The position numbers were made by a program, and so were the translations under genes. 47,637 nt of DNA from Nitrospinota bacterium. Its GTDB lineage: Bacteria > JADFOP01. Location: assembly GCA_022562795.1 (NCBI GenBank), contig JADFOP010000013.1:1-47637 (forward strand), written 5' to 3'. The notes beneath the pieces are model-generated. The model was not told the DNA's origin. It ran no database searches and worked only from the letters and a program-made list of their open reading frames with translations. Shown one piece after another: positions 1 through 47,637 of the stretch (its first letter is position 1; every line of letters starts with the position of its first letter).

Positions 1-2
1 CG

Positions 3-962
3 GCTCAAGGCCGTTCCTTCCGCCCCGATCAGGCGGCGAAACTCAATCGGCTCGTTGCCGGCGGCCGTTTGAAGTTTGACGCGGCCGCGCAGCCGCAGAG
101 TCGTCGGCAGCTTGTCGGCATCGACGAGAAAGTTCGACCGCAACGACAACCGGCGGCCTCCCTCGCCGAGCGGCTGGCCTGGCTAAAGGACGCGGGGCTA
201 CCTGGCGAGGCGGTATCGGCCGACGAGCTCCGGAAGCTCGAGCCTGCTCTATCCCCCCATATTCTCGGCGGCCTGCTCCTACCCGAGGACTGGCACGTAA
301 ACAACCGAAAGATGACCCAGGCTTACGCCCAGGCGGCCGAGGGGTGCGGAGCAATAATCCATCCCGATCGGCCGGCGACCGAATTGCTCGTCGACGGCGG
401 GCGGGTCATCGGGGTCGCGACACCTTCGGGCCCCGTCCACGCCGGGGTGACGATCAACTGCGCGGGCCCCTGGGCGAGCGAACTCGCGGCGACGGCGGGG
501 CTCACCCTCCCGATGGAGCCCGTCAAGGGCCAGCTATTGGGCCTGGAGGTCTCGCCTCCACCTGTCCGGCACGTCATCTACTCCAGCCAGGCCTACGTGG
601 TGCCCCGCCTCGGAGGAGAGGTGATACTTGGGACCACCGAGGAGTGGGTCGGCTTCAACATCGAGCCCACACCCGCCGGCATGGCCGCAATCTTGAGCGG
701 CGCCGTCGGGGTCTGCCCGGCTTTGGGCGAGGCCCCCTTCCGGCGGGCCTGGGCGGGGCTTCGGCCGTGTCCGCCCGACCTGCTGCCCTACCTGGGATGG
801 GACCCTAGAGTGGAAGGCCTCGCCGTGGCGACGGGCCACCATCGTAACGGCATCCTGCTGGCCCCGATAACCGCCCGGGCGTTGAAGGAGCTCCTCTTCG
901 ATGAGACCCCGTCGGTGGATCTGGCGCCTTTCCAGGTCGACCGGCATCCCTCGGCCGCCTAA
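3..962 (+). CDS. thiO: Glycine oxidase ThiO / DAO-family FAD oxidoreductase, 5'-truncated (recognisable from about nt 160)
   Basis: Motifs PVKGQ, YVVPR, WAGLRP and ATGHHRNGILLAP. The N-terminal GxGxxG FAD motif is absent and the frame is open to the window edge. Confidence 0.8.
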   Translation, partial: AQGRSFRPDQAAKLNRLVAGGRLKFDAAAQPQSRRQLVGIDEKVRPQRQPAASLAERLAWLKDAGLPGEAVSADELRKLEPALSPHILGGLLLPEDWHVNNRKMTQAYAQAAEGCGAIIHPDRPATELLVDGGRVIGVATPSGPVHAGVTINCAGPWASELAATAGLTLPMEPVKGQLLGLEVSPPPVRHVIYSSQAYVVPRLGGEVILGTTEEWVGFNIEPTPAGMAAILSGAVGVCPALGEAPFRRAWAGLRPCPPDLLPYLGWDPRVEGLAVATGHHRNGILLAPITARALKELLFDETPSVDLAPFQVDRHPSAA

Positions 963-1202
963 CACCCTTCAGTCGCGGGAATATTTCACCTTCGAGGGGT
1001 CAAATAGTTAGGGAAAAAAGTATTGTAGGTTCGGAAAAATAATCTTACAAAGCTAAATTACTACTTTTTCCACGTTTTTTCTCTTCCGAAGGGAACATAA
1101 AATTTCTTCAATAAATTTTTGCAAAAAACGTGTCGAATGTGATATTAAATAGGCAATGGCAATTTTTCCCGAATTTTTTTGGCGAATATAGGAGGAAAAA
1201 CA

Positions 1203-1499
1203 ATGGCGAAGTTTGAAACCGTTCCTGTCGAAAAGCTCAAAGCCGTAGCGGGTCTTTCTCCCGCAAAATTGAAAGCCCTGGAGCAGTATAAAAAACACCT
1301 CAAAAAGTTGGATTCAAAGACGGGCGGCGTTTTAACCTTGGGGCGGGGCGAAGATATCAAGACGGTGCGCTCGGACCTCCGGCGCGCCGCGAAAGCCGAG
1401 GGGTATAACCTGACAATTAAAGCCTCCGGCAACAAGGTCGCATTTTATCTCAAAGAAGAAAAACGCAGGCGAAGAGGCCGGCCTCGGAAGAAGAAGTAG
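1203..1499 (+). CDS. Small basic protein (98 aa) with C-terminal AT-hook; putative nucleoid-associated DNA-binding protein
   Basis: AGGAGG RBS before ATG 1203; Lys/Arg-rich; ends RRRRGRPRKKK. Confidence 0.75.
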   Translation: MAKFETVPVEKLKAVAGLSPAKLKALEQYKKHLKKLDSKTGGVLTLGRGEDIKTVRSDLRRAAKAEGYNLTIKASGNKVAFYLKEEKRRRRGRPRKKK

Positions 1500-1543
1500 A
1501 GCCAATACTCGATATTCCCCGTAGCAATTAAACTATTCACACA

Positions 1544-1597
1544 TTGGGTAGTCCCGCCTTCCGCCTTAGGCGGACCTAAGGCGGATGAGCTACCCAA
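1544..1597. repeat. REP-like palindromic element (TCCGCCTTAGG-CGGA-CCTAAGGCGGA) inside a TTGGGTAG/CTACCCAA inverted repeat
   Basis: Perfect 11-bp inverted repeat at 1560-1585; related copies at 18037-18060 and 29324-29338. Confidence 0.6.
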
Positions 1598-1702
1598 ATT
1601 TAGGGTAGTCGGGGTCGCCCCGGACCCAGACACCTTACCGAAACGGCCAAACGGGGATGAGGCCGTCGAGCTCGCCCTAGAGGTGGAGGGGGCGGCGGTG
1701 GG

Positions 1703-1775
1703 TTAGGGAGAAAGCGATGCCTCGACGACGGCAATCTCCTCGGGTGGCAGGTCGTATTTACAACAGACGTATATA
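1703..1775 (-). pseudogene. Short remnant resembling the C-terminus of a type IIG/Eco57I-TaqI-like restriction-modification protein
   Basis: The minus frame reads IYVCCKYDLPPEEIAVVEASLSP*, similar to the VYxLYxLTxEEIxxVE tail; no start codon. Confidence 0.4.
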
Positions 1776-1804
1776 TTCCAGTTAGTGGGGTTCGAGATTA
1801 CCCC

Positions 1805-2260
1805 TCAACCCCCTCCTTCACGATAGAGTTTAAACCCCCATTCCTCGGCGAGGCGGTCGGGCTCGTCGGGGCCGCTTGAGGCCCCGAATTCCTGGTGGCC
1901 CAGGTAGTAGCGGGCGACCTCACGGGCGACGACCCATAACCTGTGGTCTTCTTCGTACGTCGCAACTTTAGGGTTGAAGAGGAGCTGGGCCTTGCCGCGC
2001 TTGACGAGCAGGGGTCGCCAACGGGTCGTTGATGCCTCTTGCCCCAGCCCATCGTCCACGTCGAAGACGCAGTGGGTCTCGAAGCCTTCCTCGCCGGTCC
2101 GCTCGTCAACAAATGGCCGGACGGCCAGCAGGGCGGCCCGTATCTTTTCAGGGAGACGCGTAAGCACGGCCTCGATCGAGGCCGTGAGGGCGGGCTCGTC
2201 CGTTCTCACCCCACCGCATTCCAAAAACCGCCTGACGTCGTCGTGCACCGCGCTTCTCAA
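1805..2260 (-). CDS. Hypothetical protein, degenerate zincin-like (HExxH replaced by RExxR)
   Basis: 151-aa ORF with coding-like codon use; VVAREVARYYLGH...PDRLAEEWGF. Confidence 0.6.
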   Translation of the reverse strand: MRSAVHDDVRRFLECGGVRTDEPALTASIEAVLTRLPEKIRAALLAVRPFVDERTGEEGFETHCVFDVDDGLGQEASTTRWRPLLVKRGKAQLLFNPKVATYEEDHRLWVVAREVARYYLGHQEFGASSGPDEPDRLAEEWGFKLYREGGG

Positions 2261-2289
2261 TCGGCAGGGGCGGACAATGGGTATGACCC

Positions 2290-2550
2290 CTAGCCCGTCC
2301 CCAGCATCTCATCTAGCTTGCCTGCGTCGTTCAGGGCCTTGAGGTCGTCATATCCGCCAACGTGGTGGCCGTCGATAAAGATCTGCGGCACAGTCTGGCG
2401 ACCCGTCTCCTCAACCATCGCCTGGCGGCGGTCGGGCTCGGCCACTATGTCGATCTTCTCATCTATGTCGAAGCCCTTCTTGGCGAGCAACTGCTCGGCC
2501 CGCATGCAGTAGGGTCAATGGTCTTTATGGTACATAACGATATGGGGCAT
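2290..2550 (-). CDS. grxC: Glutaredoxin 3 (GrxC-type), probable selenoprotein with UPYC active site (UGA at 2517-2515)
   Basis: AAGGAG RBS and ATG at 2550; reads MPHIVMYHKDH-TGA-PYCMRA...TVPQIFIDG..GGYDDL. Confidence 0.9.
2482..2501 (-). promoter_or_regulatory. Putative bacterial SECIS hairpin
   Basis: GG(C)CGAGC-AGUU-GCUCGCC stem-loop; the G-containing apical loop begins about 22 nt after the UGA. Confidence 0.65.
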
Positions 2551-2646
2551 GGCTGCGCGCTCCTTTGCTTCGAGTGTGTAGGCTTCCCGGTATTATTGAG
2601 TCTAGGTCGGGCGGGCGAGGAAGGCAAGGCCGAGCCGCCTGGGGCC

Positions 2647-4032
2647 TCAGCGACGGCGCTTGGGGGTCGCCTCCTTGAGGGCCTCGCCCGTCTCCTGGTG
2701 GAAGCGGTAGCCTAGCTCCTCGGCCCGCTTGAAGTGGGCGCGGGCTTTGTCGAGCTGCTTGGTGAAGTGGTAGATGATGGCGAGGTTTGTGTGCGCCTCC
2801 CGGTGGTCGGGGTTGATGGCCACCGCCTCTTCCAGCTCGCCGATGGCATCATCGAGACGGCCCAAGCTGGCGTAGATGGCCCCCAGGTTGGTTCGGGCCT
2901 TGACTAAGCCCGGGTCGAGGCGGGTGGCGGTCCGATACTCGCGGGCGGCGTCTTCGAGGCGCTGCTGCTCGAGGTAGGTGCGGCCGAGGTTCGCGTGGGC
3001 CTTTGCGTAGCCGGGATTCAAGGCGATGGCCTTCCGGATGGCCCGGATTGCAGAGGCATACCGGCCCAGATTGAAGTAGACCTCCCCCAGTTTGTCCCAG
3101 GCCCGGGCATGGTCCTCAGTGAGGGTCGGCTTGATCTCAATCGCCCGCTTGAGGCTGGAGAGGGCTTCTTTCATCTTGCCTTGGTCAGCGGCCACCGCCC
3201 CCAGGTTGAGGTGGGCCTCGGCCATGGATGGCTTAAGGGCCAAGACCTTCCGGTAGAGCTGCTTGGCCTGCTTGAGGTCGGCACCCTGGCCGTACCGCAC
3301 CCCTTGGGGGTTGTACTCGTAGGAGAGAGCCAGGTTGTAGTAGGCATCCACGTAGTTGGGATTGATCTTGATGGCGCGTCGGTAGGCTTGACGGGCCTCC
3401 GCGAGCTTCCCGAGGCTTCGGTATGCGAGCCCCATGTTGTTGTAAGCGCCATGGAGGGAGTCGTCGAGCTCCAGGGCCCGGCGGTTGGCGGCGAGAGCCT
3501 CGGCCCACTGCTCTTTCTTGAGGTAGACCCGGCCCAAGAAGAAGTGGGCTTCTGGGCCGTCGGGGTCGATAGCCGCGGCCTTCTCGTAGTGTTTCAGGGC
3601 TTGTTCAAGGGCTCCCTGCTCCTCGTAGAGCCCTGCTAGGTTGGCGTGGGCGGTGGCGAAGGAGGGGTTGGTACGAATGGCTTCATTGAAGGCTGCGATG
3701 GCTTTGTCGGGGTCTCCCGCGCGGGCGTAGGCTACTCCGAGGTTGACCTGGGCCTCGACCATGGAGGGATTGAGAGCGATGGCCCGCTTGAACTGGCCGA
3801 TCGCCTTGCCGGGCCTCCCCGTGGCGGCGTAGGCGGCCCCCAGGTTGACCCGGAGGGTCGCGTCGGTAGGATTCTCCTTGACCGCCTGCTCCCATTTGGC
3901 GACGGTGGCCCTAAGTTTGTCCTCAGGAGGCTGGGTAGACTGGGCGGCGGCCGGCGCGGCGAGAACGATGAGCGCAGCCAGGGTGAAGAGCAAGCGGCAG
4001 AGGCTGCCTATGAGACCTCGACGAGATAGCAT
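2647..4032 (-). CDS. Exported tetratricopeptide-repeat (TPR) protein
   Basis: N-terminal signal peptide (..APAAA-Q); more than 10 TPR units of the NLG..Y...G....A......A...NP type. Confidence 0.9.
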   Translation of the reverse strand: MLSRRGLIGSLCRLLFTLAALIVLAAPAAAQSTQPPEDKLRATVAKWEQAVKENPTDATLRVNLGAAYAATGRPGKAIGQFKRAIALNPSMVEAQVNLGVAYARAGDPDKAIAAFNEAIRTNPSFATAHANLAGLYEEQGALEQALKHYEKAAAIDPDGPEAHFFLGRVYLKKEQWAEALAANRRALELDDSLHGAYNNMGLAYRSLGKLAEARQAYRRAIKINPNYVDAYYNLALSYEYNPQGVRYGQGADLKQAKQLYRKVLALKPSMAEAHLNLGAVAADQGKMKEALSSLKRAIEIKPTLTEDHARAWDKLGEVYFNLGRYASAIRAIRKAIALNPGYAKAHANLGRTYLEQQRLEDAAREYRTATRLDPGLVKARTNLGAIYASLGRLDDAIGELEEAVAINPDHREAHTNLAIIYHFTKQLDKARAHFKRAEELGYRFHQETGEALKEATPKRRR

Positions 4033-4041
4033 AACACGTTC

Positions 4042-4070
4042 ATTTTAATGGGGTCGCCGAGAGTTGTCAA
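4042..4070 (-). promoter_or_regulatory. sigma70 promoter of the TPR gene
   Basis: TTGACA-17-TAAAAT on the minus strand, ending 10 nt before ATG 4032. Confidence 0.65.
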
Positions 4071-4117
4071 CGAATGGGACGGCACGATTAGGTCCTCTTA
4101 CTTTAGAATGCGCGCCC

Positions 4118-5026
4118 CTAGATAACTTCGGGCAGGATCATGGCGATCTGGGTGCCGGGGAAGGCGGGCAGCCCCTCGGCTTTGGCCCGCCCCCGGGCCC
4201 ACGGGGGGATTAGGCTCAGGCGGGCGGTGCCGCTTCTTAAGACGAGCTTGCCCTTCCAGCGGGTCACGAATCTGCGAACGGCGGCCAGGCCGTGGCCTCG
4301 GCCGACATCGTCGTAGCGGCTCGCCCCGTGGAAGAGGGCCCGCTCCAGGGCGAGGAGGTCGCCCCACGCCGAGCCGAACTGGGCCACCAGCCGCTCCTCC
4401 AGAGAGCGACGTATACCCACCCCCAGGTCCATAACAGCGATCTTGACGGCGTTCCGCCCCAGGCGGCGGGCGAAGAAGTATTTCTGAATACCCACCAAAC
4501 CGGCGTCTTCGCTGTGCTCGACGATGTTCTGGCAGAGCTCGGCCAGCGACACGCAGAAGCCGTCGATGGCCTCCTTGGGGTAGCGGAGGTGGCGCTCCAG
4601 GATGGTCCGGGCCCGCTCGCGCACCGTCTCCACCACTTGGTGGACGTCGTCGGAGCGGACGATGGGGGTAATTTCCAGAAGGATGTCCGACGCGGATGAG
4701 CGGGTAGGTTGAGAAGGAAAGAGGGATTCTTGGCGCTGGAGGTGGAAATAGGCCTGAGCATGGCGGAAGAACTCCATCCGCTCCAGGTAGCTTTCCATGT
4801 CTTGGGAGGCAGGCACCTTGAGAGTGCAGCGAACCCCTTGGCGGGCGAGCAGGCGGCCGACTTCGAGCAGGCCCACCATGCCGAAGGGGTCGACGAACTG
4901 GACCGCCGTGCAATCGATTATCGCCTCTTCACCCGGCCGGGCCGGCCGCTCCGCCAGGTCTCCGAGGAACTCCTCGAAGGATTCCTCGTCCAGAACGGCA
5001 GCCGGCCTGAGCGTGAGGTAGGCCAT
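4118..5026 (-). CDS. STAS-like plus HATPase_c (anti-sigma/kinase-like) ATP-binding protein
   Basis: ATG overlaps the MFS stop (TGATG). N-terminal IDC..VQFVDPFG STAS-like region; ELCQNIVEHS (N box), DLGVGI (G1), GRGHGL (G2). Confidence 0.75.
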   Translation of the reverse strand: MAYLTLRPAAVLDEESFEEFLGDLAERPARPGEEAIIDCTAVQFVDPFGMVGLLEVGRLLARQGVRCTLKVPASQDMESYLERMEFFRHAQAYFHLQRQESLFPSQPTRSSASDILLEITPIVRSDDVHQVVETVRERARTILERHLRYPKEAIDGFCVSLAELCQNIVEHSEDAGLVGIQKYFFARRLGRNAVKIAVMDLGVGIRRSLEERLVAQFGSAWGDLLALERALFHGASRYDDVGRGHGLAAVRRFVTRWKGKLVLRSGTARLSLIPPWARGRAKAEGLPAFPGTQIAMILPEVI

Positions 5027-6315
5027 CAGGAAGCCGTCCGGAGGGTCGCCCGGGGCCAGCGGACGGCCAGCAGCAGCGTCCCGGCGGCCACGACCAAGCA
5101 CGCGGAGGCGATGAGGAAGCCAGGCGCGTAGGAGCCTGAAACATCGAAGAGGTAGCCGGCCAAAAGTGGTCCCAAGGCGCCCCCCACGCCGTTTCCGAAG
5201 TGGACGAAACCGTAGATTGTGCCGAAGCGCTTGCCTCGGAAGTGGTCCGCCGTGGCCGCCGAGACGAGGGGGCCACGCGTCCCCAGGGCAAAGCCGAAGG
5301 CGGCGGCAAAGAGGTAGACTCGCCAGACATCCGACGGGTCGCGCACCGTCAGCAGCACCAGGATGCCCGCAGCCGAAAGTCCAAAAGATAGCAGAATGGC
5401 GCCCGGGCGGCTGAGCCGGTCGGCCAGGTAGCCGATGGTCATCTTACCCACAGCGCTCATCAGGCCCTGGAAGCCGAAAATGGTGGCGGCAAATAGGGCC
5501 GAAAACCCCGCATCGACGAGATAGACCACGTGGTGGACGACGATGGGGAAAATCCCCAGGGGTGTGAAGAAGAAGCAGCCGACCAGGGCCCAGAATGGGA
5601 CGGTTGTGGCGGCCCGCGCCAGCGTCCATTCTTCCTCCGCATCGTCGGTGTCCGAGTCCTCCCTCTCGGCTCCCAGGGGCTCTCCGTCGGGGCCTCGGCC
5701 TACTTCTTCAGGCGTTTCCTTCAGCACCCAGAGCACAAGGGGCGCCACAACGGCGCCCACGAAACACGCCAGGGCCACGAAGGCCCACCGCCATCCGAAT
5801 CGGTCGATGATGACCTGCACGAGGGGTCCAAAGGCCAGCATCGAGATCCCAACGCCCGCCGAAGCGATGCCTATGGCCGAGCTGAACCGGCGTACGAACC
5901 AGCGGGAGAGAAGGCCCACATGGGGGACGAGGCCTAAAAACCCGATCCCCACTGAGAGGACCACCCCGTATAGGAGGTAGAGCTGCCATAGGGCGCTTAC
6001 GCGGCTGCAAAGCAGCAGGCTCGTCCCCATCAAGACCGTCCCCACGAGCATCACCCGCCGGGCGCCGTGCTTATCGAGCAGGATGCCCACAACCGGTGAA
6101 GCGCACCCAAAGATGAGGGTGCCGAGCGAGAATACCCCTGCCAGGAGGGTCCGGCTCCAGCCAAACTCCTTGAGGAGCGCCACGAAGAATATCGCGAAGG
6201 AGAGCCGAACGCCGTAGACAACCGTGAAGATGGCGAAGGAGGCGGCCACGATGACCGTCCCGTACCACCACCACGTGGAGGCGGGGGTCCGGTGGGTGTC
6301 AGCGGCCGGCGTCAT
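5026..6315 (-). CDS. MFS transporter (OFA/MCT-like)
   Basis: About 12 hydrophobic segments; motif A GILLDKHGARR and GYLADRLSR. Confidence 0.9.
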   Translation of the reverse strand: MTPAADTHRTPASTWWWYGTVIVAASFAIFTVVYGVRLSFAIFFVALLKEFGWSRTLLAGVFSLGTLIFGCASPVVGILLDKHGARRVMLVGTVLMGTSLLLCSRVSALWQLYLLYGVVLSVGIGFLGLVPHVGLLSRWFVRRFSSAIGIASAGVGISMLAFGPLVQVIIDRFGWRWAFVALACFVGAVVAPLVLWVLKETPEEVGRGPDGEPLGAEREDSDTDDAEEEWTLARAATTVPFWALVGCFFFTPLGIFPIVVHHVVYLVDAGFSALFAATIFGFQGLMSAVGKMTIGYLADRLSRPGAILLSFGLSAAGILVLLTVRDPSDVWRVYLFAAAFGFALGTRGPLVSAATADHFRGKRFGTIYGFVHFGNGVGGALGPLLAGYLFDVSGSYAPGFLIASACLVVAAGTLLLAVRWPRATLRTAS

Positions 6316-7258
6316 GAGAGCTACTCAGGCGACGGAGGGCCTCTTCGAAGTCCTCCGGCGGGGGCGCCTCAAAGGCCATCCGGCGCCCGTCGACGGGATG
6401 GTTGAAGGCAAGGCGCCAGGCGTGGAGCGCCTGACGCCCGATGAAGGGCTCCCCGCCGGCTTGCCGTCCTCGCCGACCCCCGTAAATCAGGTCACCGAGG
6501 ACGGGGTGGCCTTCGGATGCCAGATGGACGCGAATCTGATGGGTCCGGCCCGTCCGCAGGGCGACCTCCAGGTGGGTGTGAGCGTCGAAACGCTCGATGA
6601 CACGTAAGGTGGTGAGTGCCTCCCGGCCCCCTTCGACGACGGCCATCCGCTTGCGATCCGTCGGGTGGCGGCCGATGGGCTTATCGATCTCACCCTCGTT
6701 AGCCTCGACCAACCCGAGGACAATCGCCCGGTAGCGCTTCTCCACTTTTCTTCCAGCGAACTGCTCGGTTAGGCTCACGTGGGCGCGGTCGGTTTTCGCG
6801 GCGATAAGCAGGCCCGAGGTCTCCTTGTCAAGGCGGTGGACGATGCCCGGCCGCTCGACCCCGCCGATTCCCGAAAGACCCCCGGCGCAGTGGTGGAGGA
6901 GGGCATTGACGACGGTTCCGGAGCGCACCCTCCCTGCGGGATGGACCACCATCGAGGCAGGCTTGTTGAGGACGAGGAGGTCTCCGTCCTCGTAGAAGAC
7001 CTCGAGGGCGATGGCCTCTGGCTCCACGGAGGGAGGCTTTAGCGCGGGCATGGATATAGAGACGGTTTCGCCGGTTCGCATCGGTCGGCTCGGCTTGACG
7101 GTCTGGCCGCCGACGGTAACCGCCCCGTCTTGGATGAGCCTCTTGAGGCGGGCCCGTGAGAGCCCTACGGCGGGGTGGCTCGCCAGATAAGCGTCTAGGC
7201 GCTGGCCCTCGGCCTCGGCTCCGGCTTCCAACACGACCGACCTGCCCTCGTCACCCAC
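6299..7258 (-). CDS. rluD: RluA-family 23S rRNA pseudouridine synthase RluD
   Basis: S4 domain (RLDAYL), NKPASMVVHP, HRLDKETSG, TGRTHQIRVH, QALHA. Confidence 0.93.
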   Translation of the reverse strand: MGDEGRSVVLEAGAEAEGQRLDAYLASHPAVGLSRARLKRLIQDGAVTVGGQTVKPSRPMRTGETVSISMPALKPPSVEPEAIALEVFYEDGDLLVLNKPASMVVHPAGRVRSGTVVNALLHHCAGGLSGIGGVERPGIVHRLDKETSGLLIAAKTDRAHVSLTEQFAGRKVEKRYRAIVLGLVEANEGEIDKPIGRHPTDRKRMAVVEGGREALTTLRVIERFDAHTHLEVALRTGRTHQIRVHLASEGHPVLGDLIYGGRRGRQAGGEPFIGRQALHAWRLAFNHPVDGRRMAFEAPPPEDFEEALRRLSSSHDAGR

Positions 7259-7263
7259 CGACG

Positions 7264-7758
7264 CTATCCTCCTTCGACCCGCTCCCTCCGAACGAAGCTC
7301 TCAAGCAGAATGAGGGCGACACCGATAGTGATGGCACTGTCGGCCACGTTGAAGGCGGGCCAGTGGTAGGGGCCCCGGTAGAGGTCGATGAAGTCGATGA
7401 CCTCACCGAGGCGGAGCCTGTCGATGAGGTTGCCGACGGCCCCGCCCAGGACTAAGGCGACTCCCCAGCGGGTCCAGGCGTGGCCGGGAGGCGCGGTCAT
7501 GTAGAGGTAGCCGAGGGCCACGACGGCCAGGGCTGTGGCCCCAATGAAGATGGGTTGAGTATAGGCCGGATCGAGCCCGCTCAATAGGCCGAAGGCGGCC
7601 CCCGTGTTTCGGATGTAGGTGAGGTTCGCCAGGCCGGGTACGATGACGATGACCTCGAACAGGTCGAGACGAGACGCCACGGCGGCCTTAACGAGCTGAT
7701 CGAGCCCCGCGATCAGGGCGGCGATGAGCAGCGGGCGGATTAGGGGGGCGCGGGGCAT
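7264..7758 (-). CDS. lspA: Lipoprotein signal peptidase II
   Basis: DQLVK, NTGAAFG, GNLIDR, VIDF, FNVADS; directly follows ileS; likely start ATG 7758. Confidence 0.95.
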   Translation of the reverse strand: MPRAPLIRPLLIAALIAGLDQLVKAAVASRLDLFEVIVIVPGLANLTYIRNTGAAFGLLSGLDPAYTQPIFIGATALAVVALGYLYMTAPPGHAWTRWGVALVLGGAVGNLIDRLRLGEVIDFIDLYRGPYHWPAFNVADSAITIGVALILLESFVRRERVEGG

Positions 7759-7774
7759 CGCCACAGACAACACA

Positions 7775-10570
7775 TCATTCGGCACGTAGGCGGTCCACAC
7801 AGCGGCCGCAGAGGGTAGGATGGTCCGTTGAGGAGCCCACATCCTCTTTGAATACCCAGCAGCGCTCGCACTTCTTGCCGGGCGCCCGCTCCCAGGCCAC
7901 GGCGAGCCCGGCTATCTCGTCGCTTCGCATCGCAGCATCCGGGACGGAATCGGGAGCGGCCAGATCGACGGCCGAGACGATAAAGATCTCCGGCAACTGG
8001 TCCCGGTGCGCCTCCAAGAGTTTCTTAAGAGTGCCGTCGGCTCCAATGATAACCTTCGCTTCTAGGGAGCTTCCAATGGCTTTGTCGCTCCGTGCCCCTT
8101 CCAGGCACTTGGTGACCTCGCTGCGGACGGCGAGCAGTGTATCCCACGTGGCTGCCAACGTCTCGTCCTGGTAGGCTGGCTCGACCTCCGGCAAGGCAGC
8201 CAGGTGGACGCTTTCGGCCGTCTGGAGAGCCGGGGCCATATGCTCCCAGACCTCCTCGGCCGTGTAGGCGAGCACAGGGGCCATGAGACGGACCATCGTC
8301 GAGAGGACCTCGCTCAAGACCGTCTGGGCCGCGCGCCGGGCCGGCGAAGCCGCCTCGTCGCAGTAGAGCCGGTCCTTCAAAACGTCGAGGTAGAAGGAGG
8401 AGAGGTCTAGCACACACCAATTGTGAAATGCATGGTAAAAGAGGTGGTACTCGTTACGGGCGTAAGCCCTGCCGACGCGCTCCACGAGGAGCTGAAGCCG
8501 GTGGAGGACGTAGCGCTCCATGGCGGGCAGCTCTGTGTACGGAACCTCATCGCGGGCCGCCTCGAAGTCATAGAGGTTCGCCAAGAGGAACCGGCACGTA
8601 TTGCGGATGCGGCGATATGCCTCGGTCAATCGAGTGAGAATCTCCTCGGAGATGCGCACGTCGTCGCGGTAGTTCTCCGAGGCCACCCAGAGGCGGAGAA
8701 TCTCTGCCCCGTAGCGCTCGATGATCTCCTGGGGGGCGATGACGTTTCCCGCGCTCTTCGACATCTTTTTGCCCTCGCCGTCGACCACGTAGCCGTGGGT
8801 GAGGACCGACCGATAGGGGGCCCCGCCGCGCGTGCCCACGGCTGCGAGCAGGGAGCTGTGGAACCACCCCCGGTGCTGGTCGCTTCCCTCCAGGTACATA
8901 TCGGCCGGCCAGTCCAGGCGCCGCTCGCCGGTGAGGACCGCCGCGTGGCTCACCCCCGACTCGAACCATACATCGAGGATGTCCTCCTCCTTGCGAAAGT
9001 CCGCAGCTCCGCAGGCCGGGCAGGCGAGCCCCGAAGGGACGAGATCGGCCACGGGGCGCTCAAACCAGGCGTCGGCCCCCTCTTCGGCCACGAGGGCTGC
9101 TGCGTGCTCAGCCAGCTCCTTCGACAGGACCGTCTCGTCGCAGGCCTCGCAGTATAGCGCCGTGATAGGCACCCCCCAGGCTCGCTGACGGGAGATACAC
9201 CAGTCCGGTCGCCGCTCGACCATCTGGTATATGCGCTCCTCGCCCCAGGCGGGAATCCACGTCACTTGGCGGATCTCCTCCAGGGCCTTACGGCGAAGCT
9301 CCTCATGGTCCATGGAGATAAACCACTGGGCAGTAGCGCGAAAGATGATGGGCTCCTTGCACCGCCAGCAATGGGGGTAGGAGTGGGTGACTTCATCGGC
9401 CGCGATGAGGTGGCCGTCGGCCCTGAGGCGCTCAATGATGCCGTGGTTGGCCTCCCAGACATTGAGTCCCCCGAAGAGCTCCATCTCCGGGACGAAGCGG
9501 CCGTGGTCGTCCACCGGGTTGTAGACCTCGAGGCCGTAGCGTAGCCCGACCTCGTAGTCATCATGACCATGGCCCGGGGCTGTGTGGACGCACCCGGTCC
9601 CCTGCTCCAGGGTCACGTGTTCGCCGAGCAGGATCGGGCTTGGCCGCTGGTAGAAGGGATGGCGGCAGACGAGGCCTTCCAGGGCCGAACCCTTGACCGT
9701 GCCAAGTTCAGCCGGGGTAGCGCCTGCCACCCGTTTGAGGACCTCCGCCTTCAGCCCCTCGGCCATGACCCACACTTCTTCGTCGATCTCCACGGCCGTG
9801 TACTCCAGGTCGGGGTGGACGCAGATGGCCAGGTTGGCAGGGAGGGTCCAGGGCGTCGTCGTCCAGATGAGAACGAAGGCAGCTCTATCGGCCGCATCGG
9901 GAAACCACCGGCCGAGGTCGCCCTCGACGGGGAACTTGACGTAAATTGAGGGGGAAGTACGGTCGTCGTACTCCACCTCGGCCTCGGCCAGCGCCGTCAC
10001 ACAGCTAGTGCACCAGTGAACCGGCTTCAGCCCGCGGTAGACGCTCCCCCGTTCGACGAAGCGGCCGAACTCCCGAATGATAGTGGCCTCGTAGCCTGCA
10101 TCCATCGTTAGGTAGGGGGCGTCCCAATCGGCGAAGACCCCCAGGCGCTTGAACTCCTCACGCTGGATGGCGACGAACTTCTCGGCGAAGGCCCGGCACC
10201 GCTTGCGGACCTCGGTTTTGGAAAGCTCTTCGAGCCGTGGTCCTAGCTCCTGTTTTACCTGGTGCTCGATTGGCAGCCCGTGGCAGTCCCAACCGGGGAC
10301 GTAGACGGCGTCGAAGCCCTCCATCTGCTTAATCTTGACTATGATGTCCTTGAGAATCTTGTTGAGGGCGTGCCCGATGTGGATGTGCCCGTTGGCGTAC
10401 GGCGGCCCGTCGTGGAGGATGTAGGTGGGCCGATCGGCGGACGCCTCCCTGAGAACCCGGTAGATGTCCATGGCCTCCCAGCGGGCGAGAATCTCGTTTT
10501 CCCGCACGGGGAGGTTCGCCCGCATGGGAAAGGCGGTCTTGGGAAGGTTCAGGGTCTCTTTGTAGTCCAT
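7775..10570 (-). CDS. ileS: Isoleucine--tRNA ligase (type 1)
   Basis: [26 protein letters not shown]-terminal CERCW...CGRC zinc finger. Confidence 0.98.
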
Positions 10571-10607
10571 ATGGCGGCGGTGATCCTAGGGGCCGGGAGA
10601 AGCCGAG

Positions 10608-11594
10608 CTAAATGCTCATCGCCTCGCGGACCTCTTCCATGGTGGCCTGTGCGACGAGGCGGGCCCGCTTGCTCCCCTCTTCGAAGATCTCGAGGGCGGC
10701 CTTGGGCTTCGAGGCCAGCTCGGCCCTCTTCTCAAAAAAGGGCTCCATAGTCTCCTCGAGGTGGGGCAGGAGAACCCCCTTGCAATCGAGGCACCCGATG
10801 GCCGCCGTCCGGCAGCCCTCGGCGCAGGCCTCCCGCTCGGCCTCGGGGGTGAGGACCTTGTGGATATCGAAGACGGGGCAGACATCGGGATTGCCCGGGT
10901 CTGTCCGCCGCACCCGGGCCGGGTCGGTCACCATGGTCCGGATCTTCTGGCGCACCGTCTCCCGGTCGTCGGACAGGTAGATGCAGTTGTCGTAGCTCTT
11001 GCTCATCTTCCGCCCGTCTGTGCCGGGGACCTTCGGGGCTTCCGACAGTAGCGCTTCGGGCTCAATGAAGACTTCCCGGCCGAAGAGGTGGTTAAAGCGG
11101 CGCACAATCTCCCTGGCCAGCTCCAGGTGGGGTAGCTGGTCGATGCCCACGGGCACATGGTGGGCCTTGTAGATGACGATGTCGGCCGTCTGGAGCACCG
11201 GATAGCCTAGAAATCCGTAGGTGGAAAGATCACGGTCGGCGAGCTCTTGCTGCTTTTCCTTATAGGTCGGATTCCGCTCGAGCCACGGCACCGGGGTGAT
11301 CATCGACAGCAGGAGATGGAGCTCGGCGTGCTCTGGCACCCGGGACTGAATGAAGAGGGTCGATTTCTCCGGGTCGATGCCGGCGCACAGCCAGTCTATT
11401 GCTATCTCCTCGATGTTGGGGCGAATCTCGTGGGTGTCCTGGTAGCTGGCCGAAAGCGCGTGCCAGTCTGCGATGAAGTAATAGCAGTCGAATTTCTCTT
11501 GTAGGCGGGTCCAGTTGTCCAGCGCCCCGAGGAGGTTGCCCAGGTGGAGCCGTCCGGAGGCCTGCATCCCGCTAAGGACTCGTTTCTTGCTCAT
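10608..11594 (-). CDS. trpS: Tryptophan--tRNA ligase
   Basis: SGMQASGRLHLGN, YPVLQTADI, VPVGIDQ, KMSKS. Confidence 0.97.
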   Translation of the reverse strand: MSKKRVLSGMQASGRLHLGNLLGALDNWTRLQEKFDCYYFIADWHALSASYQDTHEIRPNIEEIAIDWLCAGIDPEKSTLFIQSRVPEHAELHLLLSMITPVPWLERNPTYKEKQQELADRDLSTYGFLGYPVLQTADIVIYKAHHVPVGIDQLPHLELAREIVRRFNHLFGREVFIEPEALLSEAPKVPGTDGRKMSKSYDNCIYLSDDRETVRQKIRTMVTDPARVRRTDPGNPDVCPVFDIHKVLTPEAEREACAEGCRTAAIGCLDCKGVLLPHLEETMEPFFEKRAELASKPKAALEIFEEGSKRARLVAQATMEEVREAMSI

Positions 11595-11617
11595 AGAGAC
11601 CGCCGCTTCGGCCCTGG

Positions 11618-12271
11618 TCAGACCGCCATCATCCGGGTGACCAGGAAGACCACGGGAAAGAGAATCTTATCGATAAAGCCGGTAAAGATAAGCGCCAGGA
11701 GAATCATGAAGCCGTAGGGTTTGAGCCGGCTGAAGTGGGCCGCTTGGCGCAGCGGCAACAGCCCTTCGAGCACGTGGCTGCCGTCGAGGGGATAGACGGG
11801 CAAGAGGTTGAATATGGCCAGCAGGACGTTGATGTAGACGCTCATCCGGAGCATGAGGGCGACCGGCACCACGATGCTCCCCCGGGCGGCCAGCGTGGAG
11901 GGGCCTACCGCTCCGCTCAGAACGTGGAGCCCTACGGCACTCAAGGCCGCCAGCACCAGGTTGGCCACAGGGCCCGCAAGAGCCACCCAGAGCCAGTCTC
12001 GCCGGGGGTTGTGGAACTTCCGGCTGGTCACGGGGACGGGCCTCGCCCACCCAAACCCGATCGACATAGTCGCCATGGTGAGGAAGAAGACCAGCGTGCC
12101 CATAGGGTCTAAGTGTTTGAGCGGATTGAGGGTAATCCGGCCCAGCATACGGGCGGTATCATCGCCCAGCCTCTCGGCCATCCAGCCGTGGGCCGCCTCG
12201 TGGCACGAGATGGCCATCAGGAAGGGCGGTCCTTGGATGATGATGTTCTGGATGACCGTGTCCCAGTTCAT
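11618..12271 (-). CDS. Site-2 protease family (M50) membrane metalloprotease
   Basis: HEAAH, AGPVAN, FNLLPVYPLDG. Confidence 0.93.
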   Translation of the reverse strand: MNWDTVIQNIIIQGPPFLMAISCHEAAHGWMAERLGDDTARMLGRITLNPLKHLDPMGTLVFFLTMATMSIGFGWARPVPVTSRKFHNPRRDWLWVALAGPVANLVLAALSAVGLHVLSGAVGPSTLAARGSIVVPVALMLRMSVYINVLLAIFNLLPVYPLDGSHVLEGLLPLRQAAHFSRLKPYGFMILLALIFTGFIDKILFPVVFLVTRMMAV

Positions 12272-12312
12272 CGAATTAATCCCTCACCCGCGTGCCAAAC
12301 CATAAATGCTGA

Positions 12313-12341
12313 ATTATAAAAAGGCTCCAGGACCTTGTCAA
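12313..12341 (-). promoter_or_regulatory. sigma70 promoter for the S2P-trpS-ileS operon
   Basis: Exact TTGACA-17-TATAAT. Confidence 0.75.
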
Positions 12342-13648
12342 CGCGGCGGGGGCCCGTAGGTCTCCCGGACGAAGGCAATTTCCTCGTCCTTGGTCTTAAG
12401 CTCCCCGTCGATTCGGCGGTCCCGGACAGTCTCGAGAATCTCCTTGAAGCGGGGGCCCGGCTCAAACCCTATGGCGATGAGGTCCTCTCCACCAATTGCC
12501 GGCTCCACCGTTCGGGTCTTCGTGAGATAGTGGGAGAGCCGGCGGCGTGCTTCTTCTTTATCCGTTCGAGCGATGAGCACCATTAGGGCTTCGGGCGCCA
12601 CATCCTCCAGGGCGCGGTAGACCTCGCTCGGCCTCGGCGGCGGCTCGCGTTCCACGACGTCGGCCACACGGGTGCGCTGGTCCCAAAATCGCTCCAGCGC
12701 CTCCTGGAGCCGCTCCGGCAGTGCCAGCCGATGGCCGACCGCGCTGGCCTCCTCGGCCGGCAGGGGGTCCAACAGGGCCAGGAGGTAGATGAACCATCGC
12801 TCCAGGGGTAAGTCGAGGTCGTTAAGCCCGTCCAACGCCATCACCTCCTCGAGGCTTTGGAGGATAGGGCGCTCCTCGCTGGGTCCGGCAAAGGAGGGAT
12901 GGATGAAGCGTAGCACGTCGAGCTCGGCCATCCGCCGGACCATTTTCAGAGGCTGCTTTTCTTCCAACATGTAGCGAAGCTCGGTTGCGAGCCTGGCCGG
13001 AGCAAGCCGGCCTACGAAGTCCCCGACCACGGCCTCATTGAGGAGAGCAAGGGTCTGGCGGCCGATGGAGAAACCGAGGCGCTGCTCAAACCGGATGGCC
13101 CTGAAGACCCTCGCAGGGTCCTCGACAAAGCTCGCCTCATGGAGCACACTGATGGTCCGCTCCTCGATATCTCGCCGGCCCTCGAAACAATCCACCAGGT
13201 GGAAGGCGTCCGGTTCGTTGAGCTTGATTGCCAGGGTGTTTATGGTGAAGTCCCGCCTAAATAGGTCGTCCTTCACCGACGACGCCTCAACCACCGGCGG
13301 TGCGGCAGGATATTCGTAGAATTCCACCCTGGCCGTGGCGACGTCCAGCCGGAAGCCATCGGGCAGGAGCAGGACGGCCGTCCCGAATTGCTCGTGAGGC
13401 TGGAGCCGGGCTCCCAGCAGGGCCGCCATGCTACCGGCGACCTTCAGGCCGTCGCCCTCGACTACGATGTCCACATCGTCGTTCTCAATGCCAATGAAGA
13501 GGTCGCGCACGAGGCCCCCAACGGCGTAGGCGGCCATCCCCTCGGCCTCGGCGGCGCTGCCCGCCGCCTCAAGAAGGCGAAGAATATCGGGCGCCACCCT
13601 CTCCACCACCAGGCTCTTCACGCTCTTTTTGGAGGTCATTACGTGCAT
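12338..13648 (-). CDS. cca: Class II tRNA nucleotidyltransferase (CCA/A-adding type)
   Basis: VGGLVRD, DVDIVV, DVATAR, RRDFTIN, EDPARVFRAIRF. Confidence 0.88.
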   Translation of the reverse strand: MHVMTSKKSVKSLVVERVAPDILRLLEAAGSAAEAEGMAAYAVGGLVRDLFIGIENDDVDIVVEGDGLKVAGSMAALLGARLQPHEQFGTAVLLLPDGFRLDVATARVEFYEYPAAPPVVEASSVKDDLFRRDFTINTLAIKLNEPDAFHLVDCFEGRRDIEERTISVLHEASFVEDPARVFRAIRFEQRLGFSIGRQTLALLNEAVVGDFVGRLAPARLATELRYMLEEKQPLKMVRRMAELDVLRFIHPSFAGPSEERPILQSLEEVMALDGLNDLDLPLERWFIYLLALLDPLPAEEASAVGHRLALPERLQEALERFWDQRTRVADVVEREPPPRPSEVYRALEDVAPEALMVLIARTDKEEARRRLSHYLTKTRTVEPAIGGEDLIAIGFEPGPRFKEILETVRDRRIDGELKTKDEEIAFVRETYGPPPR

Positions 13649-13719
13649 CGGCCTCTCCCGTCCTTAAACGGTCTGGCCGACCCGTGGGTCTAAGGGGTCG
13701 TAAACCGTATCCTACGGGC

Positions 13720-13748
13720 ATTGTAGGATATTTACCATAGAGGGTCAA
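13720..13748 (-). promoter_or_regulatory. sigma70 promoter of the nucleotidyltransferase gene
   Basis: TTGACC-17-TACAAT. Confidence 0.55.
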
Positions 13749-13898
13749 AGCATGGGCAAGGCCAACGCCATCGCAATCGGGCCTCCTTGATCATGCTTCA
13801 GAAAACCTCAACCGGCCAAAAAAAACATAGCCTGCAGGTGTGATACCTGATAGAATATTGCAGAAGTGTCTCTTCTCTAAAAGGGTTAGGGGGGAGTT

Positions 13899-14114
13899 TT
13901 GGAAGAGACGCGCAGAAAGATTGCAGAGCTTGAAGTGACCATCGCCCGACATAGAGAAGAGCGTCTAAAAGCTGAGAGCATCGGCTGCTTCTCCGATAAA
14001 GAACTTGCGGAAAAAAACGAGCGCCTCCAGAAGCTGGACCACCAAATCACGAGTCTTAACGTCGAGAAAGAAAAGCTGAAAAATAAGATACGCATCAAAC
14101 CCTTACGGGGATGA
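13899..14114 (+). CDS. Small coiled-coil hypothetical protein (71 aa)
   Basis: GGGGAG RBS before TTG; heptad-like charged helix; first gene of a tight three-gene unit. Confidence 0.55.
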   Translation: MEETRRKIAELEVTIARHREERLKAESIGCFSDKELAEKNERLQKLDHQITSLNVEKEKLKNKIRIKPLRG

Positions 14115-14121
14115 AGAGTCC

Positions 14122-15687
14122 TTGCAAGCCTCCGTTCATGGGGATGGAAAATCGGTGCACCGCTACCTTGCAGTAGCCCTCACAGTTGTTCTCCTGCTCG
14201 CCGGGGGGCTATCGCCTATCGCCGCTCCCACCGCCCGGGCCGCTACCACCGTCAGGGTGAGTATTAATGACCCTAGAGACGGGGAGACCATTTCCGAGCC
14301 CCGGGATGTGATCTTCGTCGGGGGCCACGCCTATGCGCGAGGTGAGGAAGCCCCCGCATTTGACATAGCGATACTCATCGACACCTCTGGGAGCACCAGC
14401 AAATCGTCGGGCGTAGACGTCAACGGAAACGGTATCGTCGGGCTCACTTCCCGCCCCACGGCGGTCATTAGCGTCTTCGGCGTAAGAATAGAGGCCACCG
14501 CTGACCCCGGCGACAGCATCTTGGCTGCCGAGGTCCTGGCGGCAAGAAAGCTCATCTCCCAGCTAAACCCCCGCACCACCCGGGTCGCCCTCGTCTCATT
14601 CGCGGGGGACTACCTGCCCGGGACGGGTAAGGGCGGCAACCGGACCTACCTGGCCAACCCTGCCACCCCTGACGCCTACCTCGAGCAACCCCTTACGAAC
14701 AACTTTAGGCTGGCCCGGGTCGCCCTCGGCCAGGTTGAGCGAGGCGGACCGTATGGCGGCACCAACATCGCAGAGGGAATCCGGGTGGCCATTAAAGAGC
14801 TGACGGGCCTGTCAGGAAGCGGCTCCGTGCCCCGCAGAGACGCCCATAAGGTCATCCTCCTGCTCACCGACGGCTTTCCAACCTTCCCCGTGGGCAGCCA
14901 CAGAATGGACCCAGGGGATGTTAAGCTCGCAGTGGAAGCGGCCGAGGTGGCCGGCCGGTTCGGGATAAGGGCCCACACCTTTGCCTTGGGCAGGGAGGCG
15001 CTCAGCGAACCCTTCACGGTCAAAGAAGTTGCACGGGTGACGGGCGGACGGTTCACCCCGGTGCCCGACCCCGCCGACATCATTACAGTCCTTCCGGGCA
15101 TCAACCTCATCGACCTCTACCGTGTCGAGGTTGTCAATGTCACTACCGGACAGAGGGCCCTGCGGGTCAAATCGGGGCCAGACGGGAGCTTTCGAGCGTT
15201 GGTGCCGGTGCAAAACGGCCTCAATAAAATATCCGCGGTCGCCCGCGCCACCGATGGCGCACAGGACCAAGCGGAGGTTAACATCACCTTCATCAAGCTT
15301 CCATCCGAGGAACGCCGGAATTTGGAGCTTGCACGCCAATCTGAACTCGACCTGGACCTGGAGAAGGCCGAGACCGACCGCCTCCAGCTCGAGCTGGATA
15401 AGTTGAAGAAAGAGAATCTGGAGCGTGGAATCGAGCAAGCTAGGCGCGACGGACAGCATCTGAAGGCGGAGCTGGGCCGCTTGCGTGACCAGCTAGCGCG
15501 GGAGGCCGAGGAGCGGCGGCGCCAGGCTGAAGAGGCGAAGCTCACCAGCCAGCGAGAAGCGGCCCTCCAGGCGATCGAGGAGGCCGAGCGCCGGGAAATC
15601 CAAAAGTGGAACGACGAGGAACGGCGCCGGCGCGAACAGCTCGAGCTCGATCTCACTGTAAAGGACAAAGGTGGAACCTCGAAGTAG
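14122..15687 (+). CDS. Exported VWA-domain protein with Ig-like flanks and C-terminal coiled coil
   Basis: Signal peptide; MIDAS DTSGST...GGTN...LLTDG; long E/R/K-rich tail. Start may be GTG 14155. Confidence 0.85.
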   Translation: MQASVHGDGKSVHRYLAVALTVVLLLAGGLSPIAAPTARAATTVRVSINDPRDGETISEPRDVIFVGGHAYARGEEAPAFDIAILIDTSGSTSKSSGVDVNGNGIVGLTSRPTAVISVFGVRIEATADPGDSILAAEVLAARKLISQLNPRTTRVALVSFAGDYLPGTGKGGNRTYLANPATPDAYLEQPLTNNFRLARVALGQVERGGPYGGTNIAEGIRVAIKELTGLSGSGSVPRRDAHKVILLLTDGFPTFPVGSHRMDPGDVKLAVEAAEVAGRFGIRAHTFALGREALSEPFTVKEVARVTGGRFTPVPDPADIITVLPGINLIDLYRVEVVNVTTGQRALRVKSGPDGSFRALVPVQNGLNKISAVARATDGAQDQAEVNITFIKLPSEERRNLELARQSELDLDLEKAETDRLQLELDKLKKENLERGIEQARRDGQHLKAELGRLRDQLAREAEERRRQAEEAKLTSQREAALQAIEEAERREIQKWNDEERRRREQLELDLTVKDKGGTSK

Positions 15688-15696
15688 TATTGAGCG

Positions 15697-16284
15697 ATGG
15701 AAGAGCGACCCGTCGGTGTGATTGCCCTCGCGGCCGTTTCCCTGGGTCTTTTCGCCACCTTCCTCGTCCCCTTCAACACGGACTTCAAGTACTCTCTCGT
15801 ATCCGGGTCTTCTAAGGGCTCCCCGGGGCTCATGGCCCAACCATCCCTGCTGACGTCGTGGCTCTATCCCCTGCTCGATACGGCCAAGATGCTCCATGAC
15901 GACCTCCAGATGCCGGTCGACCTGGCCCTTGAGACGGCCGCCAGCATCCACCGCCACACGCAAGCCACCCGCATCGCTCCCGAGCTGGTGGTGGCCCTCA
16001 TCCAGGTGGAAAGCGGCGGCGACCCAAGAGCGGTGAGCCCCAAGCAGGCCGTCGGGCTCATGCAGGTCCGCCATTCCGTGTGGGCCCAAACCCTTGGCGT
16101 CTCCTACAGGGAGCTCTTCGACATCGACACGAACATCCGGGCAGGCATCTACATCCTCAATTACTACCTGAAGCGCCACGAGACCATGACCGCCGCCCTG
16201 GCGGCTTACAGCGGCAATACCCGCTCCACGCGCTACCCCAAAAAGGTCTTGGCGACCTTCCGCGAGCTCGCCAGCGAGACTTAG
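15697..16284 (+). CDS. Membrane-anchored lytic transglycosylase (SLT domain)
   Basis: N-terminal TM; ALIQVES (catalytic Glu), AVGLMQV, NIRAG..L, ALAAY. Confidence 0.9.
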   Translation: MEERPVGVIALAAVSLGLFATFLVPFNTDFKYSLVSGSSKGSPGLMAQPSLLTSWLYPLLDTAKMLHDDLQMPVDLALETAASIHRHTQATRIAPELVVALIQVESGGDPRAVSPKQAVGLMQVRHSVWAQTLGVSYRELFDIDTNIRAGIYILNYYLKRHETMTAALAAYSGNTRSTRYPKKVLATFRELASET

Positions 16285-16434
16285 CCTCAAGCAGCGATGG
16301 GGTGAGTTGCCGCTCTCACGCAATCACCCGGTCTGGTTGAATTAGAATGTATTTTAGCTCGGTGGGGTCTAACGTACTGAAATAGCAGGCGGGAAAAATT
16401 ATTCGGAAAATCACGGAAAAAAAGAGAAAAAGGC

Positions 16435-16463
16435 TTGACAACCCAAGATGTAGTGGTTATTAT
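16435..16463 (+). promoter_or_regulatory. sigma70 promoter (plus strand) with no ORF directly downstream
   Basis: TTGACA-17-TATTAT with an A-tract UP element upstream. Confidence 0.7.
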
Positions 16464-16488
16464 ATATAGAGAATACAACATACTGTGG
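16441..16488. promoter_or_regulatory. Tandem NrdR-like boxes (16441-16456, 16473-16488)
   Basis: acCCAAGATGTAGtgg and atACAACATACTGtgg compared with consensus acaCwAtATaTwGtgt; starts 32 bp apart. Confidence 0.55.
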
Positions 16489-16582
16489 CAGGGGACTCCC
16501 TCCATCATCCAACCGAAGAAGGTGCGCTTAAAGAAGGTTGAACTCCCACCCCCTGCCACAGTATTCATTTGACCGAGGGCAA
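16470..16582. ncRNA. Putative small structured RNA, possibly transcribed from both strands
   Basis: 15-bp perfect inverted repeat at 16480-16494/16550-16564 with an inner CAACC/GGTTG stem, bracketed by convergent promoters. Confidence 0.5.
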
Positions 16583-16588
16583 TTCCCA

Positions 16589-16616
16589 ATTATACCCAGC
16601 CTGGTCGCCCTGTCAA
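16589..16616 (-). promoter_or_regulatory. sigma70 promoter (minus strand), convergent with the 16435 promoter
   Basis: Exact TTGACA-16-TATAAT on the minus strand. Confidence 0.7.
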
Positions 16617-16681
16617 GGGTTTTTTCCACCGCTTCTCCACATCTTCTCGCCATTAATCATTAATCGTTCTTTTTCCACGCC

Positions 16682-16710
16682 TTGTAGATGCGCCGAGCCG
16701 GTGGTATAAC
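16682..16710 (+). promoter_or_regulatory. sigma70 promoter of the methyltransferase gene
   Basis: TTGTAG-17-TATAAC with a TG extended -10. Confidence 0.55.
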
Positions 16711-16752
16711 CCCCTTCAAGCGCCCCGCCTACTTTCTGGAGGAACACACCCG

Positions 16753-17739
16753 ATGGCCGCTCTTGAGACGTGGGACGACCTCTCCGAGCTCAGCAGGGGC
16801 TTCATGGCCGCCAGGATTATCATTGCGGCCGCTGAGCTGGAAATTTTCGACCACCTTGAGGATGAAGGGGCGACGGCCGAGGAGGTGGCCGCAAGCTTCG
16901 GAGGTACGGATCGGGCCTACGTCATCGTCTTGAACGCCCTGGCTGCTCTCGGGGTAATCGAGAAACAGGACGGCCGCTACCGTAACACCCCTCTCACCCA
17001 GCGCCACCTAGTCACCACGAGCCCCCAGTACCGTGGCGACGGCCTGCGGATCCACAGCAACCTGTGGGATAGCTGGACCGGGCTCGAATCAATCCTTCGC
17101 GGCGAACCTTATGAAGCCCCCAAAATCATGGACGACCCGGAGCGGAATCGCCGTTTCACCCGGGCCATGCACGCCTACCACTTCGACGAGGCCGGCGAAA
17201 TCGCTCCCCTGCTCGGGCTGGAGCGAGCCACCTCAATGCTCGACCTGGGGGGCGGCGCGGCCAGCTACTCCATCGCATTCTGCCAGGCCTCCCCCTCTCT
17301 AAAGGCCGTGCTCATAGATCGGGCCCAGACCCTTGAGACGGCCAGTGAGTACGTGGAAGAGCACGGCATGAGCGAGCGGATTACGCTTCGGGGCGGCGAT
17401 TTTTACGAAGATGAGGCCTTTGACCTGGGCGGTCCATACGACTTCGTCTTCATCTCCAACGTTCTCCACATCGAGGACGAGGGGCGTAACCTCGCCCTTC
17501 TCGGCAGGGCCTTCGAGGCCACAACGCCCGGAGGCCGCATCGTCATCAACGAGGTCCCAATCAAGGAGAGTGGCGTTGAACCACTTTGGGGCGCAATCTT
17601 CGCCGTCAATATGCTGGTAGCCACCGACCGGGGCGACAGCTATCCCCAGTCCACCATGGGCTCTTGGCTCAAGGCCGCGGGCTGCACCCGCGTGGACTTC
17701 CTCACCGAGGCTCTCACCATCGGCCACAAGGGGCAGTAA
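16753..17739 (+). CDS. SAM-dependent O-methyltransferase (Methyltransf_2 with dimerisation domain)
   Basis: AAAELEIFD dimerisation motif, MLDLGGG, GDF, SNVLH, PGGRIVINE. Confidence 0.9.
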   Translation: MAALETWDDLSELSRGFMAARIIIAAAELEIFDHLEDEGATAEEVAASFGGTDRAYVIVLNALAALGVIEKQDGRYRNTPLTQRHLVTTSPQYRGDGLRIHSNLWDSWTGLESILRGEPYEAPKIMDDPERNRRFTRAMHAYHFDEAGEIAPLLGLERATSMLDLGGGAASYSIAFCQASPSLKAVLIDRAQTLETASEYVEEHGMSERITLRGGDFYEDEAFDLGGPYDFVFISNVLHIEDEGRNLALLGRAFEATTPGGRIVINEVPIKESGVEPLWGAIFAVNMLVATDRGDSYPQSTMGSWLKAAGCTRVDFLTEALTIGHKGQ

Positions 17740-17765
17740 ACCCCGCCCTCGCCACCATCACCCCG

Positions 17766-17900
17766 TTTGACACAGTGGACAGATTTGACATTTTTAGACA
17801 CTTTTGACATGGGTGCCCAGGTGTCCAATTCCGCCGTAACAAATTGAATATAAATATACAATGAGATAACCGGAGTGTCTAAAATAAGGCAGGTGTCTAA
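17766..17900. repeat. Iteron-like GACA array (5 direct copies, 9-10 bp period) plus inverted copies flanking an AT-rich core
   Basis: GACA at 17769, 17778, 17787, 17797 and 17806; TGTC at 17822, 17876 and 17894. Confidence 0.55.
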
Positions 17901-18030
17901 GGGTAAATGAGAATGAAAATCGGTGATAATGAAGGGTTGAGGGGCTTGGCCCCTGCAGGGACAGGGTTGAACCCTGTCCGAGCGGATCCGCCTGAGGAGG
18001 ACAAGGGCTGTCCCTACATCCTGGGTAGTC

Positions 18031-18066
18031 GGGGTTCCGCCTCAGGTGGACCTCAGGCGGGCCCCC
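18031..18066. repeat. REP-like palindromic element (TCCGCCTCAGG-TGGA-CCTCAGGCGG)
   Basis: Same architecture as 1560-1585 and also preceded by GGGTAGTC. Confidence 0.55.
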
Positions 18067-18094
18067 AACACATGTCTGGCTCTGAGGAGAACCC

Positions 18095-19199
18095 CTAACC
18101 CGCCGCTTGCATGAGGTAGGCTTCGATGAAGGGGTCGATCTCACCGTCCATGACGGCGTCGAGGTTGCCCGTCTCGACGCCCGTGCGGTGGTCTTTGACC
18201 ATCTGGTAGGGGTGGAAGACGTAGGAGCGGATCTGGCTGCCCCACGCGATATCCTTCTTGTCCTTATGCAGCTCTTCGAGCTTTTCGCGCTGGCGCTCCT
18301 GTTCGATCTTGTGGAGGCGGGCCCTGAGAATCTTCATCGCCGTGGCCTTGTTCTTATGCTGGCTCCGCTCGTTCTGGCAGGAGGCGACAATGCCCGTCGG
18401 AAGGTGGGTGATGCGTACCGCCGAGTCGGTGACGTTGACGTGCTGGCCGCCGGCGCCGCTCGAGCGATAGGTGTCGATTCTTAGGTCGTTCTCGTCGATT
18501 TCGACCTCGATCTCCTCGTCGATGTCTGGAAAGACGAATATGCTGGCGAAGGAGGTGTGGCGGCGGCGGTTGGTGTCGAAGGGGCTTATTCGCACCAGAC
18601 GGTGCACACCCACCTCGGAGCGGAGGTAGCCGAACGCGTATGGGCCGGACACCTCAAGGGTTGCGCTCTTGATGCCCGCCTCCTCGCCGCCCTGGACGTC
18701 TACGAGGCTTGTGGCGAAGCCCCTTCGTTCGGCCCAGCGGGCGTACATCCGAAGCAACATCTCGGCCCAGTCCTGGCTCTCGGTGCCCCCGGCGCCCGAG
18801 TGTATGAGGACGAGGGCGTCTCGGCCGTCGTGCTCTTCGGATAGCGTGAGCTGGAGCTCCTGGTCATCCAGGGCCTTTCCTATTCGCTTGACCGTGGCCT
18901 CGAGCTGGGCGATGAGCGCCCGGTCTTCCTCGGGCTCCTCGTCCACCAGGGAGATGAGTTCGGCCGTCTCGTCCACCTCCAGGCCCAAGCTATCCCAGTA
19001 GTCCAGAAGGTCGCCTATGTGAGCCCGCTCGCGGGAGAGGCGTTGCGCCCGCTCTGGATCATCCCAGAGGTCGGGCCGGGCGATGGTTTTGTCGAGCTCG
19101 CCCAGTCGGGCCCTTTTGGCCTCCAGGTCAAAGACGCCCCCGGAAGAGCTCCAACTTGGCGCGAAGCTCCTCGATTGTTCCGGCCAGGGCATCAAGCAT
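18095..19199 (-). CDS. prfB: Peptide chain release factor 2, programmed +1 frameshift
   Basis: ATG 19199 after AAGGAGG; 23 codons end at CTT-TGA-C (19133-19127); SPF and GGQ motifs. Confidence 0.97.
19127..19142 (-). other. prfB +1 frameshift site with internal Shine-Dalgarno-like sequence
   Basis: GGGGG-CGT-CTT-TGA-C on the minus strand. Confidence 0.92.
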
Positions 19200-19213
19200 A
19201 ACTCATCCTCCTT

Positions 19214-20842
19214 CTAGTCGTGCTCGTACTTGTACTCGTCCAGCGACAAGTCCGAGGTGATGACCATCGGGCCTCGGCCGGGGCCGGACCTCAAACGACC
19301 GACCACGGCTACTAGAATCAGCCCAATTAAGCAGGCGTATGCGAAGAGGTCGCCGATCCAGGTGTATAAAGCTCCCGGCTCGGCCACGACGGGAATGGTC
19401 TCTGTCACATGGGTGCGGACGAAGAGGTCCGTGGCCTGTACTACTCGCCCGAAGGGGTCCACGACTGCCGTTATTCCCGTGTTGGCCGCCCGAATGAGCG
19501 GGACCCGGTTCTCCACCGCTCGAAAGACCGCCATTGAGAGGTGCTGGGCGCTCGCCGCCGAGCGGCCGAACCATGCGTCGTTGGTGATGTTGACCAGGAA
19601 CTGCGCTCCCCCCTTAACGAACCGCCTCACCAGGTTGGGAAAGATGACCTCGAAGCAGATTAGCGTCCCAAATCGGCCCTGGGGGATTTCAAAGACAGTG
19701 TGGCGCTCGCCGGGATAGAAGGTCCCGATACCCTCAGCCAGCCTCCTCACGAAGAAGAGGACCGAGCTCAGAGGCACGTACTCCCCGAAGGGGACCAGGT
19801 GGATTTTGTCATAATGCTCCAGGGTCCCTCCTTCGGGGCCGAGCAGATAGGCCCGGTTGTAGTAAGCCTCCCGGCCGTCGATCTTCTCATACCCCGGCGC
19901 ACCCATCAGGTGGTAGACCTTCGTTCGGCGGACGACTGAGCGGACCTTCTCCTGCAGGGTTCCGTCCTGCTCGAAGTAGAATGGGGCGGCCGTCTCCGGC
20001 CAGACGATTAGCTGGGGCGCGGCGGGGCCTCGGCTCACCTCCGAGACCAGGACCGAGTAAAGGTTGACCGTCTCTTGCTGGGAGGCGGCGTCCCACTTGA
20101 GGTCCTGGGGGATGTTGCCCTGAAGCAGGGCGAATCGAAGCTTCGGGGTACCCGGCGGGACGGTCCGCTCCGGCCGCGCCAAAACGGACCATCCGTAGCC
20201 CAGGGCCAGGCCTACGGCCAGGGAGGCCGAGAGGATGAGCCTTACGTTGCTGGGCGCGGGCCTCCGGCGGACCAACCCGAATGTGCCGCTTCCGGCGAGG
20301 TTCTCAAACAGCTCCACGATCGTGGCATTGACCAGCACTATGAGGAACGCCACCCCGTATACGCCCGTGATGTCGGCAATCTGGATGACGGGCAACACGC
20401 TGAACTGGGAGTAGCCGAGGTTCGCCCAGGGGAAGCCGCTCAGGATGTGGGCCCGGGCGAGCTCCGCTACTACCCAGGCCAGCGGGGCAAGGAGCCAACG
20501 AAGGGCCCTCTGGCCTCCCGCGAGGACGACCACCGCCCATGCGAATAGGGCCACGTAGCAGGCCAGGTAGCCCGCCAGGAGCACTAGGACCCCAAGGCTT
20601 GCCGGCCAGGAGAGCTTGCCGTAGCGGGTCATTGTGTTCATGACCCAGAAGAGGACCGTTGAGTAGTGTATGAAGCCTGCAAGGGCGCCGAGCTTGAGGG
20701 CTTCGGTGGGCCTCGTGCGCCTAAGAGCCCAGAGCAACGGGACCAGGGCAACCCAGGCCACCACCCAAAGGTTCGAGGAGGGAAATGCCGCCGTCAGCAT
20801 ACCACCGCTTGCTGCGGCCAACAGCAGCTTATTCGTCGACAT
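19214..20842 (-). CDS. lnt: Apolipoprotein N-acyltransferase
   Basis: GFPWANLGYSQ, QGNI, WPETA, YDKIHLVPFGEY, ICFE, NDAWF, RAANTG; GGAGGAG RBS before ATG 20842. Confidence 0.96.
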   Translation of the reverse strand: MSTNKLLLAAASGGMLTAAFPSSNLWVVAWVALVPLLWALRRTRPTEALKLGALAGFIHYSTVLFWVMNTMTRYGKLSWPASLGVLVLLAGYLACYVALFAWAVVVLAGGQRALRWLLAPLAWVVAELARAHILSGFPWANLGYSQFSVLPVIQIADITGVYGVAFLIVLVNATIVELFENLAGSGTFGLVRRRPAPSNVRLILSASLAVGLALGYGWSVLARPERTVPPGTPKLRFALLQGNIPQDLKWDAASQQETVNLYSVLVSEVSRGPAAPQLIVWPETAAPFYFEQDGTLQEKVRSVVRRTKVYHLMGAPGYEKIDGREAYYNRAYLLGPEGGTLEHYDKIHLVPFGEYVPLSSVLFFVRRLAEGIGTFYPGERHTVFEIPQGRFGTLICFEVIFPNLVRRFVKGGAQFLVNITNDAWFGRSAASAQHLSMAVFRAVENRVPLIRAANTGITAVVDPFGRVVQATDLFVRTHVTETIPVVAEPGALYTWIGDLFAYACLIGLILVAVVGRLRSGPGRGPMVITSDLSLDEYKYEHD

Positions 20843-20944
20843 GGGCCGTCTCCTCCCCCGGCTCACTCCGCGAGGGGCCCTGTGCGGCCAGGCGTCGGTC
20901 CGGAGGCATCCTTCGCGAGGTCCGCGGCCAGGGCTCGCGCCCGG

Positions 20945-21469
20945 TCAGCCTTTGGAAGCGTAGACGAGGTACTTGGCCCAGGCGGCCTGCACCGAGGCCG
21001 GGGCACCTTGGGCGGTGCGGGCAAAGGAGAGGTCGCTAGGACGAACGGGCGGGCGTAGCAGCGACAAGGAGGTCTCATGGAGAGGGCGGTCGCCCTTCTT
21101 GGCGTTGCAGCTCCGGCATGCGATGACGACGTTCTCCCAGTCGGTCGCCCCGCCCCGGGAGCGGGGAATGACGTGGTCGAGGGTGAGTGTGCCGCCGCCG
21201 CCGCAGTACTGGCAGGTGTACTGGTCGCGCTTGAAGACGTTCTTCTTGCTGAAGGCCACGCCCGGCCGGTACGGCCTTCTAACGTAACGCATGAGGCGGA
21301 TGACGGCGGGCAGCCTCATCGTCAAGGAGGGCGAGCGAACCAGGTAGCCGTCAACCTCAACCTTCTGGGCCCGTCCCTTGAGGACCATGACGATGGCCCG
21401 CCGGGTGGCGCAAAACTGCAACGGCTCGTAAGAGCTATTGAGTACGAGGACTTTCCATTCGGGCAACAT
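20945..21469 (-). CDS. HNH endonuclease (McrA/HNH_5-like)
   Basis: VLVLNSSYEPL, RD..TCQYCG, TLDHVIPRSRGG, WENVV.AC..CN..KG. Confidence 0.92.
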   Translation of the reverse strand: MLPEWKVLVLNSSYEPLQFCATRRAIVMVLKGRAQKVEVDGYLVRSPSLTMRLPAVIRLMRYVRRPYRPGVAFSKKNVFKRDQYTCQYCGGGGTLTLDHVIPRSRGGATDWENVVIACRSCNAKKGDRPLHETSLSLLRPPVRPSDLSFARTAQGAPASVQAAWAKYLVYASKG

Positions 21470-21496
21470 TCCAACGTTCCTCTGGTGATGACCGAG

Positions 21497-21526
21497 ATTA
21501 TAAGGGCGGGCTCAAACAGTTGTCAA
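21497..21526 (-). promoter_or_regulatory. sigma70 promoter for HNH-lnt-prfB
   Basis: TTGACA-18-TATAAT. Confidence 0.65.
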
Positions 21527-21612
21527 CGGTCTTTTCCCTTCCACCCCGACTCGCTCTCTGGTATTCTTGCCTCAGAAGACCTTGATTTCCAACCAATTGG
21601 ATAGGAGCACTC

Positions 21613-23862
21613 GTGCTTCCGCGACCCCGCATCGTAAAGGTGACGCTGCTGGCAATCTCCCTGGTAATGGGAGGAGGGGCAGGCGCGCTCTTGAGCTACC
21701 TGCAGGACCTCCCCGAGGTCAAGTCCCTCGAGGACTACCGGCCCCAGACCGTAAGCCGACTCTACGACAAGGACGAGCGGCTAATCGCCACCTTCTATCT
21801 TGAGAAGCGCATCCTCGTTCCCTTGGGAAGCGTCCCCAAGACCCTCATTCAGGCCGTCATCGCCACTGAGGATGCCCGCTTCTACGATCACAGAGGCATC
21901 GACCCCAGGGGGATCGCCCGGGCCCTGTGGGCCGACATTAAGGCAGGCCGCATCGTTGAGGGCGGCTCCACCATCACCCAGCAGCTGGCCAAGGTCCTCT
22001 TCCTGACGCCCGAGCGGAGCCTCCGGCGCAAGATCAAGGAAGCCATCCTGGCGCTCCAGATCGAGAGGACGTACAGCAAGGACCAAATTCTGGAGTTTTA
22101 CCTCAACCAGGTCTATATGGGAAGCGGGGCATACGGCGTAGAGTCTGCCGCCCGGACCTACTTCGGTCGATCGGTCGAGGAGCTATCCCTGAGCCAGTCC
22201 GCCCTGCTCGCGGGCTTGCCCCGGGCCCCAAGCCGCTACTCGCCGTTGGGCCACCCCGACGAAGCCCTCAGGCGTCGAGCCCACGTGCTCGGCCGGATGG
22301 CAAAGATGGGCTTCATCATCCCTGAGGAGCAAGAGAGAGCCGCCCGAGAGCCCCTGCGGCTTGCCCAGAAAGTTGAGGAGCGCCACGCTCCCTACTTTGT
22401 CGAGCACGTGCGCAGGATTATCGAGGAGACCCATGGCGCTCAGGCCCTCTACCACGGGGGCCTGCACATCTCCACTACCCTGGACCTCGAGCTCCAGCGG
22501 GCCGCCGAAGAAGCCCTGGTCCGAGGTGCGAAGGCAGTCGAGAAGCGGGCCGGCTGGGAGCCGCTCGATCTCGACACCCCTCTTACGGAGCTCGATGGCC
22601 CGCCGGCCCTCGGTCAGCTCCTGACCGTCCTGGTCCTGGAGGTGCGGCCCAACGGCCTCGTCGTTGGCGTGGGAAACGAGGGCGGCTTCATCCCGGTTCA
22701 CACAATGGAATGGGCGAAAATCAACGACCCGTCGAAGGTCTTCAACATCGGTGAGCTCGTCCAGGGCCGGCTCGTTACCGTTGGGTCGGCCGGCAGCCCG
22801 CTTCGCTACACTCTGGCGTTGGACCAGGCTCCCCGCGTGCAGGGGGCCCTAGTCGCCTTGGACGTCTCAACCGGCGCCATCCGCGCCATGGTGGGCGGGG
22901 TGGACTTCGCTGCCAGCCAGTTCAACCGTGCTACCCAGGCCCGCCGCCAGCCGGGAAGCGCATTCAAGCCCTTCATCTACGCCGCGGCCCTCGACAACGG
23001 CTATACGGCTGCCGACCGGCTGGCCGACGCTCCCGTGGTATACGACGACCCCTCCACGGGCGAGCCCTGGAAGCCTACCAACTTCGAGAAGACCTTCCGC
23101 GGCTGGGTCACGGTGCGCACGGCCCTGGAGCATTCCATCAACGTGGCCACCGTCCGGCTGCTCAGTAAAATAGGCCCTTCCTCGGCCGTCGAGTACGCCG
23201 AACGGCTCGGCATCAACCCCTCTCTCAGGCCTTATCTCTCCCTGGCATTAGGGGCATTCGAGGTCTCCCCGATGGAGGTCACCAATGCCTACGGCGTCTT
23301 TGCCAGCGGAGGCATACGGGTCGAGCCTTACGCCGTTCAAGTCGTCACCGATGGGACGGGGGCCGTCGTGGACGAGCACGTTCCATCGCCTCGGGACGTC
23401 CTGAGGGCAGAGACGGCCTACCTCGTGACTTACCTCCTGCAGGGGGTGGTCAAACACGGCACTGGGCGTGTTGCCAGAAGCCTGGGACGGCCGGTCGCCG
23501 CCAAGACGGGCACGACCAACGACTTCCAGGATGCCTGGTTCATCGGCTACACGCCTCAGTTGGTCGTCGGCGTCTGGGTTGGACGTGACGACAACCGCCC
23601 ACTCGGAGAAGGTGCAACGGGGGCCCGCGCGGCCGGGCCCATCTGGGTGCAGTTCATGCAGCAGGCCATGAAGGGGTTGCCGGAGGAAGAATTCAAAGTG
23701 CCGCCAGGGGTCCGTTTTCTCAAGGTGGACCGCCGCACGGGCCTATTAAGCCGAGAGGGCTGTGGGCCAAAGGTGCGGGAGGCCTTCATCGAGGGCTCAG
23801 AGCCGACACGCTCCTGCACCGATACAACCCTTCAGGAACTCATGCGGAGAGATTTGGGATAA
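21613..23862 (+). CDS. mrcA: Penicillin-binding protein 1A (bifunctional transglycosylase/transpeptidase)
   Basis: EDARF..H.G, GGSTITQQ, RKIKE; transpeptidase motifs SAFK, SIN, KTG. Confidence 0.93.
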   Translation: MLPRPRIVKVTLLAISLVMGGGAGALLSYLQDLPEVKSLEDYRPQTVSRLYDKDERLIATFYLEKRILVPLGSVPKTLIQAVIATEDARFYDHRGIDPRGIARALWADIKAGRIVEGGSTITQQLAKVLFLTPERSLRRKIKEAILALQIERTYSKDQILEFYLNQVYMGSGAYGVESAARTYFGRSVEELSLSQSALLAGLPRAPSRYSPLGHPDEALRRRAHVLGRMAKMGFIIPEEQERAAREPLRLAQKVEERHAPYFVEHVRRIIEETHGAQALYHGGLHISTTLDLELQRAAEEALVRGAKAVEKRAGWEPLDLDTPLTELDGPPALGQLLTVLVLEVRPNGLVVGVGNEGGFIPVHTMEWAKINDPSKVFNIGELVQGRLVTVGSAGSPLRYTLALDQAPRVQGALVALDVSTGAIRAMVGGVDFAASQFNRATQARRQPGSAFKPFIYAAALDNGYTAADRLADAPVVYDDPSTGEPWKPTNFEKTFRGWVTVRTALEHSINVATVRLLSKIGPSSAVEYAERLGINPSLRPYLSLALGAFEVSPMEVTNAYGVFASGGIRVEPYAVQVVTDGTGAVVDEHVPSPRDVLRAETAYLVTYLLQGVVKHGTGRVARSLGRPVAAKTGTTNDFQDAWFIGYTPQLVVGVWVGRDDNRPLGEGATGARAAGPIWVQFMQQAMKGLPEEEFKVPPGVRFLKVDRRTGLLSREGCGPKVREAFIEGSEPTRSCTDTTLQELMRRDLG

Positions 23863-24120
23863 GGGAGCATATCATGACCTAGGAGACCCTAGAGGGGTCT
23901 CTTTTCATCCGAAAATTGTAAACCACAGGGCCGAGGTTGGGGTACTCAACGACCTAATAGCCGACACAGTTCACCGGGAATCTCTTCGGCGGAGGAGACC
24001 TACCCGATTCGAACAACATTTAGATAGTGGCCAAATCAGAATCGAAGGAGCACAATAATTAATAGTTGCTTACAGCTCAATGGGGGGACAGACCAGAAGG
24101 CAAAGCCACACGGAAAAAAT

Positions 24121-24179
24121 AATCTTGAACAAATTAGTCAACTTTATTCTTGACAAATCAGACTTTATGAGTAAAGATT
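24121..24179 (+). promoter_or_regulatory. Promoter region of the cys operon with two Rrf2 (IscR/CymR)-like boxes
   Basis: TTGAacaaattAGTCAA and GACT-N5-AGT flank TTGACA at 24150. Confidence 0.4.
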
Positions 24180-24331
24180 AAATGGTGGTTGGCCATCCAG
24201 TCGTCGCACGACGTATATATATTGTAGAAATAGGGGGAAGGGGTGGCTGCTTACCGGGTGATTTTCGCCGAGGCCCCCATGTCTAAGCGGATATCGACAG
24301 CGGCAAGCGAGATTTTGGAGCGCAGAGAAGA

Positions 24332-25123
24332 GTGGACGCAATTATCCATTTGATGTCCGGACTAAGTGGCCCGACGATCTTGATCGGCCTCGTCGTCGGC
24401 GTCCTGATAGGCCTGACAGGGATGGGCGGCGGTAGCCTTCTCACCCCCGCACTCATCGTGCTGCTTGGGCGTGACCCGCTCACGGCCGTCGGCACGGGGC
24501 TTGTCATCGCGGCCGTTACGAAGCTGTTTGGGTCGGTGGCCCACGGCCGCTTGGGAAATGTGGACGGAAGAACGACGCTCACGCTGTTGGCAGGCAGCCT
24601 TCCAGGCGCCCTCGCCGGAGCGGGCCTCCTCTGGGGCGTCCTCTACACCGGAGTGGTGGCTGTCGGCTCGCTGGTGAAGACGGCCATAGGGTTCACCCTC
24701 CTGCTGGCCGCGCTCTCGCTTTGGACCCGGCCGCTTTGGGAGCGGAGCGGTACGCGAGCGGCCCGCAAGCCTGAGGTGGTGAGGACCTCGACGGTGATGG
24801 TCGCCTTCGTCGTTGGGGCCCTCGTGACCTTGACCTCCGTGGGTACCGGAACCTTGCTTGTTCCGTTTCTCATCTTCTTCTACCGACTGCCCGTCTCTAA
24901 AGTGGTCGGGACGGATATCGTCCACGGGTTGGTTCTTACCGCTGTGGTCGCAACTATGTACGGGATCGGCGGACATGTGGATTGGACCCTTGCCACGACG
25001 GTCCTCGTCGGGGCCGTCCCCGGCGTGGTTCTTGGCAGCCACCTGAGCCTCCAGGTGCCGCAGCACACCATGGAGCGGATTCTCGGCTCGGTGCTTCTCG
25101 TAAGCAGCCTGAAGTTCCTATAG
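24332..25123 (+). CDS. Sulfite exporter TauE/SafE family membrane protein
   Basis: GLTGMGGGSLLTP, TSVGTG, VGTD; first gene of the sulfate operon. Confidence 0.9.
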   Translation: MDAIIHLMSGLSGPTILIGLVVGVLIGLTGMGGGSLLTPALIVLLGRDPLTAVGTGLVIAAVTKLFGSVAHGRLGNVDGRTTLTLLAGSLPGALAGAGLLWGVLYTGVVAVGSLVKTAIGFTLLLAALSLWTRPLWERSGTRAARKPEVVRTSTVMVAFVVGALVTLTSVGTGTLLVPFLIFFYRLPVSKVVGTDIVHGLVLTAVVATMYGIGGHVDWTLATTVLVGAVPGVVLGSHLSLQVPQHTMERILGSVLLVSSLKFL

Positions 25124-25174
25124 GGGCCGGAAGGTCAAGGAGACTGGATAATCTAGCGAAGGGAGAGAGACGAC

Positions 25175-25822
25175 GTGACAGAGCAGGGTTGCACCATCTG
25201 GTTTACAGGCCTATCGGGTTCTGGGAAAACGACTATCGCCGATTCTCTCAAAGACGCCCTACACAAGCGAGGGACGACAAAGGTAGAGATCCTCGACGGT
25301 GACGTTGTCAGGACCAATCTGAGCAAAGGGCTCGGTTTCTCTAAGGAAGACCGGGACACGAACATTCTTAGGATCGGCTTCGTCTGCGACCTGTTGTCGA
25401 GAAACGGGGTCGTCGCCATTGCGGCCGCCATATCACCATATCGCTCGACCCGCGACGCCGTCAGGGAGCGTATCGGAGAGGCATTCATAGAAGTCTTCGT
25501 AGACGCCCCCCTGGAGGTCTGTATGGAGCGGGATGTGAAGGGGCTCTACGAGCGAGCCCTGAAGGGAGAGATTCCCCAGTTCACGGGTGTTTCCGACCCA
25601 TACGAGGAGCCGCTGAGCCCTGAGGTGATTCTTAGGACCGACCGGGAGAAGGTTGAGCTAAGCGTGGCGAAGCTGCTAAGGGCCATGGAGCTTTTAGGTT
25701 TATTGCCGGAGGATGGCCGGATACTCAACGACGCTGAAGAAGAGGCGCTCCATCGTCAGCTTGCGGCGGCCGGCCGCTTGGCCAACCGTGCAAAGGCTGC
25801 ACAACGCGAGGTTGGGTCATGA
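25175..25822 (+). CDS. cysC: Adenylyl-sulfate kinase
   Basis: [36 protein letters not shown]. Confidence 0.96.
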
Positions 25823-26577
25823 ACCCTACCAGGGGCGGGATAAGCCTTCCTGGGGCACTTAGGCGGGGCGAGGATATATCGCCTGCAGAGGTGCTCGCCT
25901 GGACCCTTGAGCATTTCAGCTCACGCGTTATCATGACGACGGCCTTCGGGCTCAACGGAGTGGCCCTCATCCACATGACCAACGCTTTTGAGCCGAGCAT
26001 GCCCATACTATTTATCGACACCGGATTCCACTTCCCAGAGACCCTGGAGACGAAGCACCGCGTTGTTGAGCGCTACGGGCTCAACCTCATCGAGTACCGA
26101 GTTCCACCCCCCCCTGAAGTAGACGAGAACCCTTCCGCCCTAGTGCCTTCCCCCGAGACCCCCGAGCTGTGCTGCGCCGAGCGAAAGGTCGAGACCTTCC
26201 AGCGGGCTCTTGCGGAGCTTAAACCCGACGCCGTTATCAGCGCCAGAAGCCGGCACCAGTCGGAGACCCGAAGCGAGCTTGCCATCATCGAGCTGGAGAC
26301 TCACCCGGTGCGGGTCAACCCGCTAGCCCAATTGAGCCTGGAGGAGGTCGAACGCTACGTTCGGGAAAACGAAGTTCCATACAATCCTCTCTACGACCGA
26401 GGCTTCAAGAGTGTGGGCTGCTGGCCCTGCACGCGGCCCGTCGAGCCCGGCGAAGATGTCAGGGCCGGGAGGTGGAGCGGTCAGGACAAGCAGGAGTGCG
26501 GCATCTGGATCGTCGACGGAGACGTCGTCCGCCGGCCTCAGGATGAGCGTCCCTCCTCGGAGCCGAACTCGCCATAG
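25819..26577 (+). CDS. cysH: APS/PAPS reductase, [4Fe-4S]-type
   Basis: [29 protein letters not shown]. Confidence 0.93.
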
Positions 26578-26592
26578 GAGCGGAGGAGTCCA

Positions 26593-28122
26593 ATGGACGA
26601 AATCCAACACGCCTACCCAATCTTTCTCGACCTGCGCGGCAAGGCGTGCCTGGTCGTTGGCGGCGGCCGGGTTGCCACACGGCGGGTCCGGCGTCTCATT
26701 GAAAGCGGGGCTCGCGTCACGGTGGTCAGCCCGAAGGCCACGAGGGAAATCAAGGGGCTCCATGCTCGCGGCGAGCTGACGTACGTGGCCAGGCCGTACC
26801 AGAGAGGTGACCTTGCTGGCCACGGCTTCGTCATCTTGGCCACCGATGATGACGCCGCCCATGAGCAGGTGCTCCACGACCGCCTCGGCGAAGGTAGAGC
26901 CATTCTGGTCAACGATGCCATTCGGCCCGAGCGGGGCGACTTCACTGTTCCGGCGCTCTACCGGGAGGGCTCCTTGTCGGTGGCCGTCGCTACGGGGGGT
27001 CTGATGCCGAGGTTGGCGGCGGCAGTGGCAACCGAGGTTGGCCGTCTCTTCGGACAAACAGCGGCCGCCATTCTGCGCCGCTACCGGACCTGGAAGGGGA
27101 GGGTGATGCTCCAGCGCGAAACGAGCCCCGATGCGGTGCGCGCCCTCAGGCGGGCCGTCGACCAGCGGCTCCTGGAGGCCTTCCGCTCTGGCGACCTCGT
27201 ACGAGTCGCGGACACCATCGAACGCGCCGAGAAGCTCTCATTCATTGAGCCGGGCCGGGCGAATCCAGGGGCCGATCCGTACACCCGGCCGACGCCGGGC
27301 CAGACGGGGACTGTCTACCTCGTTGGCGCAGGCCCTGGCGATCCGGGGCTCCTCACCCTCAAGGGCAGAGATGTCCTCCGGCGGGCGGGGGCGGTCGTCT
27401 ACGATCGCCTCATCGACGCCACGCTCCTCGAGCTCCCCCCTCCTTGGGCGTGCCTTCTCCCCGTTGGCAAAGTGCCTGGCCGACACGCAGTGAGCCAAGA
27501 TGCCATCAACGAGCTGCTTAAAGAGCAAGCGGGTAAACACGAGGTTGTGGTGCGGCTCAAGGGGGGAGACCCCTTCATATTTGGACGGGGGGGCGAAGAG
27601 GCCGACTTTCTGCAAAACGAGGGAATTGCCTTCGAGGTGGTCCCGGGAGTGTCGGCGGCTGCGGCAGCTCCGGCCTACGCCGGCATCCCTCTCACACACA
27701 GGGACTGCGCATCCTCTTTCGCCGTCGCGACGGCTCATCCGGCCTGCGCCGAGGAGACTATCCCCATCGCAGTTCCAGAAGCCGACACCCTCGTCTACCT
27801 CATGGGCCTGGCCAACCTCCCGGCCATAGTCAAGGCCCTGCTAAGCAAGGGTAGATCCCCCGACACCCCCGTGGCCGTCATCAGTATGGCGACTACCGCC
27901 CGACAACAGGTTGTCTCCGCTCCGCTTGAGGCTATCGCAGAGGAGGCTCGCCGGGCAGACCTTCTTCCGCCTGCTGTCATTGTTGTGGGGGAGGTCGTCC
28001 GTTTTTCCGACCGCCTACAGTGGTTTAGAGAAGGCGGCGCCCGGGAATTTCCCGTGGACGCTTCACCCCAAGCCGCCTCGCGTTCAACCCTGAAGCAGGC
28101 GAAGTCGGCCCTGGCCGGCTGA
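26593..28122 (+). CDS. cysG: Siroheme synthase (dehydrogenase/ferrochelatase plus uroporphyrinogen-III methyltransferase)
   Basis: VVGGG.VA.R; VYLVGAGPGDPGLLT, RLKGGDPFIFGRGGEE, GIPLTHR. Confidence 0.93.
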   Translation: MDEIQHAYPIFLDLRGKACLVVGGGRVATRRVRRLIESGARVTVVSPKATREIKGLHARGELTYVARPYQRGDLAGHGFVILATDDDAAHEQVLHDRLGEGRAILVNDAIRPERGDFTVPALYREGSLSVAVATGGLMPRLAAAVATEVGRLFGQTAAAILRRYRTWKGRVMLQRETSPDAVRALRRAVDQRLLEAFRSGDLVRVADTIERAEKLSFIEPGRANPGADPYTRPTPGQTGTVYLVGAGPGDPGLLTLKGRDVLRRAGAVVYDRLIDATLLELPPPWACLLPVGKVPGRHAVSQDAINELLKEQAGKHEVVVRLKGGDPFIFGRGGEEADFLQNEGIAFEVVPGVSAAAAAPAYAGIPLTHRDCASSFAVATAHPACAEETIPIAVPEADTLVYLMGLANLPAIVKALLSKGRSPDTPVAVISMATTARQQVVSAPLEAIAEEARRADLLPPAVIVVGEVVRFSDRLQWFREGGAREFPVDASPQAASRSTLKQAKSALAG

Positions 28123-28150
28123 GCCACCGTCTACCGAAGGAGCAGCGTCG

Positions 28151-29332
28151 ATGCATGGACTCATCGCCCCCCACGGAGGAAAGCTGATCAACCTGGTTCT
28201 CGAGGCGGACGAAGGCGCCGCCGCCGAAGAGCGCGCCGCCGACCTGCCGCAGGTCGCCCTCAACGCCCGTGCCATCTCCGATCTTGAGCTAATCGCCACG
28301 GGGGCCTTCAGCCCCTTGGAGGGTTTCATGGGCCGCCAGGACTACCAGGGCGTAATAAAGGATATGCGGCTTTCCAACGGCCTGCCATGGAGCCTGCCAA
28401 TCACGCTGGCGGTCGACAAATACGAAGCAGAGGGGCTTCGGCCTGGCCAAGACGTCGCCCTGGTTAACCCCCACGGACGCCTGCTGGCCCTGCTCCACCT
28501 CGAGGAGGCCTACCCGTACGACAAGAAGGTTGAGGCCGGCCTCGTCTACCGGACGGAGGAGGCCGCCCACCCTGGAGTCCACTACCTCTACCAGCGGGGG
28601 GAGGTGCTGCTGGCTGGCAAGGTGAGCCTGGTGCGCCGCTCCTCTCTAAAGGGCTTCGAGCCTTACAATGCCGAGCCCCGAGAACTGCGCAGCCAGTTCA
28701 CCGAGCGCAACTGGCGCACGGTAGTCGCCTTCCAGACCCGAAACCCCATCCACCGCGCCCACGAATACATCCAAAAATGCGCCCTGGAGCTGATGGACGG
28801 GCTCCTCATCCACCCTCTGGTGGGCAGGACGAAGCTCGACGATGTGCCGAGCTTGGTCCGCCTCGAGTGCTACCGGGTGCTCCTTGAGAACTACTACCCC
28901 AAGGAGCGCGCCATCATGACCGCATTTCCGGGCGCCATGCGGTACGCTGGCCCGCGCGAGGCCATCTTCCACGCCCTCGTCCGCAAGAACTACGGCTGCA
29001 CCCACTTCATCGTCGGCCGCGACCACGCCGGGGTCGGCGACTATTACGGGACCTACGACGCCCAGCAGATCTTCAGCGAGTTCGGCCGGGATGAGCTCGC
29101 CATCACCCCACTCTTCTTCGAGCATACCTTTTACTGCTCCACTTGCGGGGCGATGGCCTCGCCGAAGACCTGCCCCCACGACGACGGGTCGCGGATTACG
29201 CTTAGCGGCACGCGGCTTCGGGAGATGTTGGCCGACGGCTCCTTGATCCCCGAGGAGATCACCCGCCCAGAGGTGGCCCGGGTGCTAAGGCAGTGGGCCG
29301 AGGAGCATAAGCATAAGAACCAATCCGCCTAA
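28151..29332 (+). CDS. sat: Sulfate adenylyltransferase (Sat type)
   Basis: FSPLEGFM, FQTRNPIHRAHE, MRYAGPREA, HFIVGRDHAG. Confidence 0.97.
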   Translation: MHGLIAPHGGKLINLVLEADEGAAAEERAADLPQVALNARAISDLELIATGAFSPLEGFMGRQDYQGVIKDMRLSNGLPWSLPITLAVDKYEAEGLRPGQDVALVNPHGRLLALLHLEEAYPYDKKVEAGLVYRTEEAAHPGVHYLYQRGEVLLAGKVSLVRRSSLKGFEPYNAEPRELRSQFTERNWRTVVAFQTRNPIHRAHEYIQKCALELMDGLLIHPLVGRTKLDDVPSLVRLECYRVLLENYYPKERAIMTAFPGAMRYAGPREAIFHALVRKNYGCTHFIVGRDHAGVGDYYGTYDAQQIFSEFGRDELAITPLFFEHTFYCSTCGAMASPKTCPHDDGSRITLSGTRLREMLADGSLIPEEITRPEVARVLRQWAEEHKHKNQSA

Positions 29333-29338
29333 GGCGGA
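29324..29338. repeat. REP-like palindrome TCCGCCTAAGGCGGA overlapping the sat stop codon
   Basis: Core of the element seen at 1560 and 18037. Confidence 0.5.
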
Positions 29339-29627
29339 CTGAGCCGGGCCTCTGCTAGCTGCCGGATGGCCCCTGTCGTTTCCTGTCTAAAGGCCTGTTT
29401 ATAAACTAACAGGGAGCAGTCGAAATCGATTGCGCGCCTTCTTCTTCCTAAACGAGCAACCGCTCACAAGTGGTGGTCTAGGCATCTTCCGTGAGGAGCC
29501 AATTTTGAGCCGGGGTGCGCCGCGTGGCGCTCTTAGGGAGGCGCCCAGCGAACGTGTCAAGACTACAAATAAAATGGAAATTCCCGATATGTATGTAGGG
29601 TGAGGAAATTTCGGGAGCGGAGAAACA

Positions 29628-29933
29628 ATGAGGCTCACGATAGCAAGGAAGCTGCTGCTAGGTTTCGGGTCGCTCTTGGCGATTTTTCTCATAACAGGCC
29701 TGGTCGTCAATGCCAATATTCGTACGATCGAGAAGGATTTGACGGAGATCACCATGGTCGAAGAGCCGACCAGCGCCGCCGCCTACGAGATGGAGATAAA
29801 CGTCATCGGGACGGGCCTGGGGCTTTCGATCTGCCAGGGCATCGTCGAGGCCCACGGGGGTTCGATCCACGCCGAGAACGGCCTCGAGGGGGGCGCGGCC
29901 TTCGTCGTCCGATTGGGCCTGGATGAGGCCTGA
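29628..29933 (+). pseudogene. Internally deleted sensor histidine kinase
   Basis: TM1 and the start of a periplasmic helix are joined directly to the HATPase C-terminus GTGLGLSIC..IVEAHGG.I......GA.F; no HisKA, N or G1 box. Confidence 0.75.
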
Positions 29934-30058
29934 CGGTGGGGAGAGCGTCGGTCTGGTAATGAACCATGGAAGTATTTTTAAACACCATGCATTCTTTTCT
30001 AAACCTTGGGCCGAAAGGTCCGATTTTATGTATGAAGGAACAATTGAATAGCTGTCCT

Positions 30059-30149
30059 CTATTTCGAAAAGGGCAAACTATCCGAAAGGGTAGGGCGCAA
30101 AGTCACCGGCCCTCGGCGTAGCGCCAGGGAAGCGGGACCGCCGAAATAG
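30059..30149 (+). ncRNA. c-di-GMP-I (GEMM-I) riboswitch aptamer
   Basis: P1 CTATTTCG/CGAAATAG; GGGCAAAC-TATCC-GAAA-GGGTA-GGGCGCAAAG; P3 ending AGCGGGACCGCCG; matches the Vc2-type consensus. Confidence 0.88.
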
Positions 30150-30161
30150 TTTTTTATAGGC

Positions 30162-30193
30162 GAGCCGGCTCTTTTTGAGGCGGCTCTTTTTTT
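30162..30193 (+). terminator. Intrinsic terminator (riboswitch expression platform)
   Basis: GAGCCG-g-CTC-ttttt-GAG-g-CGGCTC followed by T7. Confidence 0.75.
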
Positions 30194-30271
30194 GTCCAAG
30201 ATGATGTATGACTGGGCTGCTGTCCGAATAAATGGGTGGCCTTGGTCGCCCTAGATGGATGAACAGGACCG

Positions 30272-30640
30272 ATGACTCCAATAAAAATACTGGTGGTTGA
30301 CGACGAGCCGTTGTTCCGAAAGATGCTGCGCAGATTCCTTGTCGGTGAAGGTTTCAGCGTGGTAGAGGCCCGCGACGGCGACGAAGCCATAATAGCATAC
30401 AAGAATCAGAGGCCCGATGTGGTTCTGCTCGATGTCAGGATGCCGGGCAAGGACGGCCTAGAGACCCTTCGGGAACTCAAAGCTAACGACCCCGAAGCGC
30501 GAGTCATGATGCTCACCGCCGTTTGCGACGAGGATGTCATCGATCGGGCCTTGGCCGATGGGGCCGCTGACTACGTCACCAAGCCCATCAACCTCAAATA
30601 TTTAGGGGCCACCTTACAAGCGGTCATTGCCTCACCCTAG
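30272..30640 (+). CDS. Single-domain response regulator (receiver only)
   Basis: ILVVDDE, LLDVRMPGKDG, MLTA, YVTKP. Confidence 0.93.
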   Translation: MTPIKILVVDDEPLFRKMLRRFLVGEGFSVVEARDGDEAIIAYKNQRPDVVLLDVRMPGKDGLETLRELKANDPEARVMMLTAVCDEDVIDRALADGAADYVTKPINLKYLGATLQAVIASP

Positions 30641-30671
30641 TCTGTAAGTCACTCCCAGCGGGAAGCCGGTC

Positions 30672-33600
30672 TTAGTGGGCGTGGGCGGAAGCCTGCTCCA
30701 GGTTGAGCGAGACGACTCTGCTTACGCCTTCCTCCTCCATGGTCACGCCGCAGAGAACCTCACCTTGGACCATGGTCTGCTTGTTGTGTGTGATGACGAT
30801 GAATTGGGTCTCGGCGGCGCGTTCCTTCAGAAGGTTGGTGAAGCGCTGAATGTTGGCGTCGTCCAGTGTGGCGTCGACTTCGTCGAGGAGGCAAAAGGGC
30901 GCGGGCTTGACCAGGAACATGGCGAAGAGCAAAGCCAAGGCCGTTAGAGCCCTTTCCCCGGCCGAAAGTAGGGTGATGGAGCCGAGCCGCTTGCCCGGCG
31001 GCTGCACGGATACCTCTACGCCGGCCTCTAGGATGTCATCGTCAGTCAGCACGAGCATGGCTGAGCCGCCCTCGAAGAGTCGGGCGAAGACCTCCTGGAA
31101 GCGGGTGTTGACCGCCTCAAAGGTCTCACGAAGCATGCGGCGGGTGGTGCGGTCGACTTTCTCGATTACCTTGGTTAAGTCGGCGATGGAGCGCTCCAGG
31201 TCTGTCTTCTGGGCTGCGAGGAAGGCGTGGCGAGCCTCCACTTCCTCAAACTCCTCCAGGGCCTCAAGGTTGACCCCGCCGAGGTTTCTGAGCCGGTTCC
31301 TGAGGGCTTCGGCCTTACGGCGGCGCTCCTCAAGGGGCGGGCCTTCAGGGTCGTGGTAGGCCACGAGGGCCGGCGAAACCAGCCGCCAATCCCGGCGTAG
31401 CCGCTCCTCAATATGTGCGATTTCCACCCGGACCTCCGCTTGGGCCACCTCTATTGGGCCCATCCGGTCCTTTGCTTCATCCAAGCGGTCCCGGCTTCGC
31501 CCGATTGCTTCCTCCGCGGCCAAGGCCACACGTTGGTGGGAGACGAGCTTCTCCTCAACTGCACGGAGACGATCCGTGAGTCCGGCCCTCTTCTTGAAGT
31601 GCTCTTGTAGCTCGGCCTCGAGGGCTTCCAGGGAATGGCCGACGGCAGCCTCTCGTTTGGCCGCCTCCACGCGGCGGCTCTCCAGGTCAGCGAGACGGGC
31701 CGACAGATCCTCGGAGCGTTGGACAGCAGCGGTTTGCTCTGCCCGGTGGGCGTCTCGCTCACCCCGAAGTCGGGTGACTGTTAGGGACTGCTCGTGGACC
31801 GCCTGCCTTGCTTCCTCCCAGGAGGAGGCGGCCTCCGCCAGAGCCTTCTCGGCCTCTGCGATGAGGCCCTCCTGCTTAAGCCTGTCGGATTCGGCTTCGT
31901 TGCGGAGGTCAGCCAACCTGGCCTGATCGGCATCGATGGCCTCCAGGTCGACCTCCAGGCGGGAGGCCTCGGCCGCTGCGACTTCCAACGACCGAGCGAT
32001 ACGCTCTCTCTCCAGGGCCAGGTGTTCCAGGGTCTTATCAACCTCCACGAGCCGTTTGTCCAGCTCGGCGATACGTCGATTGAGGAGCTCTCGGTCGCCC
32101 TCGAGGGTCTGGCGCTGATGAAGGAGCCGAGCCAACTCCTCCTCCATTGGGGCGAGCCGCTCCTGGAGGTCCACCACCTCGTCGCTCAACTGGCGCACAA
32201 GCCGCCGCTTCTTCAGCAACTCCAGGTGTCCGCTGTTGGCGGAGCCGCCAATGATCAGTCCGTTAGGCTCCATGACGATGCCGTCGAGGGTGACGAGGGT
32301 TACGCTGCGGCCGTTGTTACGCCACACATCGAGGGCCGTGTCCAAGTCCTCCACGAGCCAGACCCCGCCGAGCAGATGTCGGATGACAGGGCGGAACTCC
32401 TCTCGGCACGAAACCACCTCCATGGCGGGCCCGATGAGGCCCGGCGAGGGAGGCAGCGCCTTGGGAGGCCCGTTTCCTTCGAGACTGAGGGGAATAAAGG
32501 CGCTACGGCCAGCGGAGTCGTCCCTGAGTCGCTCGATGGCGACCCGGGCGTCGGAATGGGTCTCCACTACGAGGCTCTGGACCCGCTCGCCTAGGGCCGC
32601 CTCTATCGCAACCTCGTATGACGGGGGGCATTCGATGAGCTCCGCCACCACACCTCGAATGCCCGCCAGCTCAGCCGACTCCTCGCGGCGTTCCATGAGA
32701 TAGCGGACCCCCTCTCTGTATCCCTCGAAAGAGCGGTGAATCGCCTCTAGGCTGCTCAGTAGCGATCTTCTCTCCGTCAGGGTTTCTCGTAGAGTGGAGA
32801 TCTTTTCCTCGACGGAGTGGATGGCCTCAGCCGTACGGGTCATTTCGTTCACGCACGTCGCCCTTTGGCGGAGGGCCTCTTCGTGGTCCTCACCCGTCTT
32901 CCGGCGGGCAGCCGTGTGGGTCCGATGCGATGTCTCTATTTGCTCGGCGCTCTCCCGGTCGGCCTCGGAGCCTCCTTCAAGCTGCTCCCGGCGCACTTCG
33001 AGGGCCTTGCGCCGTGCCTCTAGGGCGGTGGCCTCGTTGGAGAGAGAGCTTTCGGCCCGCATCTGCTCCAGGAATATCGCTTTTGCTGGCTCTTGAGCCG
33101 CCTGGGCCTCCTGGAGCAGCTCAGAGGCCGCGGCCGCCTCCGCATCACGTGATTCGTGAAGAGCCCAAGCCGCCTCGTAGGACTCCTCGAGCTCTCGACC
33201 ACGCCCCTCCAGAGATCTCATGCGTTCCGCCTCCTGCGTGACCGCGCCCCGGAGGCGCTCGAGTTCCTTGTCGGTAGCTTCCCCCTCCTTGGAGAGCTTT
33301 TCCCTCTCGTCCCGCAGGATGCCCACTCGGTGTTCGGCCCGATCGATGGCACCCTCACACTCCAGGAGCTCCTGGCGGCGGGCCGCAACGGCCCTCTCCT
33401 TGGTCACCCCGTCGAGACGGAGGCCCTCCAGGTCCCCCTCTCGCGCGGCAACATCCGCGGCGTGACCTTCCAGCTCGGCCCGGCGTCGTTCGGCCTCGCC
33501 GGCTAAGGATTCGGTACGGGCCTGGGCGGCGAAGAATTCTCCGGCCAGGATGGTGAGCTCCACGCCCCGCAGCTCACGGCTCAGGTCCTTATAGCGGCGG

Positions 33601-34247
33601 GCCCTCTGGGCTTGCCGCCGGGGCCGCTCCACCTGACGACGCAGCTCCTCTACGAGGTCGCCCACGCGCTCCAGGTTGTCGCTGGCCGCATCGAGCCTGC
33701 GTTGAGCGATAGCCCGCTTGTGCTTGTACTTCATCACGCCTGCGGCCTGCTCGATGAGGAGTCTGCGGTCTTCGGGTTTGGCGCTTACGATGGAGGCCAC
33801 CCGGTCCTGCTCGATGACGGCGAAGGCGTTGGTGGCCAGACCCGATTCGAGAAATAGCTCCACAATGTCCTTGAGACGGCAGGGGGACCCGTTGAGTCGG
33901 TACTCGCTGGTCCCATCACGGTAGAGACGGCGGGAGACCTTCACCTCGTCAAAGGCCGCGTAGGGGGAATCACCGAGGGTTGAGGCCGCATCCTCGAGAA
34001 CCAGAGAAACCTCGGCCATTCCGATCGGCGCCCGGGTGGCCGAGCCGTTGAATATGAGGTCTTCCATACGGCGGCCCCGCAGGAGCTTGGCGCTCTGCTC
34101 GCCTAACACCCAGCGAATAGCATCGGAGATGTTGCTCTTTCCGCAACCGTTGGGGCCGACAATGACGGTGATACCCGGCTCGAAGGTGAGGAGGGTGGGC
34201 TCGACGAATGACTTAAAGCCGACCAGCTCGATGGATTTGAGGTACAT
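30672..34247 (-). CDS. smc: Chromosome segregation protein SMC
   Basis: GFKSF, GPNGCGKSN, hinge domain, LSAGE, LLDEVDA; GGAG RBS before ATG 34247. Confidence 0.97.
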   Translation of the reverse strand: MYLKSIELVGFKSFVEPTLLTFEPGITVIVGPNGCGKSNISDAIRWVLGEQSAKLLRGRRMEDLIFNGSATRAPIGMAEVSLVLEDAASTLGDSPYAAFDEVKVSRRLYRDGTSEYRLNGSPCRLKDIVELFLESGLATNAFAVIEQDRVASIVSAKPEDRRLLIEQAAGVMKYKHKRAIAQRRLDAASDNLERVGDLVEELRRQVERPRRQAQRARRYKDLSRELRGVELTILAGEFFAAQARTESLAGEAERRRAELEGHAADVAAREGDLEGLRLDGVTKERAVAARRQELLECEGAIDRAEHRVGILRDEREKLSKEGEATDKELERLRGAVTQEAERMRSLEGRGRELEESYEAAWALHESRDAEAAAASELLQEAQAAQEPAKAIFLEQMRAESSLSNEATALEARRKALEVRREQLEGGSEADRESAEQIETSHRTHTAARRKTGEDHEEALRQRATCVNEMTRTAEAIHSVEEKISTLRETLTERRSLLSSLEAIHRSFEGYREGVRYLMERREESAELAGIRGVVAELIECPPSYEVAIEAALGERVQSLVVETHSDARVAIERLRDDSAGRSAFIPLSLEGNGPPKALPPSPGLIGPAMEVVSCREEFRPVIRHLLGGVWLVEDLDTALDVWRNNGRSVTLVTLDGIVMEPNGLIIGGSANSGHLELLKKRRLVRQLSDEVVDLQERLAPMEEELARLLHQRQTLEGDRELLNRRIAELDKRLVEVDKTLEHLALERERIARSLEVAAAEASRLEVDLEAIDADQARLADLRNEAESDRLKQEGLIAEAEKALAEAASSWEEARQAVHEQSLTVTRLRGERDAHRAEQTAAVQRSEDLSARLADLESRRVEAAKREAAVGHSLEALEAELQEHFKKRAGLTDRLRAVEEKLVSHQRVALAAEEAIGRSRDRLDEAKDRMGPIEVAQAEVRVEIAHIEERLRRDWRLVSPALVAYHDPEGPPLEERRRKAEALRNRLRNLGGVNLEALEEFEEVEARHAFLAAQKTDLERSIADLTKVIEKVDRTTRRMLRETFEAVNTRFQEVFARLFEGGSAMLVLTDDDILEAGVEVSVQPPGKRLGSITLLSAGERALTALALLFAMFLVKPAPFCLLDEVDATLDDANIQRFTNLLKERAAETQFIVITHNKQTMVQGEVLCGVTMEEEGVSRVVSLNLEQASAHAH

Positions 34248-34286
34248 CACTTTCTCCATCCGAACCGGCAGGCGCGCTTATCAGAT

Positions 34287-34315
34287 ATCCTACCACTCGA
34301 CGGAATCCTTGTAAA
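34287..34315 (-). promoter_or_regulatory. sigma70 promoter of smc
   Basis: TTTACA-17-TAGGAT with a TG extension on the minus strand. Confidence 0.5.
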
Positions 34316-34322
34316 GGAAAAA

Positions 34323-34369
34323 ATACAATACTTTGTGCCGATTCTCCGCTCGGCGTCAAGATGTTGTGT
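34323..34369. promoter_or_regulatory. Tandem NrdR-like boxes upstream of smc
   Basis: atACAATACTTTGtgc and cgtCAAGATGTTGtgt; starts 31 bp apart. Confidence 0.5.
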
Positions 34370-34704
34370 GGGTCCCCTGTTACGGTCGTCAAGCCTCTGG
34401 GGCGGTTCCCTTAATCAAACGCCCCACTGGCTCGCCGAGACTTAAAGGATTGATTTCCTCTAGACTGCCGGATATACTTTTATTTGGAGCAAGGTTGGCA
34501 ACTGGGGCGCCTGGCTTAACAGTTTGTGTATTTTTAAATCGGAGAGCCGCCGCGGCGGATCTCGCCTCCACGTGGCCTCCGATGGGCTGACAGCCGCCCT
34601 GTCCATGAAGCGCCTTCAGGCCCTCATTGCCGAATCGTCGATCAATCCTCCTCGGGTGGAATCTGTTGCTCATGACCTTGGGGAATACTGAGGCGTAGCG
34701 GCCC

Positions 34705-35439
34705 ATGGATTCGCCTGGCGCATACGTGGGGCGGCTCCTTGGAGCGCTTCGGGACCGTCTGGCCCTTCGCCTGTCCCTCACCCGCATCCAGCCTAACCAG
34801 ATAACACTCCTTGGCGTGGCCCTATCGGCCGCGGCGGGCTTCCTCTTCGCCCAGCTCGCCGAGGGCTGGGCGGGCGCGGTGCTCCTCGGTGCCGGGACGT
34901 GCGATGTCCTCGCCGGGGCCCTGGCCCGGGCCAAGGGCAAGCTCACCACCTTTGGGGCCATTTACGATTCGACCCTAGACCGCTATAGTGACTTCTTCAT
35001 ATTCTTCGGCATAGCGATCGGGGGCCTGCGGGCACTTCGGGCCGACAGGTTCGGGCTTGCCCTCGCGGTCACCGTCGGGGCGGTCCTGACGAGCTACGTG
35101 CGTGCTCGCGCCGAGCGTCACATCGAGAGGTGCGACGTGGGATTTACGGAACGGCCCGAGCGGCTGGTGGCGATAATCGTGGGCGCCTTGATCGGCCACC
35201 TCGACAGGGCACTCTGGGTCCTCGTCCCGTTGACCCACTTGACTGTAATCCAGCGGCTGCTCTACACGCGCCACGCGTTGGGGCCACAGCAACCCCTACC
35301 GTCGGGCTGGAGGAGAATGCTCCGAGGCCTTCTGCTGTGGCCTTACCCCCGGATGAGCTGGCAGTACGACCTGGTGGCTGGCTGCATAATGGCCTTACTT
35401 ATTGTCCCCTGGCCGTTGCCGTTGGGTCTAATAATATAA
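34705..35439 (+). CDS. CDP-alcohol phosphatidyltransferase family protein
   Basis: PNQIT, D..AG.LAR......FGA..D...DRYSD, SYVRARAE, ERPER. Confidence 0.85.
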   Translation: MDSPGAYVGRLLGALRDRLALRLSLTRIQPNQITLLGVALSAAAGFLFAQLAEGWAGAVLLGAGTCDVLAGALARAKGKLTTFGAIYDSTLDRYSDFFIFFGIAIGGLRALRADRFGLALAVTVGAVLTSYVRARAERHIERCDVGFTERPERLVAIIVGALIGHLDRALWVLVPLTHLTVIQRLLYTRHALGPQQPLPSGWRRMLRGLLLWPYPRMSWQYDLVAGCIMALLIVPWPLPLGLII

Positions 35440-35477
35440 ATTGGGCACTTCTTGCCCCCGAGAAGGAGAAAAAAACC

Positions 35478-35840
35478 ATGACGCGTAGAGTCACTATTGC
35501 TGGTCTGCTCCTTGTCGTGGCCGCCCTTGGGGGTGGTACGGTGGCAGCAACCGAGGAGAAAACACCTCCCACGCCGCACGAGGCCTCCAGCACTGTCCTT
35601 TCCCTCAAGGCCAATATGGGAGGACATCACTTGGAAGTGGAGGTCGAGCAGACCGACGACGGGGTAACCGTCAAGGGCGCCCTTGATGAGAAGACCATCG
35701 AGGCCTACGGCACGCGCCAGGCCGACGGGACGGTCCGCGTGGAGGTCACCTCGGACAATGAGACTATGCTCGAGATGACCATCAACCCTGAGGCTTTGGT
35801 CCAGATGACTACTCCCTCCGGCCCTCCAACGCAGCCGTAG
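35478..35840 (+). CDS. Small exported hypothetical protein (120 aa, beta-rich, acidic)
   Basis: AAGGAG RBS; signal peptide MTRRVTIAGLLLVVAALGGGTVAA. Confidence 0.7.
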   Translation: MTRRVTIAGLLLVVAALGGGTVAATEEKTPPTPHEASSTVLSLKANMGGHHLEVEVEQTDDGVTVKGALDEKTIEAYGTRQADGTVRVEVTSDNETMLEMTINPEALVQMTTPSGPPTQP

Positions 35841-36011
35841 ATTCATAAGGGCCCGCCATACTCCCTCCTAAGGAGGAAGGGAGAAAGCCCCCCCATTTAA
35901 GTGTTCATTACATGAACACCATTGTTTTTTAAAGAGTGTTCGGTGATAGGTGGCCACCGTACATGGCCTGTGGGACTATAGCAAATGTTGGGGCTTAAGG
36001 TCTCGCGGAAG

Positions 36012-36719
36012 CTATATATTGGGTCTCGTACTTTCTAGCCGCTTCAGTGCCTGTCGGGCGGCGGCCTGTTCGGCATCCTTTTTGCTCTTTCCGGTGCCTC
36101 GGCCTAATAATCCCTTGGAATCAAACACCTCGATCTCAAAAGTCTTTTGGTGGTCGGGGCCCCGTTGAGCGACAACTGTATAGTTCGGCAGGCCCTGACT
36201 CGTCTCCTGACACCACTCCTGGAGGAGGCTTTTGAAGTCGGTCGTAGGTACCGCCGAAGCCACATCCTCTAGGACATCTGCGAAAAGGTCCAACAGAATG
36301 GACCGAGTCCTGTCGTATCCCGCCTCCAGGTAGAGGGCCGCCGCCAGAGCCTCGTAAGCGCCGGCTAGGAGCGAGGGTTTGTCCCTACCTCCTGTAAGCT
36401 CCTCCCCGCGGCCGAGCCGCAGGTGGTCTCCCAGGCCGAGGAGTCGGGCCCGGTTGGCCAGGGCCGCCTCGTTGACTAAGTGGGATCGTCGCTTGGAGAG
36501 CACTCCCTCAGGGGCGTTGGGAAGCGTTTGGACGAAGTGCTCCGAGATGACGAGGTCGATGACCGCGTCGCCGAGGAATTCGAGCCGCTCGTTGTGCGAT
36601 GTGGGCTCGGGCTGCTCGTGGGCGAAGGAGGTGTGGGTCAGGGCCTGCTCCAGGAGGTCCTTGTCGGCAAAGTTATAGCCGATTCGTTCCTCCAGGGAGG
36701 CCAGAGGTGGGCGAGGCAT
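36012..36719 (-). CDS. rnc: Ribonuclease III
   Basis: NERLEFLGDAV; dsRBD KSLLQE...GPDH.K.F...G.GKSKKDAEQ.AA. Confidence 0.97.
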   Translation of the reverse strand: MPRPPLASLEERIGYNFADKDLLEQALTHTSFAHEQPEPTSHNERLEFLGDAVIDLVISEHFVQTLPNAPEGVLSKRRSHLVNEAALANRARLLGLGDHLRLGRGEELTGGRDKPSLLAGAYEALAAALYLEAGYDRTRSILLDLFADVLEDVASAVPTTDFKSLLQEWCQETSQGLPNYTVVAQRGPDHQKTFEIEVFDSKGLLGRGTGKSKKDAEQAAARQALKRLESTRPNI

Positions 36720-36738
36720 GCTGCCTCCCTGATCAGCC

Positions 36739-37983
36739 CTACATCTTCAGAAATGCCAGCGTGACGTTCGTCCCCCCGAAGCCGAAAGAGTTGGACAGGA
36801 CCTTGCGGACGGTCGCCTTGCGCGCCTCGTTGGGGACGTAGTCGAGGTCACATTCCGGGTCGGGGGTCTCGTAGTTGATGGTGGGCGGGATAATGCCGTG
36901 CTTCATGGTCAAGATGGAGAAGATGGCCTCAACACCGCCGGCGGCGCCCATGAGGTGTCCGGTCATGGACTTGTTCGAGCTAATGGCCAGATTGTAGGCA
37001 TGCTCGCCAAAGACCTGCTTGATGGCTAGGGTTTCGAGCTTATCGTTGAAGGGGGTGGAGGTGCCGTGGGCGTTGATGTAGTCGACCTCCGTGGGGTCCC
37101 AGCCGGCCTCATCAACCGCCAGTTTTATGCACCGGGCCACCTGGGTTCCGTTGGGATCGGGCATTGTGATGTGGTGGGCATCTGCTGTCATGCCGTAGCC
37201 CACAATTTCGGCGTGGATCTCCGCCCCGCGGGCCCTGGCCCCCTCGAGGCTCTCCAGGACCAGAACTCCCGCGCCCTCCCCCATGACGAAACCGTCGCGG
37301 TCGGAGTCGAAGGGTCGGCTCGCGCCGACAGGATCGTCGTTGCGGGTCGAAAGGGCCCGCATGTTGGTGAAGCCGACTACCGCCAACGGGGTGATGGTGC
37401 CCTCGGTCCCGCCGGCCAGCATGATATCGGCGTCACCCCGTTGGATAATCTTGTAGGCATCTCCGATTGCGTGGCCGCCGGTGGCGCAGGCCGTGACCAC
37501 ACAGCTGTTGGGGCCCTTCATATTAAACCGCATGGAGACCTGACCGCTGGCCAGATTACAGATAATCATTGGGATAAAGAAGGGACTGACCCTCCTGTGC
37601 CCCTTTTCGAGCAACATCTTGTGGAAGTGCTCTATGGCCATCAGTCCACCCATTCCTGATCCTATGATGACACCGGCCCGCTCGGAGTTCTCTTCTGTGA
37701 TCTGGAGCTTTGCGTCCTCGAGGGCGCGATAGCTTGCCGCGAGTGAGTAGTGGATAAAGAGGTCCATCTTCTTGATCTCTTTTTTGTCCACCCAGTCTTC
37801 GGGCTGAAAGTCCTTGACCTCGCCGGCAATGCGTACGGGCAGGTCGTCGGCATCAAAACGGGTGATTGGCCCCAGCCCGCTCTTTCCGCGGATCGCTCCC
37901 TCCCAATTCTCCTCGATGGTGTTACCCAGGGGCGTTATGGCCCCTAGACCGGTTACGACGACTCGTCGGGACAAAGCAATCAC
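36739..37983 (-). CDS. fabF: 3-oxoacyl-ACP synthase II
   Basis: [37 protein letters not shown]. Confidence 0.97.
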
Positions 37984-38012
37984 CTCCTTCCATTGACCTC
38001 CCCGCTCGGGGG

Positions 38013-38249
38013 TCAGCCCAACTGCTGTTGTTTGACATAGTCAATTGCATCTTTGACCGTGACAATTTTTTCGGCCTCCTCGTCAGGGATTTCGACGTCG
38101 AACTCCTCTTCGAAGGCCATGATCAGCTCCACCGTGTCTAAGCTGTCCGCACCCAAATCATCAATAAAGGATGCCTTGGGAGTCACTTCATCCTCTTCTA
38201 CACCCAACTGCTCCACAATAATCTCTTTCACGCGTTGATCCAGCGACAT
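38013..38249 (-). CDS. acpP: Acyl carrier protein
   Basis: [20 protein letters not shown]. Confidence 0.98.
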
Positions 38250-38309
38250 GGTCGGGGTTCCTCCTTCTACGTCCCGTCGGAGCGGGCTGGTCAGCCCCGG
38301 GGGCGCATA

Positions 38310-39053
38310 TTACGGCATTAACATGCCCCCATTGATATGAATCACTTGTCCCGTAATATAACACGCCCCGTCACCTGCAAGAAATAGCACAGCGTGGGCC
38401 ACATCCTCGGGGCTACCTAGGCGTCCCAGAGGAATATGGCTCAGGAGCTCTTCTCTAATCTTTTCCGGGAGCGCCTGCGTCATGGCTGTGTCGATAAAAC
38501 CTGGAGCGATTGCATTGACCGTGACCTCCCGGAGGGCCCCCTCCCGCGCAAGGGCCTTCGTCAGACCGATGACGCCAGCCTTGCTGGCGGCGTAATTTGC
38601 CTGGCCTACGTTGCCCATAACACCTACAACGGAGCTTATGTTGATTATCCTGCCGGCCCGCTGCTTGAGCATGACCTTGAGGGCCGCCTGGGAGCAGAGC
38701 CAGGTCCCGGTGAGGTTGACGCCCATGACGATATCCCAGTCGGCTGGCTTGAGCCGAATGCCCAGGGCATCGCGAGTGATGCCCGCATTGTTGACTAGTA
38801 TATCGAGCCGACCGAGTTCGGCCACACAACGGCCCACCATAGTCCCGACCTGGTCGGGGTCGGTGACGTCGCAGGCCACCGCCACGGCTCGGCCCCCCTC
38901 GTCGGCAATATCCTTTACGACCGTCTTGGCCCCTACCTCATCCACATCGGCCACACAGCATGCGGCCCCAGCTCCCGCAAGGACCCTTGAGATGGCCTCG
39001 CCAATCCCTCGGGCCGCTCCCGTAACCAGCGCAACCTTACCCGATAGTACCAC
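38310..39053 (-). CDS. fabG: 3-oxoacyl-ACP reductase
   Basis: TGAARGIG, NNAGITRD, YAASK; fab operon context. Confidence 0.96.
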   Translation of the reverse strand: MVLSGKVALVTGAARGIGEAISRVLAGAGAACCVADVDEVGAKTVVKDIADEGGRAVAVACDVTDPDQVGTMVGRCVAELGRLDILVNNAGITRDALGIRLKPADWDIVMGVNLTGTWLCSQAALKVMLKQRAGRIINISSVVGVMGNVGQANYAASKAGVIGLTKALAREGALREVTVNAIAPGFIDTAMTQALPEKIREELLSHIPLGRLGSPEDVAHAVLFLAGDGACYITGQVIHINGGMLMP

Positions 39054-39065
39054 CCGCCTCCCCCT

Positions 39066-40007
39066 CTAAGCCGTCAGAGCCGCCAGCGTTTTTTCGAAGC
39101 TTGCCGGATCTTCGACGTTGTAGGTGGTTGTGTCCTGAGAGTGGCGCCGGAGCAGAGCGCTCAAAACCCGGCCTGGGCCCACTTCTATGGTTGCCTTGAT
39201 GCCAGACCTTACGAGAGCATCCATGGTCGCCACCCACTGGACGGGGGAGACGACCTGGCGCACGAGGAGCTCTTTGACCCGCTCCAAGCCTGTCACCGGC
39301 TCGGCGGTAACATTTGCAATCACGGGAAATCGGAAAGGCTCTAGCTCCAAGGGCTCAAGGGCCTTACCGAGCTCAGCACCCGCGGGCTCCATGAGCCGGC
39401 AGTGAAACGGCCCACTGACGGGCAACATGATGGCCCTTCTGGCGCCAGCCGCCTCGGCGGCCTCCACCAACGCTTCCACAGACGTTCGATGGCCGGCCAC
39501 GACCACTTGGTCGGTGGCGTTTAGGTTGGCCGGCTGGAGCACGCGCTCACCCCCGTCGTCCAACTGTCGACACAGAGACTGGATGGTCTTTTGATCGAGC
39601 CCGATTATGGCCGCCATGGCTCCACGGCCCGAGGGCACGGCGGCATTCATCGCCGCTCCCCTCCACCGGACCAGCCGTAAGGCATCAGCAAAGCGTAGTA
39701 CACCGGCCACCACGAGGGCCGAATACTCACCCAAGCTATGGCCGGCGGCGATGATGGGTGGTGGCAGGCCGGCCTCCTCCAAAATGCGGGCCACCGCAAC
39801 GCTGAGGGTGAGGATTGCGGGCTGTGTGTTTTCGGTCTCGGTGAGAGTTGCCTCCGGGCCCGTAAAGCAGATGTCCGAAATTTGGTCGCCGAGGACCTCA
39901 TCGGCTTCGCCAAAAGTCGCCCGAGCCGTCGGAAAGGCTTCGACCAACGAGCGTCCCATGCCCACGTACTGTGAGCCCTGCCCGGGGAATAGCCACGCCA
40001 CGCGCAT
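39066..40007 (-). CDS. fabD: Malonyl CoA-ACP transacylase
   Basis: FPGQGSQ, GHSLGEY, VSGPFH, EVGPG; AAGGAG RBS before ATG 40007. Confidence 0.96.
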   Translation of the reverse strand: MRVAWLFPGQGSQYVGMGRSLVEAFPTARATFGEADEVLGDQISDICFTGPEATLTETENTQPAILTLSVAVARILEEAGLPPPIIAAGHSLGEYSALVVAGVLRFADALRLVRWRGAAMNAAVPSGRGAMAAIIGLDQKTIQSLCRQLDDGGERVLQPANLNATDQVVVAGHRTSVEALVEAAEAAGARRAIMLPVSGPFHCRLMEPAGAELGKALEPLELEPFRFPVIANVTAEPVTGLERVKELLVRQVVSPVQWVATMDALVRSGIKATIEVGPGRVLSALLRRHSQDTTTYNVEDPASFEKTLAALTA

Positions 40008-40024
40008 CCGTCCCGCTCCTTCGC

Positions 40025-41008
40025 CTACCATCTGATTAAGGTCGAGCCCCAGGTCAGCCCGGCCCCCATTCCTACTAACAGCACGAGGTCGTCCCGGTTG
40101 ACCCGACCGGACCGCCGGGCCTCGTCGAGAGCAATGGGGATTGAGGCTGCCGAGGTGTTGCCCAGCCGGTCGAGGTTGATGAAGACCTTCTCTCGCTGTA
40201 TGCCGAGCCTTTTGGAGATAGCATCGATAATTCGACTATTCGCCTGGTGAGGGATGAAGAGATCCACATCGGTCGGCTTGTAGCCATGGTGGTCGAGGAC
40301 CTCGAGGGCCGCCCTGCTCATGGTCCTTACGGCAAGCTTGAAGGTCTCATTTCCCCGCATCTGGATGTAGTTGAGGCGGTTGCGGAGAACCTCCTCACTC
40401 ATGGGCATCCGGCTTCCGCCCCCTTGGATGATGAGGTGATCGGCCATGCCGCCGTCGGCGTGGAGGTGGGTCGAGAGGATGCCCCGGCTTGGGTCGTCGG
40501 AGGCCCGAAGCACCGTGGCACCCGCCCCATCGGCGAAAAGGACGCACGTGTTACGGTCCTTCCAGTCGATGATACGACTCAAGACCTCCGCGCCCACCAC
40601 GAGGATGGTCCGGTAGCGGCCCGTCAGAAGGTATTGCTCGGCAACCGACAGGCCGTAGATAAAACCCGAGCAGGCTGCCGAGAGGTCGAACGCCGCCGCC
40701 TGCCATGCGCCTAGATGGCGCTGGAGGTGGCATGCTGTCGCAGGAAAAGGGGTATCCGGGGTCACGGTAGCTACCACCAGTAGGTCTAGCTCCCCCGGGG
40801 TAACCTTCGCGTCGTCGAGGGCCACCAGAGATGCCTGATAGGCCATATCGCTGGTCGCCTCGTCCTGGTCTGCTAGGCGCCGCTCCCGAATCCCCGTTCG
40901 GGTGAAAATCCACTCGTCACTCGTCTCGACCATCTTCTCCAGGTCGAAGTTCGTCAATACCCGCTTGGGGGTGTACGAGCCCGTTCCGATGATTCTTACA
41001 CCCTTCAT
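40025..41008 (-). CDS. fabH: 3-oxoacyl-ACP synthase III
   Basis: AACSGF, PHQAN, GNTSAAS; likely start ATG 41008 just after the plsX stop. Confidence 0.96.
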   Translation of the reverse strand: MKGVRIIGTGSYTPKRVLTNFDLEKMVETSDEWIFTRTGIRERRLADQDEATSDMAYQASLVALDDAKVTPGELDLLVVATVTPDTPFPATACHLQRHLGAWQAAAFDLSAACSGFIYGLSVAEQYLLTGRYRTILVVGAEVLSRIIDWKDRNTCVLFADGAGATVLRASDDPSRGILSTHLHADGGMADHLIIQGGGSRMPMSEEVLRNRLNYIQMRGNETFKLAVRTMSRAALEVLDHHGYKPTDVDLFIPHQANSRIIDAISKRLGIQREKVFINLDRLGNTSAASIPIALDEARRSGRVNRDDLVLLVGMGAGLTWGSTLIRW

Positions 41009-41015
41009 CCTCGTC

Positions 41016-42140
41016 TCACTCCTTGGCTCCGTCTTCTCCGCTTCCGGTTGGCTCATCCTCATGGGACCCCTTTCGCTGGAAGGACTCCCTGATGGAGCGC
41101 CAAATCCGGCCCTTCACATGGGCGCCCTCTTGGATCTCCTGGTTCAGCTCGATGTCGTCCTGAATACGGGTACTGATGTTGTGAATGACAAATCGGCGGG
41201 CCTGGTAGATTGCGTTCTTGACCGCGCGGGGCGATGAAGCGCCGTGGCCGATGATGCAGGTGCCGTTGGTCCCCAGCAGGGGCGCCCCACCCAGCGAGGC
41301 GTAGTCGGTCGTTCCCATGAGCAGTTCCAGGTCTGATTTGAGCAAGACGGAAGCCAGTCTACCCGCTATACGGGAGCTGAACAGCTCCTCGAGCTTGGAT
41401 TGATAGTGATCCGCAAGACCTTCGGAAAACTTCAAACCCACGTTGCCTGCAAACCCATCGCACACGATAACGTCGGCCTGACCGCTGAATACTCCCTTGC
41501 CGTCGACGTTACCGATGAAATGGAGGCTCGAGCGCTTGAGCATCTCATAAGCCTCTAGAATGGTCTCGTTGCCCTTGCCCTCTTCTTCGCCGATAGTGAG
41601 CAGGCCCACCTTGGGCTTTATGTTGCCCAGAATGTATTTGGCATAGACAGCCCCCATGATGCCGAACTGGAAGAGCTGGATCGCCTTGCATTCGACGTTT
41701 GCTCCCACATCAAGCACAATGGAGTGTCCGTGAAGAGAGGGGAAGAGGGCGGCGATAGCAGGCCGAAAGATTCCCTTCAAGGGCCGAAGAATCAATGTGG
41801 CGGCGGCCAGGGCCGCACCGGTGTTGCCAGCGGTGAAGACTGCATCGGCCTCGCCGTTCTTAACCATCTGGATGGCCACACGGATGGAAGAGTCCTTCTT
41901 GCGACGCAGAGCCTTGGAAGGCGCTTCGTCCATAGCCACCACCTGGGAGGCGTGCTGGATATGCACCGGTAGGTCGGCAGTCTCGTGCTGGGCTAGCTCT
42001 TCCTCCAGAATTCCCTTGTCGCCAACCAATATGACGGGAATACGAAAATCCCTCGCCGCCAGCACTGCTCCCTCAACGATGGTACGAGGAGCATTGTCGC
42101 CGCCCATGGCATCGATGGCGATCATCGAAGAGTTCCTCAC
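41016..42140 (-). CDS. plsX: Phosphate acyltransferase PlsX
   Basis: IAIDAMGGDNAP, AGNTGA, LDVGAN, DGF.GN..LK, HGAS. Confidence 0.96.
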   Translation of the reverse strand: MRNSSMIAIDAMGGDNAPRTIVEGAVLAARDFRIPVILVGDKGILEEELAQHETADLPVHIQHASQVVAMDEAPSKALRRKKDSSIRVAIQMVKNGEADAVFTAGNTGAALAAATLILRPLKGIFRPAIAALFPSLHGHSIVLDVGANVECKAIQLFQFGIMGAVYAKYILGNIKPKVGLLTIGEEEGKGNETILEAYEMLKRSSLHFIGNVDGKGVFSGQADVIVCDGFAGNVGLKFSEGLADHYQSKLEELFSSRIAGRLASVLLKSDLELLMGTTDYASLGGAPLLGTNGTCIIGHGASSPRAVKNAIYQARRFVIHNISTRIQDDIELNQEIQEGAHVKGRIWRSIRESFQRKGSHEDEPTGSGEDGAKE

Positions 42141-42167
42141 CAGTTCGCCCCTAGGGGCGAACGGATA

Positions 42168-42350
42168 CTAGACTTCCTCCACGGCTAAGACCGGTCGGCC
42201 CCGGTACGTCCCGCAATTGGGACACGCCCTGTGGGGTTGTTTGGGCTCATTACATTGGGGGCAAGTGGTCAACGTTGGAGCCGTGAGCTTTTGGTGGGTT
42301 CGCCGTTTGTTGCGGCGAGCCCGTGAATGTCGGCGCTTGGGCACAGCCAT
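42168..42350 (-). CDS. rpmF: 50S ribosomal protein L32
   Basis: MAVPKRR.S..RR..RR; zinc ribbon CPQC...CPNCG.Y. Confidence 0.97.
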   Translation of the reverse strand: MAVPKRRHSRARRNKRRTHQKLTAPTLTTCPQCNEPKQPHRACPNCGTYRGRPVLAVEEV

Positions 42351-42369
42351 GGATCAATCCTCAGTGACT

Positions 42370-42900
42370 CTATTCTCGTTCCTGCAACTGCTTGAGGGCG
42401 GCAAACCGCTCGTCGACCTCCTCGGCTGAACAGGAACAAGGGACAAGGTTACGGTTGGACCCACAGGAGGAGCATAACCCTTTGCAATCAGGATGGCAAA
42501 GCGGCTGGATTGGGATGGCCGAAAGCAAGTGGTCTCGGACAATTGATCCCATGTCCAGCATCTCCCCGTTGTAATAATAGAGGTCCATCTCGCTGACAGC
42601 GAGCTCACGGTCTTCCTCATCGGACATCTCTTCGGCCGGCAGAGCCACCACATCGAAGTCCATCTCAAGGGAGCTGACTGCTGGCTCCAGGCACCGCCCA
42701 CAAGGCACCTCCGTCGTCGTAGCGAGCCTCCCTCGTATAGCCACGGTGGTTCCCACCCGTTGAATACGGGCCTTGAGGGCAACCGGGCCGCGGAGGTGGG
42801 CGTCGGACGACTCGAAGCTGAAGGCTGTAGACGGGATGGCGAGGGCGAGGTCTTGCCCGCCTTCAGGGATAGCAGCCAGATCTATTATCAGGCCTGGCAT
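42370..42900 (-). CDS. yceD: YceD/DUF177 family protein
   Basis: CGRCLE, PLC.PDCKGLC..CG.N.N...C.C, D.RFAALK; upstream of rpmF. Confidence 0.92.
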   Translation of the reverse strand: MPGLIIDLAAIPEGGQDLALAIPSTAFSFESSDAHLRGPVALKARIQRVGTTVAIRGRLATTTEVPCGRCLEPAVSSLEMDFDVVALPAEEMSDEEDRELAVSEMDLYYYNGEMLDMGSIVRDHLLSAIPIQPLCHPDCKGLCSSCGSNRNLVPCSCSAEEVDERFAALKQLQERE

Positions 42901-42977
42901 ACTCTCGTCCCCAATGTCGACGTTTTCCCAATAACTTGAATAAGTTACGGGAAGTTAATCCCAAAAAAGTTGCGGGC

Positions 42978-43006
42978 ATTATACCGGCTGCCCTACCGCT
43001 TGTCAA
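42978..43006 (-). promoter_or_regulatory. sigma70 promoter of the yceD-rpmF-plsX-fab operon
   Basis: Exact TTGACA-17-TATAAT. Confidence 0.75.
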
Positions 43007-43103
43007 GACATATTCTCCCCGTACAGACGGTATCTATGCCCCCGGAACGCTGCGTGTTTCAAGGCCGGAACGGCGAGGCCCCTCTGCGAGCAAATGCGCT
43101 CAT

Positions 43104-44048
43104 TCAGTCCGACAGAAGATCTAGCACGAGGCCCTCCCGCAGCCCGTACTCGCTTACGAGGAGCTCGCGGGCGCCGAAGACCTCCATAATGACCCGGGCG
43201 AGGGCCGCCCCTGCCACGATCACGTCCTCTCGGCCCGGCTCCATTAGGGGGATCTCGCGCCGCTGCTCGATGGTCATCGAGCCGAGCTCCTCCAAGAGGT
43301 GGGCCACTGCCTTTTCAGTCAGGACGTGGCCATTGACCCGATTGGGCTCGTACTGCATGAGCGCCAGATCCATGGCGGCGAGGGTGGTCACAGTTCCGGC
43401 GGTCCCGATGAGCGTTAGGCCGTAGCCGGCCTCCAGGACGTGCTTGACGGAAGTGACGGCGTCGGTGAAGTAGGCCATTAGCGCCTTCAATTCCTCCGGC
43501 TCCACCGGGTCGCGGGCGAGAAAGGCCTCCCGTCCCTTCACCACTCCTATCGGCAGGCTCACCACCTTTGCAGGCAAGCCCGCCCTGAGACCGATAAACT
43601 CGGTCGAGCCGCCCCCGATGTCAAAGAGGACCCCATCGGCGGGCAGCCCCGCGAGCCCCCGTCGGATCCCGAGGACCGTAAGCCGAGCTTCCTCCTCCCC
43701 GGCTAGGACCGTCAGCGGCTCCCCTAGAGCTTCGGCGACCTTCCGGGCAAAGGCCTCCCCGTTGGCGGCCTCTCTGACGGCCGCGGTCGCGGCAATCCTC
43801 ACCCGCTCGGCCCCGTGGGACCGCCAGGCGGAGGCGAACACCTCCAGGACCTCTAGGGTCCGCCGGGCTGCCTTGGAACTGAGGCGGCCCGTTGCTTCGA
43901 GCCCCTCCCCCAGACGGGTGACTTTCTGGGCGGCGTGGACGACGGTAAGTCCTCCGTCCGGGGAGCGCTCGCCCACTAAGAGTCGAACCGTGTTGGTGCC
44001 CAGATCAACAGCGGCGACGCGGCGGCCCGATGAGTCCTGGGCTTTCAC
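43104..44048 (-). CDS. ppx: Ppx/GppA family exopolyphosphatase (short form)
   Basis: VDLGTNTVRL, ATAAVREA.N, GEEEA, DIGGGSTE, GLREG; GTG overlaps the upstream stop. Confidence 0.9.
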   Translation of the reverse strand: MKAQDSSGRRVAAVDLGTNTVRLLVGERSPDGGLTVVHAAQKVTRLGEGLEATGRLSSKAARRTLEVLEVFASAWRSHGAERVRIAATAAVREAANGEAFARKVAEALGEPLTVLAGEEEARLTVLGIRRGLAGLPADGVLFDIGGGSTEFIGLRAGLPAKVVSLPIGVVKGREAFLARDPVEPEELKALMAYFTDAVTSVKHVLEAGYGLTLIGTAGTVTTLAAMDLALMQYEPNRVNGHVLTEKAVAHLLEELGSMTIEQRREIPLMEPGREDVIVAGAALARVIMEVFGARELLVSEYGLREGLVLDLLSD

Positions 44049-44587
44049 GGAGCGAAGGGCTCCAGGGACTGGCCAAAGCCATCGTCCTTCATTGCCTGCA
44101 GGTACTCCAGATAGTTTCGGACCGTGCGACCAGAGCGAGCCCGCTCCTGCTCGGACACGGCTCGTCGGACTTTTGCCGGCACACCCAGGACGAGCACGCC
44201 CGGCGGAACGGTCTCCCCCTCGGGAACCAGCGCGCCAGCGCCCACAATCGCCCCCTCCTCCACCTCGCAGCCGCTCAGCAGCACTGCCCTCATGCCTATG
44301 AGCGCTCCCCGGCGTACAGTGCATCCGTGGAGGATTACCCCGTGGCCCACGCTCACCTCCTCCTCGATGATGGCAGGGTTGGAGCCCCGATCAGTGTGTA
44401 CGATGGTGCCGTCTTGGAGGTTCGTCCGGGCGCCGATGGAAATGAAGTGGACATCGCCCCTTAGAACGCCCCCGTACCACACGTTGGCCTCTGGGCCGAT
44501 TTCAACGTCCCCGATGACCACTGCGTCGTCTGCCACGAAGGCCGATGGATGAATGCGGGGGGTCTTTCCTCCAAATGCTCGGATCAT
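44045..44587 (-). CDS. Gamma carbonic anhydrase family (YrdA/PaaY-like) protein
   Basis: Hexapeptide repeats, LRGD, NLQDG..VH, GH..ILHGC. Confidence 0.93.
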   Translation of the reverse strand: MIRAFGGKTPRIHPSAFVADDAVVIGDVEIGPEANVWYGGVLRGDVHFISIGARTNLQDGTIVHTDRGSNPAIIEEEVSVGHGVILHGCTVRRGALIGMRAVLLSGCEVEEGAIVGAGALVPEGETVPPGVLVLGVPAKVRRAVSEQERARSGRTVRNYLEYLQAMKDDGFGQSLEPFAP

Positions 44588-44613
44588 GGATAGGTGTGGC
44601 TGGCGCTGGGGCC

Positions 44614-45276
44614 TCAGCCGCTCTCCTCGATGTTGCCCCGGGCGATGAAGGCCTCGGCGGAGAGCTTGCCGGCCGAGAGCAGGCGACAGGCACGGGTTGA
44701 GACCACGAAGCGGCCCGCCTGGCCTCGTTTTTTCTCACTGATGGCGATAATAAGATCGTCGGTGGCAAACTTGCTTCGGGCGGTTCCCATGCCTACCCAA
44801 TGGGCCAGGGTGAGGAGGTCCTCGAAGACTCGCTCCTTTGTGGTCACGAGGTCCATCGTGACGGAGTAAATCTTGTTCTGGCCCTCGGAGGGGACGACGG
44901 CCGTGCGGGACAGGTTGATCCCCACCCGCTCGGCGGCCCTGACGTACATCCGGGGCATGCGGGCGATGGTCCAGCGCGGCGTCGGAGTCTCCTTAATAAT
45001 GCCGATCATCTCCTGGCTTTTTCGCTTGACCCGCTCTAGAATCCCGGCGCCCTCATCGAGGATGGCGCTGTCGGCCGCGGCAAGTCGGTCGGCCACCGTC
45101 AGGGGGACGGCGGCCTCCACGGCCTTCTCCCTGGCGGTTGAGCGCAGGGGATAGAAGAAGTAGCCCAAGGCCGCCCCGTGGAGGAGAAGGCTGAAGAGGA
45201 GCCCGGTCAATATGAACCTGAAGCCGCCGAGGCGCGGGAGGTTCCCGCCGACCACTCGGGAAGAGCTTCGGACCAT
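44614..45276 (-). CDS. Hypothetical single-pass membrane protein
   Basis: 220-aa ORF with N-terminal TM SLLLHGAAL (TonB/TolA-like SxxxH anchor); fits operon spacing. Confidence 0.65.
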   Translation of the reverse strand: MVRSSSRVVGGNLPRLGGFRFILTGLLFSLLLHGAALGYFFYPLRSTAREKAVEAAVPLTVADRLAAADSAILDEGAGILERVKRKSQEMIGIIKETPTPRWTIARMPRMYVRAAERVGINLSRTAVVPSEGQNKIYSVTMDLVTTKERVFEDLLTLAHWVGMGTARSKFATDDLIIAISEKKRGQAGRFVVSTRACRLLSAGKLSAEAFIARGNIEESG

Positions 45277-45341
45277 GGTGTGCCTCGTAAATGGCCTGGG
45301 GCTGGCAAGCCCGACTCTGGGCTCGCGCCGAGCCTCCCCCG

Positions 45342-45851
45342 CTACTTGGTCTTGGGCATCCGGGCCATGTCGGAGCCGAATTTCGCTGGGTGTAGCAGGC
45401 CGATCCAGATGTCGCGAATCCCATCGAAGAAGTCGGTGGAAAGATTGGCCTTGTTCTCCGCCTTGAACTGCTCTGCCTTCCTCGTCTCGGTGGAGAGCCC
45501 GATGGGGTTCACGGCCTTCTCTATGAGAGTGTTATCGAACTCCATTTTGCCCGCAGCGGGCTTGGCCTCCAATGTGCCCACATCTATTGCGAACTTCGCC
45601 GGGTGCAGCAGGCCGATCCAGATGTCGCGAATCCCCTCGAAGAACTCGTCGGAGACATTGGCCTTGTTCTCCGCCTTGAACCGCTCGGCCTTCCTCGTCT
45701 CGGTGGAGAGCCCGATGGGGTTCACTGCCTTCTCTATGAGGGTGTTATCGAACCCCTGCTTGCCATGCTGCCCCGCCCAACCGGAGGCCGGAATGACGAA
45801 GAGCAGGACGGCCACGGCTACGACCAGCATACCAATCGATCTATGCTTCAT
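45342..45851 (-). CDS. Exported protein with two near-identical 54-aa repeats
   Basis: Signal peptide MKHRSIGMLVVAVAVLLFVIPASGWA; repeat FDNTLIEKAVNPIGLSTETRKAE...GIRDIWIGLLHPAKF twice. Confidence 0.75.
   Translation of the reverse strand: MKHRSIGMLVVAVAVLLFVIPASGWAGQHGKQGFDNTLIEKAVNPIGLSTETRKAERFKAENKANVSDEFFEGIRDIWIGLLHPAKFAIDVGTLEAKPAAGKMEFDNTLIEKAVNPIGLSTETRKAEQFKAENKANLSTDFFDGIRDIWIGLLHPAKFGSDMARMPKTK
45378..45753. repeat. Intragenic direct repeat, 2 x 163 bp (45378-45540, 45591-45753), period 213 bp
   Basis: Direct alignment; most differences fall at synonymous positions of the minus-strand frame. Confidence 0.9.
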
Positions 45852-45941
45852 GAGCACCTTCCTCCCGTCTGCGCCGCGCAGCACGCCCCACGGGACGCTC
45901 AATCCCTACATCTCAACCGCGCAGCATCCAACGTTGCGGCG

Positions 45942-45970
45942 ATTATAACGCTCCTCGTTGCCCATGACAA
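45942..45970 (-). promoter_or_regulatory. sigma70 promoter of the repeat-protein operon
   Basis: TTGTCA-17-TATAAT. Confidence 0.6.
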
Positions 45971-46098
45971 CCTTGTTTCAATCTGTTGGACCACGAGCGG
46001 CGCCCCTCACGAAAAGCCCGTTATGCCCAAGGAGGAGCCGTCTTGGGCCGCTTTCGCCGCTGTGCTATACTGCCTCCCGAAAATTCGGGGAGGCGGCT

Positions 46099-46956
46099 GT
46101 GATTGTCTACTTGAACGGCGATTACGTGCCCGCCGAGGAGGCCCGGGTGAGCGTCTTCGACCGGGGCTTTCTCTACGGCGACGGCATCTATGAGACCCTC
46201 CGGGTGTACGGCGGGCGGGTCTTCAAGCTCGAAGAGCACCTGAGCAGGCTCGAGCGCTCGGCCCGAATGATTCGCCTGAGCCTTCCCCTAAGCCCGGCGG
46301 CCTTCGCCGAGGCCATCGAGACCTGCCTGAAGCTCAACGACTTATCCAGCGCCCTGGTCCGCATCGGCGTAAGCCGCGGGGAAGCCTCGAGTCCGGGCCT
46401 CGACCCCGCCCTCGTGGCTGGCCCGGCCACGGTGGTGATCGTCACTCGGCCCTTCGAGCCCTACCCGGAGGCCATGTACGAGGCGGGCATTCGGGCCGCC
46501 GTCGTCTCGGTCCGCCGCACACCTACCGAGGCCTTAAGCCCGATCATTAAGTCGACTAATTTCCTCAACAATATAATGTCCAAGATGGAGGCCCTCGAGG
46601 CGGGCGCCGACGAAGCCATCATGCTCAACACCGACGGCCACATCGCCGAAGGCACCACCACCAACGTCTTCTGGTTCGATGGTAAAAGCCTCTGCACGCC
46701 CCCCTTGGAGGCGGGCATCCTCGACGGGGTGACCCGCTCGGAGGCCCTCACCATCGCCCAGAAACACCTAGCCTACCGGGCCGTCGAGGTCCTACGGGGC
46801 CGGGACGCGCTGGAGGAGGCCGAGGAGGTCTTCGTCACCAGCACCTCGTACGAGATCATGCCGGTCACGACCATCGACGGCAAGCCCGTCGGAACAGGGC
46901 GGCCGGGCCCCGTAAGCCTGGGGATTTTGAGAAAATTCAGGGAGCTTTACTGGTAG
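46099..46956 (+). CDS. Class IV PLP aminotransferase (aminodeoxychorismate lyase PabC / BCAT-like)
   Basis: DRGFLYGDGIYET, H..RL..SA, K, EG...N.F, ILDGVTR; GGGGAGG RBS before GTG 46099; adjacent to pabB. Confidence 0.9.
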   Translation: MIVYLNGDYVPAEEARVSVFDRGFLYGDGIYETLRVYGGRVFKLEEHLSRLERSARMIRLSLPLSPAAFAEAIETCLKLNDLSSALVRIGVSRGEASSPGLDPALVAGPATVVIVTRPFEPYPEAMYEAGIRAAVVSVRRTPTEALSPIIKSTNFLNNIMSKMEALEAGADEAIMLNTDGHIAEGTTTNVFWFDGKSLCTPPLEAGILDGVTRSEALTIAQKHLAYRAVEVLRGRDALEEAEEVFVTSTSYEIMPVTTIDGKPVGTGRPGPVSLGILRKFRELYW

Positions 46957-46964
46957 GGCGCTTT

Positions 46965-47637
46965 ATGCCTCAAGGAGCTTTGCGAGCCCAAATCGTCCCA
47001 CTTCAGGGGGCGCTGGATGCTGAGACCCTCTTCGCAGCCGTATCAGACGGGGCGTATCCATTCTGGCTCGACAGCGCCATGGACCCGGCCAAGCTCGGCC
47101 GATACTCATTCATGGGCTCTGCCCCCTACCAGGTGTTTCGCGCAAAAGGAGAGCGGGTCGTCCTGGAGCGAGGGGGCTATCGTGAGGAGCGTCGGGGAGA
47201 CCCATGGGCGGCGGCCGAGGAGTGCTGGCGCGGCGAGCCGAGGGTCGAGCGCGACGGGCGACTGCCATTCCTAGGCGGCGCCGTGGGGTATTTCGGCTAC
47301 GAGCTGGCCCGCCACCTGGAGCGCCTCCCATGCCAGTCCCAAGATGATCTGGGTACCGATGATCTGGTGCTCGCCTTCTACGACAACGGACTCGGAGTTG
47401 ACCACGCCACGGGCCAGGCCTACGCCTTCGCGACAGGCGCGCGTGAGGCAACCGCCCATCTTGCGGGCAAGCGGGCCCAGGCCGACCTTGAATTGCTTCT
47501 CCAGCGGGTGGCCGAGGCGGCGAGCCGCCCTCCGGAGCCCCGACCGGATGCCCCCCCGAGGGGAGGGCTCATCCGGCCCATCGTCTCCCGTCGGGCTTAA
47601 CTGGATAAGGTGGAGCGAATCCAGGAGTACATCGCCG
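46965..47637 (+). CDS. pabB: Aminodeoxychorismate synthase component I (PabB/TrpE family), partial, with in-frame TAA at 47598-47600
   Basis: WLDSA, GRYSF, PFLGGAVGYFGYEL; the family-like sequence LDKVERIQEYIA continues in frame after the stop. Confidence 0.8.

Follow-up and report, generated by a model that had tools for sequence, protein, structure and literature searches.

A conserved hairpin locus with convergent promoters and predicted NrdR boxes in a Nitrospinota bacterium: a candidate sense/antisense small RNA pair

Results

Genomic setting and features of the locus

We analyzed a 47,637-nt contig (hereafter the window) from the genome of an uncultured, marine-sediment member of the Nitrospinota, G000, whose 84 contigs sum to 2.15 Mb at 97% completeness. 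The genomes used for comparison included G001, the only other genome of the same genus (a sister species), and G002, the only other genome of the same class. The locus is present as a single copy in G000 and is bordered by a gene encoding an SLT-domain protein (15697-16284, +) and an O-methyltransferase gene (16753-17739, +). An earlier sequence-only reading had described the first gene as pointing at the locus and the second as the next gene along, and both neighbors were found as claimed. It had also given the methyltransferase gene its own promoter at 16682; this site fell below the threshold of our promoter scan, with about 3/6 and 5/6 matches by eye. The RNase III gene of the genome is located within the window as well (36012-36719). 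Contigs assembled from three RNA or possibly-RNA libraries (X18, X19, and X20) covered the neighboring genes in part and left 16390-17424 without coverage, which is uninformative either way. The features of the locus are as follows.

16355..16618, no strand: repeated unit, approximate extent (left edge approximate, taken by offset from G001)
16391..16430, +: A-tract-rich stretch upstream of the + promoter (a U-rich run when read on the - strand)
16415..16444, -: weak mirror-image stem-loop over the -35 of the + promoter, trailed by U-rich sequence; the - RNA may have its distal end here, from the fold
16435..16463, +: promoter, TTGACA 16435-16440, 17 nt, TATTAT 16458-16463 (scan 11/12; predicted start ~16470)
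16441..16456, no strand: NrdR box 1, 6/6 key positions; fills the promoter spacer directly after the -35
16473..16488, no strand: NrdR box 2, 5/6 key positions (C at position 11); covers the predicted start and extends into the 5' hairpin arm
16480..16564, +: long hairpin with a 15-bp outer stem (16480-16494 / 16550-16564) and an inner one (16510-16514 / 16536-16540)
16565..16574, +: T-rich tail just past the hairpin, where the + RNA may have its proximal end (TTCATTT in G000, weaker)
16589..16616, -: promoter, TTGACA 16616-16611, 16 nt, TATAAT 16594-16589 (scan 12/12; predicted start ~16582)
16607..16626, +: 5-bp stem-loop followed by T6, terminator-like, for a longer + RNA of ~157 nt; overlaps the -35 of the - promoter

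The A-rich tracts at 16391-16430 are kept in position in the G001 copies of the locus. This stretch, directly upstream of the + promoter, contains a degenerate version of a dispersed repeat whose period is 10 bp and which consists of two to three or more units like CGGAAAATCG, often preceded by TATT. A regular-expression search found 40 arrays on 30 contigs of G000 (for example C54:20592-20650, C60:20335-20402, and C7:75560-75628), and several arrays (on C57, C17, C66, C33, and C43) are followed by a shared segment of ~70 nt.

On the other side, between the element and the methyltransferase gene, three DnaA-box-like 9-mers (8/9 each, all on the + strand) are located within 58 bp (16622-16679). 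Only three clusters of this kind occur genome-wide, from 666 single boxes, and the G001 contig C674 retains two of the three 9-mers. A replication origin at the locus was rejected: no GC-skew turn was found there, and dnaA is located on another contig (C30). Elsewhere in the window, a c-di-GMP-I-GGC riboswitch aptamer was identified at 30063-30146 (+), with 64.9 bits against a gathering score of 59.

Two promoters face each other across the hairpin

The sequence-only reading had reported two perfect promoters converging across ~110 nt. Their coordinates held, and the - promoter does match the sigma-70 consensus at 12/12 positions; the + promoter matches at 11/12 and is not perfect. Between 15500 and 17500 there are three promoter-like sites, compared with 0.5 +/- 0.8 in 50 shuffles. 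Across G000, 105 sites match the consensus at 11/12 or more positions, 11 of them perfectly, compared with 6-11 sites (0-1 perfect) in 10 local shuffles. Since such sites are ~10 times commoner in the genome than in shuffled sequence, both promoters of the locus are probably real; most consensus sites in G000 would be genuine promoters, and an accidental perfect site appears very unlikely. Three more perfect sites are located in the window, at 43006, 21526, and 12341 (all -), so that 4 of the genome's 11 perfect sites lie on one contig.

Convergent arrangements are rare in this genome. Among 344 sites matching at 10/12 or more positions in G000, only three convergent pairs have starts 30-300 bp apart, and the pair at the locus (11 and 12 matches, 110 bp) is both the closest and the best. 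The second-best, on C42 at 79982 (+) and 80210 (-), matches at 11/12 and 10/12 with 228 bp between the starts.

We then compared the promoters across copies of the locus. The -35 of the + promoter is identical in 5/5 aligned copies, and its -10 reads TATCTT in the three G001 copies. The -35 of the - promoter is identical in all four copies covering it; its -10 reads TATAAT, TATAAT, TAGAAT, and TAGAGT in these, keeping T1, A2, and T6 in surroundings that are otherwise ~60% identical (hand count). The spacers of 17 and 16 nt and the retention in relatives of both hexamers of each promoter are consistent with sigma-70 promoters.

The + promoter carries a predicted pair of NrdR boxes

In its passages on the operator, PMC13584703 defines the NrdR site as two partially palindromic 16-bp boxes separated by a linker of 15-16 bp, and names C4, A6, A8, T9, T11, and G13 as highly conserved box positions on the basis of a mutational study. 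The boxes at the + promoter are separated by 16 bp and together match 11/12 key positions. Box 2 is invariant across all aligned copies, a conservation that is confounded with that of the hairpin stem it overlaps.

G000 encodes NrdR itself (TIGR00244, 196.4 bits against a cut-off of 124.65; C56:9477-9917). Two genes for the large subunit of ribonucleotide reductase (RNR) were found, on contigs C64 and C4, and no class III RNR was found in this 97% complete genome. The C64 RNR promoter consists of TTGACA, box 1 immediately after it, the -10 within the 16-bp linker, and box 2 placed 32 bp on; its boxes also score 6/6 and 5/6, in the same register as at the + promoter of the window. The two NrdR-like boxes that had been read over the + promoter and its start are thus in agreement with both the published definition and the genome's own RNR layout. 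The C4 region with the second RNR gene (C4:1-2400) looks much more GC-rich by eye, with no NrdR box visible upstream, and this contig may be foreign or mis-binned.

We estimated how often such pairs arise by chance. In G000, 10 box pairs match at least 11/12 key positions, compared with 4.4 +/- 1.9 in 30 local shuffles; as ~4.4 of the 10 are expected by chance, key positions alone leave roughly even odds for each site. When sites were ranked with a full 16-nt consensus, six box pairs reached at least 22/32, the RNR promoter being first (25) and the locus second (24). The box pair of the locus adjoins neither an RNR operon nor nrdR. Taken together, the predicted NrdR control of the + promoter is well supported computationally.

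The region between the promoters is predicted to form a long hairpin

The 15-bp inverted repeat is perfect, with 55 nt between its arms. In the predicted fold of the + RNA, CAACC and GGTTG pair as the inner stem, and two C-rich 9-mers (16495-16503 and 16542-16550), which read ACUCCC(U/A)CC on the + RNA, are left unpaired. The fold and the repeat scan therefore recovered the repeat, the inner stem, and the unpaired C-rich stretches that had been noted from the letters. The + RNA folds at -50.2 kcal/mol (z -2.8), with equally good folds in 3/200 shuffles, and the - RNA folds at -49.4 kcal/mol (z -1.8; 8/200), with its G-rich motifs paired.

Candidate RNA ends were found on both sides. In G001, a run of seven T begins at the last base of the hairpin arm, where G000 has the weaker T-rich tail. 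The distal stem and T6 (16607-16626) are present in G000 and in L028, a metagenome contig described below, and are lost in the G001 copies. The locus is mirror-symmetric in G000 and L028, such that each -35 together with its A-tract forms a 5-bp stem and a U-run on the other strand; the right-hand mirror stem and U-run is the one lost in G001. An imperfect inverted repeat of 14 nt (86%), denoted I4, is found at the ends of the locus.

The stems contain 20 base pairs, of which 19 are invariant among the copies, one is changed on one side (CG to UG), and none is changed on both sides, which is too little variation for covariation. In C674, where this single change replaces C by T, the + RNA still has a U-G pair at the position; the - RNA would have an A-C mismatch there, giving a single hint in favor of the + strand. 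Support for the predicted fold comes from thermodynamics (the z of -2.8) and from this one wobble change.

Copies in a sister species identify a conserved unit in different contexts

We searched for further copies by BLAST. G001 holds the locus at three places, two of the copies being complete, and L028, a metagenome contig of 1120 bp, carries a copy with 95% identity. The aligned full copies number four, from two species and one metagenome contig. No copy was found in the same-class genome or in 38 others of the 41 genomes searched, which gave only short chance matches, and a covariance model (R1) run over three genomes of the GTDB phylum matched only in G000 and G001. A scan with a two-motif pattern returned 15 metagenome and 13 genome stretches, and BLAST confirmed 3/28, namely L028 and two G001 contigs.

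Conservation was found to be uneven within the unit. Over the 93 columns of the core, which begins just past the + start and closes with the hairpin, the G000 copy shows 1, 4, and 3 differences to the three other copies. Between G000 and the G001 copies the core thus differs at 3-4/93 columns, compared with 74-75% DNA identity in the flanking genes, and 9-10 of the 16 aligned columns that follow the core differ in the G001 copies. Such unevenness inside a single unit speaks for purifying selection acting on the hairpin and against a recent transfer. The hairpin is therefore conserved in G001 and L028, as the sequence-only reading had asked of relatives; covariation, for which it had proposed an analysis, was not found (0/20 pairs changed on both sides, 19 invariant).

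Over 264 nt, the two complete copies in G001 are 91.7% identical, and they diverge exactly after the -35 of the - promoter. The G001 copies have three different left contexts: one follows a VWA gene, one (on C674) is located between a different upstream gene and the methyltransferase gene, and one is on C44. The neighbors of the C44 copy are all on the - strand: pdxA and a 133-aa ORF at one end, and a TPR gene at the opposite end. With no + strand gene downstream, the + promoter in C44 has no protein gene to serve, and the - promoter likewise has no - strand gene downstream in G000 or C674. These contexts suggest that the hairpin unit occurs independently of neighboring genes.

The contexts bear on whether the region is instead an NrdR-controlled leader or attenuator of the O-methyltransferase gene, with the hairpin and T-run acting as a conditional terminator. 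The gene is on the same strand, ~280 nt from the predicted start, in both G000 and C674, and the scan found no strong separate promoter for it. This explanation is improbable, with the C44 copy lacking a + strand gene downstream, no evident alternative antiterminator pairing, no riboswitch match, and a perfect opposing promoter inside the would-be leader.

A second question is whether the element acts as DNA, for example as a decoy or titration site for NrdR, as a hotspot of recombination or rearrangement, or as a small mobile repeat that carries promoters. It is multi-copy in G001, where contigs are interrupted at it, its ends carry the inverted repeat I4, and the DnaA-box-like cluster adjoins it. 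The DNA run X3 covers the locus fully; its contigs stop at the hairpin and include an alternative flank like that of G001. Nevertheless, G000 has a single copy, no transposase or integrase gene is found among the immediate neighbors, and the concentration of conservation in the hairpin speaks against recent transfer. The left edge of the repeated unit lies ~80 bp outside I4, so that I4 is not terminal. We consider a role as DNA rather unlikely, if slightly less so than the leader. The sequence-only reading had named a MITE as an outcome that would overturn it, and the copy numbers (one in G000, three in G001) and the internal position of I4 do not fit a MITE.

The locus is unlikely to encode a protein

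A type I toxin-antitoxin or small-protein locus would combine one strand that codes for a short peptide with an antisense RNA from the opposite strand. Convergent promoters, fully overlapping transcripts, and several copies per genome resemble such loci, and G000 has ORFs of 45 aa (+) and 100 aa (-). However, a 2-nt indel in the apical loop shifts the frames between the two species; the + strand ORFs use different frames in G000 and G001 and are unrelated (E = 1.3), and the - strand ORFs have in common only the 33 residues encoded by the conserved core, with different starts and ends. There is no conserved ORF on either strand, and by reading we found no start codon with a properly spaced ribosome-binding site. 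A coding function was rejected on the indel and the ORF comparisons, and a toxin-antitoxin or small-protein locus is very improbable.

The Rfam scan gave no match at gathering threshold at the locus; the best matches had E values of about 7 and scores of 11-20 bits against cut-offs of 43-73. This agrees with the earlier statement that the locus is not 6S, SRP, tmRNA, or a riboswitch. Overall, this conserved and lineage-restricted locus probably represents a new non-coding RNA under NrdR control, for which an antisense partner is also probable.

A proposed NrdR-gated pair of opposing RNAs

Building on the features seen in the sequence, on how they are conserved, and on the agreement of the boxes with the published NrdR site, we infer transcription, RNA ends, antagonism, and targets as follows. 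The + promoter is built like an RNR promoter, with box 1 in the spacer, the -10 in the 16-bp linker, and box 2 over the start; given this layout, NrdR with dATP and ATP should shut it. High dNTP levels would silence the + promoter, and a fall in dNTPs would open it together with RNR. The + RNA would extend from ~16470 to the T-rich tail (~100 nt), or to ~16626 if read through, and would form one long hairpin displaying the two unpaired ACUCCC(U/A)CC motifs. The - promoter would yield a fully complementary RNA from ~16582 leftwards. The two RNAs may act against one another: RNA polymerases would collide within the 110-bp overlap, and the transcripts would form a duplex that RNase III cleaves. 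NrdR would set which strand prevails, so that the two are mutually exclusive. In trans, the C-rich loops of the + RNA would then pair with ribosome-binding sites that are G-rich and of the type GGAGGGAG. Pairing between the two RNAs does not by itself account for loops that are as conserved as the stems, which points to a third partner.

We give even odds (about 0.5) to the composite reading of these features, namely a self-contained non-coding RNA locus of ~260 bp in which an NrdR-gated small RNA has a convergent antisense partner. It is possible, though doubtful, that the role extends further: NrdR, beyond RNR, would gate this sense/antisense pair and pass the dATP/ATP signal to post-transcriptional control, with a fall in dNTPs leading the C-rich RNA to neutralize a constitutive antisense RNA and to damp mRNAs matching GGAGGGAG. 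Against the main reading, an RNA gene would be an unusual target for NrdR. NrdR is described as specific to RNR genes, often together with its own gene; PMC12051234 questions topA, a target claimed outside the RNR genes, on the ground that only one box is present there.

The functional RNA may also come from the + strand alone, as an NrdR-repressed, trans-acting small RNA, with the - site silent, or dampening or terminating + transcription while yielding no RNA itself. The strand hints (the U-G wobble, the seven-T run of G001, and the NrdR operator) all favor the + strand, the region with the - promoter evolves much faster than the core, and the - RNA fold is less exceptional (z -1.8). We find this unlikely, because a chance - site is hard to reconcile with 11 perfect sites in the genome against 0-1 in shuffles, its -35 is identical in 4/4 copies and its -10 keeps T1, A2, and T6, and the duplicated G001 unit ends exactly at the - promoter's -35.

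Targets and protein partners

To characterize the proposed trans-acting role of the NrdR-gated + RNA, we analyzed possible pairing sites in G000. An exact 9-mer complement of loop 1 precedes 10 ORFs of at least 80 aa, and an 8-mer complement precedes 41, which is generic. Duplex scans with crude gene calls, of the loops against 5155 putative start regions and of the hairpin interior against 2463 start regions, found no outlier apart from the locus itself, the scores being continuous in both. The RNR genes ranked 74th and 149th of 2463. The proposed action on Shine-Dalgarno regions thus has no standout target in these scans.

The sequence-only reading had offered a protein sponge as another role. 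Neither CsrA nor Hfq was found in the 97% complete genome, and this suggestion gained no support. A CsrA/Rsm sponge RNA was rejected, as there is no CsrA match and the G-rich motifs are paired in the - RNA fold. Dependence on Hfq was rejected as well, since Hfq was not found in G000.

Relation to known systems

The + promoter resembles the NrdR operators at RNR promoters of Streptomyces coelicolor, E. coli, Listeria, and Streptococcus in its two 16-bp boxes, linker, key positions, and promoter overlap. It differs in that the predicted site drives neither an RNR gene nor any protein gene. Sites of this kind are also found at the RNR promoter and the nrdR operon of G000.

In function, the SdsR/RyeA pair comes nearest, with two opposite-strand small RNAs at one locus. 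In its account of this E. coli pair, PMC6610125 describes mutually cis-encoded small RNAs on opposite strands that are reciprocally regulated, one counteracting the other, and the relevant passage of PMC3333887 describes SdsR as dependent on RpoS. The regulator at our locus is predicted to be NrdR rather than RpoS, the overlap is a single long palindromic hairpin, and no Hfq was found in G000; the likeness drawn here is one of function.

Two other families share parts of the design. RsaE/RoxS of Firmicutes are trans-acting small RNAs with C-rich loops that pair with Shine-Dalgarno regions. The locus is similar in having unpaired C-rich motifs on a structured RNA and transcription predicted to be gated by a metabolic repressor, and it differs in having no Rfam match and in placing the motifs in internal loops of one long hairpin. 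In type I toxin-antitoxin loci such as Sib/Ibs, the convergent transcripts overlap over their full length. The locus shares with them the facing promoters, the complete overlap, and, in G001, the presence of more than one copy; a conserved ORF is lacking here.

If transcribed as predicted, the locus would be the first small-RNA arm found of the NrdR regulon; in a full-text literature search, an NrdR-controlled small RNA was not described among the matches listed. The arrangement would also be a compact, symmetrical convergent design in which each -35 and A-tract doubles as the other strand's stem and U-run. If the reading is true, the locus would couple DNA-precursor sensing to post-transcriptional regulation, and would provide an RNA toggle that responds to the nucleotide pool, in a phylum from marine sediment that has barely been sampled.

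NrdR box pairs elsewhere in the lineage

The exact 12/12 box pattern occurs six times in G001 and five times in G002, compared with 0 and 0 for a backward control. In G000, perfect pairs were identified at C56:11771, upstream of rpiB-glyA-nrdR; at C11:41377, upstream of an operon with a ribokinase-like gene (named from its N-terminus); and at C24:289, next to a TTGACA aimed at a contig-end ORF whose N-terminus resembles a DNA methyltransferase (by reading). The sites at rpiB-glyA-nrdR and at the ribokinase-like operon are biologically plausible. Perfect pairs at non-RNR genes suggest an NrdR regulon wider than RNR. The scans suggest that box pairs of this lineage precede several non-RNR operons, which bears on the view of strict RNR-specificity.

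The window contains two further pairs with 11/12 matches. One, with a 15-bp linker, is intergenic at 34323-34369, upstream of an SMC gene (32526-34259, -); the other, at 35978, coincides in part with the end of the RNase III gene and could be a chance match. In G002, L063:1440-1600 and L067:1440-1600 share a block of ~140 nt, after which the sequences diverge. Within the shared block, a perfect box pair adjoins an opposite-strand promoter (TTGACA-18-TATATT); one of the two loci has no same-strand gene past the boxes.
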